60,827 nucleotides of DNA. Origin: Chlamydiia bacterium. GTDB taxonomy: Bacteria > Chlamydiota > Chlamydiia > Chlamydiales > SM23-39. The stretch's first letter is position 1; each line of letters begins with the position of its first letter. Below, one piece after another: positions 1 through 60,827 of the stretch. The translations under genes were made by a program, and so were the position numbers. The DNA lies in the NCBI GenBank assembly GCA_016213175.1, contig JACRBF010000029.1, positions 1 through 60,827 of the forward strand, written 5' to 3'. The notes under the pieces are model-generated. The model saw only the letters and a program-made list of their open reading frames with translations. It had not been told where the DNA came from and did no database searches.

Positions 1-18
1 AATATGTAAGAAGGCTGC

Positions 19-87
19 GCAAATTTTTTGTCTGGAGCGAGCGACCATTGTACGAGTACAAGGCACGAGTGAAGACAAAAAATTTGC
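19..87. repeat. 15-bp perfect inverted repeat (gcaaattttttgtct ... agacaaaaaatttgc) with a 39-nt spacer; potential stem-loop at the window edge
   Basis: Read directly: 19-33 is the exact reverse complement of 73-87, and flanking bases extend the pairing imperfectly. No T-tract follows; function unknown. Confidence 0.6.
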
Positions 88-130
88 TGTAAAGCTGACG
101 AAGCAGATTCTATCAAGAGAGTTTTAAAGC

Positions 131-233
131 ACTATATATACTGGATGTTGATATGATCTCCGAAATTTAAAGTCGAAAATTGGCTCAAAAGAACCCGAAA
201 ATCGACAGAAACTGGGTTTGTAGACGGTCTCTA
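131..233. repeat. Family A palindromic element, half copy (centre atatactggatgttgatat plus a degenerate arm)
   Basis: The centre is identical to the copy at the window end (60731-60827). The arm gtcgaaaattggctcaaaagaacccgaaaatcgacagaaac is about 75% identical to the arm of the 31593-31769 copy. It ends ...ggtctcTA immediately before the xerD ATG at 234. Confidence 0.6.
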
Positions 234-1106
234 ATGGAGAAAGAGCTTTTTGCCTCCGTGCGCCATTTTCTCGACCACCTTCGCTTTGAGAGAGGGCTTT
301 CCTCTCACACCATTGAGGCGTATGGGCGTGACGTGCGTCTTTTTGCAGACACTCTCGCACTGTCTGATTGGAACGGCGTCTCTCCAGAGTCTGTGATGCA
401 GTTCCTCTCGTATCTCCAAGAAAAAGACTATTCGAGCGCCTCTGTCTGCAGGACGGTCATCGCTGTAAAAGTGTATTTTCGCTTTTTGAAGAAGGAGGGG
501 GTCGTGTCTACTGATTTAGGGCGCTATTTCGATACGCCGAAATTATGGCAGTTGATCCCCGAAGTGCTGAGTGTCGAAGAGGTCAATGATCTGCTCATGC
601 AGCCGAAATCAGATGATTGCATGGGATTGAGAGACCGCGCGCTTTTCGAGACGCTCTATGCGACGGGGATGCGGGTATCGGAAGTATGCCAGCTTAGGAT
701 TGGCGATGTGCATGAGGCTTTTGTCAAGGTGAATGGGAAAGGGAAAAAGGAGAGGCTCATTCCCATCGGGCAAAAGGCGCTAGAGGCAATTAGACTCTAT
801 CTTGCGCAAGGGGATAAAAGAGATTCGCAAACGCCCCTTTTTCTCTCTAAAAATGGCAAACGGCTAGACCGGGTGGCCGTATGGCGTCGGATAAAGATGT
901 ATGCCAAAAGTGCGGGGATCGAGAAGACGATTTCTCCTCATACGCTACGTCACTCGTTTGCAACCCATCTTTTGGACAATGGCGCAGATCTCCGGTTGAT
1001 CCAAGATATGCTGGGTCATGAGGACATCGGCACAACGGATCGTTATACCCATGTGACAGGGGCAAGGTTGAAGACCTCGTTCCAGAAGTTTCATCCGCGT
1101 CCTTGA
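234..1106 (+). CDS. xerD: tyrosine site-specific recombinase, XerC/XerD family
   Basis: ORF 180..1106 trimmed to the first ATG after the repeat, because the TTG-started extension AQKNPKIDRN is repeat-encoded. Catalytic motifs are visible: ATGMRVSE (Arg), HTLRHSFATHLL (H-x-x-R), LGHEDIGTTDRYTHV (His/Tyr). XerC versus XerD is not resolvable. I chose xerD only because chlamydial xerD neighbours the second translocator locus (from memory). Confidence 0.85.
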   Translation: MEKELFASVRHFLDHLRFERGLSSHTIEAYGRDVRLFADTLALSDWNGVSPESVMQFLSYLQEKDYSSASVCRTVIAVKVYFRFLKKEGVVSTDLGRYFDTPKLWQLIPEVLSVEEVNDLLMQPKSDDCMGLRDRALFETLYATGMRVSEVCQLRIGDVHEAFVKVNGKGKKERLIPIGQKALEAIRLYLAQGDKRDSQTPLFLSKNGKRLDRVAVWRRIKMYAKSAGIEKTISPHTLRHSFATHLLDNGADLRLIQDMLGHEDIGTTDRYTHVTGARLKTSFQKFHPRP

Positions 1107-1170
1107 TCTCGAGTTGAAGAATTAAAATTATTTCTATAGCATTCGGAAATGGGACAACCCCAGGTGCCCG

Positions 1171-1563
1171 ATGTATTATCTCAAGATGCTTTTCTTTAAT
1201 TTCTTGATCGTTTTCTTTGCTAATCATATTTTGCCCGGAATTGATGTAGCGAATCAGACGAAACTTCCCCACATTGGAGGGGATTTGATCTTTGCTTTTG
1301 TTCTTGGCCTTTTGAATTCTTTGATTTTCTTGGGGCTTAAGATCCTGGATAAGGTCTCTGTTTTAAGAATAGGGATTTTATCCCTAGTCATCTCATTTGT
1401 CTCCTATGCAATCTTGAAAATTTTGCCGCTGGGCATCCATATTACGAACGTGAAAGGCTATTTTCTTGCCTCTATTTTGGTGGCTGCGGGAAGTTTTTTA
1501 ACAAACTTTCTGGAGATGAAGCGCACGAAATCGCACCATTCCTCCAATCCGGTGAACCCTTAG
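1171..1563 (+). CDS. small multi-TM membrane protein, DUF360/YvlD (phage_holin_4_2)-like, paralog 1
   Basis: 130 aa, about 4 hydrophobic helices, N-terminal FF.NFL.VFF...I.PGI motif typical of DUF360-like proteins. Clear paralog of 1690..2064. Its TAG stop (1561-1563) is the first 3 nt of a family A repeat. Confidence 0.6.
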   Translation: MYYLKMLFFNFLIVFFANHILPGIDVANQTKLPHIGGDLIFAFVLGLLNSLIFLGLKILDKVSVLRIGILSLVISFVSYAILKILPLGIHITNVKGYFLASILVAAGSFLTNFLEMKRTKSHHSSNPVNP

Positions 1564-1672
1564 AGATTGTTAACGGATATGGATTTCGTCGCTTTTCGGG
1601 ACCTCTTGAATCGAAAATCGGCTCAAAAGGTCCCGAAAATCGACAGAAACCAAATCCGTTAACAGTCTCTTA
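1561..1672. repeat. Family A palindromic element, short form (~112 bp)
   Basis: tagagattgttaacggatatggatttcgtcgcttttcggga... pairs with ...tcccgaaaatcgacagaaaccaaatccgttaacagtctcta. It lacks the aaaattggggggcaatat core of the long form. Confidence 0.85.
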
Positions 1673-1689
1673 ATCACACAAGAGGTTTA

Positions 1690-2064
1690 ATGACCTATCT
1701 TCGCAGCTTTTTTCTCAACTTTCTCATGGTCTTCTTTATCGATCGGATCTCGCCCGGCATTGAGATCGTCTATTTCGATCAGGTTCCCAATGTGGGTGCT
1801 GACATCCTCTTTTCGATCCTCGTGGGCTTTTTCAACGCCTCCGTCTTTCCCTTTTTGGCAATTTTGGAGCTGAAGATTACCAAACTAAAGCTGGCAGTAA
1901 TGACCGGTGTCATCAGTTTTGCAGCTTTTACCATCATCGCTGTTATCCCCTTTGGCGTGCGTGTCGTCAGTCCCCTGGGGTTTTTCTTCGGGAGTCTCGT
2001 TATCTGGGGCGTGGGCTATTTTTCCAACTATCTCGAATGGACGCATATTCGGGATAGAGGGTAG
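1690..2064 (+). CDS. small multi-TM membrane protein, DUF360/YvlD-like, paralog 2
   Basis: 124 aa. Aligns along its length with 1171..1563 (MTYLRSFFLNFLMVFFIDRISPGIEI vs MYYLKMLFFNFLIVFFANHILPGIDV). SD aagagg lies 5 nt upstream of the ATG. Confidence 0.6.
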   Translation: MTYLRSFFLNFLMVFFIDRISPGIEIVYFDQVPNVGADILFSILVGFFNASVFPFLAILELKITKLKLAVMTGVISFAAFTIIAVIPFGVRVVSPLGFFFGSLVIWGVGYFSNYLEWTHIRDRG

Positions 2065-2086
2065 TCTTTGTTCTGAGGCCCTCTTC

Positions 2087-3229
2087 TCATACTGTTTCTC
2101 TGACGTCTTTCTTCAATCCGATGAGTCCTAGGATCATGGCGATAAAGGCGAGGAAATAGAAGAGTCCGGACATGCCGAGAAGGGACATGGCGATGGGGGC
2201 GAGAAGAGGCCCTGCAATTGCGCCGAGGCCGTAGGAGAGGACGAATCCGCCTGTAGCGGCCACAATCTGGTGATCTGCTACCTTTTCGCAGGCGTAGGCC
2301 ATGCTGAGGGGATAGATCGTAAAAGAAAACCCGCCGAAAAACCATCCGAAGATTGAGAGAAGCCAGGGAGACTGGTGATCGATCAGGGCAATTGCGACGC
2401 CGAATAGGGCTGTCATGAATGCGGACACATTGAGAGCTCTGCGTCTATCTGTTTTGTCGGCCCATTTGCCAATCGGCCATTGAAAGCTTAAGCCTCCAAA
2501 AATAATGACGGCCATTAAGGTTCCGATTTCAGACAGTCCCATGCCGATCACTGTTGCATAGACAGGGACAAGGCCATAGATCGCTGCTAGGAGCATGCCG
2601 GAGATGATGCCGCCGAGAAAGCCTAGAGGAGAAATACGGAATAGTTGGGAGAGATTGAGTCGGACGGAGCAGTCGATTTTAGGTTCAGGGGATTTCCATA
2701 GAGAAATAGGAAGTACGGAGAGGGCGGAGAGAAAGGCGGTGATGCAAAAGGGGTAAATCGATCTTGGGTCGGAAAGATTGAGGAGAAACTGTCCTGAGGA
2801 AAGAGCTGCATAGAAGACGGCGAGATAGATGGACAGGACCCCCCCGCGTAAGTGGGGTGGGCTTTGGATTAAGAGCCAGCTTTCGATTACGATAAAAACG
2901 CCTGCCGTACACACGCCGCATAGGAGGCGCAATAATCCCCAGTAGATCGGCTCGATCCACATCCCTTGCGCTAAGACGAAAAGGGTGGAGAGGATCGCAA
3001 AGGTGCAAAAGGCACGGGACAGGCCGACTTTAGCAATCCATCGGTCGAGCCAGAGGGAACCGAGGAGGATGCCTGCATAGAGTGCAGAAGTGACTGCGCC
3101 GATGGTTTCGGTGGGATAATGTTCCATTTCCATACGAACTGAAACGAAGGTATTAAAAAGGCCGCTTCCGAGGATGAGGAAGGTGAGGCTGAGGAGGGGG
3201 GCTGCGAAGATGCGGATGAGTTGTAACAT
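2087..3229 (-). CDS. MFS-type transporter
   Basis: 380 aa, about 12 hydrophobic helices, MFS-like loop motifs (e.g. LDRWIAKVGLSRA between TM2 and TM3). Substrate unknown. Confidence 0.8.
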   Translation of the reverse strand: MLQLIRIFAAPLLSLTFLILGSGLFNTFVSVRMEMEHYPTETIGAVTSALYAGILLGSLWLDRWIAKVGLSRAFCTFAILSTLFVLAQGMWIEPIYWGLLRLLCGVCTAGVFIVIESWLLIQSPPHLRGGVLSIYLAVFYAALSSGQFLLNLSDPRSIYPFCITAFLSALSVLPISLWKSPEPKIDCSVRLNLSQLFRISPLGFLGGIISGMLLAAIYGLVPVYATVIGMGLSEIGTLMAVIIFGGLSFQWPIGKWADKTDRRRALNVSAFMTALFGVAIALIDHQSPWLLSIFGWFFGGFSFTIYPLSMAYACEKVADHQIVAATGGFVLSYGLGAIAGPLLAPIAMSLLGMSGLFYFLAFIAMILGLIGLKKDVRETV

Positions 3230-3400
3230 GGGGGATGATCCTGGAGTGTTTCCAAAATCTCATAGTGTCTAAATTGCTTGTTTACTGAAATTAGATTTTA
3301 TAAGTAATTGACAGTTAGATGCATGAATTATTTTAAATAAAGATTGAAATAAAACGTAGTTAAATTTAATAATTAAGTTAGATTTAATTTCGGTTTGTTT

Positions 3401-5590
3401 ATGTTTTTAAAATTAAAAGAAACTCTTTCTCTGCAAGAGTGTATGGATAATTTAGCAGCGATTGCTGAGATCGATATGGAGCATCCGTCACGGTTGGGGA
3501 TTATCCAGGGTAGGAAATTGGTGACTGACGAGGAGGAATTACCTCTTGGGGGTTCCGTGCAGTGGTTGAGCGAAGAAGGGGCTGAGCCGATTTTCGAGAT
3601 TTTAGATAAGACGTATCGGGGCATTCATCAACATCTTCTTTTTCTCTACGAAGATCCGGAAAGCGATTGGGATAACAAAAAAATGGAAACGGGTATGGCA
3701 GCCGTTATGACGTTGGTAGGAGAGTCTGCCAATAAAATGGATCGGTATTTAGCTTATCGCTTGGGTGTACCTGATCTAGTAAAAATTGCAGAAAGGGAAG
3801 AGTTCAAAGCGCTGCAGAGGTTCTATCTTCATCACTTTCAGAAAAAAATCCAGGGCGGCATTGCAGGAAGCCAGGTGGGCGACGAGGGTTGGGAGAGGGG
3901 GCAAGAGGCGGTTTTGCCTGTGGGGGACGGGTTAAAGGACTTCGAGACGGTACGCCAAGATAAGGAATATGAGCTTTTTTACATCCGCAATGAAGAGGGA
4001 AAACCTTATTTCAATACGGCGCTTCTACGCAATATCAAATTAAAGGTAGATCTCGCTTCTCAGGCAGAAACTTTTGAGGAAGATCCATTGCTGAAAGTAC
4101 GCGCGATGCAAGATCGGGATCTTCAGGCATCGGCCAATCAGATCTTGGGCGCTTATCATGCAGAGATTGAAGAGTTTTTTAAGATTGTTAAGAGTGCGGA
4201 GGGTAATACTCTTGCTCGTGAACTCAGGCAGGGGATCATGGCTCTTTTTCTTGCTGCTAATCCGCACAACTTATTGCAAAATACGAATGGCAAGAGTTGT
4301 TTACAATACTTTAATGATTTCCATGCATTTTTACGAAACTGTTTGAAGACGGGCGAATATCAAAAGTGGATTGCCTATCCGCCCGATCGGAGCGATAAGA
4401 TGGCCCATGTACTCTTATCCTTAGTGCATGGATTGTGCCGCAGTCTTTTTATGCGTGTGGGAGGCGTAAGACAAGAGTCTGTTGGGCTCATTCATCGGAC
4501 GATGCGTAGAGGCGAGGAGGGGAGCCAGGGACTGGCGAAGGGGCAAGAGAGCGAGACGGTGTGGAATCAATTTCTCAGAGAAGATGAGAAATTGAGATCG
4601 TTACTTTTGCAATTTCCGAATGGTCCGCTCTTTAAAATTCTCGACGTCATTCGAGAAGAGCAGGATGAAAATACGGCGATTCCATTCGATCCGATCGGAC
4701 AGGGCAATCTCCCTTCGCGGATCTATCAGATAAGTTACCAGGGCAGACAAGTGGACATATTGCGGCTTGCAGCGCCTATCATTCAATCGGTGATCAATAA
4801 AGCGGATGTGGTAGATGAATTCCGAGGGTTTCTGCGCTCTAGAACGTCAGGGAGCGCCAAAAAACACTTGATTGTCAATTTACAAGATCGCACTTCATGG
4901 AGGGAATTTTCGCGGGTGCGCGCTCTAGAAAGCCTACAGAAAAACGCGGAGTTCGGCCATCAAATTTTTGTGATGACGCTGCCTAAAGATACCGATTTCT
5001 ATTATCAAAATAATGAATATCTCAACCCCTCTAAAGCGGAGGATTTTTTGTCTGCCCTCAAATTGCAAGTGCAAGGGGGAGAGAGGACGGGCTATGGATT
5101 TCCTCCTTTATGGAAACAGGGCGATATTATGCATTGTGTAGATTTGATTTTACCACTGATCCATACCCAGTTTTTCCATAGCAAAGAGACTCTTTCTCGT
5201 AGAAATCGGGAAGATTTTATCGAAATTTTTTATCAGTTTCTCATCTTGCAGGCGATTCTGCACTTGATGCCTGATTCGATCAGCTTTACCTGTAAAGATG
5301 CTGTTGATACGGGGGCTGCGGAGTCTGCCGCATTTTACGGTTTTTTAAAGCTTTTGAGGAGTGATTCTTTAAAAACAAAAGAGGAGCGCGATTTTCTTCT
5401 CTGGCTCCTCTACACACCTGCGCTCTTCATGCGAGAGAGGGCGATCGATCCTGAAAGGCTGAATCGGGCGCTTGCGATGCTGGAGAGATGTGATGCAGAA
5501 TTATCGACGCATCGAGACGCTATTATGAGGAAGCTGGCAGAGGATAGAGGGTTTGACGCTTTGAAGACCCTTGATGCCATCCATCTTTAG
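3401..5590 (+). CDS. large hypothetical soluble protein (about 729 aa), no recognisable domain
   Basis: Long uninterrupted ORF with normal composition. First ATG at 3401 (the ORF track starts at TTG 3395). Helix-rich by eye, no TM segment, no catalytic motif I can name. Confidence 0.7.
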   Translation: MFLKLKETLSLQECMDNLAAIAEIDMEHPSRLGIIQGRKLVTDEEELPLGGSVQWLSEEGAEPIFEILDKTYRGIHQHLLFLYEDPESDWDNKKMETGMAAVMTLVGESANKMDRYLAYRLGVPDLVKIAEREEFKALQRFYLHHFQKKIQGGIAGSQVGDEGWERGQEAVLPVGDGLKDFETVRQDKEYELFYIRNEEGKPYFNTALLRNIKLKVDLASQAETFEEDPLLKVRAMQDRDLQASANQILGAYHAEIEEFFKIVKSAEGNTLARELRQGIMALFLAANPHNLLQNTNGKSCLQYFNDFHAFLRNCLKTGEYQKWIAYPPDRSDKMAHVLLSLVHGLCRSLFMRVGGVRQESVGLIHRTMRRGEEGSQGLAKGQESETVWNQFLREDEKLRSLLLQFPNGPLFKILDVIREEQDENTAIPFDPIGQGNLPSRIYQISYQGRQVDILRLAAPIIQSVINKADVVDEFRGFLRSRTSGSAKKHLIVNLQDRTSWREFSRVRALESLQKNAEFGHQIFVMTLPKDTDFYYQNNEYLNPSKAEDFLSALKLQVQGGERTGYGFPPLWKQGDIMHCVDLILPLIHTQFFHSKETLSRRNREDFIEIFYQFLILQAILHLMPDSISFTCKDAVDTGAAESAAFYGFLKLLRSDSLKTKEERDFLLWLLYTPALFMRERAIDPERLNRALAMLERCDAELSTHRDAIMRKLAEDRGFDALKTLDAIHL

Positions 5591-5771
5591 CTCGACTTTG
5601 CAACTTTTTAGCCTGCTGGCCTATCCTATTTGCTCTCGGACGTTTGGCCATAGGCCAAACTAGTCGATTTATTTAAACGGGAAGGGGTTTCTAACCCCTT
5701 CCCGTTTAAATAAACGTCTCCGAGAGCAAATATGCCGAGGTCAGCAGGCTAAAAAGTTGCAAAGTCGAGCT
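5589..5771. repeat. 183-bp nested palindrome (family D) filling the convergent intergenic space
   Basis: Outer arms of 30 nt are perfect (agctcgactttgcaactttttagcctgctg / reverse complement at 5742-5771). Middle arms are tatttgctctcgga / tccgagagcaaata. Inner 19-bp arms surround a 3-nt loop. An extra ggccataggcc mini-palindrome occurs only on the left side. Confidence 0.9.
5671..5711. terminator. 19-bp stem / 3-nt loop hairpin, candidate bidirectional terminator
   Basis: atttaaacgggaaggggtt tct aaccccttcccgtttaaat, with A/T-rich flanks on both sides. It lies between the convergent genes ending at 5590 (+) and 5771 (-). Confidence 0.5.
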
Positions 5772-6982
5772 TAGGGTTTTGATTCTTCGATGAGCCCTTC
5801 GTTATAGAGTTTGATCGAATTGGTAAGCGATTGGGAATTCCTGAGGAGATCTGCGAATTGCTTTTTGAAGTATTGGCTTTCAGCGATGCGCTCTTTTTCT
5901 GTGCTATTTTCCGCCCGTTCGAGAAGTTCGGCGAGTCTACCGAGCGACGTGGTGACGGCATCGATTTCTCCATCGAAATAGGTGCGAAATTCTTTCGGTG
6001 AATCGAGCGCTTTTAAGAGATTGGCTCTTTTCGTACGGCTTCTCTGCCAATGCTTGTCGTATTGAAACAGGACTCCGTAGTGGTTGATATCGTTCATCAA
6101 GGTGTTTGCTTTGCTAAATAGGGAGCTGAGATGGAGGTAGAAATCGTCTTGAGTGATGAATTTGCCGAGAGTGCCTGATCCTGAGGAGATATCGTGGGTG
6201 ATTTGATTGAGATTGTGCAGGAGGGGGATTCCTATCTTATTGAATGTGCGGACAGCTGTATTGCACTGCTCTGCAAGAGCGGAGACTTTATGGAGAAGTT
6301 CTTCATCGGAGAGGCTTGAGTGAATGAGGCTTAAATTTTCGTTGAGAAGATCCGCAGAGGTGCGCAGTGTAGGGATAATTTTTTCCGATTCGATGGCAGC
6401 GAGCGAGCGGTCTATTTGGGAAAGGGTTGTATTGAACAGTTGGATTGAAGCGCTTAAAGGGGCGCTATTTTCCCTAAACCAGGAATCGAGTTGGACGACT
6501 GTACCCTCTATCCGATTGGCTACTTTCGTGATTTGATGGAAAGTATTTTCTAGCGGATCGATGGAATTGGCGTAGATGACTTCGTCTGTGATCAGGCGGG
6601 CTTTTTGTGCGGCTTTGGGAAGGATAGCCACCGATTTTTCTCCCATGAGTCCTGTGGAGCGTACGGCGATCTCGTCTGTATCGTATACAGTGACGTTAGA
6701 ATCGGTTTTAAGGACGAGCTCATAGAAATAGATGCGTCCCATCTCATCGGGCGTCGATCTGGCATCCTTGATTTCGCGGATATGGATCACCTCTCCTACC
6801 GGTTTTCCTGCGAAGGTGACGCGGGTTCCTGCCGTGAGCCCTGCAATGTTGGTGAAGCGAACATAAAGCGTTTTTTTCCCATCTCCTACTTTTGGCTCTA
6901 AGAAGAGGATCATGGCCACAACAATCGTTACCGCGGTGACGATGAAAAGACCGATGAGGATGTTTTTCATCTTGTCGGTCAT
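5771..6982 (-). CDS. mlaD: MCE/MlaD-family substrate-binding protein of an Mla-like ABC transporter
   Basis: N-terminal TM helix, MCE-domain-like segment (YVRFTNIAGLTAGTRVTFAGKPVGEV), long helical C-terminal region. 4-nt overlap with the upstream ATPase gene. Confidence 0.75.
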   Translation of the reverse strand: MTDKMKNILIGLFIVTAVTIVVAMILFLEPKVGDGKKTLYVRFTNIAGLTAGTRVTFAGKPVGEVIHIREIKDARSTPDEMGRIYFYELVLKTDSNVTVYDTDEIAVRSTGLMGEKSVAILPKAAQKARLITDEVIYANSIDPLENTFHQITKVANRIEGTVVQLDSWFRENSAPLSASIQLFNTTLSQIDRSLAAIESEKIIPTLRTSADLLNENLSLIHSSLSDEELLHKVSALAEQCNTAVRTFNKIGIPLLHNLNQITHDISSGSGTLGKFITQDDFYLHLSSLFSKANTLMNDINHYGVLFQYDKHWQRSRTKRANLLKALDSPKEFRTYFDGEIDAVTTSLGRLAELLERAENSTEKERIAESQYFKKQFADLLRNSQSLTNSIKLYNEGLIEESKP

Positions 6983-7752
6983 TCGGCTTTTCTCCTTGTA
7001 AAAGAGGCATTGTCTTTTAGGGCGCGGATTAAGGGATCATCTATTTTCATAAAATTCTCAGGATCATTGATATAAGCTATTTTTCCGTCACGGTGGAGGG
7101 CCAATTTATCGGCGATGAAGAGGGCTGAGTGAAGATCGTGGGTTACGACAATGCTCGTTCCACGGAGGTCTCTTTGTGTTTTGACGATCAATTCATTGAT
7201 CTGCTGAGCCGTGATGGGATCGAGTCCTGTGGTGGGTTCGTCATAAAGCAAGATGGAGGGGCGGTAGACGATCAAACGGGCAAGGGCTGCTCTTTTGCGC
7301 ATACCTCCAGAAAGATCAGAGGGCATCTTTTTTTCAATTCCTTCGAGCCCTACCATAGCGAGAGCCTCTTTCACTTTTCGTTGGATTGTTTGGGCAGAAA
7401 AAGGCCTTTGTGTGAGGGGGTCTATATGCTGTTCAAGATAAAAGCCTGTATTCTTTTCGATATTCATCGAGTCGAAAAGGGCTGAACCTTGAAAGAGCAT
7501 CCCCATATTTTTGACAATGTCGTACATCTGATTCTGTTTACAGCTTGTGATCCGAATTCCGTTGATGTCGATAGATCCTTTATCTGGGGTTTCAATCCCG
7601 ATGATTTGGCGTAAGAGAACGCTTTTTCCGACGCCTGATCTTCCTAAAATGACGAGGATCTCCCCGTTTGGCACGTCGAGATTGAGACCTTTCAGCACAT
7701 CGATTGAACCGTAGCGTTTCCAAAGGTTGCGGATTTGGATCATTGCATCCAA
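6979..7752 (-). CDS. mlaF: ABC transporter ATP-binding protein (MlaF-like)
   Basis: Walker A GRSGVGKS, signature LSGGMRKR, Walker B ILLYDEPTTGLD, H-loop VTHD. Confidence 0.85.
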   Translation of the reverse strand: MDAMIQIRNLWKRYGSIDVLKGLNLDVPNGEILVILGRSGVGKSVLLRQIIGIETPDKGSIDINGIRITSCKQNQMYDIVKNMGMLFQGSALFDSMNIEKNTGFYLEQHIDPLTQRPFSAQTIQRKVKEALAMVGLEGIEKKMPSDLSGGMRKRAALARLIVYRPSILLYDEPTTGLDPITAQQINELIVKTQRDLRGTSIVVTHDLHSALFIADKLALHRDGKIAYINDPENFMKIDDPLIRALKDNASFTRRKAE

Positions 7753-8537
7753 CTGTACTTCAATTCTTGATTGATGATGTTGAGTCCCAGGGTAAGGAGA
7801 AAATCGGCGACGAGGATGAGGATGTAGCTTGTAACAACACTTTGAGTCGTTGATCTCCCAACTCCTGCGGCGCCTCCCGAAGTTTTCATCCCTTTATAGC
7901 AGCATACAGTGACGAGAAGGGTGCCGAAAATGAACGATTTTATGCAGCCGCTTGCCACATCGAAGAGAGTGATGTGTACTTGCATCGGATTAAAATAGCT
8001 GGCAGCTGTCATATGAAACAGAGAGACGGCGATCAGATAGCCGCCGAAGATGCCCATGATGGTGCTAAACAGGGTAAGAAGGGGGATCATAATGATGCCG
8101 GCGATGAAACGAGGTGCTATGAGATAGGCGTTTGGATTCACAGCCATCGAGCGCATGGCATCGATCTGTTCGGTGACTTTCATGGAACCGAGTTCGGCGC
8201 ACATGGCCGATCCCACCCTACCCGTGACCATAAAGGCGGTAAGGATGGGGCCTAGCTCAGTGAGCATTGCTTTGCCGACGAGAACACCTGTCACTCCGGA
8301 CAGCCCTTTTTCCCCTAGTTGGTAGAATGATTGGGCGGCTAAGACAAAACCCGTGGTAAATCCGGTGATGGCGACGACGGACAGGGACATGACTCCAATG
8401 TGGAATAGGTGTTCACGAACAAGGCGCCACGAAGGGGGTGTTCTGAGAGTTGCTGCAAAGACGCTGAGTACAAGGGAGATATAATCACCAATCATCTCCA
8501 GAAAGCGCACGGATTGAGTTGTGACGAGGGCGATCAT
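7740..8537 (-). CDS. mlaE: ABC transporter permease (MlaE-like)
   Basis: Multi-TM protein carrying the family-typical segment LGPILTAFMVTGRVGSAMCAELGSMKVTEQIDAMRSMAVNP. Confidence 0.85.
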   Translation of the reverse strand: MIALVTTQSVRFLEMIGDYISLVLSVFAATLRTPPSWRLVREHLFHIGVMSLSVVAITGFTTGFVLAAQSFYQLGEKGLSGVTGVLVGKAMLTELGPILTAFMVTGRVGSAMCAELGSMKVTEQIDAMRSMAVNPNAYLIAPRFIAGIIMIPLLTLFSTIMGIFGGYLIAVSLFHMTAASYFNPMQVHITLFDVASGCIKSFIFGTLLVTVCCYKGMKTSGGAAGVGRSTTQSVVTSYILILVADFLLTLGLNIINQELKYSWMQ

Positions 8538-8557
8538 TGGGTATCTTTAAACCTACT

Positions 8558-8672
8558 GAGCCAATTGCAAAACTATCCGCCGCCATAAAATCGTCTTTTT
8601 AGGGTCTTTTGCGATGGCAACGCCTCGTAAAATCATCGATTTTCTGGGAGCGGTGAGTTTTGCAACTGCCTC
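8558..8672. repeat. Family C palindromic element (115 bp) flanked by a 5-bp direct repeat CTACT
   Basis: The left arm gagccaattgcaaaactatccgccgccataaaatcg matches the reverse complement of the right arm (gaggcagttgcaaaactcaccgctcccagaaaatcg). CTACT occurs at 8553-8557 and 8673-8677. Confidence 0.75.
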
Positions 8673-8708
8673 CTACTCTCGTATTCATACAAGAGATCGG
8701 GATCGGGG

Positions 8709-9230
8709 TCAAGAGTTCCTGCTCGCGCTTTTTAAGCTTTCGGCGAGCGCCTGAAGAAGAGCGAGAAAATCTTGTTTTGTACTTCCTTCGGAGGATTTCT
8801 CATTCGTCTTGGAACGATACATCTCGATTTCAAGGGTAGCTGTTGCGGTTTCTATATCTTTGCGAGACTGAATGCCAGCGGTCGCAAGTCCGAAGAAATG
8901 GGGCGTTTGGTCAGCTGCCATTTTTAAAAATCCTCGATCTTCCGCATTAGGAAAACCAAACATGGCGAAACTGAGGGCAAAAGAGCCTGTTCCAATCCAG
9001 AGATTTTTACGGCCATAATCTTTCTGGAGATCAGCTGATTTAAGGGTGGCGTTAAAATAGGAGCGTTTCATCTTTTCAATCGATTGAGAATCGTTCACGG
9101 ATACTCGCTGCAGCTGGAGAAAAATCTGGGCAACAAGCTTTTGCAGATCGATAATGTAGTTGAATGGTTTGTCTTCTGTGCTTGCAGGTATTTGAGCCTG
9201 AAGGTGAAATGAGGTAGAAATGGGTTGCAT
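8709..9230 (-). CDS. candidate T3SS minor translocator (CopD/YopD-like position), 173 aa
   Basis: Last gene of the chaperone-translocator operon. One central hydrophobic segment (LWIGTGSFALSFAMFGF). SD aagga 8 nt upstream. Assigned by context and architecture only. Confidence 0.45.
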   Translation of the reverse strand: MQPISTSFHLQAQIPASTEDKPFNYIIDLQKLVAQIFLQLQRVSVNDSQSIEKMKRSYFNATLKSADLQKDYGRKNLWIGTGSFALSFAMFGFPNAEDRGFLKMAADQTPHFFGLATAGIQSRKDIETATATLEIEMYRSKTNEKSSEGSTKQDFLALLQALAESLKSASRNS

Positions 9231-9243
9231 ATACTATTCCTTA

Positions 9244-10212
9244 TCAAAGTTGCATTACGGATGAGGCAATCGCCTCGTGCATTTCTTGGGTCAACGCTTG
9301 CGCAGCTTCGATCATATTGCGGGCGTCTTGAGATTGCATGCTTATCTCTAGTTTAATGGTCTCTGTCTGAGCTTCTAGAATGTGCGCTTCGCTCTGTAGA
9401 TCGCCCATCCGTTTTTCGGAGGCGACTTTGTTCAGGTGGGCTGTCGCACCGACTGCGGAGCTGGCGAGTTGGATAGTGGCCGCCACTTTTGCGGCAAGAT
9501 GCTTGCGTCCTAGCTCGGCTCCAACGGCAGCAAAGCCCATAGAATAGACGGCCAAGCCCCCTCCAGCAAGCCCTAGTCCCATGGAAAGATATAGCGCGCC
9601 CATCTCTATTTTTTGGGCAATACTCTTTTGCCATTCAGCCGATTGCGTGAACCAGGAGACGATCGTCTGATATCCGCCTGTTTCTTGCAGGATGCGATTA
9701 CTCAGGCCCAAGACACCAGAGGCCATCAAGAGAGCGCCTGCCCAGGGAGCCATAGAGAAGAGGGAAAATCCGACAACCATGGATGCGGCTGTGGTGAGAT
9801 ATTCGGCAACCGATCCCCAGACGCCCCAGGTGTGACGTTTAGATACCTCTTCAGCATATTGACGTAGCGCTTCGTTTTTTTCTTTATTTAACCGTGCAAT
9901 GTCTGCGAGTTCGATCGAAGACTCTGTTTTGAATAGGGCAAGGTCGTGCGCTAAGAGCTCTTCAAATTGGGTATGTACTTCGAGGAGGGGGACCATGTAG
10001 TGCTGCGTTGCGGGCGGAGCCAGCTCGGGGCGATGTCTAGTTGACTCTGGAGCAATCTGCGATTTGCTGACAGAGGAAGCAGATGAAATGCCTTGAGGGA
10101 CTGGTTGAGTTGGGGAGGATTGAGGAGGGGCTATAGGCGATAGCAAGGCAGAAAGGGAGCCTTGGCGGAAGACTTCATCCCAATCATCGAAACCGGTAGC
10201 GATGGCGCTCAT
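9244..10212 (-). CDS. copB: candidate T3SS major translocator (CopB/YopB-like), about 322 aa
   Basis: Two long hydrophobic regions (WGVWGSVAEYLTTAASMVVGFSLFSMAPWAGALLMASGVLGL and MGALYLSMGLGLAGGGLAVYSMGFAAVGA) flanked by coiled-coil-like segments. It lies directly downstream of an LcrH-type chaperone. ATG 10212 overlaps the chaperone stop (ATGA) and has GGAGAG 7 nt upstream; the alternative ATG is at 10227. Confidence 0.6.
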   Translation of the reverse strand: MSAIATGFDDWDEVFRQGSLSALLSPIAPPQSSPTQPVPQGISSASSVSKSQIAPESTRHRPELAPPATQHYMVPLLEVHTQFEELLAHDLALFKTESSIELADIARLNKEKNEALRQYAEEVSKRHTWGVWGSVAEYLTTAASMVVGFSLFSMAPWAGALLMASGVLGLSNRILQETGGYQTIVSWFTQSAEWQKSIAQKIEMGALYLSMGLGLAGGGLAVYSMGFAAVGAELGRKHLAAKVAATIQLASSAVGATAHLNKVASEKRMGDLQSEAHILEAQTETIKLEISMQSQDARNMIEAAQALTQEMHEAIASSVMQL

Positions 10213-10637
10213 TGATATTCTCTCCATTGCTCCTTAAGAAGAGCGATTTTTGTCCTTAGAGGGTGGTGGGGCGTTAAACGTTCTTCTGCTTCTGAAAGCG
10301 CTTTGAGAGCATCCCCTCCGTTGCGCAGTGAAAGATAGCATTCCGCGGCGTGGAAGTGGGGATAGGGATCGCTTTTTTGTAATAAGGCGCTCATCGCCCA
10401 GGCATGGAGCGCATCGATATATTTCCCCATTTCCTGAAAAGTGGCGCCTAGACCGAACCAAAAGCGAAACTCGGTAGGGCGTTTTGTGCAAAGAACGAGA
10501 AATGCTTTCAAAGCCTCGTTCCAATGCCCACCGTGATAATGGGAAAATGCGTAAGAATAAAAAGTTTCAATGTTCTCTTCCACGGGACAAATTGGGCTAT
10601 CTGGGGATCTGGTTCTTAATGAAAGTATCGCTTTCAC
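10209..10637 (-). CDS. lcrH: T3SS class II (translocator) chaperone, LcrH/SycD family, TPR
   Basis: TPR repeats with family-typical residues: WFGLGATFQEMGKYIDALHAW and PYPHFHAAECYLSL (compare FHAAEC in LcrH/SycD). The start is uncertain: GTG 10637 overlaps the upstream ORF, and GTG 10583 is the alternative. Confidence 0.85.
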   Translation of the reverse strand: MKAILSLRTRSPDSPICPVEENIETFYSYAFSHYHGGHWNEALKAFLVLCTKRPTEFRFWFGLGATFQEMGKYIDALHAWAMSALLQKSDPYPHFHAAECYLSLRNGGDALKALSEAEERLTPHHPLRTKIALLKEQWREYQ

Positions 10638-11187
10638 GTCTCGTCGCTCGCAATATCTCAGACAACGTATTCATCATGCTCTGCAGCCGAGTGAGCGTGG
10701 GTTGGATTTCTGTGGATACGGTTGATTGGATTTGAGATCTTAGGCGGCTATTGTGTTCGCTGATGGACGCTTTAATTTCTGTGAGTTGCTCTTTTGTTAT
10801 TGTTTTTGTATCACTGCTAATGGGGAGTGAGATGCCATGCTTTTCTAATTCGATGACAGAGCTGCGTATCTTATCGGTAATGGCATGAGAGCTCTTATCG
10901 GATGGAAGGGCCGTTAAAGAACTACTCAGAGTAAGGAGGAGGTTGCTGACTGCAAGATCTTGCTTGACAGCTTTTGAGAGTTCTTGAATTTTTCTCGTTT
11001 CCATTTGTTCCTTGGCCAGACCCAATTGAACCGCTGCTAAAGGGATATTAGGAAAGCCCGTGCGGGCAACCCCCTGAACGCGGGAAGATAGTTCGTCTAT
11101 TTGAGACGGTTGAATCGGAGAAGCTACTAGGGGAGGAACAGCTGCTTCAACTTTTTTGCTTTTTTCAATAGGATCGATTCCTGGCAT
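10597..11187 (-). CDS. hypothetical protein, first gene of the translocator operon (196 aa)
   Basis: ATG with a strong SD (aaggag, 7-nt spacer). Ser/Thr/Gln-rich, helical, no TM segment. It occupies the position of the hypothetical gene that precedes the second lcrH copy in Chlamydia (from memory). Confidence 0.5.
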   Translation of the reverse strand: MPGIDPIEKSKKVEAAVPPLVASPIQPSQIDELSSRVQGVARTGFPNIPLAAVQLGLAKEQMETRKIQELSKAVKQDLAVSNLLLTLSSSLTALPSDKSSHAITDKIRSSVIELEKHGISLPISSDTKTITKEQLTEIKASISEHNSRLRSQIQSTVSTEIQPTLTRLQSMMNTLSEILRATRRESDTFIKNQIPR

Positions 11188-11240
11188 GGGCGGACTCCTT
11201 GTTGGCTGAGAGTATAGCGCTCATGAGGCTTTTCGGCCAT

Positions 11241-11249
11241 ATTATACCA
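11241..11249 (-). promoter_or_regulatory. candidate extended -10 box (TGgTATAAT) created at the left terminus of repeat B1, facing the translocator operon
   Basis: The minus strand reads cacgttTGGTATAATatgg, about 55 nt upstream of ATG 11187. No good -35. Purely sequence-based. Confidence 0.3.
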
Positions 11250-11405
11250 AACGTGATTCAATACCCGGATTTGGGCTGATGTGAAGTTTACCAGGTTAAA
11301 CGATCCTAAGCCGCTCAATATTAGAAATATGTGTCATTTTACGATCGTTGGACCAAGAGGTTTTGACACAGCCGAAATCCCAATTCTTGCATCACGTTCT
11401 GTATG
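11243..11405. repeat. Family B palindromic element, long form (~163 bp), diverged copy
   Basis: Termini are tataccaaacgtgattcaatacccggatttgggct ... agccgaaatcccaattcttgcatcacgttctgtat. The internal module (ccaggttaaacgatcctaag ... acgatcgttggaccaagagg) is shared with the 28962-29126 copy. Confidence 0.85.
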
Positions 11406-11560
11406 TAATCGGGTATATACGACTTTCTTTATATGACTCTCTTCTGGCATAAAAAAAACATGACAAAGTATATACTTGTTCCTCCTCAAAGGCGCTCAAA
11501 GCAAATCGATTCAAATCCTCTCAAATCGAATAAAAAAGCGGGGTTAATATTAAGTCAATA

Positions 11561-13348
11561 TTGACCTCGACTTCTTTATTCGATTTGCATCGATTTTCTT
11601 GGGTGCCTTTGAGGTGGAACGGGTATATCCTTTTTCCTGGTCTGTTATTCATTTTAAATCTTTGTGCCTTAACTGAAAGTGATGGCATTCGTCGTATTCA
11701 ATCCCATCTTTTGATCGATGATTCCGCCGCGGCGTTAGAAGAGGCTCAAAAATTAGTAGAGGAGCACCCGGATTCTAGGGCTGCTGGAACCTCTTTTGTC
11801 GAAGCGCTTGCTGCAGCGAGGAGAGAGGAAGAGGCGCTAGCTGTTTGGCACCGCCTGTCTTTACAGTACCCTGATCTTGTGATGGATCGGCACGTCCTGG
11901 AACAGCTTTCCTGGGGGGTGCTGCAACAAGGCTTGCATTCCACGCAAAATGGGGTTCGTCTTGCGGCCTTGATTGGCGCCTATCTGACGCACGACGTAAG
12001 GGCTGTACCGATTTTGTGCGCAATGCTGCGTGATTCCAATGCTGTGATTCGGTCTGTGGCAGCACAGATGGCTGTAGCCTATCAAGACGCCCCTTTAAGA
12101 GAGGAAATTGCTCGTATGATTTCCGAAGAAAAGATCTGGGTGGTGCGTCTTGAGGTGATCAAGGCGGCAGGGGCGCTCAAAATGAAAAGCCTTGCTCCTA
12201 AACTCCAGGCGATTGTCCAGTCGGATAAGGCAACTTATGAAGAGAGACAGCTTGCTATCGAGGCGTTATTAAATATTTATGAGGAGATGTCTCTTCAGCA
12301 ATTTACAGAGCTTGCCAGAAGCAATCGGGCAGGAATACGCCATTTAGCCTGTGTACTTGCCTCCCATTTCGAACTTAAGGAAGCAGGGGATGAAATCTTG
12401 AAATTAGTGCATGATTCACACCCTGATGTGAGGATCGCGGCACTAAATGCTTTAGGGTTGTCCTATAGAAAAAATCTCCCCTCCACAGTTGTGATGGAGG
12501 CGTTGCCTAGTGTGCTGGATGACACCTATCCGGCGGCGGCTATCACGGCGGGATGGGTCGCCATGCTAGTCGATCCCTCTTTGGGAAGGGCGCACTTAGA
12601 AAAGTGGTTCAATGATCCTCTTGCAGAGAATCGAAGGCTGGCTGCCTCTGCTCTCGCTGCCACGGGCAAAAGTGGGGTAGGACTTTCTTTAAAGATTTTG
12701 AAGGAGAGTTCGGATCGCTACGTGAAGGCGAATTTAGTAATGGGGCTTTTGGGGCAGCGCGAGGAAGTTAAAATGTGTTGCGATGTGATTTACGATTTTC
12801 TGCAGGAAGAAAAGCGTTTATGGATGTGGGACACTCGCCCGAATCCCTTGTTTCAAGTCTTGGTTCCTAGTCAAATTCGTTATGTAGATCATATTCCAAA
12901 CTATCCTGAGGCGATTGATCAATTAACAAGGTTGAACTTGGTCTCTCTTTTGGCCATTGTCGATGATGGGCGTGCTTTGGAAGCGCTAAAGGGATTTTTA
13001 CAAAAAAGGACGTGGGGTATTACGGGGGTAGCGGCTGCGACTTTGCTCCAAGAAGGGGATGATTCTGCGCTTGGAGTAGTAAGGCAGCTTCTCCATGAGA
13101 CGGATCCTGATGTGCAGTTACAGGCATGCCTGGTCCTTGCCATGCTAGGACGAGAGGAATCTGTACTCGATGACTTGCAAGGCGCTTATGCGGGGGCCAA
13201 TCACGAGAGGAAAATGCATATTTTGGAAGCGTTAGGGCGTGTGGGAGGGTCGAAATCATTTAGTTTTTTAATCGGCGTATTTCATGAGCCGTTTCCCATT
13301 TTACGCGTCGCCGCTGCCGCCGCACTCATTCAATGTCTTAATCGGTGA
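11561..13348 (+). CDS. HEAT/PBS-lyase-like repeat protein with an N-terminal hydrophobic segment (595 aa)
   Basis: Recurring units such as DSNAVIRSVAAQMA, HPDVRIAALNALG, DPDVQLQACLVLAMLG, FPILRVAAAAAL. TTG start as given by the ORF track; start uncertain. Confidence 0.7.
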   Translation: MTSTSLFDLHRFSWVPLRWNGYILFPGLLFILNLCALTESDGIRRIQSHLLIDDSAAALEEAQKLVEEHPDSRAAGTSFVEALAAARREEEALAVWHRLSLQYPDLVMDRHVLEQLSWGVLQQGLHSTQNGVRLAALIGAYLTHDVRAVPILCAMLRDSNAVIRSVAAQMAVAYQDAPLREEIARMISEEKIWVVRLEVIKAAGALKMKSLAPKLQAIVQSDKATYEERQLAIEALLNIYEEMSLQQFTELARSNRAGIRHLACVLASHFELKEAGDEILKLVHDSHPDVRIAALNALGLSYRKNLPSTVVMEALPSVLDDTYPAAAITAGWVAMLVDPSLGRAHLEKWFNDPLAENRRLAASALAATGKSGVGLSLKILKESSDRYVKANLVMGLLGQREEVKMCCDVIYDFLQEEKRLWMWDTRPNPLFQVLVPSQIRYVDHIPNYPEAIDQLTRLNLVSLLAIVDDGRALEALKGFLQKRTWGITGVAAATLLQEGDDSALGVVRQLLHETDPDVQLQACLVLAMLGREESVLDDLQGAYAGANHERKMHILEALGRVGGSKSFSFLIGVFHEPFPILRVAAAAALIQCLNR

Positions 13349-13351
13349 ATC

Positions 13352-14542
13352 GTGTTGAAAACAGAGAAATTACGTAAGGCGCAAGGATGTTTGAAAGAGA
13401 TAGGGGCGGATGGGTGGCTTCTCTATGATTTTCATAGGAGTAATGACCTTGCCCACCTTTTTCTCGAGATCTCTCCTCAAACCATGATCACGAGGCGATT
13501 CTTTTATTGGATTCCTGTTTCAGGAGAGCCGGTGCGTATTGTTCATGCGATTGAGCCGCATATCCTGGATGGGTGGCCTGGGAGAACCAGGATCTTTCTC
13601 TCTTGGCAATCTCTGCAGAAAGAGGTGAAGACAGCTCTAGGACATGCCAAGAAAATCGCAATGGAGTATTCCCCCAAGAATGGGAATCCCTATGTGTCTT
13701 ACGTAGACGGGGGAACGATCGATCTGATCCGATCGTTCGGAGCGGAGATCGTAAGTTCGGGGGCCTTTTTACCCCATTTTACGGCTGTGTTCAGCAAAGA
13801 ACAGGGAGAGAGTCATATTCGGGCAGCAGGAACGCTTGATCTGATTGTCAGGGGAGTCTGGCATTGGATTGGAAAAGAGCTCAGAGAAAAAAAAAGAGTT
13901 TCTGAACATGATATTCAGGAAAAAGTGGTAGAAGGATTTGAAAAGAACAGATTGATTTCTGATGCAAAACCGATCGTTGCCATTGATGAACACAGCGCAG
14001 ATCCTCATTTTGAAACCCAGAAGGCGGGGTCGAAGCGAGTAGAGGTTGGGTCTTTCATTCTGATCGATCTGTGGGCAAAAGAAAGAGAGGCAGGCGCCGT
14101 TTTTGGAGATATTACTCGAGTGGCGGTTTTTGGGAGAGCCCCTACATCAAAACAGGCAGAAGTATTTCGAGTGGTGCGAAAAGCGCAAAAGGCAGGGATT
14201 GAACTTGTGAAACGGCGCTTTATTGAGGGAAAAAAGGTCTTAGGGTTTGAGGTGGACGACGCCGTACGTGAGGTCGTGCAAGAGGCCGGGTATGGGGACT
14301 ATTTTCTGCATCGGACGGGACATAGCATCGAAAGACATGTGCATGGCAGTGGCGCTAACCTCGATAACTTAGAAATGCATGACGATCGACCACTTCTCCC
14401 CGGGACCTGCTTCTCTGTAGAGCCTGGTATTTATTTACCGGGAGCTTTTGGAGTGCGTCTTGAATCGGATGTATACATTCATCACGACGGACGTGTTGAG
14501 GTTACGGGTGGCGAAGAAGACGAAATCGTTACGATCTCCTGA
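13352..14542 (+). CDS. pepP: M24-family Xaa-Pro aminopeptidase/dipeptidase
   Basis: Pita-bread metal ligand motifs: DLWAK...GDITR, HRTGHSIERHVHG, SVEPGIY, RLESD. GTG start 3 nt after the upstream stop. Confidence 0.85.
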   Translation: MLKTEKLRKAQGCLKEIGADGWLLYDFHRSNDLAHLFLEISPQTMITRRFFYWIPVSGEPVRIVHAIEPHILDGWPGRTRIFLSWQSLQKEVKTALGHAKKIAMEYSPKNGNPYVSYVDGGTIDLIRSFGAEIVSSGAFLPHFTAVFSKEQGESHIRAAGTLDLIVRGVWHWIGKELREKKRVSEHDIQEKVVEGFEKNRLISDAKPIVAIDEHSADPHFETQKAGSKRVEVGSFILIDLWAKEREAGAVFGDITRVAVFGRAPTSKQAEVFRVVRKAQKAGIELVKRRFIEGKKVLGFEVDDAVREVVQEAGYGDYFLHRTGHSIERHVHGSGANLDNLEMHDDRPLLPGTCFSVEPGIYLPGAFGVRLESDVYIHHDGRVEVTGGEEDEIVTIS

Positions 14543-14551
14543 AAAGAGATA

Positions 14552-14630
14552 TATACCGAACGTGATTCAAGAATTGGGATTTCGGCTTTGACACAGCCGA
14601 AATCCCAATTCTTGAATCACGTTCGGTATA
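14552..14630. repeat. Family B palindromic element, short form: perfect 36+7+36 palindrome (79 bp)
   Basis: tataccgaacgtgattcaagaattgggatttcggct ttgacac agccgaaatcccaattcttgaatcacgttcggtata. The arms are exact reverse complements. Confidence 0.95.
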
Positions 14631-15502
14631 TACCAACTCCAAGAAGAGGGCTCTGAGCGAGGAAAGAGCTTCTTTCTCACGGTGTCTGCATCGGGTAGGG
14701 CGTCGTATAGCTCTGTTAAAGTTAAATTCGTTCTTTGCGTATCGCTAAAGCAAAAATAATCGTCTTCATGATCGATCATTCGATCTAGGAACCTCTGATC
14801 AAGAGGTTTCATTTTGCATTTCCCGAGACTTTCTAGCTCTAGCTGGAGAGTGGGAGTTCCAATGATTTCCAGCATAAGAGCAGATTGGAGAGCCGCTGGG
14901 ATCACCTCTTCCTCAAGGCGTGTCCAGGCCATGCGGCGCTCGGCGAGGCGGAGCATTGGATTTTCCATTTTGTTCGTAAAGTCACGGAGATGGCGCGCGC
15001 TATATTTTTGGAGCAGGTCGTTGTAGTAATGATATTGGGCAATCGCAGGCAAGAGGGCTTTGATCGGAGCTGAAGGATGGATTTGACGTAAAGCGTCTAA
15101 GGGGAGGTCTTGCACATGGATCTTATGCGCTTTCAAAAAATCTTGAATTTGTCCCTCTTTCCAGTCCTGAATCTCTTTCAATGCATCGGCTTTCGCCTGT
15201 GCTGCGAGATATTGGTTGTGTAGAGAGAGTGAGGCGGTTTGCAGATGGATGAAGCCCGATTGCAGAGGAACTGTAGCAATAACGAGTCCGATCAGGAGGA
15301 AGGGGGCGATGGGGGGGAGCAGACCAAAGGAGATCGAGATAGCGAGTGTCACAATTGCGAGAAATGCAGCAAGGCAGACTTTAGAGGCTAGATTGGTGAG
15401 ACGGCTCTTGGTTTTTAGGGTGCTTGCAATGTCCTGAAGGTTCTCTGTGATGTGGCGGTTAATTTGCGGCAGGGTAGAGACTTGAGTGGATGTAACAGTC
15501 AT
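14567..15502 (-). CDS. Inc-like membrane protein (bilobed hydrophobic domain), 311 aa
   Basis: Residues ~40-85 form two closely spaced TM segments (VCLAAFLAIVTLAISISFGLLPPIAPFLLIGLVIATVPL), the hallmark of chlamydial inclusion membrane proteins. The last 21 codons and the stop lie inside repeat B2. Confidence 0.55.
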   Translation of the reverse strand: MTVTSTQVSTLPQINRHITENLQDIASTLKTKSRLTNLASKVCLAAFLAIVTLAISISFGLLPPIAPFLLIGLVIATVPLQSGFIHLQTASLSLHNQYLAAQAKADALKEIQDWKEGQIQDFLKAHKIHVQDLPLDALRQIHPSAPIKALLPAIAQYHYYNDLLQKYSARHLRDFTNKMENPMLRLAERRMAWTRLEEEVIPAALQSALMLEIIGTPTLQLELESLGKCKMKPLDQRFLDRMIDHEDDYFCFSDTQRTNLTLTELYDALPDADTVRKKLFPRSEPSSWSWYIPNVIQELGFRLCQSRNPNS

Positions 15503-15558
15503 AGCAGTCTTCTGGTTTTTTTCGCCTACAGTTTACAGAAAGGGGAGATAGTTTCCAC

Positions 15559-16002
15559 TTATTTTCGTTGATTAATAAATAGAAACTGTTTTAACGCCTC
15601 TTGTTTCATTCTTAAATGAATGCTGCTTAGGCCATTAGATCTTCCTGGGGAGAGGGAAGTCGAGATGCCGAGTTCTTCTAGGAAGGTCGGAGAGTGCTGT
15701 AAAAGGGTTTCGGGAGGCTCTCCGTTGTAGACTGAGATGAGAAACGCTGCAAGCCCTGCTGAAATTAACGATTCTGATAAGGCATCGAAGAATAATTTAC
15801 CCTCTTTTAGGGAGGCGTTAAGATAGAGATCGCTTTGACAGCCGCGGACAAGGTGTTCTTTTGTTTTGAATAATAGGGGGTAAGGGGGGAGCGCTTTGCC
15901 CATTTCAATGAGTTTCTTATAGAGCTCTTCTGCTCCGAACAGAGAGGGATCAAATGATTTTTTCAAGGTGACGATTTTGTCTTGAAATGCTTCGCTACTC
16001 AC
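15559..16002 (-). CDS. sufE: SufE/CsdE-like sulfur acceptor protein
   Basis: [13 protein letters not shown]...[11 protein letters not shown] matches the SufE active-site Cys region (GCQS.vw). The ORF is trimmed to GTG 16002 (GGGGA 3-4 nt upstream), because the longer ORF would overlap infA on the opposite strand. Confidence 0.65.
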
Positions 16003-16087
16003 TTTTCCCCATGAACGGTCTTCTTTGGCGTTGACAACAATACACGAAATCTTGTTTGATTGTAAGCATTTCCGAGCCAAAAACTCT

Positions 16088-16306
16088 ATGTCGAAAGAAG
16101 AAACTATCAAGATGGAGGGCAAAGTTGAAGAACTTTTGCCTAACATGAATTTTAGCGTTGTCCTGGAAAACGGGATGCGGGTCATTGCTCACCTTAGTGG
16201 AAAGATGCGGATGCGTAATATTCGGGTTTATGCAGGTGATTCGGTTACGGTGGAAATGTCGCCTTATGATTTAACCAAGGCGCGGATTGTGTATCGTCAA
16301 AAATAA
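16088..16306 (+). CDS. infA: translation initiation factor IF-1
   Basis: 72 aa with an S1-like fold sequence: [70 protein letters not shown]. Confidence 0.95.
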
Positions 16307-16322
16307 ATTGGCTTGAAAAGGA

Positions 16323-16351
16323 TTGATTTTATTGCTCAAGTGTCTTAAGCT
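16323..16351 (+). promoter_or_regulatory. weak sigma-70/66-type promoter candidate upstream of tRNA-Thr/tuf (TTGATT-N17-TAAGCT)
   Basis: Hexamers and the 17-nt spacer were read directly. The -10 matches only 3/6. Confidence 0.25.
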
Positions 16352-16382
16352 TGCGTGCTTTTGGACGGCGTCCCAGAAAAGC

Positions 16383-16454
16383 GCCCAGGTAGCTCAGTGG
16401 TAGAGCACTTGCATGGTAAGCAAGTGGTCGTAGGTTCAATTCCTATCTTGGGCA
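16383..16454 (+). tRNA. tRNA-Thr (anticodon GGU)
   Basis: Cloverleaf folded by hand: acceptor gcccagg/cttgggc, D-arm gctc agtggta gagc, anticodon stem cttgc/gcaag with loop atGGTaa, T-arm gtagg ttcaatt cctat. No encoded CCA. The position before tuf is classic. Confidence 0.9.
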
Positions 16455-16482
16455 AAATTATAGAACGGAGGATCTAAAGAAA

Positions 16483-17667
16483 ATGGCAAAAGAAACTTAT
16501 CAGAGAACGAAACCGCATGTGAACATCGGTACGATCGGTCACGTTGACCACGGTAAAACGACTTTGACTGCTGCAATCACAAAGATCTTGGCAGATAAGG
16601 GGTATGCGAAATTCCGTGACTATGCCTCGATTGATAATACTCCTGAAGAGAAAGCGCGTGGAATTACGATTAACGCGACGCACGTCGAATATCAGACAGA
16701 CAAGCGGCACTACGCGCACGTCGACTGCCCAGGCCACGCCGACTACGTAAAAAACATGATTACGGGTGCGGCTCAGATGGATGGTGCGATTCTCGTCGTT
16801 GCGGCGACCGACGGACCGATGCCTCAAACGAAAGAGCATATTTTGCTTGCCAAGCAGGTTGGTGTTCCTGCGATCGTCGTCTTCCTCAATAAGATGGATA
16901 TGATCGGTAAGGGAGATGAAGAGCTTGTAGAACTTGTCGAAATGGAGCTGACAGAGCTTCTTGAGTCTAAGGGCTATAAGAACGTGCCTATTATTCGCGG
17001 CTCGGCGTTGAAAGCCCTGGAAGGCGATCCAGAATATGTGAAATCAATCCTGAAGTTGATGGAGACTGTGGATGAGAAGATCCCAACTCCTGTTCGTGAA
17101 GTGGATAAGCCGTTCCTGATGCCCATCGAAGACGTGTTCTCGATTTCTGGTCGGGGTACCGTTGTAACGGGACGCGTAGAGCGGGGTAAAATCCGTGTGA
17201 ACGATAAAATTCAGCTCGTTGGTATTCGCGATACGCGCGATACGGTGGCTACAGGCCTAGAGATGTTTAATAAAACTCTCGATGAAGCGTTGGCTGGAGA
17301 AAACGTGGGCGCTCTGCTCCGCGGGATTGAAAAAGACGACGTAGAGCGTGGCATGGTGCTTGCAGCTCCTGGTAGTTGCACTCCTCATACCCAGTTCCAA
17401 GGAACCGTGTATATCCTTACGAAAGATGAGGGAGGCCGTCATAAGCCATTCTTCACCGGGTATCGTCCTCAGTTTTATTTCCGTACGACCGATGTAACGG
17501 GAACAGTTGAGTTGCCTCAAGGTACCGAGATGATCATGCCAGGCGATAACGTGGTTTTGACTGCAACGTTGATTTGTCCGATCGCCATGGAAGAAGGAAT
17601 GCGTTTTGCAATTCGCGAAGGTGGCAGAACGATCGGCGCTGGTACTGTATCCAAGATTCTCAAATAG
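16483..17667 (+). CDS. tuf: elongation factor Tu
   Basis: 394 aa with [21 protein letters not shown]. Very close to chlamydial EF-Tu sequences. SD ggagga upstream. Confidence 0.99.
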
Positions 17668-17705
17668 GCGGATGCGGAGAATTTCTCGAATTCGCGGGTA
17701 ATGCT

Positions 17706-17730
17706 CAGGGGGAACGTCTTCCCCCTGTTT
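17706..17730 (+). terminator. 9-bp GC-rich hairpin plus TTT after tuf (terminator/attenuator or processing signal)
   Basis: cagggggaa cgtc ttccccctg ttt, directly abutting the 5' end of tRNA-Trp. The U-tract is only 3 nt. Confidence 0.45.
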
Positions 17731-17731
17731 G

Positions 17732-17804
17732 GGGTGTGTAGCTCAGTTGGTAGAGCAGCGATCTCCAAAGTCGCTGGTCGGGGGTTCGAGTCCCTCCGCA
17801 CTCG
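17732..17804 (+). tRNA. tRNA-Trp (anticodon CCA)
   Basis: Acceptor gggtgtg/cgcactc (two G-U pairs), D-arm gctc agttggta gagc, anticodon loop ctCCAaa, T-arm ggggg ttcgagt ccctc. The tuf - tRNA-Trp - secE order is typical. Confidence 0.9.
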
Positions 17805-17809
17805 ATTCG

Positions 17810-17837
17810 TTATGATGTGTTGTTTATGATGTGTTGT
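17810..17837. repeat. perfect 14-bp tandem duplication (ttatgatgtgttgt x2)
   Basis: 17810-17823 equals 17824-17837. It covers the GTG at 17831 that the ORF track uses as the secE start. Confidence 0.9.
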
Positions 17838-17860
17838 TAAAGATTCATGGGGGAATAGCA

Positions 17861-18082
17861 GTGTCGGCGATCGTAACAGAAAGAAAGAAGTTCTCGTACT
17901 TTCGGGAAGTAAAGAATGAACTGACGAAAGTCACTTGGACCTCTAGGCAAGAGCTTGTCTTTTGTACTAAGGCTGTGATATTTGCAACGTTCCTTTTTGG
18001 GTTTGCTATTTATTTTGTCGATTTGGGGATTCGCGGCATTCTCAATTCCGCGGGGTTTCTTTTTCAGGCGATTTTTGGGTAA
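17861..18082 (+). CDS. secE: preprotein translocase subunit SecE
   Basis: Small protein with the conserved KV.WTSRQE motif followed by one TM helix (VIFATFLFGFAIYFV). Position between tRNA-Trp and nusG. GTG 17861 has GGGGGA 6 nt upstream; the alternative start is GTG 17831. Confidence 0.75.
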   Translation: MSAIVTERKKFSYFREVKNELTKVTWTSRQELVFCTKAVIFATFLFGFAIYFVDLGIRGILNSAGFLFQAIFG

Positions 18083-18091
18083 GGAAGCAAT

Positions 18092-18637
18092 ATGCATAAA
18101 TGGTACGTTGTTCAGGTGATGTCCAGCCATGAGAGAAAGGTAAAGAAAGCTCTCGAGGAATTTCTTCACTCAAAAGGGGTGGCTGACGATATTTCTGAGA
18201 TTCTCATTCCTACAGAAAATGTGTCTGAGGTGAAGAGGGGCCAGCAAAAAATCAGCGAAAAGCGGATGTGGCCTGGGTATTTGCTCGTTAAGATGCATTT
18301 TACTGAAGATGCTTGGGCGTATGTGAAAGATACTCCTGGTGTCATCGATTTTCTTGGGGGAGAACACCCAATTCCTCTGACTGAGAAAGAGGTCTCTGAC
18401 ATCATGAAGGAGTTAGAAGATCGTCAAAAGGGGATCGTTCAAAAGCACAAGGTCGAAGTGGGCGATCGCGTAAAGATCACCGATGGCGTATTTGTGAATT
18501 TCGTTGGCACTGTTACAGAGGTCAACCATGAAAAGGGACGTCTTAGCGTGACAGTATCGATTTTCGGACGTGATACTCGTGTTGACGATCTCGAATTTTG
18601 GCAGGTGGAACAGGCTACCTCTGAGAATATGGGTTAG
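18092..18637 (+). CDS. nusG: transcription termination/antitermination factor NusG
   Basis: NGN domain (WYVVQVMSSHERKV) and KOW motif (VGDRVKITDGVFVNFVGTVTEV). Confidence 0.95.
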   Translation: MHKWYVVQVMSSHERKVKKALEEFLHSKGVADDISEILIPTENVSEVKRGQQKISEKRMWPGYLLVKMHFTEDAWAYVKDTPGVIDFLGGEHPIPLTEKEVSDIMKELEDRQKGIVQKHKVEVGDRVKITDGVFVNFVGTVTEVNHEKGRLSVTVSIFGRDTRVDDLEFWQVEQATSENMG

Positions 18638-18699
18638 AAAAATAACTATGAGGAGAGGGGGCGCGATGCCTCTTCGTTTGGACTCATAAAAGGAAAAGC

Positions 18700-19128
18700 A
18701 TGGCAAAAAAACTTGTAAAGCAGATCAAGCTGCAAATTCCGGCGGGGAAGGCTAATCCAGCTCCTCCGATCGGTCCAGCATTGGGTTCTGCCGGTATCAA
18801 TATTATGGCGTTTTGCAAAGAATTTAATGCAAAAACGCAAGACAAGGGAGGCGATATCCTTCCTGTTATTATTAGCGTCTATCAAGACAAGAGCTTTTCC
18901 TTCATCACGCTGCAGCCTCCTGTGTCGCGGCTGATTTTGAAAGAACTCGGAATTGAATCGGGATCCAAAGTGCCGAACCGCGATAAGGTGGGGAAGCTGA
19001 CCCGTTCTCAAGTTAAGAAAATTGCCAAATCGAAGATCCAGGATATGAGAGTCGTGTCTGAGGAAGCCGCTGAGATGATGGTAATGGGAACCGCCCGCTC
19101 CATGGGCGTAGATATCGTGGAGGGGTAA
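18700..19128 (+). CDS. rplK: 50S ribosomal protein L11
   Basis: [20 protein letters not shown]... is canonical L11. Confidence 0.97.
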
Positions 19129-19129
19129 T

Positions 19130-19837
19130 ATGGCACATCGTTCAAAACGAATGAAAAAAATCGATGAAAGTGTCGATGTAAATAAAATCTATAAGCTCGA
19201 AGAGGCTGTGAGCGTACTGAAAAAGTGTCCTGCGCCGAAATTTGATCAGTCGATCAATGCTGCTTTGCGCATTGGGATCGATCCTAAAAAATCTGATCAA
19301 CAGGTGAGAGGAACTGTCTCTCTACCTCACGGAACAGGAAAAAATGTGGTTCTCGTCGTGATTGCGAAGGGCGAGAAAGCCAAAGAGGCCCTTGCTGCCG
19401 GTGCGGATTATGTCGGCGCTGACGAACTCCTTGAAAAAATCAAGGGGGGATGGACCGATTTCTCTGCATTGATCGCTACCCCGGATATGATGCGGGAGCT
19501 CGGAAAGCTCGGTAAGGTATTGGGTCCTAGGGGATTGATGCCTACGCCTAAAGCGGGCACTGTAACGACTGAAGTAGCTCAGGCCGTCAAAGAGGTAAAG
19601 GCTGGAAAAATCGAGTTTAAAGTCGATAAGACGGGTAATGTCAATAATGCGGTTGGTAAGGTCTCGTTTCATTTAGAACATTTAGTGGAAAACCTACGTG
19701 TATGGCTAGGGGCTGTCGCTAGATCAAGGCCTGCAAGCGCCAAGGGGAATTTTTTGAGAGCCTTGTACATTTCTTCAACGATGGGTCCTGGATTGAAAAT
19801 CGATCTCCAATCACTCGAACTTTCGCAGGGGGGATAA
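19130..19837 (+). CDS. rplA: 50S ribosomal protein L1
   Basis: Canonical L1 segments ([34 protein letters not shown]; [12 protein letters not shown]). Confidence 0.97.
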
Positions 19838-19841
19838 GGAT

Positions 19842-20348
19842 ATGAGACAGGAAAAAGAACTCCTATTGAACGAGATTAAAGACAAAATTGATGCTTCTAC
19901 AGCCATGATTTTGACTCGCTATGACAAACTAGCGCCGAATACCTCCTGGCAATTGCGTGACCTGCTTGCCAAGTCAGGTGGCGGTTTTGAAGTGGTTCGC
20001 AAGCGGGTATTCCTGAAAGCTGCAGAGAAAGCGGGGATCCAAATCGATGCATCGCTTTTGAAGGGGCACTTAGGAGTTGTATTCATCACGCAGCTCGATG
20101 CAATGCCTTCTGCAAAGTTGATCTATAAATTCTCAGAGGAAAATGGGAAGATCTTTGAAGTGCTTGTTGGGCAGATCGAAGGGAAAATGATCCCTGCTGC
20201 AGATTTAGAGATGTTATCTAAATTGCCAGGTATCGACGAGATGAGAGCTTCGCTCTTGGGACTATTTGTATCGCCTATGTCGCAAATGCTTGCTGTCTTA
20301 GAAGCTGTAATGGCAGAGCCGCTCTCTGTAATTGAACAAAAAAGTTAA
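19842..20348 (+). CDS. rplJ: 50S ribosomal protein L10
   Basis: 168 aa; position and sequence fit L10. Confidence 0.95.
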
Positions 20349-20374
20349 TTGAAAGTTTTGAGGAGAATAAATCC

Positions 20375-20764
20375 ATGAGTCAACATTTAGACGAACTTGT
20401 AGAGAAGCTGAGCCTGCTCTCCGTTCTCGATATGGCAAAATTAAAAGAAAAATTGGAACATAAGTGGGGCGTAAAAGCCGCCGTTGCTGTGGCTGCTGCT
20501 CCTGCAGGAGCTGCTGCTGACGCTGCCCCTGTTGCAGAGTCGACTGAGTTTAAGGTTGTCCTCGAAGGACCAATACCGGATGATAAGAAGATCTCCGTCA
20601 TTAAAGCGGTGAGAGAAGTGACTGGTTTGGGATTGAAAGAGGCAAAAGATCTCGTTGAAGGAGCTCCGAAGGACTTGAAGGCCTCTTGCCCAAAGGCAGA
20701 AGCCGAAGAGATCAAGAAGAAGCTCACGACTGCGGGAGCAAAAGTGACGTTAAAGGGCTTGTAA
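20375..20764 (+). CDS. rplL: 50S ribosomal protein L7/L12
   Basis: Ala-rich hinge plus C-terminal domain [28 protein letters not shown]. Confidence 0.97.
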
Positions 20765-20781
20765 ATTTTTGAGTTGCCTGA

Positions 20782-20818
20782 TACGCTGCATGCGATCAAT
20801 TCAATCGCATGCAGCGTA
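20782..20818 (+). promoter_or_regulatory. 15-bp perfect stem / 7-nt loop hairpin in the rplL-rpoB spacer (attenuator/processing-site candidate)
   Basis: tacgctgcatgcgat caattca atcgcatgcagcgta. No U-tract follows. It is analogous in position to the partial terminator/RNase III site between rplL and rpoB in E. coli. Confidence 0.6.
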
Positions 20819-20897
20819 GTGTATTGAGTGTAGAAGTTACGAAAAGTGACTTCAGCTCTTGTGTTTTTTTTAAAGCAGTTTATAGGAGCGAGTGTCC

Positions 20898-23800
20898 ATG
20901 TTAAAGAAGCCCCCGAAACGGGTGAGTTTTCGCGAACGGGAAGAAATCATCGATCTTCCGAATCTGATTGAGATTCAGATTAAGTCCTATAATCAATTCC
21001 TGCAATCTCATCTTTTACCCCATGAAAGGGAGAGTGTGGGACTTCAAGAAGTGTTCAGCGAAGTCTTCCCCATCAAGTCCTATGATGAGAAAACTGTTTT
21101 GGAGTTTCTCTCCTATAACCTAGGAATTCCAAAATATTCTCCCGAGGAGTGTATTCGCCGAGGAATTACGCATAATGTCACATTGAAAGTGAAGTTCCGT
21201 CTGACGGATGAAACCGGGATCAAGGAAGAAGAGGTCTATATGGGGACGATCCCTATCATGACCGATAAAGGTACCTTCATTGTTAATGGCGCTGAACGGG
21301 TCATCGTTTCTCAATTACATCGCTCGCCGGGGATCTCTTTTGAGCAAGAGCGCCATGCTAAGGGAACGATGATTTACTCCTTTCGGATTATTCCCTACAG
21401 AGGCAGTTGGTTGGAAGCCTCATTCGATAGTAACGATCTGATTTATGTCTATATCGACCGAAAAAAACGGCGTCGTAAAATTCTTGCCTCCACATTCATC
21501 CGCACGCTGGGGTATTCGACAGATGCTGATATTCTCGAGGAGTTTTTTGAGACAGTTAAGGTGAAGGTCAAGACCGAAAAAGATTTTGTGAAGCTGGTAG
21601 GTAAGATTCTGGCGGAAGAAGTCGTAGATGAGCAGACGGGACTCGTATTCGGCAAGGCGGGAGAGAAGCTCACGACTGCAATGCTCAAGCGGATGGTGGA
21701 TGAAGGAGTTCAGGCTGTTCGCATTGCCGAAGAGGCTGATGAGACCCATCCTGTCATTAAGATGCTGGCAAAAGATCCTACCGATTCTTACGAATCGGCT
21801 CTGAAAGATTTCTACAGAAAAATCCGTCCCGGCGAACCGCCAACGCTTTCCAATGCACGTTCGACGATTATGCGCCTTTTCTTCGATCCGAAACGCTACA
21901 ATCTCGGACGCGTAGGCCGCTATAAACTGAATCGTAAATTGGGTCTCGGCACAACGGACGAAGATTTAAGCGTGGTCACTTTGCGCAAAGAGGATGTAAT
22001 TGCCGCTTTGAAGTATGTCATCCGTTTGAAGTTGGGCGATGAAAACGCGCATGTGGATGATATTGACCATTTGGGCAATCGACGTGTCCGTTCGGTGGGG
22101 GAATTGATTCAGAATCAGTGCCGCATTGGACTTGCGAGAATGGAGAAAATTATCAAGGAGAGGATGAATCTATTCGATTTTTCCTCGGATACAATGACTC
22201 CTGGAAAGATCGTTTCAGCCAAAGGGTTGGCTGGCGTCCTGAAGGATTTTTTTGGCAGGTCTCAACTTTCTCAGTTCATGGATCAGACGAATCCGATTTC
22301 GGAACTTACTCATAAACGTCGTCTTTCATGTCTTGGACCTGGCGGCTTGAATCGTGAGCGGGCAGGATTTGAAGTGCGCGACGTGCATCCATCCCACTAT
22401 GGTCGGATCTGTCCGATTGAAACGCCGGAAGGACCGAATATCGGATTGATCACATCTCTGTCTACGTTTGCAAAAATCAATGAATTCGGATTCATTGAGA
22501 CGCCTTACCGAATCGTTCGAGAAGGGGTTGTTACGGATGAGATTGAGTATATGACCGCAGATCAAGAGTCGGATTTAATCATTACTCAAGCGTCTACGGC
22601 CCTCGATAAGCATAATATGTTTGATGAAACTCTCTGCTGGGCGCATCAGCGTGGCGAGCCGATGGAGATTGAAACGTCCAAAGTGACCCACATGGATATC
22701 TCTTCGAAGCAGCTTGTTTCGATTGTTGCCGGATTGATTCCCTTTCTCGAGCATGATGATGCAAACCGCGCGCTTATGGGATCGAACATGCAAAGACAAG
22801 CGGTTCCTCTTCTGATACCAGAGGCGCCTATCGTAGGTACAGGTCTGGAAGGAAGATCTGCTAGAGACTCAGGAGCGGTTGTCGTAGCTCTCGAAGAGGG
22901 TATTGTCGAGTATGTCGATGGGTATAAGATTGTGGTTGCCCCCAAAGACAACCCATTGAATAAGCGAACCTATGTCCTCAAAAAGTTCATGCGTTCCAAT
23001 AGCGGTACCTGCATTAATCAAACGCCTCTTTGCGGGGTGGGAGATAAGATTCACGCGGGGGATGTTTTAGCAGACGGTCCTGCAACAGATAAGGGCGAAA
23101 TTGGTCTTGGGAAAAACGTGCTCGTCGCGTTTATGCCATGGTGCGGATATAACTACGAAGATGCGATTATTATTTCTGAGAAGTTGATTCGAGAGGACGC
23201 CTATACCTCCATCTATCTTGAGGAGTTCGAATTAACTGCTCGGGATACGAAATTGGGTAAAGAAGAGATCACGAAAGATATTCCGAATATCTCCGACGAG
23301 ATGTTGAAAGATCTTGGAGACGATGGAATTATCCGGATTGGCGCGCAAGTAGAGCCCGGTTCTATTCTCGTAGGGAAAATTACTCCCAAGTCGGAAACCG
23401 AACTGTCCCCTGAGGAGCGTCTTTTACGGGCCATCTTTGGTGAGAAGGCGGCGGATGTCAAGGATGCCTCCTTGACGGCTCCTCCAGGTACGGAAGGGGT
23501 AGTCATGGATGTGAAGGTCTTTTCTCGCAGGGATCGTCTCTCCAAGGCAGATGATGAGCTTGTGGAAGAGGCAACGCGTATTAAGGATATCCACTCCGAT
23601 TTCAAAACGAAGGAAGCGGAGCTCCAAATCGAGTTTCACGAAAAGCTCGGCGCTCTCCTTCTTAATGAAAAGGCGCCTGCTGCCATCATGCACAGGAAAA
23701 CGGGAGAGGTATTGGTCGAGGAGGGTCAGGCGATCACACAAGAGGTGATTGAACTTCTCGAAAGCGAAAAGGCCGAAGATTTGATGATGGCCGATAAAGA

Positions 23801-24656
23801 GATCTATGTTGAGTTGAAAAAAATTCTTCGTGATTTTGAACTTTCCTATCAAAGTCTTCAAATGCAGCATAAAACCGAGATCGAGTTTATGCGTAAAGGG
23901 GACACCGATCTTGACCCTGGCGTGATTCGTCAAGTGAAAGTTTATGTAGCGACCAAACGGAAGCTTCAGGTCGGCGATAAAATGGCTGGACGCCACGGAA
24001 ACAAGGGCGTGGTCGCGCGCTTGGTTCCTGAAGCGGATATGCCCTATCTGCCCAATGGAGAGACGATTCAGATGATCTTGAATCCGTTGGGAGTGCCCTC
24101 TCGTATGAATATGGGGCAATTGCTCGAGACTCATCTCGGGTATGCAGCCAAGAAGGCGGGGATTTATGTGAAGAGTCCTGTATTCGAAGGGTTCCCCGAA
24201 TCGAAAATTTGGGAGATGATGAAATCCCAAACGATGTTCAAAGACGGCAAAGTCCTTTTATTTGATGGAAGAAATGGAGAGCGTTTCGATAATCCAGTGG
24301 TAGTAGGCTATATCTACATGTTGAAACTCAGTCACTTGGTGGCTGATAAGATTCACGCCCGCTCGATTGGCCCTTATTCTCTAGTTACTCAACAGCCTCT
24401 CGGTGGTAAAGCCCAGATGGGGGGACAGCGTTTTGGAGAGATGGAGGTATGGGCGCTTGAAGCCTATGGAGCTGCGCACCTATTGCAAGAGATGATGACC
24501 GTAAAATCGGATGACGTTGCAGGACGTACCCGAATCTACGAATCGATTGTAAAAGGGGAAAATACGCTGGTGGCTGGAACGCCTGAATCGTTTAACGTAT
24601 TGGTGAAAGAGATGCAGGGTCTGTGCCTGGATATTCGCACCGAATTTGTTTCGTAA
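20898..24656 (+). CDS. rpoB: DNA-directed RNA polymerase subunit beta
   Basis: About 1252 aa, conserved throughout (e.g. [26 protein letters not shown]). ATG 20898 is 9 nt after the SD taggag; GTG 20892 is the ORF-track alternative. Confidence 0.98.
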
Positions 24657-24713
24657 ATTAAGAACGTGTAGGCGGCTCTTTGAGAGAGCTGCCGTAATGA
24701 AAGGTTAGAGAAG

Positions 24714-27700
24714 ATGCCCCCATTTGAAGCTGATGAGGACGTAAGAGGCTCGCATTTCGATAAATTGACCATCAAGATCGCCTCCGATGAGGTGATCGGT
24801 ACGCAATGGTCACGTGGCGAGATTAAAAAGCCTGAAACGATCAATTATCGCACGTTTAAGCCTGAAAAAGGAGGCTTGTTTTGCGAGAAAATTTTCGGTC
24901 CTACTCGCGATTGGGAGTGTGCATGCGGAAAATACAAGAAGATTAAGCATAAAGGGATTGTTTGCGATCGCTGCGGTGTGGAGGTCACTCTAGCGAAGGT
25001 GCGTCGCGAGCGGATGGCTCATATCGATCTTGCAGTTCCCGTGGTTCATATCTGGTTTTTTAAAACGATGCCTTCCCGCATCGGCAATCTGTTGGGGATG
25101 TCGACAGCTGATTTAGAGCGGGTGATCTACTATGAAGAATATGTGGTTACTGATCCGGGTCGTACCGATCTTCAGAAAAAGCAAATCCTCAATGACAATG
25201 AGTTCCGTGAAGCGCAAGAAAAATGGGGTACGGATGGATTTATCGCGAAAATGGGCGGCGAGGCGATAGACCTTCTTCTTAAGAGCGAAGATCTCTCTGC
25301 TCTCGTGATCGAGCTGAAGGATAAGCTGCGCAAGACGAAGTCGATGCAAGCGCGGATGAAGCTTGCGAAACGTTTGAAAATTGTTGAGGGTTTCTCTTCT
25401 TCTACGAATAAACCCGAATGGACAGTTTTGTCTCGCGTACCTGTGATTCCGCCAGACCTCCGCCCCTTGGTTCCTTTGGATGGGGGCCGCTTTGCAACCT
25501 CTGATTTAAACGATTTGTATCGACGTGTGATCAACCGAAATAACCGACTTAAATCCATTCTCAAACTGAAGACGCCCGATGTGATCGTACGTAACGAAAA
25601 GCGGATGCTCCAAGAAGCTGTCGACGCACTTTTCGATAACGGCCGTCACGGTCATCCTGTTATGGGAGCGGGTAACCGTCCTTTGAAGGCTCTCTCGGAA
25701 ATGCTGAAGGGTAAACAGGGACGTTTCCGTCAGAACTTGCTCGGTAAACGGGTCGATTATTCTGGCCGTTCTGTGATCGTTGTAGGCCCTGAGCTGCGAT
25801 TCAACCAGTGCGGATTGCCGAAGAAAATGGCTCTCGATTTATTCGAACCGTTCATCGTGAAAAGACTGAAAGATTTAGGCTATGTCTATACAATCCGTTC
25901 TGCTAAGAAGTTGATTCAAAAGCAAGCGCCTGAGGTGTGGGATGTCTTAGAAGAGATCATCAAGGGCCATCCTGTTCTCTTGAACCGTGCGCCTACTTTG
26001 CACAGATTAGGGATTCAGGCGTTTGAACCGATTTTGATTGAGGGGAAAGCCATTCGGATTCATCCCCTTGTGACACCAGCCTTTAACGCCGACTTTGACG
26101 GTGACCAGATGGCCGTTCACGTGCCTCTTTCCATTGAGGCACAGCTCGAAGCCAAACTCTTGATGATGGCTCCTGACAATATTTTCCTCCCCTCTTCCGG
26201 CAAACCGGTGGCAGTACCTTCTCAAGATATGATCTTGGGTCTTTATTACCTCATGCACGACCCCATCGTTCTTCCTGGTAAGGAAAAAGAGCCGATCAAA
26301 GTTTTCGCCAATACTGCGGAAGTGTTGATGGCGCTCTATTCCGGAGGGAGCTACAACTGGTACGGTAAAATCGCTGATAAAGAGCCGCTTGATAATTTGG
26401 GAAGAGGCATGCGCATTCACCAAAAAATCCGGGTGCTCATCGATGGCGGCATTATCGAAACTACGCCGGGGCGAGTTGTATTCAATACGATCGTGCCGAA
26501 AGAGCTCGGGTTTCAGAATTACGTGTTGCGTAAAAAACGGCTTTCCGAGCTCGTTCTCGAATGCTACAAAAAAATTGGCCTTGAAGGGACAGTACGCTTC
26601 CTAGACAAAATGAAAAATCTCGGGTTTGCTGAAGCTACAAAAGCGGCCATTTCAATGGGCACAAGCGATGTGAAAGTGCCCGCTCACAAAAAACAGATGC
26701 TTGAAGAGGCTGCTAAACGTGTGGCAGTTGTCAAAAAGCAGTATGAGGATGGGATCATCACGGAAGGAGAGCGTCATTCGAAAATCATTAGCATTTGGAC
26801 AGAAGTATCAGATAAGCTTTCTGAGGATCTCTTCAAACTGATCTACGATACATCGAGTGGTCATTTGAACCCGCTCTATCTCATGGTCGATTCGGGGGCT
26901 AGAGGAAATAAATCCCAGGTAAAGCAGCTCGGCGCTTTGCGCGGTCTGATGGCAAAACCTTCGGGGGAGATTATCGAGTCTCCGATTACGGCGAACTTCC
27001 GCGAGGGGCTCACTGTGATGGAGTACTTCATCTCGACTCACGGAGCACGTAAAGGTCTTTCTGATACGGCCTTGAAAACGGCCGACTCGGGATATTTGAC
27101 TCGTCGTTTGGTTGACGTTGCCCAAGACGTGATTGTTACCCGTGACGATTGCGGTACTCTCAATGGCATTGAGGTAGGTTCGATCAAGCAAGGCAACGAG
27201 GAACTTCTGCCGGTCAAAGATCGAATCTATGGACGTACAGTCCTAGAAGATATTTATCAGCCTGGCGATAGCACGAAAGTGCTAGCTCGTTCTGGCGATA
27301 TCCTCACTTCTTCCCAGGCAGAGCTGATTGATGATGCTGGGATCGAGACGATCCGAATCCGTTCTGCTCTCACTTGCGAAAGTCGAAGAGGTATTTGTGC
27401 GAAGTGCTATGGCCTCAATCTTGCTACGGGCAATATCGTGGGGCTTGGAGAGGCGATCGGAATCATTGCAGCGCAGTCGATTGGCGAACCAGGAACTCAG
27501 CTTACGATGAGAACCTTCCACCTTGGGGGGATCGCATCTGCGGGCCTGAGTCCAGAATTGATCGCAGAACACGACGGAATTTTGATCTACATGGACTTGC
27601 GCGTTGTTCAGAACGAGGAAGGACATTGGCTTGCGCTCAATAAGAATGGTACATTGCGTATCGTTCGGGATGAAGGGCGTACAATTGAAGAATATAAAAA

Positions 27701-28904
27701 GCTTTTGAGCACCAAGTCGATTGAACCGCTTCAAATGTTTGCTATTGAGTTAGGGACAAAGATCCTTTGCGCTGACGGCATGAAGGTGAAGAAAAAGATC
27801 AAAGTGGGTCAGTGGGAACAGCATAGCAGCCCGATCATTTGCGAAAGACCCGGCTATGTGAAGTATGAAGATCTCGTTGAGGGAATCTCTTCACAGCGCG
27901 AAGTCAATAAGCAAACAGGGCAAGTCGAGCTGATCGTGAGGCAGCATCGAGGCGAATTGCACCCTCAAATTGCGATTTATGCCGATGCCGAAGGGGCTGA
28001 GCTGATCGGAACCTATGCAATTCCTGCAGGGGCTGTGATCACAGCACGCGAAGGGCAGTATATGTCTGCGGGCGTAGTGCTTGCGAAATTGCCCAGAGGT
28101 GCGATCAAGACGAAGGACATCACGGGGGGCTTGCCTCGCGTGGCGGAACTCGTCGAAGCGCGTCGTCCTAAAGATGCGGCAGAGATTGCTAAGTTGGATG
28201 GCGTTGTTGATTTCCGCGGAGTACAGAAAAATAAGAGGATCGTTGTTGTTCGCGATGAGGTAACGGGGATGGAAGAGGAGCATTTGATTCCTCTGACGAA
28301 GCACTTGATCGTACAGAAGGGCGACAACGTCGTGAAGGGACAGCAGCTCACAGAAGGGCTTGTCGTCTTGCAAGAAATTCTCGATATTTGCGGCGTGCGC
28401 GAACTCCAGAAATATCTCGTTAACCAGGTTCAGGAGGTGTACCGGTTGCAGGGTGTGGATATCAATGATAAACACATTGAGATTATCACGCGCCAAATGT
28501 TGCAAAAGGTACGGATTACCGATCCAGGCGATACGACGTTTCTCCACGGGGAAGATATCGATAGGAAGGTCTTCCATGAACAGAATCGGAAGACGATCGA
28601 AGAGGGTGGAAAGCCTGCGGCGGCAGCCCCTGTATTGCTCGGGATTACCCGTGCCTCTCTCGGTACTGAATCGTTTATCTCAGCCGCCTCGTTCCAAGAG
28701 ACAACCCGCGTTCTTACTGAAGCTGCCAGCGAAAGCAAGACGGACTACATGCTCGACATGAAGGCGAATTTGATTATGGGGCATATGATCCCTGGCGGTA
28801 CTGGTTATGAGTACCACAAAAGGGTCAATAAGTTCATTGAAGCGCAGACAGTAGAAGAACTCGATTTCGATTTCACCACCGAAGCTGAAAGTACGGTAGG
28901 TTAG
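24714..28904 (+). CDS. rpoC: DNA-directed RNA polymerase subunit beta-prime
   Basis: 1396 aa with a zinc-binding [20 protein letters not shown] motif and the catalytic [12 protein letters not shown]. Confidence 0.98.
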   Translation: [1396 protein letters not shown]

Positions 28905-28932
28905 AAAAGAAGGGGAGTTTTTTGAGAGACTG

Positions 28933-29169
28933 GAGGCAGTTGCAAAATTGCCTCGTCTCCGTATACCGAACGTGATTCAATAATCGGATTTGGGCTGATG
29001 TGAAAGTTCTCTAGGTTTAACGATCGTAAGTTGTCCAATATTAGAAATATGGGGGCAACTTACGATCGTTGAACCTAGAGGCTTTGACACAGCCGAAATC
29101 CCAATTCTTGAATCACGTTCGGTATAAAATCGATGATTTTGCGGGGATAAGGGGTTTTGTCACTGCCTT
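28933..29169. repeat. Family C-like palindromic element interrupted by a family B element
   Basis: 28933-28960 (gaggcagttgcaaaattgcctcgtctcc) and 29127-29169 (aaatcgatgattttgcgggg...ttttgtcactgcct) align with the reverse complement of the 8558-8672 copy (gaggcagttgcaaaactcaccgctcccag|aaaatcgatgatttt...). Confidence 0.55.
28962..29126. repeat. Family B palindromic element, long form (165 bp)
   Basis: The termini are identical or near-identical to the 14552-14630 copy. The internal nested palindrome is ctctaggtttaacgatcgtaagttg ... caacttacgatcgttgaacctagag. Confidence 0.9.
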
Positions 29170-29183
29170 TATACCAAATGGCA

Positions 29184-30137
29184 TTACTTTACTAGGCGCT
29201 GTTGGAGGATCGTTTCTAGCTTGACGATATCTTTGACGAAGTTTCTGATCCCTTCAGAGAGTTTTTCTGTCGCCATTGCATCCTCATTGAGGAGATAACG
29301 GAATGCTTTTTCATCGACTGCGATCTTGGTGAGAGGAGCGCTTTGAGCCTTTTCTGGATTGAGTTTACGATGGACGGGGGAGCTATTTTGCTTGAGTTCT
29401 TCTAAGAGAGAAGGCGCGATAGTTAGAAGGTCGCATCCGGCCAATTCGAGGATCTCTTCCTTATTTCTGAAAGAGGCTCCCATAATCTGAGTTTTATATC
29501 CGAATTTTTTGTAATAATTATAGATGAGTGTAACTGATTTGACGCCTGGATCTTCCGTTGGTGGGTAGGCGGCGATATTATCGTATTTTTTGAACCAATC
29601 GAGGATACGGCCGACGAAAGGGGAAATAAGGGTAGCCTTTGCCTCGGCACAAGCAATGGCTTGCGGCAGACTGAAAAGGAGGGTCATATTGCAGTGGATC
29701 CCCTCTTTTTCTAGCTCGCGGGCAGCAAGAATTCCTTCCCAGGTCGAAGCGAGTTTAATCAAAATCCGTTTTCGATCGATGCCGGATGTCTCATATAAAG
29801 AGATGAGATGGAGCGCTTTAGCGATGCTTCCTTCCACATCAAAAGAGAGCCGTGCATCGACTTCAGTGGAAACGCGTCCTGGGACGATTTTCAAGATTTC
29901 CAGTCCAAAATTGACGAAGAGTTTATCAAGAGACTGGGAAAGGGAGTTTTTCCCTTTTGCCTTCCCATAGCGGACAGCGTCTTCGAGAAGAGGGTGATAT
30001 TGGGGTTGCTGGCTTGCGCTGTAGATCAGGGAGGGATTCGTGGTAGAATCGGTTGGGCTGTATTGTTGAAGGGAGGTGAAATCGCCTGAGTCGGCAACAA
30101 CGGTTGTGAATTTCTTTAATTGGTCGAGTTGATTCAT
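29184..30137 (-). CDS. tal: transaldolase
   Basis: [25 protein letters not shown], and [12 protein letters not shown] (Schiff-base Lys). Confidence 0.95.
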
Positions 30138-30599
30138 TTAAAAGGCTCTCTTTAAGAGATTTGCTGGGAATAGGGTGTTGCTGGTCAAGTTTTCATAGAG
30201 TGTTGGAAAATTTCCCGGCGTGAGGGTTTGTTCAAAATCGTCTACCAGGATAACAATCGATTTCCCTTCTTGCAAGGCTTTGATAAGCTGGAGCGTGAGA
30301 TCTTCGGGCAGCTTGAGTCTCATCCCTCCTTCAAGAGGCGAAAGAAATGTCTCTAGCGTCTCCTTGTCGATGAAGAATTTAACGCTAAGGGGCGCCTTAC
30401 CGTGGAATTTGTATTGTGCGAGACTCAGGAAGGAGATGATGCCTGATTCGGTGTTGAGGAACTCCAGCCTGAGAGGGGAACCCTGAGGATCTGTATAAAG
30501 GAGTCTTGCCGCATCAAAGACCCTGTCCCCGGAGGAGATCGTATCGAGCGTCCAGGGATTTGAAGTTGTGCATGAGGCGAGCAGAAGCAGGAGCGCCAT
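30138..30599 (-). CDS. putative lipoprotein (153 aa)
   Basis: MALLLLLASC is a lipobox-type signal. Its stop abuts the tal ATG. The alternative start ATG 30662 (8-nt overlap with the upstream small gene) would add a 21-aa repeat-encoded extension. No good SD for either start. Confidence 0.5.
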   Translation of the reverse strand: MALLLLLASCTTSNPWTLDTISSGDRVFDAARLLYTDPQGSPLRLEFLNTESGIISFLSLAQYKFHGKAPLSVKFFIDKETLETFLSPLEGGMRLKLPEDLTLQLIKALQEGKSIVILVDDFEQTLTPGNFPTLYENLTSNTLFPANLLKRAF

Positions 30600-30640
30600 T
30601 CTCCGAAAAGCGACGAAATCCAAATCTGTGAACAGTCTCT
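30600..30640. repeat. Family A solo arm (~41 bp)
   Basis: ctccgaaaagcgacgaaatccaaatctgtgaacagtctct, compared with tcctccgaaaagcgacgaaatccatatccgttaacaatctct in the full copy. Confidence 0.7.
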
Positions 30641-30654
30641 GCAAGACTAGTCTC

Positions 30655-30867
30655 CTAATCATGGGAAAAAGTGCCCGAATTCAGCGACACAATCACAACG
30701 CCGATGGCGGCGGTGATGAGGGCGCTGCCGGCAAATACCCAGTTTTGCCAGTGGTCGCTCGTACTTTCTTGCGCAGAATTTGCGGCGGCGGCTCCTGTTT
30801 CCTCTGCATAGAGCTTGGGAGTGGAAGCGAGAATCGAGAGGATAAATAGAAAGGCGATTCTTTGCAT
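30655..30867 (-). CDS. small exported membrane protein, paralog S3 (70 aa)
   Basis: Signal peptide MQRIAFLFILSILASTPKLYA, Ala/Ser-rich linker, W-containing glycine-zipper TM (WVFAGSALITAAIGVVIV), C-terminal GTFSHD. Strong SD ggagg. Confidence 0.6.
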   Translation of the reverse strand: MQRIAFLFILSILASTPKLYAEETGAAAANSAQESTSDHWQNWVFAGSALITAAIGVVIVSLNSGTFSHD

Positions 30868-30883
30868 GTTCCTCCGAAGGTTT

Positions 30884-31585
30884 TTAGAAATTTTGATAGA
30901 TTTTTTTGCGCCCCTCTTGCAGTACGAGGAACTGCCAGTAAGCGCCTAAATTTTCATGCCCTTGCAAAACTTTATGCTGTAGCTCCACCCACTTTGCTTC
31001 TTGCAACTGAGGCGTCATGGTGGCTGTCTCGGAGTCGATCGAGGTAAAAAAGGTTTCGAATTGCGATTTTTCTTCGGGGGACAGCACAATCAAAAGATGG
31101 GGAATCAAAGAGAGCGATTGAAATGCTTGAACAAAGGCTTTTTGGAAAGTGAGGAAGTCGTCTTTAGAGGAGGCACCTGTCAGAATATAGGCGTGTTTTC
31201 CTTTTACAAGGATGAGTTGGAGCATTTTAATGTCGCCCCAGAGCGCTTTTGTCGTAATTTCGGTGAGCCTTGCCTCTCCTGCTTCAGTCATGAATTTCCC
31301 GAGATCTCTCCAAGTTGTATTTGGTTCTGCGAGATGAATCTCCCGGACTGCTTTGAGATACTGCTTGGCAGAGACGTCGATCTCTTCTGTGGCTAAATTC
31401 ATCGAGGGGCGGAAGTTAGAAGAGCCTTTGCCAAGAAACCCAACGCGTACGTAGGAAGAGAGTTCTTTCGCAACGGCACATTCCCAACCTGCTGGGGGAG
31501 TGAAGAGAGGGATGGGAGGAGATGTGTCGTCTGCTGCTAAAATTCCGAGGTACAAGAGAAGGGTAATGAGAGTGTATTTTATCAC
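30884..31585 (-). CDS. hypothetical exported protein (about 233 aa)
   Basis: The ORF 30884..31837 is trimmed to GTG 31585 (SD aagga 4 nt upstream), because residues 1-84 of the long ORF are encoded by repeat A4. The trimmed protein starts with a signal-like VIKYTLITLLLYLGILAA. Confidence 0.6.
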   Translation of the reverse strand: MIKYTLITLLLYLGILAADDTSPPIPLFTPPAGWECAVAKELSSYVRVGFLGKGSSNFRPSMNLATEEIDVSAKQYLKAVREIHLAEPNTTWRDLGKFMTEAGEARLTEITTKALWGDIKMLQLILVKGKHAYILTGASSKDDFLTFQKAFVQAFQSLSLIPHLLIVLSPEEKSQFETFFTSIDSETATMTPQLQEAKWVELQHKVLQGHENLGAYWQFLVLQEGRKKIYQNF

Positions 31586-31592
31586 GAGATCC

Positions 31593-31769
31593 TTAGAGAC
31601 TGTTAACGGATTTGGTTTCTGTCGATTTTCGGGACCTTTTGAGCCGATTTTCGATGCAAAATTGGGGGGCAATATCAACATCCAGTATATTGCCCCCCAA
31701 TTTTGCATCGAAAATCGGCCAAAAATCCTCCGAAAAGCGACGAAATCCATATCCGTTAACAATCTCTTA
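31593..31769. repeat. Family A palindromic element, full long form (177 bp)
   Basis: Two ~80-nt arms in inverted orientation around the centre caacatccagt. Termini are ttagagactgttaacgg / ccgttaacaatctctta. The core is gccgattttcgatgcaaaattggggggcaatat. Confidence 0.9.
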
Positions 31770-31994
31770 GTGGGCATGAGATGAATCATTATCGGGAATA
31801 AGAGCGCACAGCAAAGCAATGCCAACGCCGAGACCAAGTCCCCATCCCATCATCGAGAGTACCGTTGCATCCCTACTGCTGTAGCCCGCGCTTTCCCCTC
31901 TTCGGGACGAGCGCTGATTTTTTGGCTCTTGCGTGACGCCCGGCAGGGACCAGATCGTCATGCACAAAAGGACAAGTAGCGTGAATCTGAGCAT
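31767..31994 (-). CDS. small exported membrane protein, paralog S2 (75 aa)
   Basis: Trimmed to ATG 31994 (SD ggaagggg). Signal-like MLRFTLLVLLCMTIWSLPG, polar linker, MGWGLGLGVGIALLCAL glycine-zipper TM, C-terminal DSSHAH. Its TAA stop is the terminal TTA of repeat A4. Confidence 0.55.
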   Translation of the reverse strand: MLRFTLLVLLCMTIWSLPGVTQEPKNQRSSRRGESAGYSSRDATVLSMMGWGLGLGVGIALLCALIPDNDSSHAH

Positions 31995-32077
31995 AGATCC
32001 CCTTCCGTTTTTCTTATTGCACACTGCTATAGTTTCCAGCAATCTGCCAAGAAGCGTAAAGGGGATATGCTTTAGAC

Positions 32078-32293
32078 TTAGTGAGAAAAGGTCGAAGGTG
32101 AGCTGGACGCTGACGCTGCGGTAATACCTATTACGACAGCGAGTACAGCAACGGCTCCAAGTCCGATTCCCCAAGCCATGCTATTAGACCCGGCATCTGC
32201 AGAAGCGGTAGCCGCTTTCCCAGTGGTTTGTGCTTGAGCAGCTGTGCTGCCGAGCAAGGTGAAAACAGCGAGAAGAGTTGTGAGTTTTTTCAT
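32078..32293 (-). CDS. small exported membrane protein, paralog S1 (71 aa)
   Basis: MKKLTTLLAVFTLLGSTAAQA signal peptide, Ala/Ser linker, AWGIGLGAVAVLAVVIGI TM, C-terminal STFSH. SD gagg 7 nt upstream of ATG 32293. Confidence 0.6.
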   Translation of the reverse strand: MKKLTTLLAVFTLLGSTAAQAQTTGKAATASADAGSNSMAWGIGLGAVAVLAVVIGITAASASSSPSTFSH

Positions 32294-32450
32294 AGTTAAC
32301 CTCAAGGTTGGAAGTGAAAATCATCAGGGTTATAAGACCCGTACTTCTCACGTGTAAACTTTTTTTACAATTTTTTCCAGCGGATAGTTTGTAAGGATAG
32401 GAGAAAAATAGGAATTCAAGATAGAATTGAGCTTTTTAGGGAGAGTGAAA

Positions 32451-33077
32451 ATGAAGGGATTGGAGACGGGAAAAGATAAAATTCAGAAAATTTGCGACAC
32501 CCTTCGCAAAGAAACTCTGGAGCCAGCCAAGCAAGAGGCACGGGAGATTGTCGAAAATGCCCGCATTCGCTCGGAAGAAATCCTGCGGGATGCCCAGGTA
32601 AAGGCAGAGGAGATTTTCCGTGAGGCTGCACAGGGGATAGAAGAGAGGCAAAGGCTCTTTCAATCTTCTCTGCAACTGGCCTGTAAACAAGGCATTGAGC
32701 AATTAAAACAGAGGATTGAGGAGCAACTTTTCGATCGCGAACTTGCCCATGTAGTATCTCACGAGATGGGTGATCCTAAAGTCATTGCCACGATCTTGAA
32801 TAGTTTTATGCGTATCATGGAAGAAAAAGGGATCGATGATGATTTCATGGCGGTGATCCCCAAGTCGATTCCCCCCCGTTCAATCAGCGCCCTTCTGGCA
32901 GCCCGGGTGATCGAACGGTTGAAAGAAAAAGCAATCACAGTGGGGGATTTTTCGGGAGGTGTTCAAATTCAGCTGAAGGGAAGGCAGATCACGATTGATA
33001 TATCCGATTCCGTTGTACGGGAACTGATTGCTCTTTACATCCGGCGTGACTTTCGGGATCTTGTATTCAATGTATAG
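32451..33077 (+). CDS. atpE: V-type ATP synthase subunit E
   Basis: Charged helical N-terminus (KIQKICDTLRKETLEPAKQEAREIVENARIRSEEILRDAQVKAEE), first gene of the V-ATPase cluster. ATG 32451 is preferred over TTG 32427. Confidence 0.8.
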   Translation: MKGLETGKDKIQKICDTLRKETLEPAKQEAREIVENARIRSEEILRDAQVKAEEIFREAAQGIEERQRLFQSSLQLACKQGIEQLKQRIEEQLFDRELAHVVSHEMGDPKVIATILNSFMRIMEEKGIDDDFMAVIPKSIPPRSISALLAARVIERLKEKAITVGDFSGGVQIQLKGRQITIDISDSVVRELIALYIRRDFRDLVFNV

Positions 33078-33852
33078 GTCGTATTACTTCGCTCTTCTAT
33101 CTCTGCCACAGCTCTCCTTTAAGGAGCCTTTGGAGATCACATTTCAAGATTTGAGGGATCTGTTGCTACTGAATTTGGCGCCGGCGGACTTTGTCCAATT
33201 TACCATTCTCTTACAGTGGATCAACCTTTATAATGTACGCGCTGTTTGGCTGGGACAGCCTCTGGATGACCGGGGAACGATGACCTCCAAAGAGGTAGAG
33301 GAAGCTCTTCTCGTGCGCGATGGGCTGCCTTCTTATCTGATCGATTATTTGGATCGCTATGAGACAGTGAGTCAAAGGCTCTCCTATTTTCCCTCCCTTC
33401 TCGTCTCCTTATTCCAAAAAGCTACGCTCTTGCACGGTTTTTTGCGCGCCTATTATCACTTTGAACGGGATTTACAACTTCTCCTTACGGCTCTTCGGGC
33501 AAAAAAAACAAAGCGCGATATCGTGTACGAGTTGCAATTTGAAGATCCTACGGACTCCCTTGTCGCTCAGATCCTCGCCCAAAAAGATGCCCCAGAGTTT
33601 GTCGTCCCCTTTGAATATGAGGATTTGAAAATCCTATTTGTGGAAAATAACTCAGATCCAGAAAAATTGCACAGAGCCCTTTTGGAATACCGCTTTCGGA
33701 AAATCGAAGAAATGGAAGAGGCGTTCACAGACCCCTTTTCCCTCGACGCGGTACTCGGATATGTAGCCAGATTTATCCTCGTTGACGACTGGTTTAAAAA
33801 CGACCCAGAAAAGGGACACTTAGTAGTGGAAGCAATGAGTCAGTATGAATAA
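33070..33852 (+). CDS. V-ATPase-associated protein (subunit C-like / DUF2764-type position)
   Basis: Lies between atpE and atpA as in other chlamydiae. ATG 33070 overlaps the atpE stop by 8 nt. Assigned by context only. Confidence 0.65.
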   Translation: MYRSYYFALLSLPQLSFKEPLEITFQDLRDLLLLNLAPADFVQFTILLQWINLYNVRAVWLGQPLDDRGTMTSKEVEEALLVRDGLPSYLIDYLDRYETVSQRLSYFPSLLVSLFQKATLLHGFLRAYYHFERDLQLLLTALRAKKTKRDIVYELQFEDPTDSLVAQILAQKDAPEFVVPFEYEDLKILFVENNSDPEKLHRALLEYRFRKIEEMEEAFTDPFSLDAVLGYVARFILVDDWFKNDPEKGHLVVEAMSQYE

Positions 33853-35626
33853 GAAAATAAATGCCTCAGGGCGTGTCATCCGCGCTTTTGGGAATCTTCT
33901 CCATGTTCAGTTTGAAGGGTCTATTCGTCAAGGCGAAGTGGCTCACGTTAAAGTAGGAGATGCGCAGCTTCTCTCTGAGGTGATTGAGATTGCTGGCAAC
34001 GAGGCGAAAATTCAAGTGTTTGAAGATACGCGTGGAGTTAAGCTTAATACCGAGGTTTATTTCGCCAATCATCTGTTAGAGGCGGAACTGGGTCCAGGAC
34101 TTCTCACCTCTATTTTTGACGGGTTGCAGAATCCTTTAGAAGAGGTAGCTCGCGTGAGCGGCGTCTATTTGTCTCGTGGCGTCTATCTTAGGCCTTTAAA
34201 TCGGGAAAAGAAGTGGGATTTTACTCCGACCGCAAAAATAGGGGATATGCTTTCACGGGGCGATGCGGTGGGTTTTGTTCCTGAAGGGAGATTGCAACAT
34301 TTGATCATGGTGCCTTTCTCTTTTTTCGGCAAAGTGCGGATTACCCACGTGGCTAAAGGGGGCGCCTATTCGATAGATGAGGTCGTAGCTACAGGGGAAG
34401 ACGAGAAGGGGAGAGCCGTTTCTATTACAATGGTGCAGAGATGGCCTGTAAAAAACCCTCTCAGCGAGGGGAGAAAGGTCAAGCCAAGCCGGATGATGGG
34501 TACCGGCATGAGAATTTTGGATACCCAATTTCCCGTGCTGAAAGGGGGAACATTCTGTTCTCCGGGGCCTTTTGGGGCGGGTAAGACGGTCATGCAACAT
34601 CACCTTTCGAAATATTCGGCGGTGGACATCGTTGTGATCGTGGCCTGCGGAGAGAGAGCGGGGGAAGTTGTTGAGGTGCTGCGTACGTTTCCAAAGCTGA
34701 CGGACCCGCATACCGATGAGCCGCTCATGAAAAGAACGGTCATGATTTGCAATACCTCTTCGATGCCTGTTGCAGCGCGTGAGGCATCCGTCTATATGGG
34801 GGCGACGATTGCCGAGTATTATCGGCAAATGGGTGTAGATGTGCTTTTGCTTGCAGATTCCACTTCGCGTTGGGCCCAAGCGATGCGAGAGATGTCGGGG
34901 CGCTTGGAAGAGATTCCTGGAGAAGAGGCGTTTCCTGCTTATCTCGCCTCCAGGATCTCCTCCTTTTATGAGCGTGCGGGGGTGGTTCAATTTAAACGAG
35001 GCGCTGTGGGTTCTCTCACAATCGGAGGGAGCGTCTCTCCTGCCGGAGGTAATTTCGAAGAACCCGTAACGCAGGCCTCTCTTTCTATCGTGGGCGCCTT
35101 TCACGGATTATCGAGAGCTCGTTCTGATGCGCGTAGATATCCGGCGATCGATCCGTTGATTTCCTGGACGAAATACTTGAGCGAAGTGGGTTCTGAACTC
35201 AATGCCAAGTATCCCCATTGGGCAGACCGAGTCAGAAAATCCGCTCAAATTCTTGCGAAGGGAGATGAAATTGGTAAGCGGATGGAGGTAGTAGGAGAGG
35301 AGGGGGTCGCTTTAGAGGACATGATTCTCTACCTTAAATCAGAACTTTATGAGTTCTGCTATTTGCAGCAAAATGCCTTCGATAAAGAGGATACGTATTG
35401 TCCGCTAGAGCGGCAGATTGAGATGTTTCGATTGATTCAGACAATTTTCGATGCCTCTTTTGCGTTCGATGCGCACGATGAAGCGAGGAGCTTTTTCTTG
35501 GATTTGCAAAACGAGATCAAAAATATCAATTTCTTGCCCTTCCATTCTGAGCGTTATCATCAGGCGATACGTGCTACAGAGCACAAGATCGAATCGAAAC
35601 TGAAAGGAGCTATGCTAGTTTCATGA
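33845..35626 (+). CDS. atpA: V-type ATP synthase catalytic subunit A
   Basis: 593 aa with Walker [10 protein letters not shown] and Walker B-region [12 protein letters not shown]. Confidence 0.97.
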
Positions 35627-36939
35627 GAAAAGTGTATGACCGGATCCTCGATATGCGGGGCAATCTCATCACGGTGGCGGCAGCGGGTGTATCGCTCGGC
35701 GAGATCGCCAGAATTTACAAGAGCAATGGAACGGAGACCTTTGCCTCCGTACTGCGTTTCGATGACGATCTTGCAACCCTTCAAGTCTTTGAAAATACAC
35801 GGGGGATTTCTACCGGAGATCAGGTAACGTTCTTAGGGCGCCAGATTCAGGCAACCTATACCGAGGCTCTTTTAGGACGCCGTCTTAATGGAGCGGGGGC
35901 GTCCATTGACGAGGGGCCTGAAATCGTAGGTGAGGCAATTGACATCGGCAAGCCTTCGTTCAATCCCACCCGCAGAATCATTCCGAGGGAATTGGTTCGA
36001 ACGAACATTCCGATGATCGATGTTTTCAATTGCCTTGTAAGATCCCAAAAAATACCCATTTTTTCGATTGCGGGAGAGCCCTATAATGCTCTGCTTATGC
36101 GTATCGCGAATCAAACCGATGCCGATGTTGTGGTTATTGCCGGCATGGGGCTTAGATTTGATGATTATCAGGCGTTTATCGATAACGCGGAAAAAGCGGG
36201 ATCGATTGAAAAAACGGTGATGTTTATCCATCAGGCGACAGATCCCCCCGTAGAGTGCATCCTCGTCCCCGCCATGGCTTTGGCAGTTGCCGAAAAATTT
36301 GCCTCCTCGGGCAAAAACGTTCTCGTTCTCATGACAGACATGACTGCTTATGCTGATGCATTGAAAGAGATTGCGATCACAATGGATCAAATCCCCTCAA
36401 ACCGAGGATACCCCGGCTCTCTCTATTCGGATCTTGCGTTCCTTTACGAAAAAGCAGTCGACATAGAAGGAAGCGGTTCGATTACCATTCTTGCAGTCAC
36501 GACGATGCCTGGGGGCGACGTCACGCATCCGATTCCCGACAACACGGGGTATATTACGGAAGGACAATTTTATCTGCATGGAGGTTCCATTGATCCCTTC
36601 GGATCGCTTTCTCGCCTCAAACAGCAGGTGATCGGCCAGGTGACTAGGGAAGATCACGGAGAAGTGGCAAATGCGATGATCCGCCTCTATGCCGATTCCA
36701 AAAAAGCGCGTGAAAGGCAATCCATGGGATTTCGTTTGTCGCGCTGGGATGAAAAGCTGCTCCGCTATTCGCATCTTTTCGAAAAGCGGATGATGAACCT
36801 TGAAGTCAACCTTTCGCTGGAGGGAGCTCTCGATATCGGCTGGATGACCCTGGCAGAGTGTTTTGATGTGGCAGAAGTGGGAATAAAAAAACAAATTGTT
36901 GACAAATACTGGCCGAAGGAGCTGCCGTCTGAACGATGA
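35623..36939 (+). CDS. atpB: V-type ATP synthase subunit B
   Basis: 438 aa, A/B-family fold sequence without a canonical P-loop. 4-nt overlaps with both neighbours. Confidence 0.97.
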
Positions 36940-37550
36940 GTATGCTCAAACTGACCAAATCGGAATTGCGGATTCAACAGACGCGTCTTGCGCAGTTTAG
37001 GAAGTATCTGCCGACATTGCAGCTCAAAAAAGCGATGCTCCAATTTGAGGTGACGATGGCTCAGATGGAGATTTCCCGTCTTGTGCAAGAAATTACCCTG
37101 TCTCGAAAGAAGGTAGAGGGTTTTTCTCCCCTTCTCCTTGAGAAGGTTTCTTGCAATGTGCTCCAGTATGCAGAAGTATTGCACGTGAAAAAGAAGTATG
37201 AGAACGTAGCAGGCGTTGACATTCCCACCCTTGAAAAAGTCGTTTTTCGGGAAGCGGATTACTTCTTATTGGGTACCCCTGCATGGACAGACAGAGCCAC
37301 GGAGATGCTCCGCGAGTATGTGGTTTTGATGGAAAAATTATCGATTGCGGAAGAGAAGAGAAGGGCGTTAGAAAAAGAGCTGCGCGACGTTTCGATTCGG
37401 GTGAATCTCTTTGAGAAGGTTTTAATTCCCAGATCAGAGAAAAATATCAGTAAAATCCGGATCTTTTTAGGCGATCAGCAGCTTGCTGCCGTCTCCCAGG
37501 CCAAAGTGGCCAAGAAGAAAATTGCCCTCCGTAATAAAGGCGCCGCATGA
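36936..37550 (+). CDS. atpD: V-type ATP synthase subunit D
   Basis: 204 aa coiled-coil central stalk protein ([29 protein letters not shown]). Confidence 0.9.
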
Positions 37551-47263: not shown

Positions 47264-47794
47264 GTGGTTATGGTAATGCGAGTTTCTTACGGTGGGTCAA
47301 ATAATGGAGTCGAGATGTTCCGTCGTTCAAAGACGGCTCGGGTCAATTCTCTAGCTGAGGCGTGCTCTAAAGTTGTGTCAGATTTTTTCGGGGATCAGTG
47401 TTCGACTTCTTGTCTTGTTAGGCCGATGCGACCGATGGAACCGATGCGACCGATGGAATTAGTCTCGATCACCAGGTGTTGCCGCGTGTCAGGGAATCCC
47501 CTATTTTCGGTTTCTTTGTTCGGTGTTACAGTAGCCCCCTCATTGAATGATCTAGTCAACCTCGGATTGACCTTAGTCATTGCAAAGACAGCATGTCGCT
47601 ATCAAGATTCGATTCGGCAAATGGGTCGCGCAGCGGCAGATTACGTGCCCGATTGGATTCAAGCATTGCCAGGAGACGCAGCCTCCTATCTGCCGAGCGA
47701 TCTACTTGCATATCTGCCTTCTAGCGCATTTCTGCAAGAGATGGCTCGGTCTCTCAGGGATCGTGTGTGTTCCGTGGTCTGTCCGTCGGCGTAG
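47264..47794 (+). CDS. hypothetical Cys-rich protein with a (PMR/PME) repeat (about 176 aa)
   Basis: GTG 47264 has GGAG 6 nt upstream; the alternative is ATG 47270. The TTG 47225 of the ORF track lies inside the predicted promoter. One hydrophobic stretch; no known domain. Confidence 0.5.
   Translation: MVMVMRVSYGGSNNGVEMFRRSKTARVNSLAEACSKVVSDFFGDQCSTSCLVRPMRPMEPMRPMELVSITRCCRVSGNPLFSVSLFGVTVAPSLNDLVNLGLTLVIAKTACRYQDSIRQMGRAAADYVPDWIQALPGDAASYLPSDLLAYLPSSAFLQEMARSLRDRVCSVVCPSA
47423..47458. repeat. in-frame tandem repeat: 2 x 18 bp (4 x 9 bp) ccgatgcga ccgatggaa
   Basis: Read directly; it encodes PMRPMEPMRPME. Confidence 0.9.
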
Positions 47795-47847
47795 TCTCCC
47801 CCTTCCTGGCTCTTGTGTAAAACAGGCATCTTCCTCATTGTGAGGAA

Positions 47848-49728
47848 ATGCAAAATCATTCTGAACAGCGCGTCGTTCGCCTTGACAAAAGAAGTCTCAA
47901 GCGGGTTTTGGGAGCTTGGGATTTATTTGCGGTAGGCTACGGCGACGTAGGCTCCTCCATTTACTACGCTCTCGGAGCGACTGCCCTTTTTGCCCTTGGC
48001 GCCACCCCGCTTGCCTTACTTGTCGCAGGACTTGTGTTTATCTGCACCGCACTTACTTACGCGGAAATGGCAGCCACTTTTCCGGAACCCGGAGGATCTG
48101 CTACCTATTCTCGCCATGCTTTCAACGACCTTGTCTCATTCATTGCAGGGTGGGGGCTTCTCCTCGATTACGTGGTCACGATTGCGATCTCTGCTTTTGC
48201 TATCCCTCCTTATATGAAACATCTCCTCGCTATTCTCGGTATTACCTACACCCATACGGTATTTGTCAATTGCGCAGCATCCATCGGCATTGTCATTTTC
48301 CTATTTTTCTTGAATTTTTTTGGCGTGCGTCATTCAGGCAGATTGAGTCTTGTCCTCGCTTTATTCACAATCATCACCCAGGTAGGGATCATCTTGATGG
48401 GGGGGCTTCTCTTTCTTAATTTGCCCTATATTTTCGATCACATGCGGATTGCGGTGACAGGCGCAGACTGGTCTCCTGATTGGTGGAACTTTGCGAAAGG
48501 ATGCGCAATGGCGATGGTGGCCTACACAGGCATTGAGGCGATTTCGCAATTAGCAGCCGAGACGAAAAATCCAGCCCGTTCTATTCCGAAAGCGATCAAA
48601 TGGACGACCGTGGTCATTTTGTTTCTCTATATAGGACTTTCGACTGTAGGTTTTTCTATCCTGACTCCTCAGGAACTCGGCACTCGCTATCTCGAAGATC
48701 CCATCGGCGGTATTGCGCAGAGCTTTCCGATTGGCGGGCAAATCTTAGGCCCTTGGGTAGGGCTTCTTGCGGCCATTATCTTGCTCATCGCTGCAAACGC
48801 TGGACTCATTGGTTGTTCCAGGCTGATTTTTTCTATGGGAGAAAGTTATCAGGTACCCTCTTTCTGCTATAAAATTCATAGCAAGTTTCATACGCCCTAT
48901 GTGACGCTTCTCATTTTTTCCATTCTGCCCGCGATTGTTATCGTCGTAAGCCGCGGCAGGATGATTTTCTTAGCGGATCTTTACAATTTTGGCGCCCAGA
49001 TGGCTTTCTTTTTTGTCCATCTGTCTCTTCTTGTTTTGCGCTGGAAAAGGCCCGATTTAGAACGCCCTTATAAAGCGCCCTTCAATATCCCCTTTGGCAA
49101 AAAGCGCTTCTTGCCTCTGACTGCAATTATTGGTGTGATTGCTAGCTTTTCTGTATGGCTTCTTGTTGTTTTCACGAAACCAGAAGGGCGCATCGCGGGG
49201 CTTTCTTGGATGATCTTAGGCATTACGATGTATCTCTATTACCGCAAGCAGGTAAGACTCCCATCGGTTGGTCAATTGAGAATTGAGAAGATCAAAATTC
49301 CCGAATATAAACCGATTCGAATTGCGAATATTCTGACTGTAACCCGTCTTAATGCAAGTACGGAATCTCTACAAACTGCTTTTCAATTAGCGTACCTTCA
49401 TAAAGCAAAGGTGAGTGTCGTCTACATTCTTGAAGTGCCTTATGCTCTGCCGATGGACTCTGCGATGCCGAAACGAGAACAGATGGCAGAAGCAGCACTG
49501 AAGCGTGCGGAGGCTATTTCCCGTGAGTTTCACGTCTCTGCCGACTTGCAATTGATCCGATCCCGTTCAGTAGATGCGGCTCTTCTCAGACTTGTAGAAA
49601 GGGGGGAGTTCGATCTCGTGGTTCTCGGTGCTGAGCACAAGGAAATGCGGCGCCCTGGAGGCTTTGCAGCACAGGCCGAAAAATTTTTCAAAGACTCAAA
49701 CTGCAGAGTGCTACTCTGCAGGTCGTAG
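47848..49728 (+). CDS. APC-superfamily amino acid permease fused to a C-terminal universal-stress-protein-like domain
   Basis: About 12-13 TM helices with APC-like N-terminal motifs (GYGDVGSSIYYALG). The cytoplasmic tail has a USP-like ending (FDLVVLGAEHK...FAAQAEKFFKDSNCRVLLC). Confidence 0.85.
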   Translation: MQNHSEQRVVRLDKRSLKRVLGAWDLFAVGYGDVGSSIYYALGATALFALGATPLALLVAGLVFICTALTYAEMAATFPEPGGSATYSRHAFNDLVSFIAGWGLLLDYVVTIAISAFAIPPYMKHLLAILGITYTHTVFVNCAASIGIVIFLFFLNFFGVRHSGRLSLVLALFTIITQVGIILMGGLLFLNLPYIFDHMRIAVTGADWSPDWWNFAKGCAMAMVAYTGIEAISQLAAETKNPARSIPKAIKWTTVVILFLYIGLSTVGFSILTPQELGTRYLEDPIGGIAQSFPIGGQILGPWVGLLAAIILLIAANAGLIGCSRLIFSMGESYQVPSFCYKIHSKFHTPYVTLLIFSILPAIVIVVSRGRMIFLADLYNFGAQMAFFFVHLSLLVLRWKRPDLERPYKAPFNIPFGKKRFLPLTAIIGVIASFSVWLLVVFTKPEGRIAGLSWMILGITMYLYYRKQVRLPSVGQLRIEKIKIPEYKPIRIANILTVTRLNASTESLQTAFQLAYLHKAKVSVVYILEVPYALPMDSAMPKREQMAEAALKRAEAISREFHVSADLQLIRSRSVDAALLRLVERGEFDLVVLGAEHKEMRRPGGFAAQAEKFFKDSNCRVLLCRS

Positions 49729-49746
49729 CTTCTGCGTCTACGATTC

Positions 49747-50619
49747 CTAAGGCAAGGCGTTATAGAGCGTCTGGTAATTCGGGTATCGGTTGTTTGGGAA
49801 CATAGCGAGCAATGATTCTTGTGCATTGGTCTTGCGCCAACGCAACAATAAATTTCCATCCGGGTGTACATGACGGCCATAGAACCATTTTCCGATAGCC
49901 AATCCAGAGAATGTTGTTAGAGAGCAAGTAGAATCAATCAAAATGATAATAGCGGCTGATGCAGGGATTGCCGCAATTCCCCCTGTTGCTACCACCACTC
50001 CCAGAATGAGAAGTGCTAGGAGGGTCAATAATATAAAGCAAGTGAATTTGGCTTGGGTTTTTTCACGAACAGAGAGGGGGCGGGTGAGGTGTAACGATTT
50101 GATTTCATCTGACGCTGCTTGTAGTAAAGCCTCAAAATACTTTTGAGAGATTTTGTCCTTTTTGGGATAGGTGGTGTCCAAAGTTTGGAGCCGAGCTTTG
50201 CCGCTTTCTGTCAGGGTAAGGATTGCGCGTAAACGGGTATGTAATTCACCTAGATAAGCCGAGGCAATTGGGGGCTGTTGCTGTACTATCGATGCCACCC
50301 AAGACTCCGCTAGTATATCCAGTGCTCCTCGGCGTGGTCCAGCGAGAAGGTTCTGAGCGATGCCCTGTGGGCTACTGCGAGAGGGGAGATGAGGGATTTG
50401 GCGTGAGAGGGGTTTGTTGAGTGCCTTTAACGAGGCGGAGACTCCTTGACTATTGTGGTCGCTATTCTGAGCAACGATGGCTAAGGCGTTCAGTCCTTGT
50501 TGAGATATCCTTTGCCGTTGTTGTGGTGCTACTATTGGGGCATTGATTGGTGGCTGCATGCCGTAATTTGTTGAGGGGACTTGAAGCAAGGGAGTTAATT
50601 CAGTGACACTCATATACAC
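49747..50619 (-). CDS. Inc-like/T3SS-substrate-like membrane protein (290 aa)
   Basis: Bilobed hydrophobic domain near the C-terminus (FTCFILLTLLALLILGVVVATGGIAAIPASAAIIILIDSTCSLTTFSGLAIG). Pro/Gln-rich polar N-terminus. AT-rich upstream region. Confidence 0.5.
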   Translation of the reverse strand: MYMSVTELTPLLQVPSTNYGMQPPINAPIVAPQQRQRISQQGLNALAIVAQNSDHNSQGVSASLKALNKPLSRQIPHLPSRSSPQGIAQNLLAGPRRGALDILAESWVASIVQQQPPIASAYLGELHTRLRAILTLTESGKARLQTLDTTYPKKDKISQKYFEALLQAASDEIKSLHLTRPLSVREKTQAKFTCFILLTLLALLILGVVVATGGIAAIPASAAIIILIDSTCSLTTFSGLAIGKWFYGRHVHPDGNLLLRWRKTNAQESLLAMFPNNRYPNYQTLYNALP

Positions 50620-50707
50620 CTAAAAATAAATGTTAGTATAGATAGTTTAATAAAAATAATTATTACTTTAAACTATTTTTATTGAAAATCACGAATTATT
50701 AATCCCA

Positions 50708-51610
50708 TTATTTAAATGATTGCAAATGACACGCAACTCGATGATTAGGAGCTACTTCTCGAAAGATGGGCTTTTCTTGGCGGCATTGCGTTGTTGCGTA
50801 GGGGCATCTAGGAGCAAAGGGACAGCCTACGAAAGACGGAGCTGTCTGTGACAAAGGGGAGTGGGCTGGAGAGCGAGAAACGCTACGGATTTTCGGGATA
50901 GAGGAGAGGAGAATCTGGGTATAGGGATGGAGAGGTGTATGATAAAGAATCTCTGTAGGTGCTGTTTCAACAAATTCCCCTTGATACATGACGGCGACCT
51001 CTTCTGAGATGTAGCGAACCATGGAGAGGTCGTGGGAAATGAAGAGGTAGGTAAGCTCGAGTTCTTTGCGCAGACGAAGGAGGAGATTGACGATCTGAGC
51101 TTGGATGGAGACGTCAAGCGCGGAGATAGGTTCGTCGCAAACGATGAAATCGGGGTTGAGAGAGAGCGCTCTAGCAATGCCGATGCGCTGCCTTTGCCCG
51201 CCGCTGAATTCATGAGGAAATCGATTTTTGGCATTTTGAGGCAATCCCACAAGATCCAGAAGTTGTTCAACCTGAGATGGCATGCTGTGGATGATTGATG
51301 GCTCTTCGAGGATGTCGCCTACGGTCATCCTAGGATTGAGTGAGGAGAAAGGGTCTTGAAAGATCATCTGCATACGGCGCTGTAGATCTTTACGTGATTT
51401 GGCAATGGGACTGCCTTCGAAGAGGATTTGCCCTGAAGTGGGCTGAATGAGTTGCAGGAGCAGGCGGCCTAGTGTTGATTTTCCGCAGCCGCTTTCGCCT
51501 ACAAGTCCTAGGATCGTCCCTCGCTTCAGGAAAAAAGAGATGTTTTTGACGGCGCTGAGCGTCGTTTTACCAAGCGTATAGATTTTGGAGAGATTGTGTA
51601 CTTCGATCAC
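50708..51610 (-). CDS. oppF: oligopeptide/dipeptide ABC transporter ATP-binding protein OppF
   Basis: Walker [18 protein letters not shown], Walker B FIVCDEPISALD, and the C-terminal oligopeptide-ABC extension. Trimmed to GTG 51610 (SD aagagg 5 nt upstream), because the longer ORF reads into repeat A5. Confidence 0.9.
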   Translation of the reverse strand: MIEVHNLSKIYTLGKTTLSAVKNISFFLKRGTILGLVGESGCGKSTLGRLLLQLIQPTSGQILFEGSPIAKSRKDLQRRMQMIFQDPFSSLNPRMTVGDILEEPSIIHSMPSQVEQLLDLVGLPQNAKNRFPHEFSGGQRQRIGIARALSLNPDFIVCDEPISALDVSIQAQIVNLLLRLRKELELTYLFISHDLSMVRYISEEVAVMYQGEFVETAPTEILYHTPLHPYTQILLSSIPKIRSVSRSPAHSPLSQTAPSFVGCPFAPRCPYATTQCRQEKPIFREVAPNHRVACHLQSFK

Positions 51611-51780
51611 TAGACCTCTTGCGTAATTAAGGTTCTGTCGACTTTCCTGTTCTTTTGAGCCGATTTTCGATGCAAAATTGGGGGGCAATATACCGGCGAT
51701 ATTGCCCCCCAATTTTGAAATCGAAAATCGGCCAAAATAATCCGGAAAATCGACGAACCCTTAATTACGCAAGAGGTCTA
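51611..51780. repeat. Family A-related palindromic element (170 bp) with perfect 22-bp terminal inverted repeats
   Basis: tagacctcttgcgtaattaagg ... ccttaattacgcaagaggtcta. The internal core gagccgattttcgatgcaaaattggggggcaatat / atattgccccccaattttg is shared with 31593-31769. Confidence 0.95.
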
Positions 51781-52719
51781 CTTATACCTCCAGCAAGCAG
51801 TATTGCCGAAAAAGGGGGGATCTGTTTGGCAGATGGGGGCTGCGTGAGGGCATCTTTCCGCAAAAGCGCATCCTTTGGGTGGATCGAGGAGGTTTGGCGG
51901 CATCCCTTCGATGACTTGTAAGGGGCCTTTGTGGGTGGGGAGCGATTGCAAAAGCATTTGCGTATAGGGGTGCTGCGGACGTTCCAGGACCTCTTGAACA
52001 GAGCCCTGCTCTACGATTTTACCGGCGTAGAAGACAAGAATGCGATCGCACGTTTCAGCGACGACGCCGAGATCGTGGGTGATGAGAAGGAGGCTTGTAG
52101 AGGCATCTCTTTTACGGAATAGGTCGAGAATTTGTGCTTGCACTGTGACATCAAGAGCGGTGGTAGGTTCATCAGCAATCAGCAGGCGGGGGCCGCAAGC
52201 AAGGGCAATCGCGATCAAAACCCTCTGCCGCATCCCTCCGCTGAGCTGATGGGGATATTGTTTAAGCCTCTCTTCTGCCTGAGGCAGTTCCACTTGACGT
52301 AAGAGAGTGAGAACCCGCGCGCGCGCATCGAAAGTGCCTTTCTGGACTATTTTGTGGTGTACGAGCGCCTCTTCGATCTGGGCGCCAATCGGCATTGTTG
52401 GATTGAGCGCGCTCATCGGATCTTGAAAGACCATACCGATTCGTTTCCCTCGGATTTTTTGGAGCTCTTTTTCGCTTTTTTGCAAGAGATTTTCTCCTTC
52501 GAAGAGGATAGAGCCTTCGATATTGGATGCAGGACTCAATCGGGTAATTGCCTGAACGGCAGCGCTTTTCCCACAGCCACTTTCTCCGACGATGCCGACT
52601 GCCTCACCTGTGTTTACTGTAAAAGAGATGCCACGCACTGCGTGTAGCTTCTGTCCGTAAAGAGAAAAGGTGACGGAGAGATCTTGGATTTTGAGGAGAG
52701 GGGCTGTGGGTGGCGTCAT
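51778..52719 (-). CDS. oppD: oligopeptide/dipeptide ABC transporter ATP-binding protein OppD
   Basis: Walker [17 protein letters not shown], Walker [16 protein letters not shown] 52719 lies 2 nt after the oppC stop codon (52724-52726). The TAG stop is the terminal 3 nt of repeat A5. Confidence 0.9.
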
Positions 52720-52723
52720 GGGG

Positions 52724-53578
52724 CTACCTGCGCAGTCTCGGATCGAGCGCGTCGCGAAGCGCATTTCCAAGGAGATTGAAGGAGAGCATCGTCAGGGTAA
52801 TCATCGATGCGGGAATCAGCAGGCGCCACGGGTAGTAGCGCATGGCGCTAAGTCCGTCATTGACCATCACGCCCCAGCTCGCAGCAGGCGCTTGAATCCC
52901 GAGACCGAGGAAACTGAGAAAAGATTCGGTAAAAATGGCGGTTGGGATCGTGAGGGTCATCGTAGCGATGATCGGTCCGATAGCGTTCGGAATGAGGTGG
53001 CGCAGCAGGATACGGGTGGATGAAGCGCCGATGGCCCTTGCTGCTGTGATGTAATCAAATTCTTTAATCTGGAGGATTTGACTGCGGACAATCCGCGCCA
53101 TATTGATCCACCCCGTTGCTGTCATTGCGATCAAAATCGTCACGATCCCGCTGCCTCGGATGACTGTGAGGAGAATGACGACGAGTAAATAGGGGATTGC
53201 GTAGAGGACATCGCAGATGCGCATCATTGCCTCTTCTGTTTTTCCTCCTGAGAAAGCGGCAACAGAACCCCATAAAATCCCGAGGCTCAAATCAATGAGC
53301 GCTGCAGAAAAGCCGATAAAGAGCGAAATTCTGGCTCCCCACCAGACCCGTGTAAATAGATCGCGCCCCAGTTCGTCGCTGCCAAACCAAAAAGCGCTGC
53401 TTGGAGGCGTGTTTTTTAACTCTAAATGGATATCGTAATAGGCGTAAGGGGAGAGGAGAGGGCCTGCCCATGCCATGATCAGGAGGAAGGCAAGCGTCCA
53501 GAGAGCAGCTATGGCAGGACGGTTCATGAGGAGGCGTCGCCACGCATCCTCCCAAAATCCAGGGGATTGATTACGCAT
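52724..53578 (-). CDS. oppC: oligopeptide ABC transporter permease OppC
   Basis: N-terminal FWEDAWRRLLMNRPAIAAL, typical of OppC/DppC. 6 TM with an EAA-type loop. Confidence 0.9.
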   Translation of the reverse strand: MRNQSPGFWEDAWRRLLMNRPAIAALWTLAFLLIMAWAGPLLSPYAYYDIHLELKNTPPSSAFWFGSDELGRDLFTRVWWGARISLFIGFSAALIDLSLGILWGSVAAFSGGKTEEAMMRICDVLYAIPYLLVVILLTVIRGSGIVTILIAMTATGWINMARIVRSQILQIKEFDYITAARAIGASSTRILLRHLIPNAIGPIIATMTLTIPTAIFTESFLSFLGLGIQAPAASWGVMVNDGLSAMRYYPWRLLIPASMITLTMLSFNLLGNALRDALDPRLRR

Positions 53579-54551
53579 GAGAGACTCTCCTCTCTTCTGC
53601 GATGCGGATGCGCGGATCTAAGAAGGAATAGACGATATCAACAACAAACATGGTGCACATGAGTAGCGTGCTGAAAAAGATCGTAAGTCCCAAAATCATC
53701 GGGTAATCCCTCCCATGGATGCTGTGGATCATCCACTGCCCGAGACCAGGGATCGCAAAAATTCTTTCTACCATGAAACTGCCTGTGAGAATTTGTGTGG
53801 CTACGGGGCCCAAATAGGTGATGACAGGGAGCAGCGCGTTACGCAGGCCGTGGCGCAGAGCAATTTGGAAGAGGGATAGTCCTTTGGCTAAGGCAGTGCG
53901 AATATAATCCTGCTGCAGCACCTCGACCATGTTGGATCTCGTCAAACGGGCAATAAAAGCGGTGGGTAATGCAGCAAGGGCCAGCGTTGGCAAGATCGTA
54001 TGCTCAAGCCCTCCCCAACGGGCTACGGGGAAGAGGTGCAGTTTGATGCAAAGGAGGTATTGAAGCATGCTAGATAAGACAAAATTGGGCACCGAGACGC
54101 CGATGGTCGAAATGATCATCGCGGCCGTATCTTGCCACCCCCCTCTTTTAAGCGCTGCCCACGTGCCTAAAAAAATTCCTACAGGGATCGCCAGCCCGAG
54201 GGCTTGCAACCCCAGCTGCGCAGAAATGGGAAATCCTTCACGGATGAATTGATTCACGCTCCTTCCATGATAGACCATGGAGATCCCAAGATCTCCGTGC
54301 AGAAGGTCTTTCAAATATTTTATATACTGAATCCAGAGAGGTTGATCGAGTCCGTAGTAGGCATAAAGCGAGCGCATGACCTCTTCGGGGATCACCTGCT
54401 CTCCAATGAAGGGATCTCCTGGAATGGAGTGCATAAGGAAAAAGGTGCCGGTGATGACGCACCATAGGGAGGCCGCTAGGATAAGGGCTTTTTTCAAGAG
54501 GAATCGACGCAAAGGCTTGCCGAAGTTCAAAGTTGCCAACCAATCTACCAC
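53571..54551 (-). CDS. oppB: oligopeptide ABC transporter permease OppB
   Basis: Typical OppB/DppB N-terminus RRFLLKKALILAASLW and IPGDPF motif. Start uncertain (GTG 54551 from the ORF track; TTG 54512 gives the canonical MRRFLLKK start). Confidence 0.9.
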   Translation of the reverse strand: MVDWLATLNFGKPLRRFLLKKALILAASLWCVITGTFFLMHSIPGDPFIGEQVIPEEVMRSLYAYYGLDQPLWIQYIKYLKDLLHGDLGISMVYHGRSVNQFIREGFPISAQLGLQALGLAIPVGIFLGTWAALKRGGWQDTAAMIISTIGVSVPNFVLSSMLQYLLCIKLHLFPVARWGGLEHTILPTLALAALPTAFIARLTRSNMVEVLQQDYIRTALAKGLSLFQIALRHGLRNALLPVITYLGPVATQILTGSFMVERIFAIPGLGQWMIHSIHGRDYPMILGLTIFFSTLLMCTMFVVDIVYSFLDPRIRIAEERRVSHA

Positions 54552-54568
54552 ACTTTATAATTCTCGGT

Positions 54569-55963
54569 ATGTTTGACCGTAACGTTGATTTTCAGAACAA
54601 ATTTCACTTTACTTCCCTTGGCTGTGCGAGAAACCTCGTTGATAGCGAAGTGATGATTGGCCTGCTTCTGAAAGCAGGGTATGAACACGCCCCCGATGTG
54701 AGAGATGCAGACTATATTGTGGTCAATACGTGCGGTTTTCTCGAAGCGTCACGACAGGAGGGGATCGAGACGATCCGTTTCCTATTCTTGCAGAAAAAAG
54801 AGAGTGCGAAGGTGATCGTCGCCGGTTGCATGGTGCAAAAACATAGTGAAGAGTTGAAAGCTGCCTTCCCCGCAATCCATTATCTCCTGGGCTCGGGGGA
54901 TGTGGAAAAAATTCTTCAGGCCGTTCAATCGGGTCAAGAGGGAAAGGCAGTGTCCAATGCGAGGAGCTATCTCGAGTGGGGTGAAGTGCCCCGCGTTTTA
55001 TCTACGCCGAAACATTATGCCTATTTGAAGATTGCCGAAGGATGTAAGAAACGCTGTGCGTTCTGTATCATCCCCACAATCAAAGGTTCCTTACGCAGCA
55101 AAACCGAAGCCCAAGTCGTGAAAGAATTTCGAGCGCTCCTCTCCCAAGGCGTTTTTGAAATCATCCTCATCGCCCAAGACTTGGGAGATTTTGGGAAAGA
55201 TCGGAAAGAAAAAGGGGCTTTGGCTCGCTTGCTGCGAGAACTCCTGAAAGTGGAAGGGAATTTTTGGCTGCGCCTCCTCTACCTCTATCCCGATGAGATT
55301 GACGATGAACTCATCGAAGTGATGCGGAGCGATTCTCGCATTTGCCGCTATCTCGACATGCCGATCCAGCATATCAATGACCGTGTTCTGCAGGCGATGC
55401 ATCGTGCCACGTCAAAGGAGCAGATCTTGGAGATTCTCTCCAAACTGCGCCATAGAGTGCCCGATATTGCCATTCGTACGAGCTTGATGGTCGGATTTCC
55501 AGGAGAGAGGGAAGAGGAATTTGAAGAACTGGTTCATTTCGTGAAAAAAGCCTCTCTCGATCATGTAGGGATTTTTCAGTTTTCTTTGGAAAAAGAGGCT
55601 TACGCTGCGAAATTGCCCGATCAGATCTCTGAAGAGGTCAAACAGGCGCGCTTTGAGAAGCTCGTGCAGGCGCAGTTGAAAGCAGTGCGCAAACAAAACC
55701 AAAAAAGGGTGGGTCAAACGGTACGCGCTCTTGTTGAAGGTTTTCATCCCGAATCCAATCTCTTGCTCAGAGCAAGACATCAAGGCCAATGTCCTGAAAT
55801 CGATGGACAGATCATCATCAATGACGGCCGTTTTGTGAAAACTTTTGGCGTTCTTTACGATGTCGAAATTACCGATGTAGCTGACTACGATCTCATTGGA
55901 CGCGTCATCCCATCTAAAAACCCAAGGAAACTACCGTGCAAACTCTCTCTGATCTCCAGTTAA
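54569..55963 (+). CDS. rimO: ribosomal protein S12 methylthiotransferase RimO (radical SAM MTTase)
   Basis: N-terminal FTSLGCARNLVDSE (RimO-type UPF0004 domain), radical SAM cluster motif CKKRCAFC, C-terminal TRAM domain. ATG 54569 is preferred over TTG 54533, which would overlap oppB. Confidence 0.85.
   Translation: MFDRNVDFQNKFHFTSLGCARNLVDSEVMIGLLLKAGYEHAPDVRDADYIVVNTCGFLEASRQEGIETIRFLFLQKKESAKVIVAGCMVQKHSEELKAAFPAIHYLLGSGDVEKILQAVQSGQEGKAVSNARSYLEWGEVPRVLSTPKHYAYLKIAEGCKKRCAFCIIPTIKGSLRSKTEAQVVKEFRALLSQGVFEIILIAQDLGDFGKDRKEKGALARLLRELLKVEGNFWLRLLYLYPDEIDDELIEVMRSDSRICRYLDMPIQHINDRVLQAMHRATSKEQILEILSKLRHRVPDIAIRTSLMVGFPGEREEEFEELVHFVKKASLDHVGIFQFSLEKEAYAAKLPDQISEEVKQARFEKLVQAQLKAVRKQNQKRVGQTVRALVEGFHPESNLLLRARHQGQCPEIDGQIIINDGRFVKTFGVLYDVEITDVADYDLIGRVIPSKNPRKLPCKLSLISS

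Positions 55964-60827: not shown

Follow-up and report, generated by a model that had tools for sequence, protein, structure and literature searches.

A palindromic MITE family at gene boundaries of chlamydial genomes, one of whose end types matches those of resident IS5-family insertion sequences

Copies of the repeat in the window

Six copies or fragments of a palindromic repeat, designated family A, are dispersed over the window (the whole 61-kb stretch of DNA that was analysed), all of them at the places given in the preliminary description. Five have the terminal sequence defined below as type T1 and one (51612-51779) has type T2. The reference copy lies within 31593-31769.

136 to 231, unstranded: truncated T1 copy, comprising one arm, half of the apex and the loop CAACATCCAGT, which is the loop of the reference copy
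1563 to 1669, unstranded: short T1 copy of 107 bp, a palindrome without the apex; TTA duplication at 1560-1562 and 1670-1672
30598 to 30640, minus strand: solo beta arm with a T1 end, truncated at ...TTTTCGGAGA
31583 to 31585, minus strand: GTG start of the gene downstream of the reference copy, 10 nt past the element end; ORF of 233 codons (ctctaaggatctcGTG)
31593 to 31595: left TTA of the target-site duplication of the reference copy; the right TTA is at 31767-31769
31596 to 31766, unstranded: reference full copy with T1 ends (GAGACTGTTAACGGAT...), 171 bp (family range 168-172 bp); alpha arm on the 5' side of the plus strand, beta arm on the 3' side; apex GGGGGGCAATAT-loop-ATATTGCCCCCC
51612 to 51779, unstranded: full-length T2 copy (AGACCTCTTGCGTAA...); ACT duplication at 51609-51611 and 51780-51782
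58548 to 58596, minus strand: empty site at the overlap (ATGA) of the gatA stop and gatB start
60734 to 60827, unstranded: T1 copy that runs off the window end; TAA at 60731-60733, beta arm first on the plus strand

The palindrome of the reference copy is built of two 84-nt arms (31592-31675 and 31687-31770), which are 85% complementary and spaced by 11 nt; folded as RNA, the element reaches -116.5 kcal/mol (z = -17.3 versus shuffles). The copy cut by the window end is 97% complementary to 31673-31769. A 21-mer from the core has 6 matches in the window (0.03 expected), and a 17-mer from the terminus likewise has 6 (0.24 expected). The T1 and T2 copies of the window have the genome-specific apex GCAAAATTGGGGGGCAATAT in common.

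At the reference copy, the upstream small ORF ends with the right TTA, which reads as a TAA stop codon on the minus strand, and the downstream GTG is preceded by TAAGGA, composed of the duplication and flanking sequence. The T2 copy, with the same core as the reference but different termini, is placed between two opp/dpp-type ABC ATPase genes; the TAG stop of the upstream gene overlaps one end of the element, and the downstream gene starts at a GTG (51610-51608) that overlaps the opposite duplication and follows the terminal-repeat sequence AAGAGGTCT. The short copy at 1563-1669 has lost its apex between TTTTGA direct repeats, a deletion form also found in L092 (L-numbers denote genome loci or metagenome contigs from the scans described below), and is situated between two tandem PF04020 paralogues. 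Its upstream stop codon, TAG, comprises the TA of the duplication and the G of the terminal repeat; the pre-insertion stop at 1560-1563 can be reconstructed as TAA, and the frame is unchanged. At the truncated copy, a XerC/D-like recombinase gene starts at an ATG (234-236) that shares its first base with the TAA at 232-234, and the solo arm ends directly 5' of the ATG of a lipoprotein-like ORF (MALLLLLASC...).

Several further features of the window were observed. Three small, similar, secreted or membrane ORFs on the minus strand (30655-30867, 31767-32060 and 32078-32305), each with a signal-like N-terminus, a Gly/Ala-rich hydrophobic stretch and a C-terminus ...SH(A)H/D, are interleaved with family A copies. 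The tandem paralogues around the short copy (1171-2064) are two PF04020 proteins with 4 TMS, and in L058 (656-2988) an element likewise lies between tandem paralogues, of ~1 kb and 80% identical. A second palindromic MITE-like family, B, is represented at 11243-11411, 14550-14632 and 28962-29132, with ends TATACCGAACGTGATTCAA; its long forms measure ~170 bp, while the short form of 83 bp has 41-nt arms that are 98% complementary. Family B is also present in the chlamydial loci L220, L170, L032 and L041. Finally, a 183-bp palindrome that is single-copy in the window (5589-5771; 34-nt outer arms 97% complementary, with nested inner hairpins) fills the spacer of the convergent ORFs 3395-5590 (plus strand) and 5771-6982 (minus strand).

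Anatomy and distribution of the family

Full copies of family A, 168-172 bp in length, consist of terminal inverted repeats of ~20 nt and a conserved palindromic core of ~130 nt. From the outside in, each half of the core presents GTCGATTTTCGG, an arm-specific segment (GGGTTCTTTTGAGCC in the alpha arm, GGGATTATTTTGGCC in the beta arm), GCCGATTTTCGAT, a variable inner stem and the apex (GGGGG..ATAT, with a loop of ~8 nt); CGATTTTCG boxes also occur in the core. In 39 of the 47 oriented copies one arm is alpha and the other beta, which gives the element a conserved left/right polarity. Within one genome, the loop can face either way with respect to the arms (L058 versus L078). ORFs that run through the element are read-through artefacts only, and the element is non-coding.

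Over this one core, the outer ~20 nt fall into three discrete types.

T1 end: GAGACTGT.../GAGGGTGT..., with a 3-bp TAA/TTA duplication
T2 end: AGACCTCTTGC..., AGACCTCTTGCRTAA, with a 3-bp ANT duplication
T3 end: GAACCTATCTC..., GAACCTATCTCAGTAAAA, with a 2-bp duplication

The T2 and T3 termini have the pattern GA-AC-T-T in common with T1, and all three end types can occur together in single contigs (L132).

Two further loci were noted. In L032 (DATIHO010000115.1, ~2709-3966), a group II intron of ~1.26 kb interrupts the apex stem in one family A copy; it was recognized by RF02001 (124 bits) together with frameshifted ORFs for RVT_1 and GIIM, and the copy has kept its TTA duplication intact. 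In L117 (Ga0247727_10005044, ~619-779), an element of ~160 bp with T1 ends of the window type and a TTA duplication has a different, non-palindromic interior and adjoins the stop codon of a proC-like gene, which suggests that the T1 system moves more than one kind of cargo.

Scanning of species-representative genomes with a 16-base core pattern yielded at least 115 loci, and iterated nhmmer on those loci and the window recognized at least 65 places, including at least 45 full-length copies. Searched with the window terminus, metagenomes provided ~40 further copies, none identical to the window's own. In total, family A comprises at least ~100 copies in at least 25 MAGs and metagenome contigs of Chlamydiota/PVC, and the expectation that further copies would exist outside the window was thus confirmed. 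The labels of the carrier MAGs are Chlamydiota, Chlamydiae, Chlamydiales, Parachlamydiales and Rhabdochlamydiaceae, together with several Verrucomicrobia; the assignment to chlamydiae follows from how the MAGs of relatives are labelled and from the genes present (V-ATPase, PknD-like kinase, Neochlamydia IS). At least eight loci with family A are located on the complete 2.2-Mb chromosome OY970369.1, and no match was obtained in the plasmid collection searched.

Environmental chlamydiae are known for their insertion sequences, and in the literature searched we found no description of MITEs or palindromic repeats of chlamydiae. Family A is a new MITE family of a well-known type. Its copies may be useful as markers to type strains and to follow the exchange of DNA between chlamydiae with amoeba hosts in common. 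They also mislead gene callers, which extend ORFs through the element. The only public contig that contains the window's transaldolase exactly (L116, Logan SRR12113407, 2523 nt) terminates at the edge of the 31596-31766 copy, and short-read assembly evidently fails at the repeat.

Transposition footprints and partner insertion sequences

Among the listed matches in which both ends are present, identical 3-bp flanks were found for 28 of 38 T1 copies (26 TAA/TTA, one TGA and one AAA) and for 6 of 10 T2 copies (AGT, ATT, AAT, ATA, ACT), while 9 of 12 T3 copies have identical 2-bp flanks of various sequence. The TA duplication proposed in the preliminary description is replaced accordingly by one of 3 bp, being TTA at two window copies and ACT at 51612-51779; a 2-bp (TA) parse of T1 fails, since the window copy would then have TT at its left and TA at its right side. 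A series of deletion forms (170, 107, ~90, 47 and 27-30 bp) retains the terminal repeats and duplications in every member.

The junction of gatA and gatB differs between loci: neither the window nor L131 has an element there, and in L115 a T2 copy fits exactly into the space that separates the gatA stop from the gatB start. The element also differs in position in other syntenic pairs of loci.

To judge by its sequence, family A is a MITE by every structural criterion tested: it is short and non-coding, it has terminal inverted repeats and a duplication of fixed length, and its copies are dispersed, with both filled and empty sites. An autonomous element with the same ends and duplication was found for T1 only (Neochlamydia S13 L237, L169, L238 and L186). 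The original interpretation as a dispersed palindromic MITE is therefore upheld by the terminal repeats, duplications, deletion derivatives, the filled and empty site and the cognate ISs. Copies occur elsewhere, their sites are not conserved orthologously, and they are not fragments of an IS.

The cognate ISs were discovered by looking just inside solo T1 ends for transposase N-termini. They are IS5-family elements of 843-857 bp in chlamydial contigs, with T1-like ends and TAA/TTA duplications. In Neochlamydia sp. S13 (AP017977.1, L237), an IS of 857 bp reads TAA, GAGACATTCTCTGAATTA...TAATTCAGAGAATGTCTC, TAA; ~17 of the first 18 nt of its terminal repeat are the same as in the T1 end of the L054 and L106 copies (GAGACAATCTCTGAATTA). 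L169 contains a complete IS of 843 bp with the terminal repeat GAAGCTGTCTTAAAACC and TTA on both sides, and 13 of 16 positions of this repeat match the T1 variant GAGGCTGTCCACAAAC. Its transposase, when joined across an A9 run, scores 229.5 bits with NF033580 (IS5 family; cutoff 110) and contains PF13340 and PF01609; homologues include a protein named by NCBI as IS5 family transposase of Neochlamydia sp. S13. L238 contains the L169-type IS twice more, flanked by TAA and TTA duplications, and one of these two copies adjoins a family A end. In L186, the exact terminus of the window (TAA followed by GAGACTGTTAACGGAT) is succeeded at 58 nt by an IS5-type N-terminus, ...YTSDLSNKEWDRI (MRAKKRKAYTSDLSNKEWDRI), at which the contig ends. 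The IS630/Tc1-mariner partner that had been suggested is thus replaced by an IS5-family transposase (NF033580). The matching IS5 subgroup, with a 3-bp TNA duplication and GAG... ends, is presumably IS1031/IS427. Owing to the shared ends and target duplication, the T1 copies are grouped with MITEs derived from the IS5 family.

In two unrelated contigs, the insertion site of an IS5-family IS is precisely the TTA next to a T1 end of family A (L169 111-953 and L238 16604-17446), and the family's own duplication seems to be a preferred target of the IS. In L238, the same sequence of at least ~100 nt (GGGATCGTTCA.AGATAACTTTTACAATTT...) follows both IS copies (~10493-10640 and 17447-17600), seemingly in opposite orientations, and may be a further repeat to which the IS is drawn.

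The window yielded no IS, and the loci examined yielded none with T2 or T3 ends; the transposases for these end types are probably related to that of T1, given the similarity of the termini. A search of all loci for inverted terminal-repeat pairs 0.4-3.5 kb apart produced no IS, the matches being chance or ordinary genes: the candidate in L083 is cdaA/ybbR, those in L205, L121 and L210 are Rnf genes (in which GAGACTGTTAACGG encodes ETVNG), and the one in L032 is the copy split by the group II intron. Similarly, no transposase was detected among the multi-copy proteins of the 818 ORFs of chlamydial loci. The subterminal sequences of the ISs found have no obvious resemblance to the family A core.

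Taken together, family A is very probably a non-coding MITE of ~170 bp that is moved in trans by IS5-family DDE transposases of the same chlamydial genomes. The transposase would recognize the ~20-nt terminal inverted repeats, and cut and paste the element in trans into a short AT-rich target, which is then duplicated; for T1 this target would be TAA/TTA. In compact genomes such targets would mostly be found at gene ends, often as the stop codon itself, and if only harmless insertions survive, copies would build up precisely in the gaps that separate a stop codon from the following start. With the G of the T1 repeat, a TAA/TTA target may restore an in-frame TAA or TAG, while a T2 end begins with (T)AG or TGA and the opposite T2 end would place AAGAGGT at Shine-Dalgarno (SD) distance from a start codon. 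The long palindrome, presumably kept symmetric at the DNA level, would tend to lose its center, giving rise to the short, mini and solo forms.

Gene junctions, the palindromic core and known systems

The preliminary description placed every copy between co-directional genes, which is the case in the window; family-wide, ~16 of the copies listed are in co-directional, 10 in convergent and 11 in divergent contexts. The element is strictly intergenic throughout, with no preference for gene arrangement. Similarly, its orientation with respect to transcription, fixed in 5 of 5 cases in the window, is 11 to 5 in the family as a whole, which is not significant.

The abutment on stop codons, start codons and ribosome-binding sites is real and general across the family. 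For upstream ORFs of at least 70 codons that face an end, the stop codon is usually part of the duplication or the terminus. At T1 ends, the offsets are -3 (TAA) in eight cases, -2 (TA and the G of the repeat, forming TAG) in five and +8 (TAA inside GTTAAC) in four; at T2 ends they are -1 (T and AG) in three and -4 in three. Downstream of T2, a start codon is 1-5 nt away in 7 of 9 ends, including that of the opp-type operon of the window, behind the Shine-Dalgarno-like ...AAGAGGTCT; the T2 end thus has AAGAGGT at 1-5 nt from the start. At T1, the duplication and flank often form TAAGGA or TAAAGGAG.

The junction geometry is thus systematic, as implied by the earlier term "gene-boundary-wired", but it is better explained by target choice and by ends that regenerate stop codons and SD sequences. 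We infer that the apparent wiring results from the choice of TAA/TTA, which is common at gene ends, and from purifying selection; a regulatory role is not needed. The ends illustrate how a compact genome can tolerate a transposon: the stop codon is regenerated, and one end type brings a ribosome-binding site.

The symmetry of the element was analyzed in 43 aligned copies. In all, 94.2% of the cells pair, and both sides have changed in 48 of 65 pairs; none of 500 shuffles reached the observed values, and slid controls collapsed. The mismatches include 67 G·T and 62 A·C pairs, without a G·U excess. Compensatory changes that lack a G·U bias, together with the 11-to-5 orientation, indicate that the symmetry is a property of the DNA. 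On this evidence from aligned sequences, the palindrome appears to be a DNA-level feature rather than a selected RNA of one strand. Quasi-palindrome correction by template switching is a known mutational process, and the symmetry is compatible with it.

The interior of family A is more conserved than its ends, which is the reverse of most MITEs. Between genomes, the median core identity is 76% and the maximum 94.6%, compared with ~66% for gatA and gatB (window versus L115). Near-identical cores may have different ends, as in L101 (T3) versus L115 (T1) at 94.6% and L036 (T3) versus L074 (T1) at 93.2%, and the end type agrees with that of the nearest-neighbor core in only 27 of 43 cases. A single core under three end types is more than simple derivation from one IS can account for, and the combination, with its different duplication lengths, is unusual and deserves an explanation. 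Each of several processes could contribute to the conservation of the core: gene conversion between dispersed copies, selection on cis-acting sites, horizontal spread and host function.

The strongest alternative to a MITE mobilized in trans builds on this conservation. According to this alternative, the core would be a module useful to the host (an mRNA hairpin for translation coupling or mRNA stability, or a site for a host protein), which is selected and carried by the three end types. Such a module would account for a core conserved across MAGs whose housekeeping genes are only ~66% identical, for an alpha/beta asymmetry kept in 39 of 47 copies despite palindrome-correcting forces, and for copies inside essential operons (gatAB, opp). 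It would also give meaning to the arrangement of a stop codon in one terminal repeat and an SD sequence in the complementary one, as the two ends pair in the transcript and a terminating ribosome could hypothetically unmask the SD. The alternative is nevertheless unlikely, since the orientation relative to transcription (11 to 5) is not significantly biased, copies also lie between convergent and divergent genes, the G·T and A·C counts (67 versus 62) favor the RNA of neither strand, and the insertion positions are not orthologously conserved; selection for transposability and horizontal spread could also conserve the core. We consider it rather less probable still that the ~130-nt core is a selected, asymmetric DNA or RNA hairpin module captured repeatedly by three transposon end systems. 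One possible purpose of such a core would be translation coupling at operon junctions, the terminating ribosome freeing the SD, or the binding of a conserved host protein; if so, it would represent a mobile, exchangeable operon spacer.

A very improbable explanation is that family A is a REP/BIME associated with an IS200/IS605-type RAYT, or that it is conserved in place as a structured regulatory RNA or bidirectional terminator. The extreme stability of the hairpin, the compensatory changes in 48 of 65 pairs, the G+C-rich apex stem flanked by runs of A and T, and the group II intron in the apex of one copy would all suit a reading of this kind. REPs, however, measure 20-40 bp, bear a GTAG/CGTC tag and lack both terminal repeats and duplication, a description that family A does not fit, being 170 bp long and having both. 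No Rfam family was matched at threshold, the sole hits being sub-threshold generic miRNA hairpin models; neither a promoter-like nor a terminator-like site was called by the scan inside 31593-31769, and there is no G·U excess. Only 3-4 T follow the apex stem, short of an intrinsic terminator, and the copies inside the gatAB and opp operons argue against strong termination and are hard to reconcile with a bidirectional terminator. The polymorphic insertion sites also speak against conservation in place. The weakest candidate, a Correia or IS630-mariner-type MITE with a TA duplication, would be suggested by the TA contained in the ends T(T/A)AGAG...CTCT(T/A)A and by the Correia-like size and palindromic shape, but for T1 it is refuted by the 3-bp duplications (28 of 38, including the TGA and AAA cases, which cannot be parts of an inverted repeat) and by the ISs with matching ends, which belong to the IS5 and not the IS630 family, and it is hardly credible for the family.

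The preferred reading, a MITE of IS5-type partners, can be placed among known systems. Family A is most similar to IS5-derived bacterial MITEs, with which it shares repeats that start with GAG, the 3-bp TAA/TTA duplication and ISs of 843-857 bp with NF033580 / PF13340 and PF01609. It differs from them in that the whole element is a near-perfect palindrome, the interior is unlike the subterminal regions of the ISs, and two further end types exist. The likeness to Correia and ERIC repeats claimed in the preliminary description holds as a functional analogy, but not as membership. Correia elements (CREE/NEMIS) of Neisseria are likewise palindromic intergenic repeats of ~100-160 bp, with long and short forms, end subtypes and positions in transcribed spacers. 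They have a TA duplication as well as promoter and IHF sites, and we know of no transposase for them. In contrast, family A has a 3-bp duplication, an IS5 partner, an unrelated sequence and no promoter-like sites found. ERIC, compared by description, is also an imperfect palindrome of similar size, intergenic and transcribed, with cross-genus conservation beyond neutral; to our knowledge it has no clear terminal repeat, duplication or partner IS, all of which are defined in family A. Finally, the Tourist MITEs of the PIF-Harbinger superfamily share with family A a 3-bp (TWA) target duplication. The PIF-Harbinger transposases are related to IS5 but are eukaryotic and need a second, Myb-like protein, whereas the partners of family A are ordinary bacterial ISs.

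Follow-up and report, generated by a model that had tools for sequence, protein, structure and literature searches.

How can a palindromic insert lie inside an operon, exactly between two genes, so that the stop codon of the first gene and the start region of the second are both partly made from it? This question is raised by the minus strand of the window, the term used here for the whole analysed stretch of 60,827 nucleotides from a chlamydial genome, in which positions 51611-51780 form a near-perfect 170-nt palindrome between the genes of an OppD-type and an OppF-type ATPase (Table 1). Genes of OppC- and OppB-type permeases are found upstream of oppD; the oppB and oppC open reading frames (ORFs) overlap by 8 nt (window 53571-53578), and such tight packing is usual in the opp operon, a rule broken by the 168-nt insert that separates oppD from oppF. 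The genome assembly comprises 1.19 Mb in 61 contigs (86% complete, 48% GC), with a total genome size of about 1.2-1.4 Mb. We consider it likely that the insert is a non-autonomous foldback transposon (MITE) which entered the AGT of a GTGA overlap between the two genes and by which the translational punctuation was rebuilt, and that it is best regarded as a tolerated selfish insertion rather than as a recruited regulator.

Position, target site and consequences of the element at the oppD-oppF junction

The gene-strand text across the junction reads ...GCT TGC TGG AGG TAT AAG TAG-ACCTCTTGCGTAATTAAGG ... CCTTAATTACGCAAGAGG-TCTA-GTG ATC GAA GTA CAC.... The whole 170 nt are palindromic with 80-nt arms of 79% complementarity, and the terminal repeats are perfectly complementary over 21-22 nt, which confirms the 170-nt palindrome with perfect 22-nt ends that a preceding sequence-only reading of this DNA had placed between oppD and oppF. 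An 18-nt core of the element end occurs three times in the window at an expectation of 0.04, and the RNA of the 170 nt is predicted to fold into a single hairpin of -118 kcal/mol (z = -15), with a G6/C6 stem-loop at the tip of the element core. The element itself measures 168 nt, and no long ORF is confined to it. An Rfam scan of the element returned hairpin-like matches below the gathering threshold and nothing above it (best match mir-240 with 38 bits at a threshold of 67.5), and a simple scan of positions 51450-51950 found no promoter and no canonical terminator. The true start of OppD probably lies downstream of the first TTG of its ORF; for the exact OppD ORF there was no database record, and a contig scan with OppF returned only distant ATPases from Firmicutes and Chloroflexi.

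Table 1. Features of the oppD-oppF junction in the window
Feature	Position	Strand	Remarks
OppD-type ABC ATPase ORF	51778..52770	-	
Native SD TGGAGG	51787..51792	-	in the conserved C-terminal Cys-Trp-Arg codons of oppD
Upstream target-duplication copy AGT (gene strand)	51780..51782	-	contributes the T with which the oppD stop begins
oppD stop TAG	51778..51780	-	duplication T plus element A and G; inferred pre-insertion stop TGA, same codon
Element proper, 168 nt, subfamily 1, full-length foldback	51612..51779	-	AGACCTCTTGCGTAATTAAGG ... CCTTAATTACGCAAGAGGTCT
5' arm, perfect 22-bp terminal stem	51759..51780	-	inward stops: TAG at nt 1 and TAA at both nt 14 and nt 18
Conserved core	51633..51758	-	about 80-89% identity to two other subfamilies with different ends, and to copies in other genera
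3' arm, terminal stem	51611..51632	-	holds the SD, fully paired in the predicted transcript fold
SD-like AAGAGG	51615..51620	-	carried by the element; followed by TCTA (4 nt), then GTG
Downstream target-duplication copy AGT	51609..51611	-	its GT forms the first two bases of the oppF GTG
oppF start GTG	51608..51610	-	VIEVHNLSK aligned with MIEV(K/R)NL of relatives; ABC ATPase profiles from residues 1-2
OppF/DppF-type ABC ATPase gene, 300 aa	50708..51610	-	

The suggestion of the sequence-only reading that the palindrome is an inserted mobile element is borne out by 72 ends of its own subfamily in this genome and by a target duplication in 16 of the 17 complete copies: the three bases before AGACC... 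are the same as the three bases after ...GGTCT (permutation p < 1e-5). The duplicated trinucleotides are AAT in eight copies, ATT in four, ACT in two and AGT and ATG in one each, and the base past the duplication is G at 38 of the 72 ends; the preferred target of this subfamily would be about (C)A-N-T(G). Because of this target, ATG, TTG, GTG or CTG triplets adjoin the ends. The same reading had also described TA dinucleotides as the flanks of the element, which has to be replaced by a 3-bp duplication of the form A-N-T, here AGT. A TA duplication as in the IS630/Tc1-mariner or Correia type was rejected, as it leaves unexplained that 16 of 17 copies agree in the bases beyond both TAs and as the empty site that it implies exceeds the junction of relatives by 3 nt. 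If the constant A and T are assigned to the element and the duplication is reduced to 1 bp, the identical empty site is obtained.

Removal of the element together with one AGT gives ...TGGAGGTATAAGTGATCGAAG, which reads ...TGC TGG AGG TAT AAG TGA TCG AAG... and in which the oppD TGA and the oppF GTG overlap by four bases (GTGA); the junction predicted for the empty allele is ...TATAAGT followed by GATCGAAG. Element-free junctions, for which a search in relatives had been proposed along with the description of the element, were found in all seven related genera in which the oppD/oppF junction was read (OppF 61-66% identical): the two genes overlap in 7/7 and are separated by a spacer in 0/7, and in no genus do the 170 nt form the conserved spacer that had been put forward as the opposite outcome. 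The overlap is ATGA in five of these relatives (G005, GAATGAGC; G014, CGATGACC; G002, ACATGAGC; G017, ACATGATCGAAGTG; G003, CAATGATCGAAGTG), TAATG in one (G001, AAATAATGG) and 8 nt long in one (G006, ATGATTGA). The reconstructed site AAGTGATCGAAGT is in register, base for base, with CAATGATCGAAGT and ACATGATCGAAGT (G003, G017); the comparison is one between different genera, judged by structure and register and not as a base-for-base allele. The metagenome contigs that were scanned for the reconstructed empty junction and for the filled junction contained neither. In the inferred empty site the native SD TGGAGG lies 5 nt before the GTG, from which it is now separated by 176 nt (a shift of 171 nt), and a TGGAG(G/A) motif is present at the equivalent place in five of the seven relatives. 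On these comparisons the insertion of a mobile element at the oppD/oppF junction is established.

The way in which the insertion could leave both genes readable is suggested by the ends themselves. The first bases of the element are AG and its last are ...AAGAGGTCT, and the target consists of A-N-T plus a following G; entry into the AGT within the 4-nt GTGA overlap, with duplication of AGT, would have three outcomes, namely an oppD stop at the same codon, a regenerated GTG and an element SD 4 nt before this GTG. The oppD stop has changed from TGA to TAG at the same codon, so the OppD protein is unchanged, and the A and G of the TAG are element bases, just as the sequence-only reading had it. 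The oppF GTG is rebuilt from the second AGT copy, and the native SD is replaced in position by the element's AAGAGG-TCTA-GTG. The claim that the element supplies the SD of oppF holds for the presence of AAGAGG 4 nt before the GTG, while its use in oppF initiation is what we infer, with the anti-SD taken as canonical and the 3' end of the 16S rRNA missing from the assembly. The spacing of 4 nt (3 nt if the pairing core is GAGGT) lies at the short extreme of the range that is workable in model bacteria. Read inward, the element end together with the T of the duplication has a stop in each reading frame within its first 20 nt; in a post hoc comparison, such three-frame stops are present in 0.3% of random 22-mers of the genome, an SD-like motif at the corresponding distance in 5.9% and the combination of the two in 0.013%. 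As this copy is young, being up to 98% identical to a sister copy, the intact oppF is no proof of continued expression, and the functional argument rests on essential genes with the same arrangement.

The element family in this genome and in related genera

A comparison of the 170 nt with their own genome matched 97 places, all subfamilies together, and the mini-transposon copies in the genome number about 80. Closest to the oppD/oppF element are full-length copies on contigs C35, C55, C12 and C20 (98, 96, 95 and 94% identical), to which about ten copies at 87-88% identity and many shorter matches are to be added. The copies fall into three subfamilies with a common central core and differing ends of roughly 16-22 nt: subfamily 1, to which the oppD/oppF copy belongs (end AGACCTCTTGCGTAAYTAA.., 72 ends on many contigs, duplication A-N-T) and which has 17 complete copies, subfamily 2 (end GAGATTGTTAACGG.., 56 ends, duplication T-N-A) and subfamily 3 (end GAGGATGTCTACAAAG.., 33 ends, duplication T-N-A). 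The common core spans about 125 nt with roughly 80-89% identity between copies whose termini are unrelated (e.g., window 51612-51779, window 31593-31769 and C23:4164-4338), which suggests that ends were exchanged on a conserved core. Subfamily 2 copies (171 nt; window 31596-31766, also on C29, C46, C35, C6, C1, and C57) contain two frames free of stops throughout, in both orientations, and such elements could be readable in frame like the RPEs of Rickettsia, a strategy opposite to that of subfamily 1. Furthermore, 36-bp palindromes that consist of two subfamily-1 ends without a core occur in a related genome (G065:C3:68008-68043, G065:C4:65226-65261, and G065:C12:11032-11067), and they may be deletion derivatives or an ancestral shell that received the core. 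Contigs start or end within copies at C1:1-172, C29:1-155, C59:3-154, C55:19115-19255, C12:27889-28028, C48:21018-21157, and C30:3326-3442; with so many contigs ending inside copies, the element family is a main cause of the fragmentation of the assembly.

The family is not restricted to this genome. Within the chlamydial family of its host, the subfamily-1 end was found, with at most one mismatch, in 58 of 103 genomes, representing 29 of 53 genera, with up to 71 ends per genome, and the reversed control pattern gave 0-2 matches per strand. Many genera of the family also possess the element core, with about 80-88% identity. In genera with this level of core identity the OppF proteins reach no more than 61-66%, which suggests that the element spread horizontally or that its core is under strong constraint.

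By its features the element belongs to the MITEs: it is small and non-coding, has inverted ends and a duplication of fixed length, and is present in dispersed copies for which element-free sites exist in relatives. No autonomous insertion sequence (IS) with the same ends was found, and transposases with the profiles PF01609 and PF13586 are absent from the genome's own assembly, in which a partner transposase may be missing because the assembly is 86% complete; PF13586 occurs in 4 of the 103 family genomes. A search for end pairs in three copy-rich genomes gave one pair of IS size (1.5 kb, in G096), which encloses a transporter gene. In this composite-like arrangement (G096:C10:48774-50285) two inward-facing subfamily-1 ends surround the gene of a 472-aa membrane transporter, and one of the two ends lies just before the ATG of a neighbouring frame (...GGTCT-AAT-ATG-AAT...). 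Elements of the IS5 family (IS1031/IS427 type) are marked by a T-N-A duplication, GAG or GA ends and a DDE transposase. Measured against these marks the 3-bp length of the duplication fits, the motif is A-N-T and not T-N-A, and no matching transposase was found. IS5-type elements were identified in G017 and G065, and their ends are unrelated to subfamily 1. The one in G065 (G065:C1, about 1477-2361) measures about 885 bp, is bounded by the ends GAGACTATCCTAATAAAATTT, contains two overlapping ORFs of 167 and 130 aa and has a match to PF13586; IS5-type elements with GAG ends therefore exist in the chlamydial family. For subfamilies 2 and 3, with their T-N-A duplication and GAG ends, mobilisation by IS5-type transposases would be plausible. 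REP and BIME sequences are imperfect palindromes of 20-40 bp that carry GTAG or CGTC at their head and do not duplicate the target, and an assignment to this class (RAYT, Y1) was ruled out by the 168 nt, the long inverted ends and the 3-bp duplication.

Copies at the boundaries of other genes and the predicted transcript fold

The arrangement before oppF is found again at other loci. At 12 of the 72 subfamily-1 ends an ORF of at least 150 aa starts inside the duplication; among random sites the corresponding rate is 2.0% with the motif A-N-T and 8.2% with A-N-T-G, and such starts are mostly internal codons there. Nine of these ORFs besides OppF were scanned (DnaE, AccC, Fmt, RuvA, TadA, XerC, RlmB, UDP-glucose 6-dehydrogenase, and citrate synthase); they are full-length housekeeping proteins with family profiles from residues 1-11, the profile match of citrate synthase being from position 27 of 437. 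For RuvA the public gene call has the same start and the homologues have the same length, those with a named source being from "Chlamydiae bacterium RIFCSPHIGHO2_12_FULL_49_9" and "Chlamydiota bacterium," from which the host is taken to be an uncultured chlamydia of environmental origin. ORFs of at least 100 codons end between -7 and +22 of the element at 25 ends: the junction TAG terminates ten of them, a host TAA just upstream of the element six and the internal TAAs nine, whereby the last group gains a short element-encoded tail, and a few of the 25 are probably antisense ORFs. Both sides come together in the layout stop-element-start, which is present in five copies, with an inferred empty site AGTGA at oppD/oppF in the window and at an upstream ORF and tadA (C60), and TAATG where an upstream ORF is followed by dnaE (C35), accC (C46), or citrate synthase (C9).

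How far this placement reflects a function of the ends has to be judged with the target in mind. The abutment of start codons is in part a target preference, as NTG triplets at both ends follow from the target motif, and the SD in the end could be a coincidence, the end sequence being also constrained by transposase binding. The ends of subfamilies 2 and 3, which have no outward SD, are within 3 nt of such a start at 0 of 56 and 1 of 33 ends, respectively; where these subfamilies are near starts, they lie 10-17 nt upstream, and a host SD-like motif is kept in six of seven copies (TAAGGA.., TTAGAAGG.., TAAGAGGG.., TTAGAGGAG..). This placement fits the need for an SD, in a comparison that is confounded by their T-N-A target. 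In the ruvA copy (C55:14724-14891) the native SD GAGGTG is stranded beyond the element, the end of which reads AGGAGG and not AAGAGG, and in the xerC copy (C20:30823-30991) the arm facing the SD has changed from CCTCTT to CCTACT, which would unpair the SD. The SD change at ruvA and the arm change at xerC may be compensatory, as two anecdotes; a comparison by eye of SD mutations between gene-abutting and other ends, in a small sample, gave no clear difference. Solo ends, in which the partner arm is missing, make up four of the 12 gene-abutting ends.

In the predicted fold of a 281-nt junction transcript, the SD is unpaired with a probability of 0.0004. When a ribosome footprint is forced open to 9-15 nt past the first base of the stop codon, i.e., over approximately the first 10-16 nt of the 5' arm, this probability rises to about 0.2: the SD has left the main stem, and what remains is a weak local hairpin. 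The 22-bp terminal stem would thus hide the SD until a ribosome terminating at the oppD stop melts it, and the hairpin would set stop and start side by side, so that translational coupling could be preserved. As stop and start lie at the two sides of the stem base, termination could, on this folding model, expose the SD near the ribosome, and it is from the predicted fold that we infer a hairpin-mediated coupling of oppD and oppF translation. Where no upstream ribosome arrives, as at ruvA and xerC, a hairpin of -118 kcal/mol is predicted to bury the SD and another escape would be needed. Candidate escapes are cleavage by RNase III, the gene of which is present in the genome, internal transcription starts, and a partner arm that is mutated (as on C20) or missing.

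It is tempting to go further and to regard the subfamily-1 ends as having evolved as portable translational punctuation, made up of inward three-frame stops, an outward SD and a start-rebuilding A-N-T(G) duplication, with which the element could colonise stop/start overlaps and sites before the starts of essential genes. On termination the ribosome would melt the stem and initiate anew on the far side of the 168 nt, which would make the element a transposon-borne coupling device, loosely comparable to a bacterial ribosome shunt. We put this extension forward tentatively, as a possibility against which we still lean.

Explanations for the insertion, relation to known elements and implications

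Several other explanations of the insert at oppD/oppF have to be weighed, the most serious of which is that it is polar and mildly harmful: the hairpin would terminate or destabilise the transcript or block initiation, oppF would be under-expressed, and the copy would be too recent for purging or for decay of oppF. The youth of the copy (94-98% identical to four others), the full pairing of the SD in the predicted fold and the tip, which is a GC-rich stem between runs of A and U, are all consistent with this explanation, which we regard as unlikely since the same end adjoins the starts of the essential genes dnaE, accC, fmt, and tadA, where lost translation would be lethal, and since some of these essential-gene copies belong to the older group at 87-88% identity. 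The lack of a canonical terminator in the simple scan and the position of the stop codon, at the very point at which a ribosome would open the stem on termination, argue in the same direction. It is considerably less probable that the element was recruited as a regulator, i.e., as a processing site for RNase III (or RNase E) or as an attenuator that gives oppBCD and oppF a separate stability or translation. A long perfect duplex would be an ideal substrate for the RNase III that the genome encodes, and there is precedent in the Correia and ERIC elements (PMC2229807); however, relatives are without the element at this junction, which is therefore not a conserved feature of the operon, and about 80 copies are located at unrelated loci. 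The two ATPase subunits of the ABC importer (Opp) are required in equal amounts, and a differential expression would be of no obvious benefit.

Hardly credible, finally, is a start of OppF at TTG 51712 inside the element, which would give the protein an element-encoded N-terminal extension of 34 residues. The frame is open from this TTG, and to that extent the assertion of the sequence-only reading that GTG 51610 is the only plausible start was too strong; but OppF of the relatives begins at the residue aligned with GTG 51610, which by this alignment of the N-termini is the homologous oppF start, the ABC ATPase profiles begin at residues 1-2, and the TTG, which lies in the tip stem, is preceded by no SD. 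The explanation that we prefer, a tolerated MITE insertion into the GTGA overlap with rebuilt punctuation, accommodates the essential-gene copies as well: the stop, start and SD properties recur across the family and would let copies persist at the gene boundaries of a compact genome, and insertions probably survive even before essential genes because the ends rebuild the stop and supply a ribosome-binding site.

Among the known palindromic elements, the Correia elements (NEMIS) of Neisseria are similar in their size of about 100-170 bp, their long inverted ends, the hairpin formed by the whole length of the transcript, the many copies at gene boundaries and co-transcription. Their 155-bp form has stops in all frames, and processing by RNase III was proposed (PMC2229807). 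They differ in a TA duplication and in the promoter and IHF motifs credited to their ends, whereas the chlamydial element has A-N-T, an outward SD and a regenerated start; there is no sequence similarity, and the phylum is different. The chlamydial element shares with Correia, ERIC and YPAL sequences that it is a palindromic MITE co-transcribed within operons. For ERIC/IRU and YPAL, elements of enterobacteria and Yersinia, a ribosome-dependent refolding of the hairpin was proposed to affect the fate of the mRNA (PMC2229807); these elements are not reported to supply a downstream SD or to abut starts, and they differ from the chlamydial element in target and sequence. With IS5-derived MITEs the element has in common a 3-bp duplication with a variable middle base, and subfamilies 2 and 3 have GAG... 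ends and T-N-A; a related genome carries an IS5-type IS with ends of GAGAC..., while no IS with AGACCTCTTGCG ends was found. Like the RPE of Rickettsia, it is a palindromic repeat that is tolerated in a compact genome of an obligate intracellular bacterium by way of an interaction with reading frames. In contrast to RPEs, which are read through in frame inside genes, subfamily 1 lies between genes, stops all frames and restarts translation. The predicted coupling resembles that of the coat and replicase genes of the RNA phage MS2: base pairing with sequence that includes or adjoins the upstream stop would keep the downstream SD closed until termination exposes it; unlike in MS2, the two partner strands here belong to opposite ends of a mobile element, 150 nt from each other, and the coupling is a prediction. 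The searchable literature contained no description of MITEs in Chlamydiota, and neither an A-N-T duplication nor an end with three-frame stops and an outward SD nor a start-rebuilding duplication was found described in it. As judged from sequence, the element thus appears to differ from known palindromic MITEs in three ways: the A-N-T duplication, the combination of stops and an outward SD in one end, and the duplication that rebuilds a start.

The usual view of MITEs is that only spare intergenic DNA tolerates them; here they directly precede the start codons of genes such as dnaE, accC, fmt, and tadA and also occupy overlaps within operons. If it is true that the ends provide a stop and a ribosome-binding site, a selfish element would reduce its own cost by carrying translational signals of its host, and the element would need to be considered when start sites and operons of these chlamydial genomes are annotated.
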